Source: Erysipelotrichaceae bacterium
GTDB taxonomy: Bacteria; Bacillota_I; Bacilli_A; Erysipelotrichales; Erysipelotrichaceae
Direction of reading: 5' to 3'
DNA length: 32,000 nucleotides
Assembly: GCA_963676105.1 (NCBI GenBank)
Contig: OY781039.1
Span: 840,001-872,000 of the forward strand
Shown: piece by piece, positions 1 through 32,000 of the stretch
How positions within the stretch are numbered: the first letter of the stretch is position 1
How the letters are laid out: the number at the start of each line of letters is the position of its first letter
The notes under the pieces: generated by a model
Seen by the model: only the letters and a program-made list of their open reading frames with translations
Database searches by the model: none
What the model was told of the DNA's origin: nothing
Translations under genes and position numbers: made by a program

Positions 1-523
1 ATTTATACACAGCTGCTTTATCTTTTTCACCAGGATGATTACCCGCTAAAACAGCCGCTCTTTCAACCGAAACTTCTGCACCTTTATTGTTAGAGATATA
101 ATCCAACATGGAATTAAGTGATATCTTTTGAACTTCAAGTCCTATTTCTTTATAAGCTTCTTTTAAAATGCTTTTTTGATCATCTGAATCCATAACCGTA
201 AAGTTACGTGGTAAATCCATGCTCGGACTATCTTCGCGTAATATACGCACACAAAGTGAGTGTATGGTTGAAATATGCACACCAGCTGATGTAGATCCCA
301 TCATTTCATCTAGTCTGTATTTCATTTCATTCGCTGCTTTGTTGGTGAATGTAATCGCTAAAATCGATGAAGGAAAAACGCCCAAGTCTGTAATTAGGTG
401 GCGTATTCTTTCAATGAGTACCCGTGTTTTACCAGATCCTGCTCCAGCAACAATACGAACGTAGCGATCTTGGGTAAGAACAGCTTCGTTTTGATTTTGA
501 TTAAGTTGAGTTTTTGTAGACAT
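1..523 (-). CDS. pcrA: UvrD/PcrA-family SF1 DNA helicase, N-terminal ~174 codons only (gene continues past the left edge)
   Basis: My own minus-strand translation from ATG 523 (alternative ATG 529) gives MSTKTQLNQNQNEAVLTQDRYVRIVAGAGSGKTRVLIERI..ILAITFTNKAANEM..HISTIHSLC. It has Walker A GSGKT and SF1 motif Ia TFTNKAA. It is missing from the ORF track because it is open at the edge. The + ORFs 219-464 and 398-619 are antisense shadows of it. Confidence 0.85.
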   Translation of the reverse strand, partial: MSTKTQLNQNQNEAVLTQDRYVRIVAGAGSGKTRVLIERIRHLITDLGVFPSSILAITFTNKAANEMKYRLDEMMGSTSAGVHISTIHSLCVRILREDSPSMDLPRNFTVMDSDDQKSILKEAYKEIGLEVQKISLNSMLDYISNNKGAEVSVERAAVLAGNHPGEKDKAAVYK

Positions 524-573
524 ATGCATATAGTATACCAAAACTTAGGGCTAATAATAGGTCATGTGTCCAA

Positions 574-601
574 GAAAAAACCAAGTGAATTATTCACTTG
601 G
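574..601 (-). terminator. Rho-independent terminator of gltX
   Basis: Perfect inverted repeat ccaagtgaat/attcacttgg (581-590 / 592-601), followed on the minus strand by TTTTTTCTT (A-run 575-580). The hairpin includes the last gltX codons. Confidence 0.7.
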
Positions 602-2062
602 TTCTATATAAGCTTTTAGTTTTTCAATTCCAATTTTTGTACGACGAATACTTTCTTCTTTACCAATGATATATGGAACTTCTAAAGCACCACCAGGGGT
701 AAATTGTTTACCAGTAATCGCAGTACGTACTGGCCAGTAATATTGGCCATTTTTACATTCTAATTTTGCTGGCACTAACTGCATTTTTTCATGTAATTCA
801 TCCACAGATGTCCAATCTTCAATCTCTTCATAACACTTTAGACTTGCCTCAAGTGCCGCAATTGAGTTTTCTTTATTAGTTTTCATCTTTTTATGGAAGA
901 ACATCGTCACATCATAGTCTTCATTAAATGTATCAATGAAATCAACCATTTCAGGGATTTCAGAAAGATATGCAACACGTTGCTGAAGCATCTTTGCGAC
1001 TTCTAATAAATCACAATCAAGTTTTATACCCTCTTTTATATAAGGTAGGGCTAATTCATAGAACTCTTCTAAAGATTTAGCACGAATGTATTGACCATTC
1101 ATCCATTTAAGTTTTTCTATATCAAAGATAGCTGGTGCTTTGGATACACGTTTAACATTAAACGCTTGCGTTAACTCTTCTAATGTATAGATTTCTTGAT
1201 TAGTTTCAGGTGCCCATCCAAGTAGTGCAATATAATTTAAAATAGCTTCAGGTAAATATCCTTTAGATTCTAAGTCTTGGAAAGAGGCATCCCCATTACG
1301 TTTGGATAATTTATGTTGCTCATCCTTCATAACAGGAGGTAAGTGAACATAGGTTGGTTTTTCCCAACCAAAACTTTCATAAATTAAGTTATATTTTGGG
1401 GTAGAAGATAAATACTCATTTCCACGTACCACATGCGTAATATTCATTTGATGATCATCAACAACATTCGCAAAGTTATAGGTTGGAAAACCATCTCTTT
1501 TAAGTAAAACTTGTTCATCTAAAATTTCGCGCTCTACTTCAATATCTCCATAAACTTCATCATGGAAAACAGTCGCAGCTCCCTCTTTGATACTTTGACG
1601 GATAACATATTCTTGAGATTGTTTCTTTTCTTCAATTTCTTCTTTACTTAAGTGATTACATGGATCATTAAATTTAAAAGGAATGCCAGCTTTTTCAGCT
1701 GCTTCTTTTTGTGATTGTAAAACGGTCTCATCACAGAAACAGTAGTGAGCTCCACCCTTTTCAACGAGTTCCTCTGCATAGCCTTTATACATCCCTAAAC
1801 GCTCAGATTGAACGTATGGTCCATAGTTGCCTGGTTTATCTGGTCCTTCATCATAATGAAGACCTACTTTGTTTAAAGTGTCATAAATGACATCAATCGA
1901 ACCTTCCACTAAACGGGCTTGATCGGTATCTTCAATTCTTAAAATAAATTCGCCACCATCTTTTTTTGCGACTAGATATTCATACAATGCGGTACGTAAA
2001 TTACCGATGTGCATATAGCCGGTAGGAGATGGCGCAAAACGTGTTCTTACTTTGTTTGTCAT
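590..2062 (-). CDS. gltX: Glutamate--tRNA ligase
   Basis: Class I aaRS HIGH motif (PSPTGYMHIGNLRTA) and KMSKS-type KLSKRNG, with GluRS-like sequence throughout. Start moved from 2092 to ATG 2062 (MTNKVRTRFAPSPTG), which has GAGGA 7 nt upstream. Confidence 0.93.
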   Translation of the reverse strand: MTNKVRTRFAPSPTGYMHIGNLRTALYEYLVAKKDGGEFILRIEDTDQARLVEGSIDVIYDTLNKVGLHYDEGPDKPGNYGPYVQSERLGMYKGYAEELVEKGGAHYCFCDETVLQSQKEAAEKAGIPFKFNDPCNHLSKEEIEEKKQSQEYVIRQSIKEGAATVFHDEVYGDIEVEREILDEQVLLKRDGFPTYNFANVVDDHQMNITHVVRGNEYLSSTPKYNLIYESFGWEKPTYVHLPPVMKDEQHKLSKRNGDASFQDLESKGYLPEAILNYIALLGWAPETNQEIYTLEELTQAFNVKRVSKAPAIFDIEKLKWMNGQYIRAKSLEEFYELALPYIKEGIKLDCDLLEVAKMLQQRVAYLSEIPEMVDFIDTFNEDYDVTMFFHKKMKTNKENSIAALEASLKCYEEIEDWTSVDELHEKMQLVPAKLECKNGQYYWPVRTAITGKQFTPGGALEVPYIIGKEESIRRTKIGIEKLKAYIEPSE

Positions 2063-2136
2063 AATTAAATCCTCGCGTTTCATATTATACATTAGATTTA
2101 TCCCATATCCAAAGAATTAAAGCTATAATAGAGGAC

Positions 2137-3000
2137 ATGAAACATACATTAACAATTCCTCAATATAAAATTATTGATACACGTGAAAATGAAAAACTAG
2201 AGAACATCTTAGGTGTCGAACTAAGGCGTCCTGATACTAATGCCTTAGGACCAGTTGCCAATGGTAATCTTTGGTCACGTCCTGATGTTTTTTATAAACG
2301 TCAAAACAACCGTAGTGGTGAATGGATTATTCAAAAAGATATACCAGAAAACTGGGTTTACCCTTATAAAGACTTAAAGTTTAAACTCCAACTTTCAAAC
2401 AATAAACATATAGGTTTATTCTTTGAACAAATCTCTAACTGGGAATGGTTGGATTATCAAATCAAACATGCGAAACGTCCAATCAGAGTTTTAAATCTAT
2501 TTGGCTATACCGGAGCTGCTTCTTTAGTCTGCGCTAAAGCAGGTGCCGTAGAAGTGGTCCATGTCGAAGCATCTAAATCTACCTTAAACTGGTTTAAAGA
2601 AAACAGAACGTTAAATAATATGGATGATTATCCGATCCGTCCTATTCAAGAAGATGTCTTTAAGTTTGTCGAGCGAGAAATAAAACGTGATCATAGATAT
2701 GATTTAATCATCTTAGATCCGCCTGCCTATGGTAAAGGACCTAAAGGTGAAGTTTGGAAATTTGAAACAGATATAGAAAACCTACTTAAAAGAATCAATG
2801 TCTTACTATCTGATGATGCCTTTGGACTATTAATGTCTGTTTATGTTGAAGGTTTATATGGTCGTCGTTTTGAAGGTATGGTTAAACAAGGTTTAGATCA
2901 ACGCTCTAAAAAAGTTGAAATACGCGAATGGTATATTCCCATTGAACATAAAGAAGATGCGATGCGTGCGGGTATGAGTGCACGAGTTTTGTTTAAATGA
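2137..3000 (+). CDS. Class I SAM-dependent methyltransferase, RlmI/RlmK-like (probable rRNA methyltransferase)
   Basis: SAM motif I LNLFGYTGAASL and motif IV DLIILDPPAYGKG; 287 aa. TATAAT (2124-2129) lies only 7 nt upstream of the ATG (see findings). Confidence 0.75.
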   Translation: MKHTLTIPQYKIIDTRENEKLENILGVELRRPDTNALGPVANGNLWSRPDVFYKRQNNRSGEWIIQKDIPENWVYPYKDLKFKLQLSNNKHIGLFFEQISNWEWLDYQIKHAKRPIRVLNLFGYTGAASLVCAKAGAVEVVHVEASKSTLNWFKENRTLNNMDDYPIRPIQEDVFKFVEREIKRDHRYDLIILDPPAYGKGPKGEVWKFETDIENLLKRINVLLSDDAFGLLMSVYVEGLYGRRFEGMVKQGLDQRSKKVEIREWYIPIEHKEDAMRAGMSARVLFK

Positions 3001-3641
3001 AAATCATCTTTGAAGACAATCATTTATTAGTCGTCGAAAAACCGGTCAATGTGCCTATGCAGGAAGATGAATCTAAAGACTTAGATTTACTCAATATGGC
3101 AAAGGAATATATCCGGGTTAAATATGACAAGCCAGGACAAGTTTATTGTGGTTTAGTTCATCGATTAGATCGACCTGTTGGTGGGGTAGTGGTTTTTGCG
3201 AAAACCTCTAAAGCTGCTTCACGACTATCTGATTCAATGCGTAAAAACACTTGGCATAAAAAATATGAAGCCATAGTCGTAGGCGATCTTCCTTATTACC
3301 CAGTCTTAAAAGATTACTTGTATAAAGATACAAAAACCAATACATCACGTGTCGTCTCACAAGACAAAGGTAAATACGCTGAATTATCTTTTGAATTATT
3401 AAATAAAAAAGATGATTTAAATCATCTTAGAATTGATCTTAAAACTGGACGCTCTCATCAAATCAGAGTTCAATTCGCTTCACGTAATTGTCCTCTATGG
3501 GGTGATCAAAGATACAATAAAAACGCAAAAGTGGGTCAACAAATCGCTTTATGGGCCTGCGAGTTATCATTTCCTCATCCAATCACAAAAGAAGTTTTAA
3601 CATTCACATCTACTCCACCAAAAGAATTTCCTTGGATCTAA
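2997..3641 (+). CDS. RluA-family pseudouridine synthase
   Basis: Catalytic-Asp motif HRLDRPVGGVVVFAKT and GRSHQIRVQFA. ATGA start/stop overlap with the upstream methyltransferase. Confidence 0.88.
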   Translation: MKIIFEDNHLLVVEKPVNVPMQEDESKDLDLLNMAKEYIRVKYDKPGQVYCGLVHRLDRPVGGVVVFAKTSKAASRLSDSMRKNTWHKKYEAIVVGDLPYYPVLKDYLYKDTKTNTSRVVSQDKGKYAELSFELLNKKDDLNHLRIDLKTGRSHQIRVQFASRNCPLWGDQRYNKNAKVGQQIALWACELSFPHPITKEVLTFTSTPPKEFPWI

Positions 3642-3671
3642 AGACAAATCTATTTCAGATTTGTTTTTTTA
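3641..3671 (+). terminator. Rho-independent (probably bidirectional) terminator between convergent genes
   Basis: Stem acaaatct (3644-3651) / agatttgt (3657-3664), loop atttc, then T7 (3664-3670). It overlaps the last codons of the minus-strand gene ending at 3650. Confidence 0.7.
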
Positions 3672-4384
3672 ACGATAAATAGTTGAAGAATGAAAAGGAT
3701 GATAATGCTTTGCATTAGTTTTGCCATATATAAATCAAAATAGATTTCATAAACATCATAGATATAGAAATTTAAAACAACATTTAAAATATGACCAATA
3801 AAGACAATACTGATGATTGAGGGAATGAATTTTATTTTGTTTAAAACGATGCGATAATACCATTTATCTTTAAATAGATAAAGAAGTATTGAAACGATAA
3901 ATAAAAAAGCAAAGGCAGATGTGATTCCCTCAACAAAATACTTTTGGTTTGAACTAATAAGATTGAAATAGTAAAGAACAGTTGGAAATATAAAAAGGAA
4001 TGAACTAAGTCCCAGATCTCTTACGCCAATTTTTAAGCTTTGTTTATTTTTATTAAATCCTTGTGAATCACACTCATCTAATTTCTCTTTGATTTTTAAA
4101 TAGTTCTCTTCACTTAAAGTTTTACTATCATATCCAAAAAAGAGTGTTAGAACATAAGTCACACCATTAATCATAAACCAAATAAAAAAACCACTTAGAT
4201 AACCAATGACATTAGATAAAGCCATCAATGCAATAACTGAAACAAACCAAGCAAAAATACGTACACTTTGTTTAGGTGAAATTTGATGATGACAATGCTC
4301 ACAAACGCTTGCACTATCAACAAAAAATATTGAGCTTTTACTTAATTGATTATGACAGACTGGACATTGTTTAAGGTTTATCAT
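3650..4384 (-). CDS. Membrane protein with N-terminal CxxC..CxxC zinc ribbon (paralog B), function unknown
   Basis: MINLKQCPVCHNQ..(17 aa)..CEHC, then 2 TM helices, an acidic soluble linker, then about 4 TM helices. Start moved to ATG 4384 (AAGGGAA upstream), giving a 14-nt overlap with the upstream paralog. Confidence 0.6.
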   Translation of the reverse strand: MINLKQCPVCHNQLSKSSIFFVDSASVCEHCHHQISPKQSVRIFAWFVSVIALMALSNVIGYLSGFFIWFMINGVTYVLTLFFGYDSKTLSEENYLKIKEKLDECDSQGFNKNKQSLKIGVRDLGLSSFLFIFPTVLYYFNLISSNQKYFVEGITSAFAFLFIVSILLYLFKDKWYYRIVLNKIKFIPSIISIVFIGHILNVVLNFYIYDVYEIYFDLYMAKLMQSIIILFILQLFIVKKTNLK

Positions 4385-5111
4385 CTGTGTGTTCCCTTTG
4401 TTTTTGTAGAACAATCGCAAGATAAGCTAATGCGCTTAATGTTGGAAGTAAAAACAGTCTCATTTGATTGGTAAAACCATAATACGAAAAAAAACCAAAG
4501 GTTGTATTAAAGGCAAAGGCTAATAAAATAAATGCATTCCAATAGCCTAAGTATTGTTTCGGGTATTTTTTAAATTCATAAATCCATTTTTCATTAAAGA
4601 ATAATCCGACTTGAAGCAAAAAGTAAATGAGTGAAATTGTCATGGTTATTGCCATAATTTGACCTTCAATCATATGGGCTAGATTTACATAATTAAAAAT
4701 AATTAAAGGTGTAATTAATAAGAATATAAACAAGAGAAATGCTTCAAAGATAAAACTCCACTTTTCAGTCTTTGTATAGTGATATATAGGAACATCAATC
4801 TCTTCTTGATCTGGGTTTAATTCATTGTTGTTGATGTCAAAAAAGACTTCAACTTCTTCAGTACGATAGCCCATGATTTTTAAAACAGCATATTGTGATA
4901 CATAAAACATCGGCAAAAATAAGACACCCATTCTTGAATCACCCAATTGTGTAAAAAACAGCGCAAATAGTATGGCTGTTAATACAAAGGCTAGTACTCG
5001 TTGAAATAAAGACGATGATGATTGTGTTCTACAATTAAAACAGGTACTAGGCGTTACAACTGCTAGTGGTATTTCATGTAGACAATTTGGACATCTTTTT
5101 AAATCATGCAT
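4371..5111 (-). CDS. Membrane protein with N-terminal CxxC..CxxC zinc ribbon (paralog A), function unknown
   Basis: MHDLKRCPNC..(13 aa)..CFNC, then the same 2 TM / acidic linker / ~4 TM layout as the downstream gene. ATG 5111 is preferred over TTG 5129 (GGTGAGAG upstream). Confidence 0.6.
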   Translation of the reverse strand: MHDLKRCPNCLHEIPLAVVTPSTCFNCRTQSSSSLFQRVLAFVLTAILFALFFTQLGDSRMGVLFLPMFYVSQYAVLKIMGYRTEEVEVFFDINNNELNPDQEEIDVPIYHYTKTEKWSFIFEAFLLFIFLLITPLIIFNYVNLAHMIEGQIMAITMTISLIYFLLQVGLFFNEKWIYEFKKYPKQYLGYWNAFILLAFAFNTTFGFFSYYGFTNQMRLFLLPTLSALAYLAIVLQKQREHTDDKP

Positions 5112-5139
5112 ATGTTTTCTCTCACCCAAATTTAAATTT

Positions 5140-5148
5140 ATTATAACA
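5140..5148 (-). promoter_or_regulatory. Extended -10 promoter element (TGTTATAAT) for the zinc-ribbon gene pair
   Basis: The minus strand reads tttGTTATAATaaatttaaatttGGGTGAGAGaaaacatATG. The -35 is poor (aatttt at 17 nt). Confidence 0.4.
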
Positions 5149-5166
5149 AATTCATCATCTTTAAAA

Positions 5167-6174
5167 TTAAACTTTTGTGACTTTGCTACGAACGATTGCT
5201 TTTAAATTTTTTGAAGATGTAAGACGCATTGCTTCTTTAAGTTCGGCATTCAATTTTTCTGCGTATTTAAAGACACCCTCACTGCCACCACCAATCGCAG
5301 CATGTGAGAACGGACGTCCAATGAGAACTCCATCAGCTCCAAGTGCAAGTGCTTTAAAGACATCAAAACCTGAACGGTAACCACCATCAGTAAAAACTAA
5401 GCAAGCTTTACTAACATAATTAACAATCTCTTCTAAGACATCAATACTCGCCATGCCTTCATCCATGATACGGCCGCCATGATTAGAAACAATAATCGCA
5501 TCAGCACCCGCATCAATCGCTTTTTGCGCATCAGATGTACTCATAATTCCTTTAATGATAAAAGGACCATTAATCATATCTTTAATTTGTTTAAGATCTT
5601 CAACCGTTTTAAATTGGATAGGTGTATCTGAATCTTTCAAGAAAACAAGTCCTGATGCATCCACATCCATCGCAATCCCTAAGCTTGAATGTTCCTGTAT
5701 TAAATCCATTTTTTGTTTAACGATATCTAAGCGCCAAGGTTTAATGGTCGCAATCCCATAGTTGTTTTGATTAATCGCTTTTGCGCCAGATTCAAAAAAA
5801 CGAGGATGGACGCCATCACCAAAAAAAGGCAAGATATTGGCTTTTTTGGCACCATCATTAATCGCTCGTGCATACGCGTCTTCATCCATCTCAGTTCCAT
5901 AGTGTTGTAAAACTGAAGCAATTGGCGCAATCATGATGGGTGAGCTATAGGTCTGATTAAAGAGTTTAAAACTTGTATCAACTTCATAATCTTCACGAAT
6001 GACTTCTTGATTTAATCGATATTGTTTTAATGATTGAACATTATTAACAAATGTTTGACCACTACCTTTACCACCAGGACCTGGAATCCAACCTCTGCAT
6101 ACTTCGCCATTACAGATCTTACACATCTTACAAATGCTCATGTTTTCTTTTGCTTGTTTAAATACGTCTTGCAT
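5167..6174 (-). CDS. FMN-dependent alpha-hydroxy-acid dehydrogenase/oxidase family protein (TIM barrel) with N-terminal Cys cluster
   Basis: Family signature AIIVSNHGGR, FTDGGYRSGFDVFKALALGADGVLIGRP and IKGI. N-terminal CKMCKICNGEVC (CX2CX2CX4C). Strong SD AAGGAGA. Confidence 0.8.
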   Translation of the reverse strand: MQDVFKQAKENMSICKMCKICNGEVCRGWIPGPGGKGSGQTFVNNVQSLKQYRLNQEVIREDYEVDTSFKLFNQTYSSPIMIAPIASVLQHYGTEMDEDAYARAINDGAKKANILPFFGDGVHPRFFESGAKAINQNNYGIATIKPWRLDIVKQKMDLIQEHSSLGIAMDVDASGLVFLKDSDTPIQFKTVEDLKQIKDMINGPFIIKGIMSTSDAQKAIDAGADAIIVSNHGGRIMDEGMASIDVLEEIVNYVSKACLVFTDGGYRSGFDVFKALALGADGVLIGRPFSHAAIGGGSEGVFKYAEKLNAELKEAMRLTSSKNLKAIVRSKVTKV

Positions 6175-6185
6175 ACTATCTCCTT

Positions 6186-6212
6186 ATAAAAAATGAAACA
6201 AATGTTTCATTT
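6186..6212 (-). terminator. Terminator-like hairpin directly abutting the SD of the downstream gene
   Basis: The minus strand reads AAATGAAACAttTGTTTCATTTTTTATAAGGAGATAGTATG: an 8-10 bp stem, a U-run, then immediately the SD and ATG of the 5167-6174 gene. Confidence 0.45.
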
Positions 6213-7062
6213 AATGTTTGAAAAAAGCGATGATTTCATCCTTTTTTGCTTCGCAATCGGCTTTGGCTAATTCATACATCCCATTGACTTGATCGTAGGT
6301 TGCGGAAAAACGTTTTGCACCAAAATCTTTTGTGGGTTGAATTAATATGGCTTTACCATCAGCTTCAAGTTGTTTAGCTGTTGCCATTTCTGAGTTATAT
6401 ACATCTTTTCGATTTCTAAAATCTTGAAGTAAGGTTTTATATTTGTGATATAAAAGATCTAATAAAAACTGAGTAGTCGGTGAATTATCTTCTCGCACAA
6501 AATTACGCGGTTTCGTCACAACCACTAACATCTTATCAACTTTATGATGTAAAGCTCGTCCAACAGGAACCATCGTGGTGACACCCCCATCCATCCACCA
6601 CTCACCATTAACTTTCACATTTTTGCCGGCAATTGGAATGGTACAAGCTGCCTGCATGAGTTTGATTTCATCATCCATGTCTTTTTGATTTAACCAAATG
6701 GTTTCTTGTGTTTTTAAACGATAAACACCATATTCTACCAATGGTTTTATTTTTCTAAATTCTTTGACATCAAATTTTAAACGATGAGTAAGGATATCTT
6801 TAAACATCCGATTGTAAGCAACCGGTGTCCCTTCCTTTAAGATGGCTTTTAAACCAAAGTTTTCAGCTTCTACTGAGGCATTAACTGAGATATCATGCAG
6901 CATTTTAACATCTTTCATGGCAGTCAATCCCGCGTACATGGCACCTGAAGAGATTCCAATATAGATATCAAATTCTACGTTATTTTCAACAAGCCAAGCA
7001 CAAACCCCAGCTGTATAGGCTCCACGTAAGCCACCGCCTTCTAATACTAATGCAGATTTCAT
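6211..7062 (-). CDS. Patatin-like phospholipase
   Basis: Oxyanion motif GGGLRGAYTAGV, nucleophile elbow GISSGA (GxSxG), catalytic Asp in WMDGGV. Confidence 0.88.
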   Translation of the reverse strand: MKSALVLEGGGLRGAYTAGVCAWLVENNVEFDIYIGISSGAMYAGLTAMKDVKMLHDISVNASVEAENFGLKAILKEGTPVAYNRMFKDILTHRLKFDVKEFRKIKPLVEYGVYRLKTQETIWLNQKDMDDEIKLMQAACTIPIAGKNVKVNGEWWMDGGVTTMVPVGRALHHKVDKMLVVVTKPRNFVREDNSPTTQFLLDLLYHKYKTLLQDFRNRKDVYNSEMATAKQLEADGKAILIQPTKDFGAKRFSATYDQVNGMYELAKADCEAKKDEIIAFFKH

Positions 7063-7072
7063 TTAAGCTCTC

Positions 7073-8590
7073 CTAGAATAATGCCGCAAAGACATTCATA
7101 ATTGCGCGATATATTTTAACAAGAAATGGTGTATTAATCGCCATTTCATAGGTAATCTCTTGTGATTTATTAATGGTTTCTACATAATCACTGACCACAT
7201 CTTCCAACATTGGTGAATCAATAATGAGGGCACCACATTCAAAGTGTAGATAATATGATCTAAAGTCTAAGTTACTGGTTCCAATAATAGCCATCTTGCC
7301 ATCGGCAACCATCACTTTACCATGGACAAATCCTGGCGTATATTCATAGATTTTTACACCGTTTTTAGTCAGTCTTTCATAATTTGAACGGGTCACTGAA
7401 TAAACATATTTCTTATCAGGAATCCCTGGGACTAAGATACGAACATCAATCCCACTTTTAGCCGCATTACATAAGGCTGTTTCCATTTCAAAGCCAATGA
7501 CTAAATAAGGGGTCATAATATAAAGATAATGTGAGGCTGTATTAATTAAGTTTAAATGTGCATTTTCAGAAACAGCTTCATCATCTGTTGGTGAATCGGA
7601 GAAAGGTTGAACCATTCCTTGGCCCATGTATACTTCTGTTTCAACCTTATATTTTAAGTAATCTGATTTAACTTTATTGGTGAAATCAAAGAACTGAAGA
7701 AACATTAAGCTTAAAGAATACACAGCTTCTCCTTCAATTGAGATAGCCACATCTTTCCAATGACCAAAACGACTTTTTATATTGACGTACTCATCGGCTA
7801 TATTGGTTCCACCTATAAAACCAATCTTTCCATCAATAACCGCAATCTTACGGTGATCTCGATTATTCATACGAATCGCAAGTACAGGACGGATTGGATT
7901 AAAGACAGCTACTTCAATACCAGCTGCAATTAGTGTTTCTTTAAAGTCATAAGGAAGACTGGTTGCGCCCGCATCATCATACATAAACTTAATTTCAACA
8001 CCAGCTTTGGCTTTTTGTTTAAGTAGATCAAATAAATGAGATAAGACAACCCCTTCTTTAATAATGAAATATTCTAAGAAAATAAACTTTTCAGCTTTTT
8101 CAATCGCATGGATCAAAGCTTGAAACTTAGCTTCACCAGTCGCATAATATTCCACTTTTGAGTTTTCATAGACTGGAAATCCTGAATTACGCAAAATATA
8201 CTCCACATTACGTCGATCAACCGCCCGTCTAACTTTAACTAAGGTTGGTTCATCTTGAAGTAAAAGTGGTTTTTGATCAACACTCATTTCATTTATCCCA
8301 ACTCTGAGCTCTTTGGGAACTTTTCGACCACCAAATAAGAAATAGGTCACAACCCCAACAACAGGCACGCCTAAAATAAACATGATCCAGGTCATTTTAT
8401 AAGATGGGTTATCAAACTTATTTAGGATATAAACAACGACTGTAAAGTTAACAAGGAGTTGAATAAAGTAGATATATTCAATTCTTTGGCTCAACATAAA
8501 AACCACAATATAAATCGTGACTAATTGTAATAGGATTAGCACAGTTACACTAAAGGGTTTTTTAACCAGTTGATGAGCCAGTTTCTTCAT
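7073..8590 (-). CDS. cls: Cardiolipin synthase
   Basis: Two HKD motifs (HRKIAVIDGKIGFIGGTN and HGKVMVADGKMAIIGTSN) and two N-terminal TM helices; 505 aa. Confidence 0.92.
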   Translation of the reverse strand: MKKLAHQLVKKPFSVTVLILLQLVTIYIVVFMLSQRIEYIYFIQLLVNFTVVVYILNKFDNPSYKMTWIMFILGVPVVGVVTYFLFGGRKVPKELRVGINEMSVDQKPLLLQDEPTLVKVRRAVDRRNVEYILRNSGFPVYENSKVEYYATGEAKFQALIHAIEKAEKFIFLEYFIIKEGVVLSHLFDLLKQKAKAGVEIKFMYDDAGATSLPYDFKETLIAAGIEVAVFNPIRPVLAIRMNNRDHRKIAVIDGKIGFIGGTNIADEYVNIKSRFGHWKDVAISIEGEAVYSLSLMFLQFFDFTNKVKSDYLKYKVETEVYMGQGMVQPFSDSPTDDEAVSENAHLNLINTASHYLYIMTPYLVIGFEMETALCNAAKSGIDVRILVPGIPDKKYVYSVTRSNYERLTKNGVKIYEYTPGFVHGKVMVADGKMAIIGTSNLDFRSYYLHFECGALIIDSPMLEDVVSDYVETINKSQEITYEMAINTPFLVKIYRAIMNVFAALF

Positions 8591-9364
8591 TTACATCTCC
8601 AATTTCTCTATTATTTCAATCCCCAAATCTTGAAAGTCTTTTTCCATTGTTTTAAAGAAATCAGCTTTTTTAAGGTATTTTGGATCATGAGCATCAAAAC
8701 CAATAATCGCTTTAACTTTGTATTGACTAGCGATTTTCCAAAAGTTTAAGTTTGGATACTTATAAGTCTCTATTCCATTATAAAGGGCTTTGCCGTGTTT
8801 TGTCCCTTTTAGGTTGATTTCTAAAGGACAATTAAACTTTTCAGCTGCTTGACAGATACGATGAGCAGCATCATCGCAGGCTTTTGTCCACGTATCTCTT
8901 CCTAACATAAAGTAGGATGGATGGGCAATAAACTTAAAAAGACCACTTTCAATGGCTTGTACCACTTGATCAGCATATGAAAGCATATCTTCATCCGTAC
9001 AAACTACATCATAAGCGTACTTATCTAAATCTTTATAATGTTGACCACAGATCATATAGTCCACTTTAGCTGACATTTCTTTATACAAGTCCATTCTTTC
9101 AGGATAAAATTCTGTTTCAAAACCTGTGTAGATTTTAATTTGATTTTTATATTTTTCTTTTAGGCTATTTATACTATTGATATATTCATCTCTTTGATCA
9201 AATTCCATTCTATCCCCTGGATTAGAAGCATCAGGATATGGCATATGATCTGAAAACCCTAATGTATCAAGTCCTGCTTCTATAGCCGCTAAGACATAGT
9301 CTTCATCAGATCCTACTGCATGACCACAACGTATGGTATGGGTATGATAGTTAGCTTTAATCAT
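8591..9364 (-). CDS. PHP-domain phosphatase, HisJ (histidinol-phosphatase)-family
   Basis: N-terminal metal-binding YHTHTIRCGHA, later FSDHMP and HPSY motifs; 257 aa. Its stop codon abuts the cls start with 0 nt between. Confidence 0.75.
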   Translation of the reverse strand: MIKANYHTHTIRCGHAVGSDEDYVLAAIEAGLDTLGFSDHMPYPDASNPGDRMEFDQRDEYINSINSLKEKYKNQIKIYTGFETEFYPERMDLYKEMSAKVDYMICGQHYKDLDKYAYDVVCTDEDMLSYADQVVQAIESGLFKFIAHPSYFMLGRDTWTKACDDAAHRICQAAEKFNCPLEINLKGTKHGKALYNGIETYKYPNLNFWKIASQYKVKAIIGFDAHDPKYLKKADFFKTMEKDFQDLGIEIIEKLEM

Positions 9365-10205
9365 TATTAGCTTCCTTAGCGTTATATTCTAAGACAAAAT
9401 CAATCGCTTCAGCGACGCTTTCAACAATGTTGTTAGCTGACTTCTTAATGATTTCATCAGCATGACTCATTGAAAAACTAAAGGGGATGACTTTCAACAT
9501 CGAGATATCATTCATCGAATCACCAATACATGCGACTTCAGTTGGTTTATAGCCTTTCAGTTCAATGAGTTCTAATAAAGCTTGACCTTTAGAAATACCC
9601 ATTGGCATGATTTCAATGTTGGTTGGACCAGAGTAGGTAATATCAAAGCGATCGCCAAACTTTTTATTGAATTGATCCATCATTTTAGTGCGATCTTCAA
9701 TAGTCCATATTAAACCAACGACTTTATTAAAAGGCGCCTTATTTAAATCATTGATCCATTCATCCATATTAATTTTTGGGCACTGTTTAACAACCCCTTC
9801 ACTCTCTAATTCATGAAAACGAATATAAGGTTCTTTATTGGTGTCATAAACCACATAATCACCGGCATTGGTAATGCCTAAGAAATTTGAATCAAGTTTA
9901 CACTCATGAATCGCTTCCATTAAATCAAAAGAATCTTGACGAGTTAAACCATGATTCGTGATTTCAATATTATCAATAACCACATTACAGCCATTCATGC
10001 CAATCGCATCGACTTGAAAACCAAATTCTTTTTCTAAGGTATGACGATAGAAAACATCACGTCCACTCGCCATCATAAAACGAACACCACTGTTATGGAG
10101 TTTTAGGACCGCTGTTTTATTTTCATCTGTTATTGAATTACTATGTTCTACCTTAGGATCATGTAAGAGTGTACCATCCATATCGGATACAAAAAGTTTA
10201 ATCAT
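9357..10205 (-). CDS. Cof-type HAD-IIB hydrolase (sugar-phosphate phosphatase-like)
   Basis: Motif I FVSDMDGTLL, motif III/IV CIGDSMNDISM. Start moved to ATG 10205 (MIKLFVSDMDGT) with GAGGT 5-6 nt upstream. 8-nt overlap with the PHP gene. Confidence 0.85.
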   Translation of the reverse strand: MIKLFVSDMDGTLLHDPKVEHSNSITDENKTAVLKLHNSGVRFMMASGRDVFYRHTLEKEFGFQVDAIGMNGCNVVIDNIEITNHGLTRQDSFDLMEAIHECKLDSNFLGITNAGDYVVYDTNKEPYIRFHELESEGVVKQCPKINMDEWINDLNKAPFNKVVGLIWTIEDRTKMMDQFNKKFGDRFDITYSGPTNIEIMPMGISKGQALLELIELKGYKPTEVACIGDSMNDISMLKVIPFSFSMSHADEIIKKSANNIVESVAEAIDFVLEYNAKEANND

Positions 10206-10231
10206 AAACAACCTCATTTCTCACAAAGTCC

Positions 10232-10240
10232 ATTATAACA
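10232..10240 (-). promoter_or_regulatory. Extended -10 (TGTTATAAT) upstream of the HAD-PHP-cls-patatin block
   Basis: The minus strand reads gggttTGTTATAATggactttgtgagaaatGAGGttgtttATG. Confidence 0.4.
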
Positions 10241-10275
10241 AACCCTTCTTTGGTAGATTTGCCATTTTTCATCAT

Positions 10276-10728
10276 TTAATCAATGACTTTTTTAAAGATG
10301 GCTTTTTCACGATCCCCTTGCAGGTAAAGTTCATGATTAACAGGGACTTTTTTAAGTGTTACAAACTCACAGCCTGCATACTGACAGGTTTTAAAGGATG
10401 CGAGATTATCCGTATTACAGGTAATAATAAGTTCTTTCATACCTAAGACTTTAGCTTGTTTAAAAAGCAGTAAACAAGCATGTGTCGCATAGCGATGACC
10501 TCGATAGGGTTTATAAATGGTATAGCCAATATGACCCGCTAAATCAATGGTGTCACCCTCACCTACGCGTATATCACAGCGACCTATGATGCGATTCTTT
10601 TCAAGTTCATAAATATCATAGATATAAGAAAGACCCCAACCATCAGGGTTGGAATCATTGTGTTTCGTAACGAATTTTAGTTTGATCACGCCATCACTCA
10701 AACTTGGTTTAAAAAGTTTGTTTAACAT
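10276..10728 (-). CDS. GNAT-family N-acetyltransferase
   Basis: 150 aa. Acetyl-CoA pocket region YRGHRYATHACLLLFKQAKVLGMKELIITCNTDNLAS, typical GNAT motif A/B. Confidence 0.8.
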   Translation of the reverse strand: MLNKLFKPSLSDGVIKLKFVTKHNDSNPDGWGLSYIYDIYELEKNRIIGRCDIRVGEGDTIDLAGHIGYTIYKPYRGHRYATHACLLLFKQAKVLGMKELIITCNTDNLASFKTCQYAGCEFVTLKKVPVNHELYLQGDREKAIFKKVID

Positions 10729-10736
10729 CTATCTCT

Positions 10737-10745
10737 ATTATATCA
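10737..10745 (-). promoter_or_regulatory. Extended -10 (TGATATAAT) only 8 nt upstream of the GNAT ATG (candidate leaderless transcript)
   Basis: The minus strand reads ctcTTTTTATTGATATAATagagatagATG. There is no usable SD spacing. Confidence 0.4.
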
Positions 10746-10746
10746 A

Positions 10747-10771
10747 TAAAAAGAGCCACATCAGTGACTCT
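10747..10771 (-). terminator. Rho-independent terminator of the EIIC gene
   Basis: The minus strand reads AGAGTCACtgatGTGGCTCTTTTTA: an 8-bp stem with one G.U pair, followed by a U-run. Confidence 0.7.
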
Positions 10772-10798
10772 AGTTGGGCATTATTTAGTTGTAGTTGT

Positions 10799-12082
10799 TT
10801 AAGCTTCTGCTTCGCCTTGTTCTTCAGCGTATTTTTTCTTATCCCAAGCTGCGATGAATGGGAAGTAGATTAAACCAGTAACCACAAAGTTAACGAGTTG
10901 TAGAAGAACGACACGAACATCCCCATTACCGATATAGAAACCGGATAGAATAATAGGCATAGTCCATGGAGCTGCAAGACCTGGTAGACGTCCTACCAAA
11001 CCTGAAGCAATCGCAAAGTATGAAATAAAGGTAATGATCATTGGAGCAAAGAAGAATGGAAGCATCATCATTGGGTTCATAATGATAGGTAAACCGAATG
11101 TGACTGTTTCATTAATGTTGAATAGCCCCGGAGCAATGGATAAACGTCCAATATATTGAATTTGTTGAGATTTAGCTAAGAAAGCCATAATGAATGCTAA
11201 TGATAATGTAGCACCTGAGCCACCTTGATAAATCAAGTTAGAAATAAATTCACGAGTAACAATATAAGGCAATTCTGAACCAGCTTGGTAAGCAGCTAAG
11301 TTTGAAAGTGTAGCTGCATCCCAGATAGGGTTGAACACAGAACCAACAATCGCTGCACCATGGATTCCAACAAACCAGAAAGCTGAGTTGAAGAAAATCG
11401 CAACCGCAGTCCCGGCAATACCTGTACCCACAGCTGTGAGTGGTACTTGTAGAACTTGAAGGATAAAATCAGAGAATGTGACATATGAAGTTTGCATAAA
11501 TATGAAACGAACAACTGTCCATCCAACTGTAGTAATAGCGGCTGGTGTTAAAGCTAAGAATTGATTAGAGATTGCAGGTGGAACTTGTTCAGGCAATTTG
11601 ATTGTCCAACCTTTTTCTAAAACAAAGACATAAACTTTAGCGGTAACGATTGCAACGACCATACCAGCAAATAAACCTTGTGAACCTAGGAATTGAGTAG
11701 CGTAACCGCCACCTTCCATTTGGTGTAAAAGAATAAAGAATCCTGATAATGAGATAACTGCACCAGGAAGTGCTGGTTTGTCATAAGTCTTAATAAGAGC
11801 ATAGGATACACCAACTGATGCAACCATACCAACAAGACCCATTGTTGAAGCGAAGATTACGCCCCAGTTAAACCATTTCCAGCCGTCTCCAAATATTGAA
11901 GCCATCATGTTTTGATAAGCGTCGACTGGCATTTCTGCAATAATAATCGTAAATGATCCAACAATCATTAGAGGTAATGACATAACCAAACCATCACGTA
12001 ATGACATGAGGTAGCGGTTTTGTTGGATTTTAGCTGCTATAGGAAGAAATTTTTCTTCTAATACGCGTGTAAAACCATCCAT
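10799..12082 (-). CDS. chbC: PTS lactose/cellobiose-family EIIC permease
   Basis: 427 aa and polytopic. N-terminal FLPIAAKIQQNRYLMSLRDG and the overall sequence are typical of CelB/ChbC/LicC EIIC. Confidence 0.88.
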   Translation of the reverse strand: MDGFTRVLEEKFLPIAAKIQQNRYLMSLRDGLVMSLPLMIVGSFTIIIAEMPVDAYQNMMASIFGDGWKWFNWGVIFASTMGLVGMVASVGVSYALIKTYDKPALPGAVISLSGFFILLHQMEGGGYATQFLGSQGLFAGMVVAIVTAKVYVFVLEKGWTIKLPEQVPPAISNQFLALTPAAITTVGWTVVRFIFMQTSYVTFSDFILQVLQVPLTAVGTGIAGTAVAIFFNSAFWFVGIHGAAIVGSVFNPIWDAATLSNLAAYQAGSELPYIVTREFISNLIYQGGSGATLSLAFIMAFLAKSQQIQYIGRLSIAPGLFNINETVTFGLPIIMNPMMMLPFFFAPMIITFISYFAIASGLVGRLPGLAAPWTMPIILSGFYIGNGDVRVVLLQLVNFVVTGLIYFPFIAAWDKKKYAEEQGEAEA

Positions 12083-12179
12083 ATATTATAATTCCCCTTT
12101 CGGAATGAATGGAGTATCTAACTCACTTGCCCAGTGTGATTTATACTCCATGAGCACATCTGTCGATGTCTCTATGAAG

Positions 12180-12208
12180 ATTATAATATAAGCGCTTACA
12201 TTACACAA
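12180..12208 (-). promoter_or_regulatory. Candidate sigma-A promoter of the EIIC gene (TTGTGT-17-TATAAT)
   Basis: The minus strand has -35 at 12203-12208 and -10 at 12180-12185. It lies downstream of a terminator and about 100 nt upstream of the EIIC ATG. Confidence 0.45.
12187..12200 (-). promoter_or_regulatory. cre (CcpA) box, 13/14 match, inside the EIIC promoter spacer
   Basis: TGTAAGCGCTTATA versus consensus TGWAANCGNTNWCA, with a single mismatch at position 13. Confidence 0.55.
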
Positions 12209-12260
12209 GCAAAATATGGAAAAAAATGTGATAAATTCACTTAATTGTGTGAGTAGACAA

Positions 12261-12294
12261 CAAAAAAAGGACATTTCTATCAATAAATGTCCTT
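12261..12294 (-). terminator. Rho-independent terminator after the EIIB-like gene
   Basis: The minus strand reads AAGGACATTTattgatagAAATGTCCTTTTTTTGTTG: a perfect 10-bp stem, 8-nt loop and U-run. Confidence 0.8.
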
Positions 12295-12309
12295 AAATTA
12301 AGCTAATTT

Positions 12310-12612
12310 TTAAACAGTCACTTTAGCGAAGATATCTTCGATACGACGTGTTGCGAAGTGACTCATTTTCGCAATGCTGTAAGGAATGCCGTTATCATCT
12401 AAATATTTAACAATTTCAGCTTGCCAAACAATTGTTTCTGGTCCAATGATCGCAAAATCAGGTTTGAATTCATCCATTGGTCCAACAAAATCAGGATGTA
12501 AGATTAATTTTACTTCGTAAGGCATTTCACCTTTTTCTTTACGAATTTCAATAGCTGTCATAAATGCATTGGTTTGATTAGATTTACGGCTAATAACTGC
12601 AACTTTTTTCAT
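12310..12612 (-). CDS. PTS EIIB(cellobiose)-fold paralog lacking the phosphorylatable Cys
   Basis: MKKVAVISRKSNQT.. aligns with MRKIMLFCAAGMSTS.. of the bona fide EIIB at 15607-15930. IIGPETI matches LLGPQVR and IPYSIAKMSHF matches VPVDVINMMDY. Ser sits at the Cys position. Start at ATG 12612 with AGAGGAGA upstream. Confidence 0.55.
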   Translation of the reverse strand: MKKVAVISRKSNQTNAFMTAIEIRKEKGEMPYEVKLILHPDFVGPMDEFKPDFAIIGPETIVWQAEIVKYLDDNGIPYSIAKMSHFATRRIEDIFAKVTV

Positions 12613-12625
12613 ATGTTTCTCCTCT

Positions 12626-13327
12626 TTAGAAATGTCCGAGCTCGAAACCTGATTCACTCACCCAATCTAAGAGTTCTGGGCTTGTTAAAGTTTCAAGTTC
12701 TTTGACTCGATTACTATTATAGGTAGAGATCTTTAGTAAATCAACATCGATAAAGGCAACATGACACATTATTTCAAGTAAATTGTTGTTTTTTGAGCTA
12801 TTTACCACACTTTTAAAATCTTCAATCGACACATGATCGCCATAAAAGTTATGAACAAACATTGGATGATCACTTAATGCTCGAACATATTCAATATCAT
12901 ATTCTTTAGCCAAGCGGAGTGTGACATCTTTTGTTTGGTCTAAAGCTTGAGTATGATGATGACCATCAATATGCGTTGGTTTACGTCCAAACACTTCAAT
13001 AAATCGCTCCATTTGTGCTTTATATTCACGATAGACTTCTTCAGCATCGATTTCAGATGCGTTTAATACACTATTTTTTAAGAAATGGCCATTATCATCC
13101 ACGATTGTTTTATGATCTTTTAGTAATGGAAAACCCGCTGTAAGTACTAAGTGTAAACCAACCCCTAATTCTGGATTCGCCTTAGCTAAATTTGCCGCAT
13201 GTTCAATAGCTGGCATATTAACCATCGCAGTGGTCGATCTAAGTACACCCTTTTGAAGTGCTTTAATGACTCCATAATTCACACCTTCTGTTAATCCAAA
13301 ATCATCTGAGTTAACAATTAATTTCAT
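12626..13327 (-). CDS. chbG: ChbG/YdjC-family chitooligosaccharide deacetylase
   Basis: N-terminal MKLIVNSDDFGLTEGVNYGVIKA, plus later HLVLT and HIDGHHH metal-site motifs typical of YdjC. Confidence 0.85.
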   Translation of the reverse strand: MKLIVNSDDFGLTEGVNYGVIKALQKGVLRSTTAMVNMPAIEHAANLAKANPELGVGLHLVLTAGFPLLKDHKTIVDDNGHFLKNSVLNASEIDAEEVYREYKAQMERFIEVFGRKPTHIDGHHHTQALDQTKDVTLRLAKEYDIEYVRALSDHPMFVHNFYGDHVSIEDFKSVVNSSKNNNLLEIMCHVAFIDVDLLKISTYNSNRVKELETLTSPELLDWVSESGFELGHF

Positions 13328-13329
13328 CT

Positions 13330-14112
13330 CTATTTCTCCTTTATTAAGATATTTAATTTCTCAAGAGCTTTTCGAATGCCTTCTTGATTAAAATCATCAG
13401 TAATCATTTTTGCCTTTTCTTTGACTTCTACATTTGCATTGCCCATCGCAATACCCACGCCAACACCTTCAAGCATTTCTATATCATTATGACTATCTCC
13501 AAAGGCAATAATATTTTCTTTTGATATATTTAAATAATCAGCTGCCTTGAGTACAGCTTCTAATTTTGTGATGCCTTTAGGAATGACATCTACCATATAT
13601 CCATGATACCTGTGGATGATATATTGTGGTACAAGATTTTTTAATTCTTGATCATATTTGGAATCATACGCCAACAACAAAATATGTTCATAAGGTAAGT
13701 TTGCTTGATGAGGTCCATAGTTTTCAATTCGTTTGTAAGATATATGATCAACAATATTTGGATCCTTTGGCTCGCTTCCCCTAAATATCCCGAGTACTGA
13801 ATGAACCCCAAATAGTGTTCCATTTTTTTCTTCAACCCAGTCTTCCAGTTGTTTCCTAATTCCTGGATCTACTTTATTTTCAAAAAGAACTTTATCAAAG
13901 ACTTTAACGTATTGACCATTATTGGTCACATACACATCCCAATCAATATCAAAATTCTTAAAATAGAAAGCTGCTCTGCCGGAGGCAATACCGATTAAAA
14001 CATCTTCTTTCTCTTTAAGTTCTTTTAATACCTGAATTTGATATTCAGGTAAAGTCTGATTTTGCGAATCATAAAGGGTATCATCCCAATCGAAGACAAT
14101 GAGTTTTTTCAT
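13330..14112 (-). CDS. Cof-type HAD-IIB hydrolase
   Basis: Motif I VFDWDDTLY and motif IV AFGDSHNDIEM; 260 aa. No SD: the ATG sits 8 nt after a GC-rich hairpin. Confidence 0.8.
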   Translation of the reverse strand: MKKLIVFDWDDTLYDSQNQTLPEYQIQVLKELKEKEDVLIGIASGRAAFYFKNFDIDWDVYVTNNGQYVKVFDKVLFENKVDPGIRKQLEDWVEEKNGTLFGVHSVLGIFRGSEPKDPNIVDHISYKRIENYGPHQANLPYEHILLLAYDSKYDQELKNLVPQYIIHRYHGYMVDVIPKGITKLEAVLKAADYLNISKENIIAFGDSHNDIEMLEGVGVGIAMGNANVEVKEKAKMITDDFNQEGIRKALEKLNILIKEK

Positions 14113-14120
14113 ATGAACAA

Positions 14121-14143
14121 AAGTGCCCTTTTAATGGGCACTT
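14121..14143 (-). terminator. Intercistronic GC-rich hairpin (attenuator or partial terminator, or a stability element)
   Basis: The minus strand reads AAGTGCCCattaaaaGGGCACTTTTGTTCATATG: a perfect 8-bp stem and a short U-tract. The downstream ATG follows with no room for a promoter. Confidence 0.5.
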
Positions 14144-14151
14144 AGTAATCT

Positions 14152-15465
14152 CTATTTAAAGAATTTTGGAAGGTATTCTTTATGTGCTTCCAACATTTCA
14201 TCTAAAATCACTTTAGCCAATTTTTGATCATGAACAAGTGGATTGATTGTCATTGCAGTTAATGCTGTCTTATAATCCCCTGATACTGCAGCATCTGAAC
14301 CAATTTGTTCGAAAGATTTAATTGATTGAACCAAACCATTGACTGCCGCAGGAAGTGGTCCCATGACAAGTGGTACTGGTCCTGCTTTAGTAATCACACA
14401 AGACACTTCAACCGCAACATCATAAGGTAAATTATAAATCGCACCTCTGTTGAGTGTATTAACAGGTTGAATATCTTTCGTATCGTTATACATACTTGCG
14501 ATTAGATTACATGCCGCATCTGAATAATATGCACCACCACGTTTTTCTAGTTCAGCAGGTTTTTCTTTCAGATTAACATCTTTGTATTTTTCAAAGAGTT
14601 CAGCTTCAACTTGTTTAACAACTTGGGCACGGACTTTACCTTCTTTAGCATCTTCAAGGACATGTTCTAACATTGCTTTACCTTGGAAGTAATAGCGGTG
14701 ATAGCCACATGGCATGACGCCTAAGCTATCAATGAAGTCTGGATCCCATGGCGTATCATGAATGTTTGCCATAGATTTCTTATCTGTTTTAAGTAGTTCT
14801 AAAACTTTTTCAGTGACTTCAACACCATCTAAATAGATATGATGACCAAAAACCATATGATTTAAACCAGCGAAATCAACACGAACGCGATCCATTTCAA
14901 CTTCTAATAAGTCAGCAGCTTGTCTTTGCATGCCAATAGGAACATTACATAGACCTACAAATTTATTCCAGTTTGTATGTCTGAAGACAGCTTCAGTGAC
15001 CATACCAGCAGGATTGGCAAAGTTAATTAACCATGCATCAGGACAGAGTTCTTCCATATCTTTAATAATATCTAAGATAACGGGAATGGTTCTTAACCCT
15101 TTAAATAAACCACCAGGTCCATTAGTTTCTTGACCGAGTACGCCATGTTTTGATGGAATGAGTTCATCTTTAATACGTGCATCTAACATTCCGACTCTAA
15201 GTTGTGTTGTAACAAAGTCCGCATCTTTTAAAGCACCGCGCCGATCCATTGTGAGATGAATCTTCATATCAACACCTGCTTTTTCAACCATACGTTTAGC
15301 TAAATTACCAACAATATTTAATTTTTCTTCTCCAGCTGGAACATCTACTAACCAGAGTTCTTCGACTGGTAGATAATCATAGCGTTTAATAAAACCTTCA
15401 ACGAGTTCTGGTGTATAGGATGAACCTCCACCAATTGTGACAATTTTTAAACCTTTTTTACTCAT
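14152..15465 (-). CDS. chbF: GH4 6-phospho-beta-glucosidase (NAD/Mn-dependent)
   Basis: N-terminal Rossmann LKIVTIGGGSSYTPELVEG and a 437-aa GH4-type sequence (..NFANPAGMVTEA..GLCNVP..). SD AAGGAGGA. Confidence 0.9.
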   Translation of the reverse strand: MSKKGLKIVTIGGGSSYTPELVEGFIKRYDYLPVEELWLVDVPAGEEKLNIVGNLAKRMVEKAGVDMKIHLTMDRRGALKDADFVTTQLRVGMLDARIKDELIPSKHGVLGQETNGPGGLFKGLRTIPVILDIIKDMEELCPDAWLINFANPAGMVTEAVFRHTNWNKFVGLCNVPIGMQRQAADLLEVEMDRVRVDFAGLNHMVFGHHIYLDGVEVTEKVLELLKTDKKSMANIHDTPWDPDFIDSLGVMPCGYHRYYFQGKAMLEHVLEDAKEGKVRAQVVKQVEAELFEKYKDVNLKEKPAELEKRGGAYYSDAACNLIASMYNDTKDIQPVNTLNRGAIYNLPYDVAVEVSCVITKAGPVPLVMGPLPAAVNGLVQSIKSFEQIGSDAAVSGDYKTALTAMTINPLVHDQKLAKVILDEMLEAHKEYLPKFFK

Positions 15466-15493
15466 AAATCCTCCTTCTTTTTAAGTTTTCTTA

Positions 15494-15507
15494 TGAGAAC
15501 GCTTTCA
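15494..15507 (-). promoter_or_regulatory. cre (CcpA) box, 14/14 consensus match, overlapping the predicted transcription start of chbF
   Basis: The minus strand reads TGAAAGCGTTCTCA, a full match to TGWAANCGNTNWCA. Its first T is the last T of the -10 TATAAT. Confidence 0.7.
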
Positions 15508-15535
15508 TTATAACAAGCCCATTCACTGTAAACAA
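15507..15535 (-). promoter_or_regulatory. Candidate sigma-A promoter of chbF (TTGTTT-17-TGT-TATAAT)
   Basis: -35 at 15530-15535, extended -10 at 15507-15515, located right after the EIIB terminator. Confidence 0.55.
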
Positions 15536-15558
15536 TGAAAGTACTACTGAAAAGCATG

Positions 15559-15586
15559 AAAAAAAGTGCCAAAATTTTGACACTTT
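15559..15586 (-). terminator. Rho-independent terminator after the EIIB gene
   Basis: The minus strand reads AAAGTGTCAAAATTTTGGCACTTTTTTTC: the stem has one G.U pair and is followed by U7. Confidence 0.7.
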
Positions 15587-15606
15587 AATTTACAGATTAA
15601 GAAATA

Positions 15607-15930
15607 TTATTTCTTAGGGTTTTCAGCCATTAGTTTTAAAGCTTGGTCTAAAACTTTAGGTCCGTTACATGATCCGTAGTCCATCATATTGATAACATCT
15701 ACTGGAACACCTAATTTGCCGCCCTTTTCTTGAGCTTCTTTTAAACGGAAACGAACTTGTGGGCCTAGAAGACAAACGTCAACTTCACCTAATTCTCTTT
15801 CATACTCTGATTGTGCAACAGCCCAGATTTTTAAATCATTAAGGCCACGAGCTTCAGCTTCTTTTTGCATTTTGCTAACTAGTAAACTTGTTGACATACC
15901 AGCTGCACAGAACAACATAATTTTACGCAT
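15607..15930 (-). CDS. chbB: PTS lactose/cellobiose-family EIIB
   Basis: MRKIMLFCAAGMSTSLLVSKMQ contains the active-site Cys motif. Start moved to ATG 15930 with AGGAGGA upstream. Confidence 0.88.
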   Translation of the reverse strand: MRKIMLFCAAGMSTSLLVSKMQKEAEARGLNDLKIWAVAQSEYERELGEVDVCLLGPQVRFRLKEAQEKGGKLGVPVDVINMMDYGSCNGPKVLDQALKLMAENPKK

Positions 15931-15968
15931 CCTAATCCTCCTGAATTTTTTGTAGGTATACTGAACAT

Positions 15969-15997
15969 AATATACCACTGCACTCATACAAGTTCAA
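15969..15997 (-). promoter_or_regulatory. Candidate promoter of EIIB (TTGAAC-17-TGG-TATATT)
   Basis: -35 at 15992-15997, -10 at 15969-15974, with an extended TG. Confidence 0.5.
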
Positions 15998-16043
15998 GAA
16001 AAATAGGGCTTACATGATGATACATTGTTTCAATTTTTAACTG

Positions 16044-16072
16044 TTGAGTGATACAAAAATCTTAGGTATAAT
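16044..16072 (+). promoter_or_regulatory. Candidate promoter of the RDD gene pair (TTGAGT-17-TATAAT)
   Basis: -35 at 16044-16049, -10 at 16067-16072. SD GGTGAGG precedes ATG 16092. Confidence 0.5.
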
Positions 16073-16091
16073 AGACCGGTGAGGTACAAAT

Positions 16092-16670
16092 ATGTCCAAA
16101 ACTAATAAAAAGGTTGTTCAATCAAAAACTGTTTTAACAGCGCCAAACTTTAAGCGTCTTACAGCATTCGTGATTGATTATGTGATTGTATACATTGCTT
16201 TAGCCATTGTCATTACACTCGCACGTAGTTCATTAGATTTAGAAAATGCATCTGCGGGAATCCAAGCTGGTGTTTATCTATTCTTAATTGTCTTATCATT
16301 AGCTTACTTTGTTTTAGTTCCTACCCTTATCTTTAATGATGATCGCAAAGGTCAAACCATTGGTAAACGTGTGATGGGATTAAAAATTATTCGTGTCAAC
16401 GGGACTGAAGTCACGATGTTAACCCTACTTATCCGTACATTGTTTATGTTATTAGGTGAAGGTATGGTTATGATTTCTACTTTATATGTATTAGAAATCG
16501 CTGGATTATTGGGTATGCCTATTAACTTTATTGGTTATTTGGGAACTGCCTATATTATGGTCACTTTAGTTTCATGTACGATTATGATTATTCGCCCTAA
16601 TCGTCAAATGTTCCATGATTACATTGCCAATACCGTCGTCATTCTATACGATCAAAAAGTGCAAAGATAA
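16092..16670 (+). CDS. RDD-family membrane protein
   Basis: FKRLTAFVIDYVIV.., GQTIGKRVMGLKIIR and MFHDYIANTVV are the RDD-domain hallmarks. 3-4 TM helices. Confidence 0.75.
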   Translation: MSKTNKKVVQSKTVLTAPNFKRLTAFVIDYVIVYIALAIVITLARSSLDLENASAGIQAGVYLFLIVLSLAYFVLVPTLIFNDDRKGQTIGKRVMGLKIIRVNGTEVTMLTLLIRTLFMLLGEGMVMISTLYVLEIAGLLGMPINFIGYLGTAYIMVTLVSCTIMIIRPNRQMFHDYIANTVVILYDQKVQR

Positions 16671-17338
16671 TGTTTGAAAAACTAAAATCTAAATTCTCTA
16701 CTGAGAATCTTAAAAAACGTGCAGAGAAGCGTAGACAAGGCGGACGCGCTAATCGTTTTGCAGCCTTTGGGATAGATCATTTCATCCAACTATTTACAGT
16801 CAATATTCTTATCCTAGTTGTTTGGTTAATTCTATATGCCTTTGGTCAAACGGTTGGTGGTCAAGATATTAACCTCTATACCATTCCTGAAAGCATGCAA
16901 CTCCCAACTATTATCTTAATAATAGGGATTCCGTTCTTCTACCAAGTGATTTTGCCTTTATTTATAATAGAGGGTCAATCGTATGGAAAACGTTTGGTCG
17001 GCCTTAAAATCGTTAAAACAAACGATGAGCCTGCTGAACTTAAAAACTATTTACTTCGTTTCTTAGGTATGATGTTGGAAGGTCATCCAAACTTCTCAAT
17101 TACAGGGACCGTTGTATTCTTCTTATATGCACGCTACATGAGTGATGAAATGGCTCAAACAGTGGGTATTGTTCTTGGATATGTCTTTGCGGCAAGTATT
17201 ATACTCGCTTTAATTCAACGACATAGACGTAGTATTCATGATTATATTGGTGGCACAAAAGTTATTCCTGTTACCCCAGTTGATCTAACGGATTACTCCC
17301 GCGCAAAAGATATTAAAGTAGACGTTTCACATATGTAA
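16670..17338 (+). CDS. RDD-family membrane protein (tandem paralog)
   Basis: RFAAFGIDHFIQ.., GQSYGKRLVGLKIVK and SIHDYIGGTKV. TAATG stop/start overlap with the upstream paralog. Confidence 0.75.
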   Translation: MFEKLKSKFSTENLKKRAEKRRQGGRANRFAAFGIDHFIQLFTVNILILVVWLILYAFGQTVGGQDINLYTIPESMQLPTIILIIGIPFFYQVILPLFIIEGQSYGKRLVGLKIVKTNDEPAELKNYLLRFLGMMLEGHPNFSITGTVVFFLYARYMSDEMAQTVGIVLGYVFAASIILALIQRHRRSIHDYIGGTKVIPVTPVDLTDYSRAKDIKVDVSHM

Positions 17339-17341
17339 AAC

Positions 17342-17373
17342 AAATGAGATTCAATCGAATCTCATTTTCTTTT
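17342..17373 (+). terminator. Rho-independent terminator of the RDD pair
   Basis: aaatgagattc-aatc-gaatctcattt (perfect 11-bp stem) followed by TTTTCTTTT. Confidence 0.85.
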
Positions 17374-17389
17374 GGTTTACAATATATCT

Positions 17390-17767
17390 ATGATTACGCG
17401 TGATGAAATATGTGCTTATGTATTAGATAAATATCAAACGATTCCTGATTACCCTTTTGATGAGGACTTCAATACGATGTGTTTAAGAAACGCAAAAGGT
17501 AAATGGTATGCACTCATATCACACGTTGATCATAAACGTTTAAATATCAAAGAAGATGGTATAAGTGAAATTATTAATCTTAAGATAGAACCTGAACTCA
17601 ATCATTTCCTTAAGGGACAAGCAGGTGTTTTACCGGCTTATCACATGAATAAGGAGCATTGGATTACAATTATCCTTGATAGTGAATTTGATCAACGTGA
17701 ACTCTTAAATCTCATCGATATGAGTTATAACTTAGTTACTTTTAAAGCAAAAAGAAAAGACCAGTAA
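17390..17767 (+). CDS. MmcQ/YjbR-family protein
   Basis: MITRDEICAYVLDKYQTIPDYPFDEDFNTMCLRNAKGKWYALI..NKEHWITI is typical of YjbR. ATG 17390 is preferred to TTG 17372. TACAAT lies 6 nt upstream and there is no SD. Confidence 0.75.
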   Translation: MITRDEICAYVLDKYQTIPDYPFDEDFNTMCLRNAKGKWYALISHVDHKRLNIKEDGISEIINLKIEPELNHFLKGQAGVLPAYHMNKEHWITIILDSEFDQRELLNLIDMSYNLVTFKAKRKDQ

Positions 17768-17781
17768 TGGCCTTTTACATT

Positions 17782-18066
17782 TTATCGACGTCTTGAGTTA
17801 ACACTTAAATCTTTAACTAAAGCATCATATTCTTCTTTGGATATTTCTCCACGAGCGTAACGTTCACGTACAATACTTAGCGCTTCATCATCACCTGATG
17901 TAAAGCCTGTGTGATTTGAGCCAGTAAAGCGTTTAATCGCCCAGATGATTAACCAAATGATTCCGACAAAGACGACTATGCGTCCTGCAGCCATTAACCA
18001 GAATGTCCAATCATTATAGTAGTATCCACCACTCATATAGGGTGTGAAAGAACTGAATGTGTGCAT
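17782..18066 (-). CDS. SHOCT-domain membrane protein
   Basis: One TM helix (IVVFVGIIWLIIWAI), then the C-terminal SHOCT motif LSIVRERYARGEISKEEYDALVKDL. SD AAGGAGG. Confidence 0.8.
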   Translation of the reverse strand: MHTFSSFTPYMSGGYYYNDWTFWLMAAGRIVVFVGIIWLIIWAIKRFTGSNHTGFTSGDDEALSIVRERYARGEISKEEYDALVKDLSVNSRRR

Positions 18067-18097
18067 CTTATGCCTCCTTGTGTCAGGTAAATTACCT

Positions 18098-18116
18098 TAC
18101 CCCCATAGGGTATACC
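18098..18116 (-). promoter_or_regulatory. CsoR/RcnR-type-like palindromic operator candidate
   Basis: The minus strand reads GGTATACCCTATGGGGGTA: TACCC-N5-GGGTA arms with a G5 tract, overlapping the GGTATACC palindrome. It lies 32-50 nt upstream of the SHOCT ATG. Confidence 0.4.
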
Positions 18117-18119
18117 TAA

Positions 18120-18148
18120 ATTGTGACAAAAGTGTTACAAATGCTCAA
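18120..18148 (-). promoter_or_regulatory. Candidate promoter of the SHOCT gene (TTGAGC-17-TGT-CACAAT)
   Basis: -35 at 18143-18148 and a weak extended -10 at 18120-18128. The spacer contains the imperfect inverted repeat TTGTAACA-N4-TGTCACAA. Confidence 0.3.
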
Positions 18149-18170
18149 ATTTTTATGTATTTTAGGTGAA

Positions 18171-18201
18171 AAATTAAGAAAGGGAGATTTTTTGTCTCCC
18201 T
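18171..18201 (-). terminator. Terminator of the giant surface-protein gene
   Basis: The minus strand reads AGGGAGAcaaaaaaTCTCCCTTTCTTAATTTTTC: a 7-bp GC-rich stem followed by a U-rich tail. Confidence 0.55.
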
Positions 18202-18207
18202 AATCTA

Positions 18208-21200
18208 TTATGCGTATTCTTCGTCTTTTTTACGTTTACCTAAAATAAACCAGATAAGTCCTAATAAAGCAACTACGAAAGCTGATCCATAGAAAATAAA
18301 CATATTTGATGATTCTTCAACCACTTCTTCAACAGCTGCGCTGACTTTATCAGCCATAACCGCATAGTAAGATAAGTGATTGATTCTAAATTCTAAGTAA
18401 GCAATACCATCGACATCTACACGTGTGCTTTCAATGACTTGAGTTGTGCCATCTTCAGCAATGTAGACAATTCTATGATTAATATCATTCATTAAACCAT
18501 CAGGAATTGGTAATCGAATAATGAGTTCACCTGTGATATCACTGTTTTCAATCTTAGTTTGTGTCACTGTTCCATCTTTACTTGTGACAGTTTTCAATAG
18601 TGATAAATCATAAACGAAATCAAATGATGTACCATCTTCAGCCATGATTGCGAGTGAATTCTTTACTGAATCATTTAACTTCTCACTACTTACTGTATTT
18701 TCTTCACTGATAAATTCAATGACTACAGACTCTGTGTTTTCATCATTTTCTTCAGGAATTACAACAGCTGTACTGATACCAGCAATTAACGGTTTTGTTG
18801 TAATTGCAGATTGACCACTAATCGTACTTGATCCATCAACATTCTTAGTGACTGTTAAGGATGAGAAGAAACCATTTTCAACTGTTACATCATCTGTGTT
18901 TGTTTCATCAGTTGTGTCAGTTGTATTTGTTGGATTAGTTGTTGTGTTGGCTACAGTTGTAGTTGTTGAAGCTGTTTCAGTTGTTGTCGTTGTACTTGAA
19001 CTTGTATTTGAAACAACTTTTGCATTGACACTTAAACTAGCAACACTTGATGTTAAAGAAATAAATTCATCTTTAAGTGTATTAGTAACAATCGCACGAT
19101 ATTTATAGCCACTCATTGATGTAGTGACATTACTTAAAACGAGTTTATCACTTGTTTCACCAGTGATAGTTGTCCATGTTTCACCACCATCAGTTGAAAC
19201 TTCCCATGCATATGACAATACTCCTTCATCAGGACTTGTCGCATTAGCATAATAAGTAACTGTATTACCTTCTGTTGTTGAAACAACAGGCATTGATTGA
19301 GTAAATTCAGGATATTTAACAGCGACTAAATCTAATGTCGCAACATCAGTCTCAATAACTTCAGTTGTACCGTTTTTTGTGTTTGTAATGACTGCACGAT
19401 ATTGTACTTCATCATCAGCTGTTGTTGGATTAATCGTGTATGTGCTTGATGTTGCGCCAGAAATATCACTCCATGTTGATCCATTTGTTGAATATTGCCA
19501 TTGATAAGTAATTTCACCCTCATCAGTACTTGAAGCTAAGGCAGTAAATGTTACACTTCCACCTAATGTTTCTTTAACACTTTCAGGTTGTGTATCTACT
19601 GTTGGTTCAACTGCAGGAGGATTAACAGTTAATGTAACAATACCAGAAGCTTGTTCTGCGGTTGTTTCATGATATAAATTTGTCGCAACTACTCGGTATT
19701 GATACCCATTCATGTCATATGTCACATCATTTAAGGTTAATTGACTATAGATTGATGGTGTAGCTGTATTATTGTTGATATCTGTTGCACTTGTATCTGA
19801 GAGATCAGTCCAATCAGCAGTAGAAGATGTACGCACTTGCCATACATAAGTAACTGTTCCCATACCTGCACTTTGAATGTTGGCAGTGAATTGTGGATCA
19901 GCCCCAATATTAACTGTAGATGATAGATCATTAATCAAAGAAGTGTATATAGGTTTTGAAGCAGGTGTATGGATATTTAAATAAATTCCATCAGATGCTT
20001 GAACTGCTGTTTTACTTCCTTTTGTATTTGTTACTACTACTCTAAATTGTGCTTGATCCATAAGGTAATTAACACTTGTAAGGTCAAGACTAGAATTAGT
20101 TACACCAGAAACAGTCATTAGTGTATCTGTATCAACTATAAAGTTACCATTACTTAAATCTTTCCATGTATTTACATCCCAATATTGCCATTGATAAGAG
20201 ATTGTGCCTGTATCACTTGCAGGTTTAGACACAATAACATTGTAGCTAATGTCTTTGTTTGGATTTATATAAGTATCATCATTGGATGTATCCGTTAATG
20301 AGTCAATCGTTGGCTTAACAGGATTAATATAGAGTTGAACAACATTTGATGTCACTGAACTCCAGCCATCTGAATCATCACCAACTTCATTGGTAATAAT
20401 GACTCGATAATAATCATTATCATTAGTAGATGTAACATTACTTACGATAAGTTTACTTGGATCAGTCCCTGTATTTTCAACATCAGTCCAATTTGAGTCT
20501 ATATCACATTCAGTTCCATAATCACATACTTGCCATTGATAGGTATAAGTTGTGACAGTTAAATCTTCAACGACAACTTCTAATGTATCTGAATTACCAT
20601 CTAGTTCAGCATAAACATCATTAGGTTGAGTGCTAATAACAGGTAGTTCTGATTTATTAACTGTTAAAGTAACTTCATTAGATACTAGTACTTCACTTGA
20701 ACCATTTTTTGTATTAGTCACAATTACTCTATAGGTACTGTTATTCATTGGATATAAAGCACCTGTAATTGTTAATGTCTGACTTTTGTAACCTGAATAT
20801 ATCGTTCCTGAATTAAGATCATTAATATTTACAAATTCTTCACCATCGAGAATTTGCCATTGATAAGTAATATCTCCATCATCACCTGAAGATGCAATAA
20901 CACTAAAGTTTGTGTCACCTAAGATAGAAACTGTCTTATCCATAGGTTGGTCTTCAGAATTAATAGTAGGAACATAAGTAGATACAGTTAATGTTGCTGA
21001 ACTTGAAGGATAAGTTGTCCAACCATCTGCATCATCACCAACTTCATTGGTAATAAGGACTCTGTATTGACTACCATTATCCCCTGCAGCGACATTGTAA
21101 ATTGTGTATGTACTTGAAGTTTGTCCACTAATATTTGTCCAAACACTGTTAACTAATTTTTGCCATTGATAAGTTATAGTGCCTGAACCTTCAACTGAAA

Positions 21201-23754
21201 CACTGAATGTAGCATTTTCGCCACCCGCAACTTCAGTACTTACAGGATCAAGGTTACCATCAACTTCAGCACTTGTTACTTGAGCTGATTTGTTGACAGT
21301 TAATGAAACAGGATCAGATTCTGTGTCATCGTTAACAACACCATTCTTGGTATTCAAAACAATTACTTTATATAAGTTCCCGTCCATTCCATAGGCTAAT
21401 GAACTAATAGTCAGTGTTGATAAGCCATCAACAAGTGAAACACTGTAGTTTGATCCCTCACTGAGATCAACTTGATTCCATGTTTCACCACTGTTTTCAC
21501 TAACCCACCATTGATAAGAAATAATACCATCATCATCAGATGTTGATTTTGCACTATAACTGACTGAACCTTCAATATCTCCAGTTGCGTCTACAGGATA
21601 TTCACCTGATGTACTACTAATCGAAGGAACTAAAGGATTTAATTTTAATGTAGCAATGCTAGAATCAGCACTATCTCTTGAATCATCACCTAAAGTATTT
21701 GTCACAACTGCATAGTATTGATCGTATTCATTTTCACTTGTAACCACGACTGATAAATCATATGAATCTGTACCTGTTTCAGTCCAAGTATTCCCGTTAT
21801 CCGATGATACAAACCATTGAACACTTTGTGTTCCACCATCATTTATGCTTTCAATTCCTACGCTTAATGTGATTTCTGTTCCACTATCAACAGGTGTAGT
21901 ACTTAGATTTGAATTAAACGTTGGTGTTGTCGCAGGATTAACTGTTAGTGTAGCTGAAGACGTTTCATAGGTAGAATAATTTGTTTCAGATTTTGTATTC
22001 GTAATAACTACGCGATATTTATTATTATTCATCGCATACAATGCATCTGTAATAGATAGGGTTTTAGTCGTAACACCGCTATAAGATGTTGTATTAGGAA
22101 CAGGATTTTCTGTATTAGATAAGGATGACCAACTTGATCCTCCATTTGTAGACATTTGCCATTGATAAGAGATTGAACCGTCAGTATATGTTGATTCATC
22201 GAAAGTGATGCTAAATTGAGTATCACCAAAAATATCTACATTAGCATTTGTAGGACCTGAATCAGACTCAGAAAAACTTGGTTCAGACGCTGGAATGATT
22301 AATTGAGCAGGTACTGAATTTGCAGAGGTTGATGTCTCACCCGTTAAATTGTTATATACAACAACTCGATAATAATGACCATCATTGCTTGAACTTGCGA
22401 CGACTGAATAACTTGTATTTGTTTCACCAGTAATTGTTGACCAATTTTCTCCATCCGTTGATTCTTCCCATTGATAGGTTAAATCTCCACCTTCTGGTGA
22501 ATTAGCCTCAACATTAAACGTTGCAGTTTGACCACTTTGAACAGTTTGGTTCGTTGGATTTGATGAAATAAAAGGATCACGTAAAGGAAGAACCGTTAAA
22601 GTAGCTACATCAGATGTTGATTCAGCTGTGCTATCATTCCCTGCTGTTGCCGTTACAATGACACGATATTGATAACCATCCATTGAAGAAGTAACATCAG
22701 TCAAACTCAATGTACGAGTCGTATAGTTTGAGTATTTTGAATTGTCTGTTAAATCTTTTATAAATGTCCAATCATTAGAATCAGCTGTACAACTGTCACC
22801 TGTGGTACATATTTGCCATTCATATGATAAATCTTCACTGCTGTTTATAGCACTAGCATCGACACCAAAACTTGGATCAGCATTGATTAGTACGCTTTTA
22901 TCTTCTGGTGTTCCACTTGTTAAAGTAGGTGCAGTTGCATTATAGCGAATAATGGCTGTATCACTTGCGGATTCTCCATCAATAACACGTGTTATCACAG
23001 CTTTGATATCATCAAAACGGAAATCAGTGTATAAACTATTGTAATCAAAATAAGTATAACTACCTACTTTTTTTGTTTGTAATGTTAGAGACGATTTTAC
23101 AAAAGCATACCCATCACCTGATACAAAAGTTGGATTTGTATCTTCATAAATTTTCTCATAGGTAACATAATTATCACCATCGTCGATATAACTTACATAC
23201 CAATTAACTGTATATTCTAAATTCGCATAGGCACCTATTTGCAAATATGCATCAAATGTTACATCACTATACGTTTCACTAGCATCAACATAACGATCAC
23301 TCATAGAAGTATCCATAAATTGAAGTGGTACAACCGTTAAAGTGGCTGCATTAGATTCAACTGTATTACTATCCACTGAATTACCAATAACAACTTTGTA
23401 TTGGTAATTATTCAAGGTGTAATTTATTGAACTTACACTTAATGTATTTGTTGTGTAGTTGGAGTAGGTGGATCCAGCATTACTTGAAGTAATATCTACC
23501 CATCCATTAGTTCCATCGTTTACTTGCCATTGATATGTTAGAGTTTGACCACTTACCAATGAGTTTGCACCAACATAAAAAGTACGATTACTTCCTGTGG
23601 ATACGTTTGATTGACTAATTGGATCTGAATAAATTTCCACCCACTCATTTGTCACAAGTGCTGTAACGCCTAAAACAAAATTGTTGTTAAAGCTTGTTAT
23701 AAGCATTAAGACTGTTAATAGCTTAATAAAAAATCGATTAAACCTTTCTTTCAT
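18208..23754 (-). CDS. Giant (1848 aa) secreted surface protein: signal peptide, ~14 Ig-like YQWQ domains, Ser/Thr linker, C-terminal domain, single C-terminal TM anchor
   Basis: N-terminal signal MKERFNRFFIKLLTVLMLITSF. A recurring ~105-aa unit (..TYQWQ..W..I/L....Y(R/K)V(V/I)(V/I)TN....ATLTVN). S/T-rich linker at 18889-19011. C-terminal MFIFYGSAFVVALLGLIWFILGKRKKDEEYA with no LPXTG. Confidence 0.85.
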   Translation of the reverse strand: MKERFNRFFIKLLTVLMLITSFNNNFVLGVTALVTNEWVEIYSDPISQSNVSTGSNRTFYVGANSLVSGQTLTYQWQVNDGTNGWVDITSSNAGSTYSNYTTNTLSVSSINYTLNNYQYKVVIGNSVDSNTVESNAATLTVVPLQFMDTSMSDRYVDASETYSDVTFDAYLQIGAYANLEYTVNWYVSYIDDGDNYVTYEKIYEDTNPTFVSGDGYAFVKSSLTLQTKKVGSYTYFDYNSLYTDFRFDDIKAVITRVIDGESASDTAIIRYNATAPTLTSGTPEDKSVLINADPSFGVDASAINSSEDLSYEWQICTTGDSCTADSNDWTFIKDLTDNSKYSNYTTRTLSLTDVTSSMDGYQYRVIVTATAGNDSTAESTSDVATLTVLPLRDPFISSNPTNQTVQSGQTATFNVEANSPEGGDLTYQWEESTDGENWSTITGETNTSYSVVASSSNDGHYYRVVVYNNLTGETSTSANSVPAQLIIPASEPSFSESDSGPTNANVDIFGDTQFSITFDESTYTDGSISYQWQMSTNGGSSWSSLSNTENPVPNTTSYSGVTTKTLSITDALYAMNNNKYRVVITNTKSETNYSTYETSSATLTVNPATTPTFNSNLSTTPVDSGTEITLSVGIESINDGGTQSVQWFVSSDNGNTWTETGTDSYDLSVVVTSENEYDQYYAVVTNTLGDDSRDSADSSIATLKLNPLVPSISSTSGEYPVDATGDIEGSVSYSAKSTSDDDGIISYQWWVSENSGETWNQVDLSEGSNYSVSLVDGLSTLTISSLAYGMDGNLYKVIVLNTKNGVVNDDTESDPVSLTVNKSAQVTSAEVDGNLDPVSTEVAGGENATFSVSVEGSGTITYQWQKLVNSVWTNISGQTSSTYTIYNVAAGDNGSQYRVLITNEVGDDADGWTTYPSSSATLTVSTYVPTINSEDQPMDKTVSILGDTNFSVIASSGDDGDITYQWQILDGEEFVNINDLNSGTIYSGYKSQTLTITGALYPMNNSTYRVIVTNTKNGSSEVLVSNEVTLTVNKSELPVISTQPNDVYAELDGNSDTLEVVVEDLTVTTYTYQWQVCDYGTECDIDSNWTDVENTGTDPSKLIVSNVTSTNDNDYYRVIITNEVGDDSDGWSSVTSNVVQLYINPVKPTIDSLTDTSNDDTYINPNKDISYNVIVSKPASDTGTISYQWQYWDVNTWKDLSNGNFIVDTDTLMTVSGVTNSSLDLTSVNYLMDQAQFRVVVTNTKGSKTAVQASDGIYLNIHTPASKPIYTSLINDLSSTVNIGADPQFTANIQSAGMGTVTYVWQVRTSSTADWTDLSDTSATDINNNTATPSIYSQLTLNDVTYDMNGYQYRVVATNLYHETTAEQASGIVTLTVNPPAVEPTVDTQPESVKETLGGSVTFTALASSTDEGEITYQWQYSTNGSTWSDISGATSSTYTINPTTADDEVQYRAVITNTKNGTTEVIETDVATLDLVAVKYPEFTQSMPVVSTTEGNTVTYYANATSPDEGVLSYAWEVSTDGGETWTTITGETSDKLVLSNVTTSMSGYKYRAIVTNTLKDEFISLTSSVASLSVNAKVVSNTSSSTTTTTETASTTTTVANTTTNPTNTTDTTDETNTDDVTVENGFFSSLTVTKNVDGSSTISGQSAITTKPLIAGISTAVVIPEENDENTESVVIEFISEENTVSSEKLNDSVKNSLAIMAEDGTSFDFVYDLSLLKTVTSKDGTVTQTKIENSDITGELIIRLPIPDGLMNDINHRIVYIAEDGTTQVIESTRVDVDGIAYLEFRINHLSYYAVMADKVSAAVEEVVEESSNMFIFYGSAFVVALLGLIWFILGKRKKDEEYA
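19012..23637 (-). repeat. Array of ~14 diverged Ig-like domain repeats (period ~320 bp) inside the giant gene
   Basis: The plus-strand motif ttgccattgata (the reverse complement of tatcaatggcaa, which encodes Y-Q-W-Q) and close variants recur at about 19.50, 20.19, 20.53, 20.86, 21.17, 21.51, 22.16, 22.47 and 23.53 kb. The repeats are diverged at the DNA level. Confidence 0.8.
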
Positions 23755-23808
23755 AAGAATCTCCTTGTATATACATTTATTTACATACTTAGATGTATTA
23801 TCATGACT

Positions 23809-23837
23809 AATATAGTCTTTTTAATTTAACTAGTCAA
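23809..23837 (-). promoter_or_regulatory. Candidate promoter of the giant gene (TTGACT-17-TATATT)
   Basis: -35 at 23832-23837, -10 at 23809-23814, roughly a 50-nt leader to SD AAGGAG. Confidence 0.5.
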
Positions 23838-23968
23838 TAATTTTTAGTATTTATTTGTATAGTTTAGTATTTATTATATTTTTAACAAGATAAATAGGTA
23901 CTTAAGTATATGACTAACTATTTGAATTTTGTGTATTCCATTAAATAAAGATAAATAAAACGTCTAAA

Positions 23969-23997
23969 TTGACGCTAAAGGTGGGCTATGATACTGT
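23969..23997 (+). promoter_or_regulatory. Candidate promoter of lysA-asd (TTGACG-17-TGA-TACTGT)
   Basis: -35 at 23969-23974, extended -10 at 23989-23997. The leader is only about 18 nt, then SD GAGGT. Confidence 0.45.
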
Positions 23998-24021
23998 TTA
24001 CTCATATTTGTTGAGGTACAC

Positions 24022-25299
24022 ATGAATACACATGGATTTATCGTTAAAAATGGACAATTACAAATTGGTTCATTCAATGTTTCAGACATCGCAAAAAAAT
24101 ACGGAACACCCCTTTATTTAATGGATGAAGCTCGTATTAGAAATCAAATGAAGATCTTTAAGAATCACTTTAAACATGATTCAGTTCAAACCGCTGTTTG
24201 TTATGCATCAAAAGCTTTTTTATGCAAGGCAATGGCAAAATTAACAAACGATGAAGGTTTATATATAGATACGGTTTCTGGTGGTGAACTCTATACTGTA
24301 CTTGAAGCTGGTTTCAATCCTGATCATATTGTGTATCACGGAAACAATAAAACACATGATGAAATTGAATATGGGATTGCTTCAAAAGTTGGTTTCTTTG
24401 TATTAGATAATATTGAAGAAATAGAACAAATAGAGAAAACACTTAATGGACGAAATATTAATGTATTACTTAGAGTTAATCCTGGAGTAGAAGCTAAAAC
24501 CCATAAGTATATTCAAACCACAACTTTGGATTCGAAGTTTGGGCTTAGCTTAGCTAATGAGAATACACTTAATGTTATTAAACGATTAATCGCAAATCCA
24601 AACATAAACTTTAAAGGCTTACATGCACATATTGGATCTCAAATATTAAATGCTGATCATTATAATGAAGAATTAGAGGCTTTCTTTAAAGCCATTAAAC
24701 AGTTTAAAGATGAAGGCATAGTGATAAATACCCTAAACTTAGGGGGTGGATTTGGCGTTAGTTATACAAAAGATGATGTAGGTGTTGATTTAGAAAAAAC
24801 ATTACCACTCATTATTGAAAAAGCACTAACATATGCGAAAGCACATGATGTGACTTGTCCTATGTTGATGATTGAACCTGGAAGATCAATTGTGGCTGAA
24901 TCAGGTTTAACCTTATATAAAGTAGGAAGTGTTAAAACAACCCCTAATAAGAAATTTGTTTTAGTCGACGGATCTTTCCAAGATAGTATTCGTGCTTCCT
25001 TATACCAAGCAAAATATGAAGCGATCTGTGTTGATAAATGTGATCAAGAAGAAGAAACTGGTTATACGATTGCAGGAAGAGCTTGTGAGAGTGGTGACAT
25101 TATTGTGCATGAGACAAATTTAGTGAAACCTGAAGTAAATGATATTGTTGCAGTCTTTGTGACAGGTGCCTATCATTATTCAATGGCGAATAACTATAAC
25201 CGTTTTACTAAACCAGCTGTTGTCTTTGTCGATGGTGATAAAGATAGAGTCGTTGTGAAAAGAGAGACATACGAAGATTTAGTTCGTAATGATATTTAA
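24022..25299 (+). CDS. lysA: Diaminopimelate decarboxylase
   Basis: 425 aa, PLP fold-III decarboxylase. YASKAF (PLP Lys), HAHIGSQ, LNLGGGFGV, EPGRSIVAESG and CESGD motifs. Confidence 0.9.
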   Translation: MNTHGFIVKNGQLQIGSFNVSDIAKKYGTPLYLMDEARIRNQMKIFKNHFKHDSVQTAVCYASKAFLCKAMAKLTNDEGLYIDTVSGGELYTVLEAGFNPDHIVYHGNNKTHDEIEYGIASKVGFFVLDNIEEIEQIEKTLNGRNINVLLRVNPGVEAKTHKYIQTTTLDSKFGLSLANENTLNVIKRLIANPNINFKGLHAHIGSQILNADHYNEELEAFFKAIKQFKDEGIVINTLNLGGGFGVSYTKDDVGVDLEKTLPLIIEKALTYAKAHDVTCPMLMIEPGRSIVAESGLTLYKVGSVKTTPNKKFVLVDGSFQDSIRASLYQAKYEAICVDKCDQEEETGYTIAGRACESGDIIVHETNLVKPEVNDIVAVFVTGAYHYSMANNYNRFTKPAVVFVDGDKDRVVVKRETYEDLVRNDI

Positions 25300-25311
25300 G
25301 GAGATAAAAAG

Positions 25312-26283
25312 ATGAGAGTCGCTGTTGTTGGCGCAACTGGAATGGTTGGGCAAAGCTTTATTAAAGTATTAGAAGAATATGATTTAAAAATGGAAAAGAT
25401 TCGTTTCTTTTCTAGCGCAAGATCTGCAGGTAAAGTGATTAGCTTTAAAGGTGAAGATCATACCGTATTAGAACTAAACGAAAATAGTTTTGATGAAGGT
25501 TTTGATTACGCTTTATTCTCAGCAGGTGGTGATACTTCAAAGCAGTTTGCACCGATTGCAGCTGAAAAAGGCTGTATCGTCATTGATAATTCTTCTGCAT
25601 GGCGTATGGATGATACAGTTCCGTTAATTGTGCCTGAAGTTAACCCAGAAGCTTTAAAAGATCATCATAATATTATTGCGAATCCTAACTGTTCAACGAT
25701 TCAATGTATGTTGCCTTTAAATGCTTTAAAACCATTCGGAATTAAACGTGTGGTTTATTCTACATATCAAGCGGTTGCTGGTTCTGGATATAAAGGGGTT
25801 CAAGATCTACAAAATAACTTAGAAGGCAAAGAAAGTACTTTATACCCTACTCAAATCTTACATAACGTGATTCCTCATATTGATGTCTTTTTAGAAAATG
25901 GAAATACCAAAGAAGAAGAAAAGATGATAAATGAAACACGTAAGATTTTAAATTTAAAAGACTTACCAGTTAGCGCAACATGTGTACGTGTCCCTGTCTT
26001 TATTGGTCACTCTGTTTCAATTAATGTCGAATTTGAAAAAGACTTTACAATGGATGAAGTACTGAGTGCTTTAAATAAACAAAAAGGCATGAAAGTTTAT
26101 GAAGGAACTGACTACCCTACTCCTCTAGAGTGTGAGGGGATTGATACAACCTTAGTCGGTAGAGTAAGACGTGATTCATCAGTAAAATCAGGACTTAACT
26201 TATGGGTGGTAGCGGATAATATCCGTAAAGGTGCGGCAAGTAATGCTGTACAAATCTTAAAAGTATTTGAAAATATTGATTAG
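25312..26283 (+). CDS. asd: Aspartate-semialdehyde dehydrogenase
   Basis: Rossmann MRVAVVGATGMVGQ, active-site IANPNCSTIQ, C-terminal DNIRKGAASNAVQI. SD AAGGAGA. Confidence 0.92.
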   Translation: MRVAVVGATGMVGQSFIKVLEEYDLKMEKIRFFSSARSAGKVISFKGEDHTVLELNENSFDEGFDYALFSAGGDTSKQFAPIAAEKGCIVIDNSSAWRMDDTVPLIVPEVNPEALKDHHNIIANPNCSTIQCMLPLNALKPFGIKRVVYSTYQAVAGSGYKGVQDLQNNLEGKESTLYPTQILHNVIPHIDVFLENGNTKEEEKMINETRKILNLKDLPVSATCVRVPVFIGHSVSINVEFEKDFTMDEVLSALNKQKGMKVYEGTDYPTPLECEGIDTTLVGRVRRDSSVKSGLNLWVVADNIRKGAASNAVQILKVFENID

Positions 26284-26289
26284 TTTATA

Positions 26290-26320
26290 AAGGGTATGTT
26301 AGAAATGACATACTTTTTTA
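26290..26320 (+). terminator. Rho-independent terminator of lysA-asd
   Basis: aagGGTATGTtagaaatgACATACtttttt: a 6-bp core stem that extends with G.U pairs, followed by T6. Confidence 0.65.
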
Positions 26321-26337
26321 TTTATTCAAAATAGAAA

Positions 26338-26366
26338 TTGCACGAAATATCTTCAAGTGTTATGAT
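26338..26366 (+). promoter_or_regulatory. Candidate promoter of the hicA-hicB-secB-like operon (TTGCAC-17-TATGAT)
   Basis: -35 at 26338-26343, -10 at 26361-26366. Confidence 0.55.
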
Positions 26367-26374
26367 AATGACAT

Positions 26375-26402
26375 ATTATGACACTATATTTGGTGTCATA
26401 AT
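26375..26402 (+). promoter_or_regulatory. Perfect 10-8-10 palindrome, candidate HicB (RHH) operator
   Basis: ATTATGACAC-tatatttg-GTGTCATAAT lies between the -10 and the SD (GGGGGA). An extra half-site-like ATGACA sits at 26368-26373. Confidence 0.55.
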
Positions 26403-26420
26403 AAAATTATTAGGGGGATT

Positions 26421-26690
26421 ATGGGTTCTAATTCGAAACTTATTAAGAAAATTCTAAGGAAAGAGACTCCTAGTGATATAACAATAGATGAATTAGATCG
26501 GCTTTTGATTTATCTTGGGTTCGTATTACAAACTCAAAACAGTTCACACAGAAACTACAAACACCAGGGTTTAACTTACCTATTAACAATAGCTACTCAC
26601 GGCAATAAGTCACAAGTATTAAAAATATATATTAAAAATACAAAGAAAGCCTTTCAAGAATTAGGAATAAATGGAGAGAGTACACGATGA
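26421..26690 (+). CDS. hicA: HicA-family mRNA interferase toxin
   Basis: ..ITIDELDRLLIYLGFVLQTQNSSHRNYKH..LTIATHGNKSQVLKIYIKNTKKAFQELGI matches the HicA pattern (GF.L.R..GSH..Y.H ... HG.K.L....L..IL...G). Confidence 0.75.
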   Translation: MGSNSKLIKKILRKETPSDITIDELDRLLIYLGFVLQTQNSSHRNYKHQGLTYLLTIATHGNKSQVLKIYIKNTKKAFQELGINGESTR

Positions 26691-27205
26691 ATTACAAAAT
26701 GATAATATACAAAATGGATAATGGAGATGGATTAGACTTTGTTGCGGAGTACCCTGCACTAAAAGGCGTTTCAGGCGTTGGAACAAATCCTCAAGAAGCT
26801 ATTGAAAGTCTAGAGCTAAGCGCAAAATTCAATATTGATGCATTAAAAGAAGCAGGTTTGCCTATCCCTGAAGAAGATGCTTATATTGAAGACGATTATA
26901 GCGGAAAAGTTACTTTAAGACTTTCAAAAGGACTTCATCGTAAAGTATCGGATATAGCAAATAATCAAGGGATTAGTCTTAATCAATATTTAAATGAAGC
27001 AATTTCTTCTTATTCAAGTGTCCAAGTATTTGAAAATCAACTGGTTAATAAAACATTTGATTTTATTCTATTATCCACATCAACAAATTTTAAGACTTTT
27101 GACTTTTTTACAAGTACAGAAAAGTTTACAAATGAATATTCAAACAATAACCCAAATTTATTCCCATTAGAACAGGAGTTCAGTCATGACAAATATACCT
27201 GCTAG
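26687..27205 (+). CDS. hicB: HicB-family antitoxin (HicB N-domain plus RHH DNA-binding domain) with a ~60-aa C-terminal extension
   Basis: FVAEYPALKGVSGVGTNPQEAIESLELSAKFNIDALKEAGLPIPEE is the HicB-like domain. YSGKVTLRLSKGLHRKVSDIANNQGISLNQYLNEAIS is the ribbon-helix-helix. The tail contains NKTFDF..FKTFDFF. ATGA overlap with hicA. Confidence 0.8.
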   Translation: MNYKMIIYKMDNGDGLDFVAEYPALKGVSGVGTNPQEAIESLELSAKFNIDALKEAGLPIPEEDAYIEDDYSGKVTLRLSKGLHRKVSDIANNQGISLNQYLNEAISSYSSVQVFENQLVNKTFDFILLSTSTNFKTFDFFTSTEKFTNEYSNNNPNLFPLEQEFSHDKYTC

Positions 27206-27617
27206 GCCTAAATTACACTTCGAAAATGTAAATATAAAAATAAAAGATATTAACTATCAAAGTTTAGATTCAAAAATTCCAAATGGTAAGATAATTCTTA
27301 ATGATAAATATGATATCGAATCCATTTCTAAAAAAGAAATCTTAATGTATGTTCAAAGAACAGTTACCACTGATCCAAATAAAATTTTTGAATTAAAAGT
27401 AAAAATTGAGCTAAAATTACCATTAAACCAAAAAGATCATAAATTTGATGGATCAATTGAAGAGCTCAGAGAATATATTAAAAAAAATGTTCTCATCATC
27501 ATTAATAATAGTAGTTGTATGCAAACAGTCAGTTTGTTAATTTCACAAATCACATCAGCTTATGCAAGAGTACCAGTCATAACTCCACCTAATTTCATTT
27601 CTAACATTTCTAAATAG
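27186..27617 (+). CDS. SecB-like chaperone candidate (third gene of the module)
   Basis: By-eye alignment to E. coli SecB: HFENVNIKIKDINYQ vs FQIQRIYTKDISFE; YVQRTVTT vs VLRVTVTA; C-terminal SAYARVPVITPPNFISN vs SRGTFPQLNLAPVNFDAL. Similar size (143 aa). SD AGGAG. 20-nt overlap with hicB. Confidence 0.55.
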   Translation: MTNIPARPKLHFENVNIKIKDINYQSLDSKIPNGKIILNDKYDIESISKKEILMYVQRTVTTDPNKIFELKVKIELKLPLNQKDHKFDGSIEELREYIKKNVLIIINNSSCMQTVSLLISQITSAYARVPVITPPNFISNISK

Positions 27618-27635
27618 ATATATATGACTTAAACT

Positions 27636-27658
27636 AGCCTAGATTTCTAGGCTTTTTA
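27636..27658 (+). terminator. Rho-independent terminator of the three-gene module
   Basis: AGCCTAG-attt-CTAGGCT followed by TTTTTAT. Confidence 0.75.
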
Positions 27659-27695
27659 TAAGTCTTTGTTGTACAATAGTCTATAGGTTTAAACT

Positions 27696-29045
27696 ATGTT
27701 TCAAACAATACTTAAAAAATTTCAGAATACCCTTCTGTTTCTATTAGCCTTGATTACATATGCCACAATCTTTGGAAGTTTTATGTGGATTTTTCATTAT
27801 GCTTATCCAGAGCTTCTTATGCAAACCCGTGAAGCTGCCGTGGTATCCATTACTTATGTCTTAACCTTTGGACTAATGTTGAATGCCTATGGTGGTTTTG
27901 ATGTCGGTGAGAAACAAACACGACAGATTATTTACTCACTCATTATTGTGACCTTTATCGCTGATATCTTTGCTTATGTGGTGATTCAAATTACCAATCC
28001 AAGCATTTGGAATATTTGGCAATTTGGTTTTTATTCCATACGTCGTTTAGTCTTTACTTATGTGATTCAAGTTGTTTTGATTATTGCCTTAACATATTTA
28101 GGAAATAAACTTTACTTTAAAATTAACAAGCCCAAGAAAACTTTAATCATTCATGCCTTTGATACAAAACCAAATCGTATTGTAAAGAAGATAAAAAGTA
28201 ACACCTATAAATATGAATTAACGGATGTGATTGATGATACTAATGTAATGACATGCAAAGAGTTGATAGATCAAAATGAAGTGATTGTTTTATATAACAT
28301 TCCAAAGGATGAGCGTATTCAATTCAATGAATATGGGTATAAAGCTAATAAAATTGTTTTATATAATGCTGAAATCATGGATGTGGTTGAATTTAGAAGT
28401 AAACATGTGATGATGGATGATTTATCCTTATTTACCACTAATATCTCTGATTTCACGATGGAACAAAGAATATTAAAACGAGTTTTAGATTTAATTGTAG
28501 CCATTGTTGGTTTAGTGATTAGTTCGCCTTTTTGGTTGATTTTTACAATTGCGATTAAATTAGAAGATAAAGGGCCTGTCTTCTTTAAACAAAAGAGAAT
28601 GACAAAGAATAATAAAGTTTTTGAAGTTTATAAATTTAGAACGATGCGTGTCAATGCTGAAGCGAATAAGTCAGCCATGAAAGATGATGATCGTATTACA
28701 AAAGTGGGTAATATCTTACGTAAAATTCGTTTAGATGAATTACCACAAATATTAAATATTCTTAAAGGTGATATGTCAGTGGTTGGCCCACGTCCTGAAA
28801 TGTTAGCGAATGTGACTAAGTACACCAAAGAAATGCCTGAATTTGAGCTTCGTTTACGTGCAAAAGCTGGATTAACCGGCTATGCACAAATCTATGGGAA
28901 ATATAATACATCGCCTAAAGATAAGTTAATCATGGATCTTATGTATATCGAAAACTATAGTATTTGGTTAGATATTAAACTCATCCTTCAAACCGTTATG
29001 GTCTTTTTAAAGATTGATGATAGTACGGAAGGTTTTGATGACTAA
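27696..29045 (+). CDS. Polyprenyl-phosphate hexose-1-phosphate transferase (WbaP/CpsE-like initiating sugar transferase)
   Basis: Four to five N-terminal TM helices and a C-terminal bacterial sugar-transferase domain: RVLDLIVAIVGLVISSPFWL..KGPVFFKQKRMTKNNKVFEVYKFRTM..DDRITKVGNILRKIRLDELPQILNILKGDMSVVGPRPE. Confidence 0.88.
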   Translation: MFQTILKKFQNTLLFLLALITYATIFGSFMWIFHYAYPELLMQTREAAVVSITYVLTFGLMLNAYGGFDVGEKQTRQIIYSLIIVTFIADIFAYVVIQITNPSIWNIWQFGFYSIRRLVFTYVIQVVLIIALTYLGNKLYFKINKPKKTLIIHAFDTKPNRIVKKIKSNTYKYELTDVIDDTNVMTCKELIDQNEVIVLYNIPKDERIQFNEYGYKANKIVLYNAEIMDVVEFRSKHVMMDDLSLFTTNISDFTMEQRILKRVLDLIVAIVGLVISSPFWLIFTIAIKLEDKGPVFFKQKRMTKNNKVFEVYKFRTMRVNAEANKSAMKDDDRITKVGNILRKIRLDELPQILNILKGDMSVVGPRPEMLANVTKYTKEMPEFELRLRAKAGLTGYAQIYGKYNTSPKDKLIMDLMYIENYSIWLDIKLILQTVMVFLKIDDSTEGFDD

Positions 29046-29520
29046 GAAGAAACGAGTGGTTTATATTGCCTCCATGGGTGGCCATTTAAATGAATTACTT
29101 CAACTCTCACCTATTTTCGATGAGACAGACTATACCATTATTACTGAAAAGAGTCCTAGTACCCTTTATTTAACTGAAAAACACCAAGATAAGATTCATT
29201 ATTTAGTTTCGGGCTCACGAGAACATCTTTTGTCTTATCTTTTTAAGTTTGCCTATAACGCATTCTTGAGTTTAATCTATGTTTTACGATTTAGACCTCA
29301 ATCTGTGGTCAGTACAGGTACACATACGGCCGTTGTTTTCTGTTATTTAGCTAAAATACTTCTTCGCTCTAAAATCATTTATATCGAAACCTATGCCAAT
29401 GTGAAATTAGCTAATATATCAGGGAAATTAATTCATCCGATTGCAGATTTATATTTGGTTCAATGGGAGAGCTTATTACCTGTATACAAAAAAGCAAAAT
29501 ATGTAGGGAGGTTGTACTGA
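29038..29520 (+). CDS. Alg14-like membrane subunit of a split glycosyltransferase (Cps14F/PssD-like)
   Basis: MTKKKRVVYIASMGGHLNELLQL.. and ..VSTGTHTAVVFCYLAKI..IYIETYANV. ATG 29038 overlaps the upstream stop by 8 nt, with SD GGAAGG. Confidence 0.75.
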   Translation: MTKKKRVVYIASMGGHLNELLQLSPIFDETDYTIITEKSPSTLYLTEKHQDKIHYLVSGSREHLLSYLFKFAYNAFLSLIYVLRFRPQSVVSTGTHTAVVFCYLAKILLRSKIIYIETYANVKLANISGKLIHPIADLYLVQWESLLPVYKKAKYVGRLY

Positions 29521-29996
29521 TGATTTTAGTAACTGTGGGAACACAAGACAAACCTTTTACTAGACTACTTGAAGCTTTAGAAAAAGCGAAACAAAATGGA
29601 CTCATTCAGGATGAAATCATGGTTCAAGCCGGTTATACAGTATATAAATCTGATGTCTTAAAGATTAAAGATTATTATTCACAAACGGCTTTAGATGATT
29701 TGCGAGAAAAAGCAGATTTAATTATTACGCATGCTGGGGTAGGATCTATTTTAGATAGCTTAAAGTATCACAAGAAAGTGATTGGTGTTGCGCGTCTTCA
29801 AAAATACGGGGAACACGCCAATAATCATCAATATGAAATACTCGATAGTTTCACAGATGAGGGTTATATTCTAAGATGTGATGATTTTGATCACATTGAT
29901 GAAGTGATTAAAGATGCTTACAAATTCGAACCAAAACCGTATCCATTTGATAACTCAAATATACTAAAAACTGTTTTAGACGCCATAAATAACTGA
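29520..29996 (+). CDS. Alg13-like catalytic subunit of a split glycosyltransferase (Cps14G/PssE-like, Glyco_tran_28_C)
   Basis: MILVTVGTQDKPFTRLL.. and ..LIITHAGVGSILDSL..N.HQ. ATG 29520 overlaps the upstream TGA by 1 nt, with SD GGGAGG. Confidence 0.78.
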   Translation: MILVTVGTQDKPFTRLLEALEKAKQNGLIQDEIMVQAGYTVYKSDVLKIKDYYSQTALDDLREKADLIITHAGVGSILDSLKYHKKVIGVARLQKYGEHANNHQYEILDSFTDEGYILRCDDFDHIDEVIKDAYKFEPKPYPFDNSNILKTVLDAINN

Positions 29997-30056
29997 ATTT
30001 AGTGGATTTAAGACAGTTTTTTTATACAATAATGCCAAATTTATCCTTCTAATGTA

Positions 30057-30085
30057 TTTACAAATTTGAATTATGTTATTACAAT
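30057..30085 (+). promoter_or_regulatory. Candidate promoter of the XRE regulator (TTTACA-17-TACAAT)
   Basis: -35 at 30057-30062, -10 at 30080-30085. This places the ORF-track start (30073) inside the promoter and so favours ATG 30118. Confidence 0.5.
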
Positions 30086-30117
30086 TAATGCATAAATACC
30101 GTGGGGGTAAGTCAGTC

Positions 30118-30366
30118 ATGAGTTCAAACTCGAAAAAATCTAGTCCAATAAGCAAAGCTGAACTTTTAGAAATTCGTCAGAATTTTGGAACTAAAGTTAA
30201 AAACTTTAGAAAAGCTAATCGCTTATCACAAGAAGATTTAGCTTTACGCTCTTCTTTACACAGAAATTATATTTCTGATACAGAAAGAGGTCGACGTAAT
30301 ATCTCTTTTGATGCTTTATTTAAACTAGCGAGTGGACTTGGGGTTAATGTTCGGGATCTGTTCTAA
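30118..30366 (+). CDS. XRE-family helix-turn-helix transcriptional regulator
   Basis: FRKANRLSQEDLALRSSLHRNYISDTERGRRNISFDALFKLASGLG is a classic Cro/C1 HTH. Start at MSSNSKK with GGGGGT upstream. Confidence 0.82.
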   Translation: MSSNSKKSSPISKAELLEIRQNFGTKVKNFRKANRLSQEDLALRSSLHRNYISDTERGRRNISFDALFKLASGLGVNVRDLF

Positions 30367-30376
30367 ATGAATCAAG

Positions 30377-30398
30377 AAGCGCTGAAATGCGCTTTTTG
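30377..30398 (+). terminator. Rho-independent terminator of the XRE gene
   Basis: AAGCGC-tgaaat-GCGCTT followed by TTTGA. Confidence 0.65.
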
Positions 30399-30429
30399 AT
30401 TGCTTGAGTGTTATAATTGTTTATGACTT

Positions 30430-30666
30430 ATGCGACTATTACAAAGCTTACTTGTTTTGATATTTTCAATCTTCTTATTAATGACCTTATGGCCAGTTTT
30501 TGTATTTTTAGTGATTGTTTTTATTATATACTTTATTGTCATTAAAAATCGAATGACTCAAGCAATGAATGATATACATGAGATGAATCAAGATAGTAAA
30601 CATGAAAGACCATCAGATCCTAATGTAATAGATGTTGAAGTCTTAGATGAACGAGAAGAAAAATAA
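30430..30666 (+). CDS. Small membrane protein (78 aa), unknown function
   Basis: Two hydrophobic segments (LLVLIFSIFLLMTLWPVFVFLVIVFIIYFIVI) and an acidic C-terminus. TGTTATAAT lies 12 nt upstream and there is no SD. The stop abuts the next ATG (TAAATG). Confidence 0.45.
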   Translation: MRLLQSLLVLIFSIFLLMTLWPVFVFLVIVFIIYFIVIKNRMTQAMNDIHEMNQDSKHERPSDPNVIDVEVLDEREEK

Positions 30667-31572
30667 ATGATTAATCAGCATTTAACTGAAGATTTTATAT
30701 TAGTTAGTACAGATGATATTCAAAAGATCTGTGATTATATTCAAAAAGCCAAGTACACTGAAAGCAACCACAATGTGGTGAATATGTTTCAATGGTTTAA
30801 TCAATTCCCTTTATGGCAATATCATACTGAAAACTATATGTTACTTTTAGGTATTCATAAGGGGCATTTATTCACCTATATGCCTTTATGTGAAGAGAAA
30901 TACTTTAGAGAAGCGATGTTAAAAGCACGCAGTCTTTATAAGCAATTTAATATTCCTTTTGAATTATCGTGTTATACAGAAGAAAATAAGGATAAAGCCC
31001 TATCAATCTTTCCCCATATGCGAGCAAGTGCAGAGCGTGAAGCTGCTGATTATATTCATGAAGTTGAAAAGTTAAGAACATTAAGTGGTAAGAAACTTCA
31101 AAAGCGTCGTAATAACTACAATAACTTTATTAAAACGTATGAAAATCGATGGACTTATGAAGAATTGAGTTTGGATAATCTTCAAGAAGTTAAAAACTAC
31201 TTATATACCTGGAAGCGTGATATGACTGAAGAATATTTACGTTATGAAATTGAAGGAGCTGATAAAGTGCTCGATTTATTTGGTACCCTACCCTATAAAG
31301 GTGGTGTCATTCGTATTGATGGTGAAGTGAAAGCCTTTATTATTGTCTCTGCTTGTATTCCTAATATGATTCAAATCAATATTGAAAAAGCAGATCCAAG
31401 TATTCGTGGTTTATACCAAGCCATTGAAAAAGAATTTTTAATGAGACACTATCATGATGTCAAGTGGGCTAATCGAGAAGATGATATGGGAGATGAAAAT
31501 TTAAGACAGGCAAAACTTGCCTTAAAACCTGATCATATGATTGAAAAATATCGCATTAAGGAACAGTTATGA
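30667..31572 (+). CDS. DUF2156-family protein (MprF/LPG-synthase C-terminal-domain-like, tandem GNAT fold)
   Basis: 301 aa. AADYIHEVEKLRTLSGKKLQKRRNNYNNFIKTY matches the conserved DY.Y....L..L.GKK....R...N.F segment of DUF2156 as I remember it. Confidence 0.55.
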   Translation: MINQHLTEDFILVSTDDIQKICDYIQKAKYTESNHNVVNMFQWFNQFPLWQYHTENYMLLLGIHKGHLFTYMPLCEEKYFREAMLKARSLYKQFNIPFELSCYTEENKDKALSIFPHMRASAEREAADYIHEVEKLRTLSGKKLQKRRNNYNNFIKTYENRWTYEELSLDNLQEVKNYLYTWKRDMTEEYLRYEIEGADKVLDLFGTLPYKGGVIRIDGEVKAFIIVSACIPNMIQINIEKADPSIRGLYQAIEKEFLMRHYHDVKWANREDDMGDENLRQAKLALKPDHMIEKYRIKEQL

Positions 31573-32000
31573 TAATACGTAAAGCACAAGAAAAAGATAA
31601 AGAGAGAGTTGAAAAAGCCTGGCGAAGTATCTTTGCCCATGATGATCATGGTCATAGTGACTTTTATTTTAAGTATGCATATGATCCAACACAGTGTTTT
31701 TTATTAACAGATGATCATGATGAAATGATATCGGCTTGTCAGGTCCACGAAAAAACCTTGATGTTTGCCAGTAAACCTTTAAAAGTTTCATTCATTGTTG
31801 GCTTATTGACTTTGCCACAATATCGTAAACAGGGTTATATGAAAAAACTCTTAACTGAAGTCCTAGATATTCAAGAACATAAACATCACTTTACGCTTAT
31901 TCAAGCTTATGATCCGAGTTTATATTTAAAATATGGATTTGAACCGATTTATGATCGTGTGACTTATACCCTTGAAGCCGCTCAAGTACCTGTTATTTCA
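31569..32000 (+). CDS. Eis-like GNAT acetyltransferase, N-terminal 144 codons (runs off the right edge)
   Basis: My own translation gives MIIRKAQEKDKERVEKAWRSIF..VGLLTLPQYRKQGYMKKLLTEVL..YDPSLYLKYGFEP. The GNAT motif A is Q/RxxGxG/A-like RKQGYM. ATGA overlap with the upstream gene. Confidence 0.7.
   Translation, partial: MIIRKAQEKDKERVEKAWRSIFAHDDHGHSDFYFKYAYDPTQCFLLTDDHDEMISACQVHEKTLMFASKPLKVSFIVGLLTLPQYRKQGYMKKLLTEVLDIQEHKHHFTLIQAYDPSLYLKYGFEPIYDRVTYTLEAAQVPVIS

What the first reader, a model, noticed from the sequence alone, without database searches (positions are those of the whole stretch)
26338..27658. hicA - hicB(with C-terminal extension) - secB-like: a tripartite toxin-antitoxin-chaperone (TAC) module of the HicAB type
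Seen: a self-contained three-gene unit has its own promoter (TTGCAC-17-TATGAT), a perfect palindromic operator and a terminator. It sits between a biosynthetic pair (lysA-asd) and a glycan cluster. The genes are translationally coupled (ATGA overlap at 26687-26690; 20-nt overlap at 27186-27205). Gene 1 has the HicA pattern (LGFVLQTQNSSHRNYKH ... THGNK..LKIYIKNTKKAFQELGI). Gene 2 has the HicB N-domain plus an RHH and an unusual tail of about 60 aa. Gene 3 (143 aa) would normally be called hypothetical but aligns by eye with SecB at three landmark segments: HFENVNIKIKDINYQ / FQIQRIYTKDISFE; YVQRTVTT / VLRVTVTA; ARVPVITPPNF / PQLNLAPVNF. Established: in the M. tuberculosis HigB1-HigA1-Rv1957 TAC system, a SecB-like chaperone must bind a C-terminal chaperone-addiction extension of the antitoxin to keep it soluble and active. 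TAC-type operons have been reported for the HigBA, MqsRA and HicAB families, mostly outside low-GC Gram-positives, and few have been tested. Inference: this is an uncharacterised HicAB-TAC in which HicA RNase activity is gated by chaperone availability, a possible link to secretion or proteotoxic stress or to phage defence.
Basis: partly seen in the sequence, partly recalled or inferred. Interest (0 to 1): 0.8.

Follow-up and report, generated by a model that had tools for sequence, protein, structure and literature searches.

The report
HicA-HicB toxin-antitoxin with SecB-fold chaperone
This is a three-gene toxin-antitoxin-chaperone cassette of a known kind (HicA toxin, HicB antitoxin with an extra tail, SecB-shaped helper), but the helper belongs to an unannotated protein family of Gram-positive bacteria that standard sequence models do not recognise as SecB.

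Summary
Three overlapping genes lie at 26421-27617 behind a promoter-like site and an 11-nt perfect palindrome, and end at a terminator hairpin. They sit between lysA-asd and a glycan cluster.

Gene 1 is HicA-like with the catalytic His present. Gene 2 is HicB: N-domain, RHH, and a 62-aa tail. Gene 3 has no hit in Pfam, NCBIfam, PADLOC or PHROGs, and sequence profiles do not link it to SecB. A confident AlphaFold model (pLDDT 92) finds only SecB-superfamily structures as its top PDB matches: E. coli SecB at TM 0.66/0.71, and the M. tuberculosis TAC chaperone Rv1957 at about 0.6.

Gene 3 belongs to a family of at least 232 clusters. All named members are "hypothetical" and all named hosts are Bacillota. 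In 9 of 10 informative loci it directly follows hicA-hicB, and that HicB always carries a 47-68 aa hypervariable tail.

HicAB-type TACs are already known and one has been tested (Methylomonas, 2016), so this is a new variant, a minimal sequence-divergent chaperone lineage, and not a new kind. Chaperone dependence, toxicity and any phage-defence role are untested.

The parts
26289..26318 (+). Hairpin plus T run just after the asd stop (AAAGGGTATGT / ACATACTTTTT). It is probably the asd terminator and the upstream boundary of the module.
   Evidence: Inverted repeat I2; sequence.
26338..26366 (+). Promoter-like site: TTGCAC, 17-nt spacer, TATGAT, with TG at 26358-59 (extended -10).
   Evidence: Read from sequence. 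Not listed by the consensus scan because the -35 matches 3 of 6.
26365..26403 (.). Operator-like repeats: perfect 11-nt inverted repeat TATTATGACAC-N8-GTGTCATAATA (26374-84 / 26393-403) plus a third half-site ATAATGACA (26365-73) overlapping the -10. Presumed binding site of the HicB RHH domain.
   Evidence: 10 of 2000 shuffles reach 11 pairs. Palindromes also lie just upstream of hicA in L002, L012, L016, L020 and L024.
26421..26690 (+). hicA-like toxin gene (89 aa). The SSH motif at residues 41-43 aligns with the catalytic GSH of solved HicA.
   Evidence: Pfam HicA_toxin E 5.8e-6, 26.8 bits against a cutoff of 27. PHROG toxin families at 9e-8 and 5e-5. The family profile finds HicA structures 5yrz, 1whz, 4c26 and 6g26. 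Closest relatives pass Pfam's cutoff.
26687..27016 (+). [quoted passage not shown]
   Evidence: Pfam HicB PF05534, residues 69-106, 40.7 bits against a cutoff of 21. PHROG HicB-like over residues 1-107. The profile finds RHH proteins and B. pseudomallei HicB.
27017..27205 (+). hicB C-terminal extension, residues 111-172 plus stop. It is 19% aromatic and 40% S/T/N/Q, with two copies of a KTFDF-like motif. Candidate chaperone-addiction (ChAD) region.
   Evidence: It is 14% identical to the L002 tail, while the HicB core is 65% and the chaperone 53% identical.
27174..27178 (+). AGGAG ribosome-binding site for the chaperone gene, inside the hicB tail coding region, 7 nt before the ATG.
27186..27617 (+). 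Chaperone gene (143 aa) with a SecB-like fold: beta1-beta4, helices, then a conserved extended P-rich segment (SLLISQITS..G..P.ITPP). It has no alpha2 helix.
   Evidence: AlphaFold pLDDT 92, pTM 0.84. Foldseek PDB: 1qyn TM 0.66/0.71, 5mtw about 0.6. Viral matches annotated SecB. Family of at least 232 clusters. Conservation profile.
27636..27658 (+). Intrinsic terminator: hairpin AGCCTAGA-tt-TCTAGGCT followed by TTTTTAT.

Best explanation
The locus is a tripartite toxin-antitoxin-chaperone (TAC) operon of the HicAB type. One transcript starts at the promoter-like site at 26338-66 and ends at the hairpin at 27636-53. It encodes the HicA toxin (by family, an mRNA-cleaving RNase), the HicB antitoxin and a small chaperone with a SecB-like fold, and the three genes are translationally coupled by overlaps. 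HicB neutralises HicA through its N-terminal domain and represses the operon through its RHH domain at the palindrome. Its 62-residue aromatic-rich C-terminal tail makes it unstable or aggregation-prone unless the chaperone binds that tail. When the chaperone is titrated away or depleted, for example by unfolded client proteins or by phage proteins, HicB is degraded and HicA is released. Shown here: the gene architecture, the family assignments of HicA and HicB, the SecB-like fold of gene 3, the conserved synteny, and the presence and hypervariability of the tail. Inferred: binding of the tail by the chaperone, tetramer formation, protease sensitivity, toxicity, and the trigger.
For: (1) Fold. 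With a confident model (pLDDT 92), the 23 best PDB matches are all SecB-superfamily chains. They include E. coli SecB (TM 0.66/0.71, rmsd 3.0 A) and Rv1957 in complex with its ChAD peptide. The next fold class, hotdog thioesterases, reaches only TM 0.2-0.3. The top viral matches are annotated SecB. (2) Synteny. Family members sampled from E 1e-40 to 2e-5 sit directly after hicA-hicB in 9 of 10 informative loci, usually overlapping hicB. (3) Tail. Every chaperone-linked HicB has 47-68 residues beyond the RHH. The tail is 14% identical between the window and L002, against 65% for the core. This matches published ChAD regions, described as highly variable in length and composition (PMC5105189). 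A close HicB relative without a chaperone gene has only a 19-aa tail (L026). (4) Conservation in the chaperone family peaks in alpha1 and the segment after it (2.2-2.3 bits against 1.3-1.6 in the strands). The equivalent region is the main ChAD-binding spot in Rv1957 (PMC6377645). (5) Precedent. A HicAB-SecB TAC from Methylomonas methanica is chaperone-dependent in vivo, with the same gene order and an RHH-type HicB.
Against: No sequence method links gene 3 to SecB. None of 141 family members hits Pfam PF02556, even at E <= 10, and the family profile finds no SecB among PDB sequences. hhalign against a broad SecB profile gives P 0.011, but an unrelated HicB profile scores better. The model lacks the C-terminal alpha2 helix of canonical SecB. 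The tail's aromatic-plus-basic enrichment is weak and inconsistent across loci. One two-gene relative (L025) has a 47-aa tail and no chaperone gene, so a tail alone does not prove addiction. One family member (L021) follows an ftsY-like gene instead of hicB. No complex prediction or experiment was possible.
Confidence: 0.75

Rival explanations
1. Same three-part machine, but its biological role is anti-phage abortive infection. The chaperone acts as the sensor: a newly made phage structural protein competes the chaperone away from the HicB tail, HicB is degraded, and HicA destroys mRNA. This is a rival about role and trigger, not about architecture.
For: CmdTAC and HigBAC work this way in E. 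coli (PMC11618068; bioRxiv 10.1101/2024.02.24.581848). Related loci lie in defence or mobile contexts: L023 between hsdM and hsdS of a type I R-M system, L016 and L018 in prophage-like regions with integrase, cI-like repressor, holin and lysin, L024 near an integrase, and L001-L003 next to transposases. The module appears strain-specific: its three proteins are singleton clusters while housekeeping neighbours cluster at >=90% identity with a sister genome.
Against: The window's own context is housekeeping (lysA-asd and a glycan cluster), with no neighbouring defence genes. There are no PADLOC hits and no flanking direct repeats. No phage data exist for this family.
Confidence: 0.35
2. Gene 3 is a SecB-fold protein that is co-transcribed with hicAB but does not chaperone HicB. 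For example, it could be a general holding or export chaperone of Bacillota, or a factor acting on HicA (folding helper or second inhibitor).
For: A family member occurs without hicAB next to an ftsY-like gene (L021). In CmdTAC other components also help fold the toxin. There is no direct evidence here for tail binding.
Against: Gene 3 is linked to hicB in 9 of 10 loci, with overlaps that imply coupled translation. The extra tail is always on HicB, not on HicA. SecB-like proteins in all characterised TA contexts act on the antitoxin extension.
Confidence: 0.1
3. Gene 3 resembles SecB in fold by convergence, and the family is evolutionarily unrelated to SecB. The system would then be an analogue of TAC, not a member.
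For: Sequence identity to SecB structures is 8-13%. There is no profile-level signal above controls. The alpha2 helix is missing.
Against: The full beta1-4 plus alpha1 plus extended-segment topology is matched in order over about 135 columns. Accepted SecB-like TAC chaperones are themselves only 14-19% identical to each other, and E. coli SecB does not detect Rv1957 by phmmer. Viral structural neighbours at 16-21% identity carry SecB annotations. The functional context is the same.
Confidence: 0.12

Closest known systems
Mmet-TAC of Methylomonas methanica MC09 (HicA Metme_2813 / HicB Metme_2812 / SecB-TA). The experimentally validated HicAB-type TAC (Bordes et al. 2016, PMC5105189).
   Same: Gene order is toxin-antitoxin-chaperone. 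The TA pair is of the HicAB family, and TAC HicBs are RHH-type (Sala 2013). The antitoxin has a C-terminal extension beyond the DNA-binding domain: 41 aa there, 62 aa here. The chaperone has a SecB fold.
   Different: The Mmet chaperone was found through Pfam PF02556, and the family here does not hit that model. The host is a gammaproteobacterium there and Bacillota here. The chaperone here is shorter (143 aa) and lacks alpha2.
M. tuberculosis HigB1-HigA1-Rv1957 TAC (PDB 5mtw).
   Same: It is among the best structural matches for gene 3 (TM about 0.6). The chaperone has beta1-4, a long alpha1 and an extended segment after alpha1 that forms the main ChAD-binding spot. The equivalent region is the most conserved part of the family here.
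   Different: The TA family is HigBA, not HicAB. Identity is 8%. Rv1957 is 181 aa with an N-terminal helix, a long beta3-beta4 loop and a C-terminal region. Rv1957 can partly replace SecB in export, and nothing suggests that here.
Canonical export chaperone SecB (E. coli 1qyn, H. influenzae 1fx3; Pfam PF02556).
   Same: Fold and topology. It gives the best TM-score (0.66/0.71, rmsd 3.0 A over 135 columns).
   Different: Identity is 11-13% with no HMM match. There is no alpha2 helix or acidic C-terminus. The gene sits in a TA operon and is not solitary. The hosts are Bacillota, which are not known to have a SecB-dependent export pathway.
CmdTAC and HigBAC anti-phage TAC systems of E. coli.
   Same: Three-gene T-A-C logic with a SecB-like chaperone protecting a labile antitoxin. 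Relatives of the present module lie in prophage and R-M contexts.
   Different: The toxins differ (ADP-ribosyltransferase, HigB). Phage defence is shown experimentally there and is untested here.
SP1558 / DUF1149-type SecB-like fold proteins of streptococci (PDB 2hng, 2o2a).
   Same: Bacillota proteins with a SecB-like fold. They appear among the Foldseek matches.
   Different: The structural match is much weaker (TM 0.38-0.43, rmsd above 8 A). There is no Pfam match of the family to that model. As far as I recall, those proteins are solitary and not TA-linked.

Membership tests
TAC (toxin-antitoxin-chaperone) system | Three co-oriented genes in the order toxin, antitoxin, chaperone, in one operon. 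| tested here: met
   Overlapping ORFs 26421-27617 between a promoter-like site and a terminator. The same order is found in 9 related loci.
TAC (toxin-antitoxin-chaperone) system | A type II TA pair of a recognised family (HigBA, MqsRA or HicAB). | tested here: met
   HicB passes Pfam's cutoff (40.7 against 21). HicA scores 26.8 against 27, with catalytic His, PHROG toxin hits and profile hits to solved HicA structures.
TAC (toxin-antitoxin-chaperone) system | The third protein has the SecB fold. | tested here: met
   pLDDT-92 model. The top 23 PDB matches are all SecB superfamily, with TM up to 0.66/0.71.
TAC (toxin-antitoxin-chaperone) system | The third protein is recognisably homologous to SecB by sequence (Pfam PF02556, the criterion used in the original survey). 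| tested here: not met
   0 of 141 family members hit PF02556 at E <= 10. hhalign gives P 0.011, which is not above an unrelated control.
TAC (toxin-antitoxin-chaperone) system | The antitoxin carries a variable C-terminal extension (ChAD) that two-gene homologues lack. | tested here: met
   A 62-aa tail follows the RHH, and tails are 47-68 aa in all 9 chaperone-linked HicBs, 14% identical where the core is 65%. Chaperone-less L026 has a 19-aa tail. L025 is an exception, with a 47-aa acidic tail and no chaperone.
TAC (toxin-antitoxin-chaperone) system | The antitoxin depends on the chaperone for stability and toxin neutralisation, and the chaperone binds the extension. | not testable with these tools
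   This needs co-expression and rescue assays, or at least a multimer prediction.
SecB (Pfam PF02556, canonical export chaperone) | HMM match at or above the gathering score. | tested here: not met
SecB (Pfam PF02556, canonical export chaperone) | C-terminal alpha2 helix and acidic tail, and an acidic beta-sheet patch for SecA binding. | tested here: not met
   The model ends in an extended segment after alpha1 with no further helix, and the protein stops 8 residues after the ITPP motif. The acidic patch could not be assessed without a residue-level structural alignment.
SecB (Pfam PF02556, canonical export chaperone) | Dimer-of-dimers tetramer. | not tested
   No multimer prediction was available.
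HicA toxin (PF07927) | HMM match, and the conserved catalytic histidine in the G-S-H motif. | tested here: inconclusive
   The score of 26.8 bits is 0.2 below the cutoff. His43 in SSH aligns with GSH of S. pneumoniae HicA. The close relative L025 scores 30.3 bits. On balance it is a member, but the formal threshold is narrowly missed.
HicB antitoxin (PF05534, RHH type) | HMM match, with an N-terminal HicB domain followed by a DNA-binding RHH. | tested here: met
DUF1149 / SP1558-like SecB-fold proteins | Close structural and profile similarity to 2hng or 2o2a. | tested here: not met
   TM 0.38-0.43 and rmsd above 8 A. No Pfam match.

The most novel reading that the evidence does not exclude
The chaperone family is a Bacillota-specific, minimal SecB-fold lineage that current TAC surveys and defence-system detectors miss because they rely on the SecB sequence model. 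It would serve as a phage- or proteotoxic-stress sensor that gates HicA RNase activity, often from prophages as a superinfection-exclusion module. Its solitary members, such as the one beside ftsY, would hint at a so far unrecognised SecB-like holding chaperone in bacteria thought to lack SecB.
Probability: 0.25. Interest if true: 0.65.

Novelty: new variant of a known kind. Interest (0 to 1): 0.45.

Why it matters
TAC systems have been catalogued mainly by searching for the SecB sequence model, and mostly in Proteobacteria and Actinobacteria. This locus shows that a whole family (at least 232 clusters at 50% identity, all labelled hypothetical where named) plays the same structural role behind HicAB in Bacillota and is invisible to Pfam, NCBIfam, PADLOC and PHROGs. 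Adding it would extend TAC detection to Gram-positive genomes and prophages. It would also provide a very small SecB-fold chaperone (about 140 aa, no alpha2) for studying how chaperone addiction works. Because TACs have recently been shown to sense phage capsid proteins, it also offers candidate defence modules for gut and anaerobic-digester Firmicutes. It does not change the concept, since HicAB-TACs are known and one has been validated.

Tried and rejected
Single-sequence searches of ORF3 against Pfam, NCBIfam, PADLOC, PHROGs and PDB sequences found nothing.

The family profile against PDB sequences found nothing relevant.

The Pfam scan of 141 members at E <= 0.01 and at E <= 10 gave no SecB and no DUF1149.

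hhalign of the family against E. coli SecB alone, a narrow enterobacterial profile, and Rv1957 alone gave probabilities below 0.3%.

hhalign against a broad 14-sequence SecB profile gave a co-linear 75-column alignment with P 0.011. I reject it as evidence because the unrelated HicB alignment scored higher.

The search for related loci with the large alignments failed for lack of a conserved stretch. With a small alignment it returned only the known MAG.

tblastn of ORF3 and of P0100 against the phage and plasmid collections found no match.

A search for flanking direct repeats as an insertion signature found none bracketing the module.

An Rfam scan of 26000-28000 found nothing meaningful.

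Tail composition (aromatic plus basic) as a ChAD signature was too weak and inconsistent to use.

I considered and rejected the 39-aa TTG ORF at 26338-26457 and the short antisense ORFs as genes. They overlap the promoter and operator or the coding regions and have no support.
Full report
**What is in the sequence**

Genes 1 and 2 overlap by ATGA. Genes 2 and 3 overlap by 20 nt, and an AGGAG lies 7 nt before the gene-3 ATG.

- **Upstream boundary.** The asd stop is followed by a hairpin and T run (26289-26318).
- **Promoter-like site.** TTGCAC, a 17-nt spacer and TATGAT follow, with a TG that makes an extended -10. The consensus scanner skipped it because the -35 matches only 3 of 6.
- **Operator-like repeats.** From the -10 onward lies an 11-nt perfect inverted repeat with an 8-nt spacer (26374-84 / 26393-403), plus a third half-site. 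Only 10 of 2000 shuffles of the 137-nt intergenic region reach 11 perfect pairs.
- **Terminator.** A hairpin with a T tail closes the unit at 27636-58.
- **Flanks.** These are a LysA-type decarboxylase and Asd upstream, and Bac_transf, Alg14-like and GT28 genes downstream.
- **Composition.** GC falls to about 0.25 over the tail and chaperone region, against 0.30-0.36 in the flanks.
- **Negative checks.** No direct repeats bracket the unit and no Rfam family matches.

**Genes 1 and 2**

Gene 1 hits Pfam HicA_toxin at E 5.8e-6. Its 26.8 bits are just below the gathering score of 27. It also hits two PHROG toxin families. A profile of nine orthologues finds the solved HicA structures 5yrz, 1whz, 4c26 and 6g26, and the window's SSH aligns with the catalytic GSH. 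The closest relatives pass Pfam's cutoff.

Gene 2 passes the Pfam HicB cutoff through its RHH region, residues 69-106. It matches a PHROG HicB-like family over residues 1-107. Its family profile finds RHH proteins and B. pseudomallei HicB. The folded part therefore ends near residue 110, which leaves a 62-residue tail. The tail is 19% aromatic and 40% S/T/N/Q and carries two KTFDF-like motifs, which are conserved in a 74%-identical homologue.

**Gene 3**

As a single sequence it hits nothing in Pfam, NCBIfam, PADLOC, PHROGs or PDB sequences. The word-indexed search found only one other cluster, at 54% identity, from an Erysipelotrichaceae MAG. An exhaustive HMMER search with the two-sequence profile found 232 clusters at E <= 1e-3, nearly all 130-150 aa.

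- **Structure.** With a 141-sequence alignment, AlphaFold gives pLDDT 92 and pTM 0.84: four antiparallel strands, helices, then an extended segment.
- **PDB fold matches.** The top 23 chains in Foldseek all belong to the SecB superfamily. E. coli SecB gives TM 0.66/0.71 at 3.0 A, and H. influenzae SecB and Rv1957 bound to its ChAD peptide give about 0.6. Streptococcal SecB-like proteins match more weakly. The next fold class, hotdog thioesterases, has TM 0.2-0.3. The earlier low-confidence model gave the same ranking.
- **Viral fold matches.** In the viral library the best matches are phage proteins annotated SecB, at 16-21% identity.
- **Conclusion.** The SecB fold is well supported.

**Sequence-level relationship to SecB**

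This is not demonstrable with the tools at hand.

- None of 141 family members hits PF02556, even at E <= 10.
- The family profile finds no SecB in the PDB.
- hhalign against single SecB or Rv1957 sequences, or against a narrow SecB profile, gives nothing beyond a 13-16 column match on beta1.
- I built a broader SecB profile from 12 diverse proteobacterial SecBs. It gave a co-linear 75-column alignment, ORF3 51-136 against E. coli 57-131. That alignment covers beta3, beta4, alpha1 and the P-rich segment after alpha1, with P 0.011.
- Column-shuffled controls never reached that score (0 of 40), but the unrelated HicB alignment scored higher. I do not count this alignment as evidence.

E. coli SecB also fails to detect Rv1957 by phmmer, and accepted TAC chaperones share only 14-19% identity. 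Lack of sequence signal is therefore normal within this superfamily.

**Conserved gene order**

I sampled family members across the whole E-value range. hicA-hicB-chaperone is found in:

- the window;
- L001-L008 (P0002);
- L012 (P0008);
- L016 (P0050);
- L018 (P0100);
- L020 (P0140);
- L022 (P0070);
- L023 (P0120);
- L024 (P0147).

In L018 and L020 the gene caller missed hicA, but the ORFs are there and pass Pfam. A partial contig, L015, shows a HicB RHH plus tail upstream.

The one exception is L021, where the family member follows the 3' end of an SRP54-type GTPase gene, FtsY-like.

The chaperone-linked HicBs are 157-178 aa, with 47-68 residues beyond the RHH. Between the window and L002, identities are HicA 48%, HicB core 65%, chaperone 53% and tail 14%. 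Within the same HicB clade, a lone hicB without a chaperone has a 19-aa tail (L026). A two-gene hicAB has a 47-aa tail that is acidic and poor in aromatics (L025). Palindromes just upstream of hicA recur in five of the eight related loci examined (L002, L012, L016, L020, L024), with sequences that differ between subgroups.

**Mechanism**

The best explanation is a HicAB-type TAC, and the steps are marked by how well each is supported.

- **By family, not tested here.** HicA is an RNase toxin. HicB neutralises it and autoregulates through the RHH at the palindrome.
- **Inferred from published systems.** The HicB tail makes HicB chaperone-dependent. The SecB-fold protein binds the tail and protects HicB from aggregation and proteolysis. 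Loss or titration of the chaperone frees HicA. These steps are demonstrated for Mtb HigBA1-Rv1957, for the Methylomonas HicAB-TAC, and for CmdTAC and HigBAC.
- **Supporting detail.** The most conserved part of the chaperone family is alpha1 plus the following SLLISQITS..G..P.ITPP segment. In Rv1957 the residues after alpha1 form the strongest ChAD-binding spot.
- **Context.** Several relatives lie in prophage-like regions, beside integrases or transposases, or inside a type I R-M operon. The window's module consists of singleton clusters, while neighbouring housekeeping proteins cluster at >=90% identity with a sister genome. This fits a mobile accessory element and makes a phage-defence role plausible but unproven.

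**Comparison with what is known**

TAC systems with HigBA, MqsRA and HicAB pairs were catalogued in 2013 using Pfam PF02556, and all HicBs found there were RHH-type. A HicAB-TAC was shown to be chaperone-dependent in 2016. SecB-like TAC chaperones in Firmicutes have also been noted, such as the Lactiplantibacillus garii MqsRA-like system used as a query.

The architecture here is therefore known. Three things differ. The chaperone lineage fails the sequence criterion. It lacks alpha2 and is about 140 aa. It is annotated only as hypothetical, in Erysipelotrichaceae, Tissierellia and Anaerovoracaceae. I file it as working like a TAC and as a structural member of the SecB-like superfamily. I do not file it as a member of Pfam SecB.

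**Verdict**

It is a new variant of a known kind, of moderate interest. The main gaps are a complex prediction for the tail and chaperone, an HHpred-grade homology test, and toxicity and rescue experiments.

Noticed in passing
L021:3-642 (ENA ERZ28616845 scaffold_43137): A member of the chaperone family (P0030, 128 aa) is not linked to hicAB. It follows the 3' end of an SRP54-type GTPase gene (FtsY-like) whose product carries an extra acidic tail of about 30 aa. This may be a solitary SecB-fold chaperone in a protein-targeting context.
   Followed up: partly
L012:2290-2511, L016:1705-1968, L018:1762-2019, L020:1729-2001, L024:115-360, L023:1271-1531: In most chaperone-linked relatives the HicA catalytic G-S-H motif reads G-S-R (G-S-C in L023), although the proteins pass Pfam HicA. 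The window and L002 keep the His. It is not known whether these variants are active RNases.
   Followed up: partly
L023:1-4242 (GCA_051648965.1, Anaerovoracaceae MAG): The hicA-hicB-chaperone triad is inserted between hsdM-like methyltransferase genes and an hsdS specificity gene of a type I restriction-modification system, which is a typical defence-island arrangement.
   Followed up: no
L016:79-5417 and L018:280-5432: The triad lies in prophage-like regions: next to a cI-like S24 repressor and an integrase in L016, and between an integrase and a holin plus GH25 lysin cassette in L018.
   Followed up: no
L025:114-904 and L026:1498-1893: Close HicB relatives (43-58% identity in the core) exist without a chaperone gene. 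One is a two-gene hicAB whose HicB has a 47-aa acidic tail, and the other is a lone hicB with a 19-aa tail and no hicA.
   Followed up: partly
window 27017-27205 (HicB residues 111-172): The tail contains two copies of a KTFDF-like aromatic motif (NKTFDFIL and FKTFDFFT). Both are conserved in the 74%-identical homologue P0274, as is the C-terminal NLFPLEQEF.H.KYTC, whose coding DNA also carries the chaperone gene's RBS and start.
   Followed up: partly
window 26421-27617 versus the rest of the window: HicA, HicB and the chaperone are singleton 90% clusters. LysA and four other housekeeping proteins of the window share clusters with a second genome-sized contig of 1,948,504 bp. The module therefore appears absent from, or strongly diverged in, the closest sequenced relative.
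   Followed up: partly
window 18208-23754 (- strand): A 1848-aa ORF with immunoglobulin-like domain hits (Ig_3, I-set) lies upstream of lysA. It is probably a large surface protein.
   Followed up: no
alignments A2 and A7: hhalign without secondary-structure scoring gives the unrelated pair of chaperone family and HicB family a better score (26.0, P 9e-4) than chaperone family against SecB (20.3). For these low-GC, compositionally biased proteins, P values near 0.01 from hhalign should not be trusted.
   Followed up: yes
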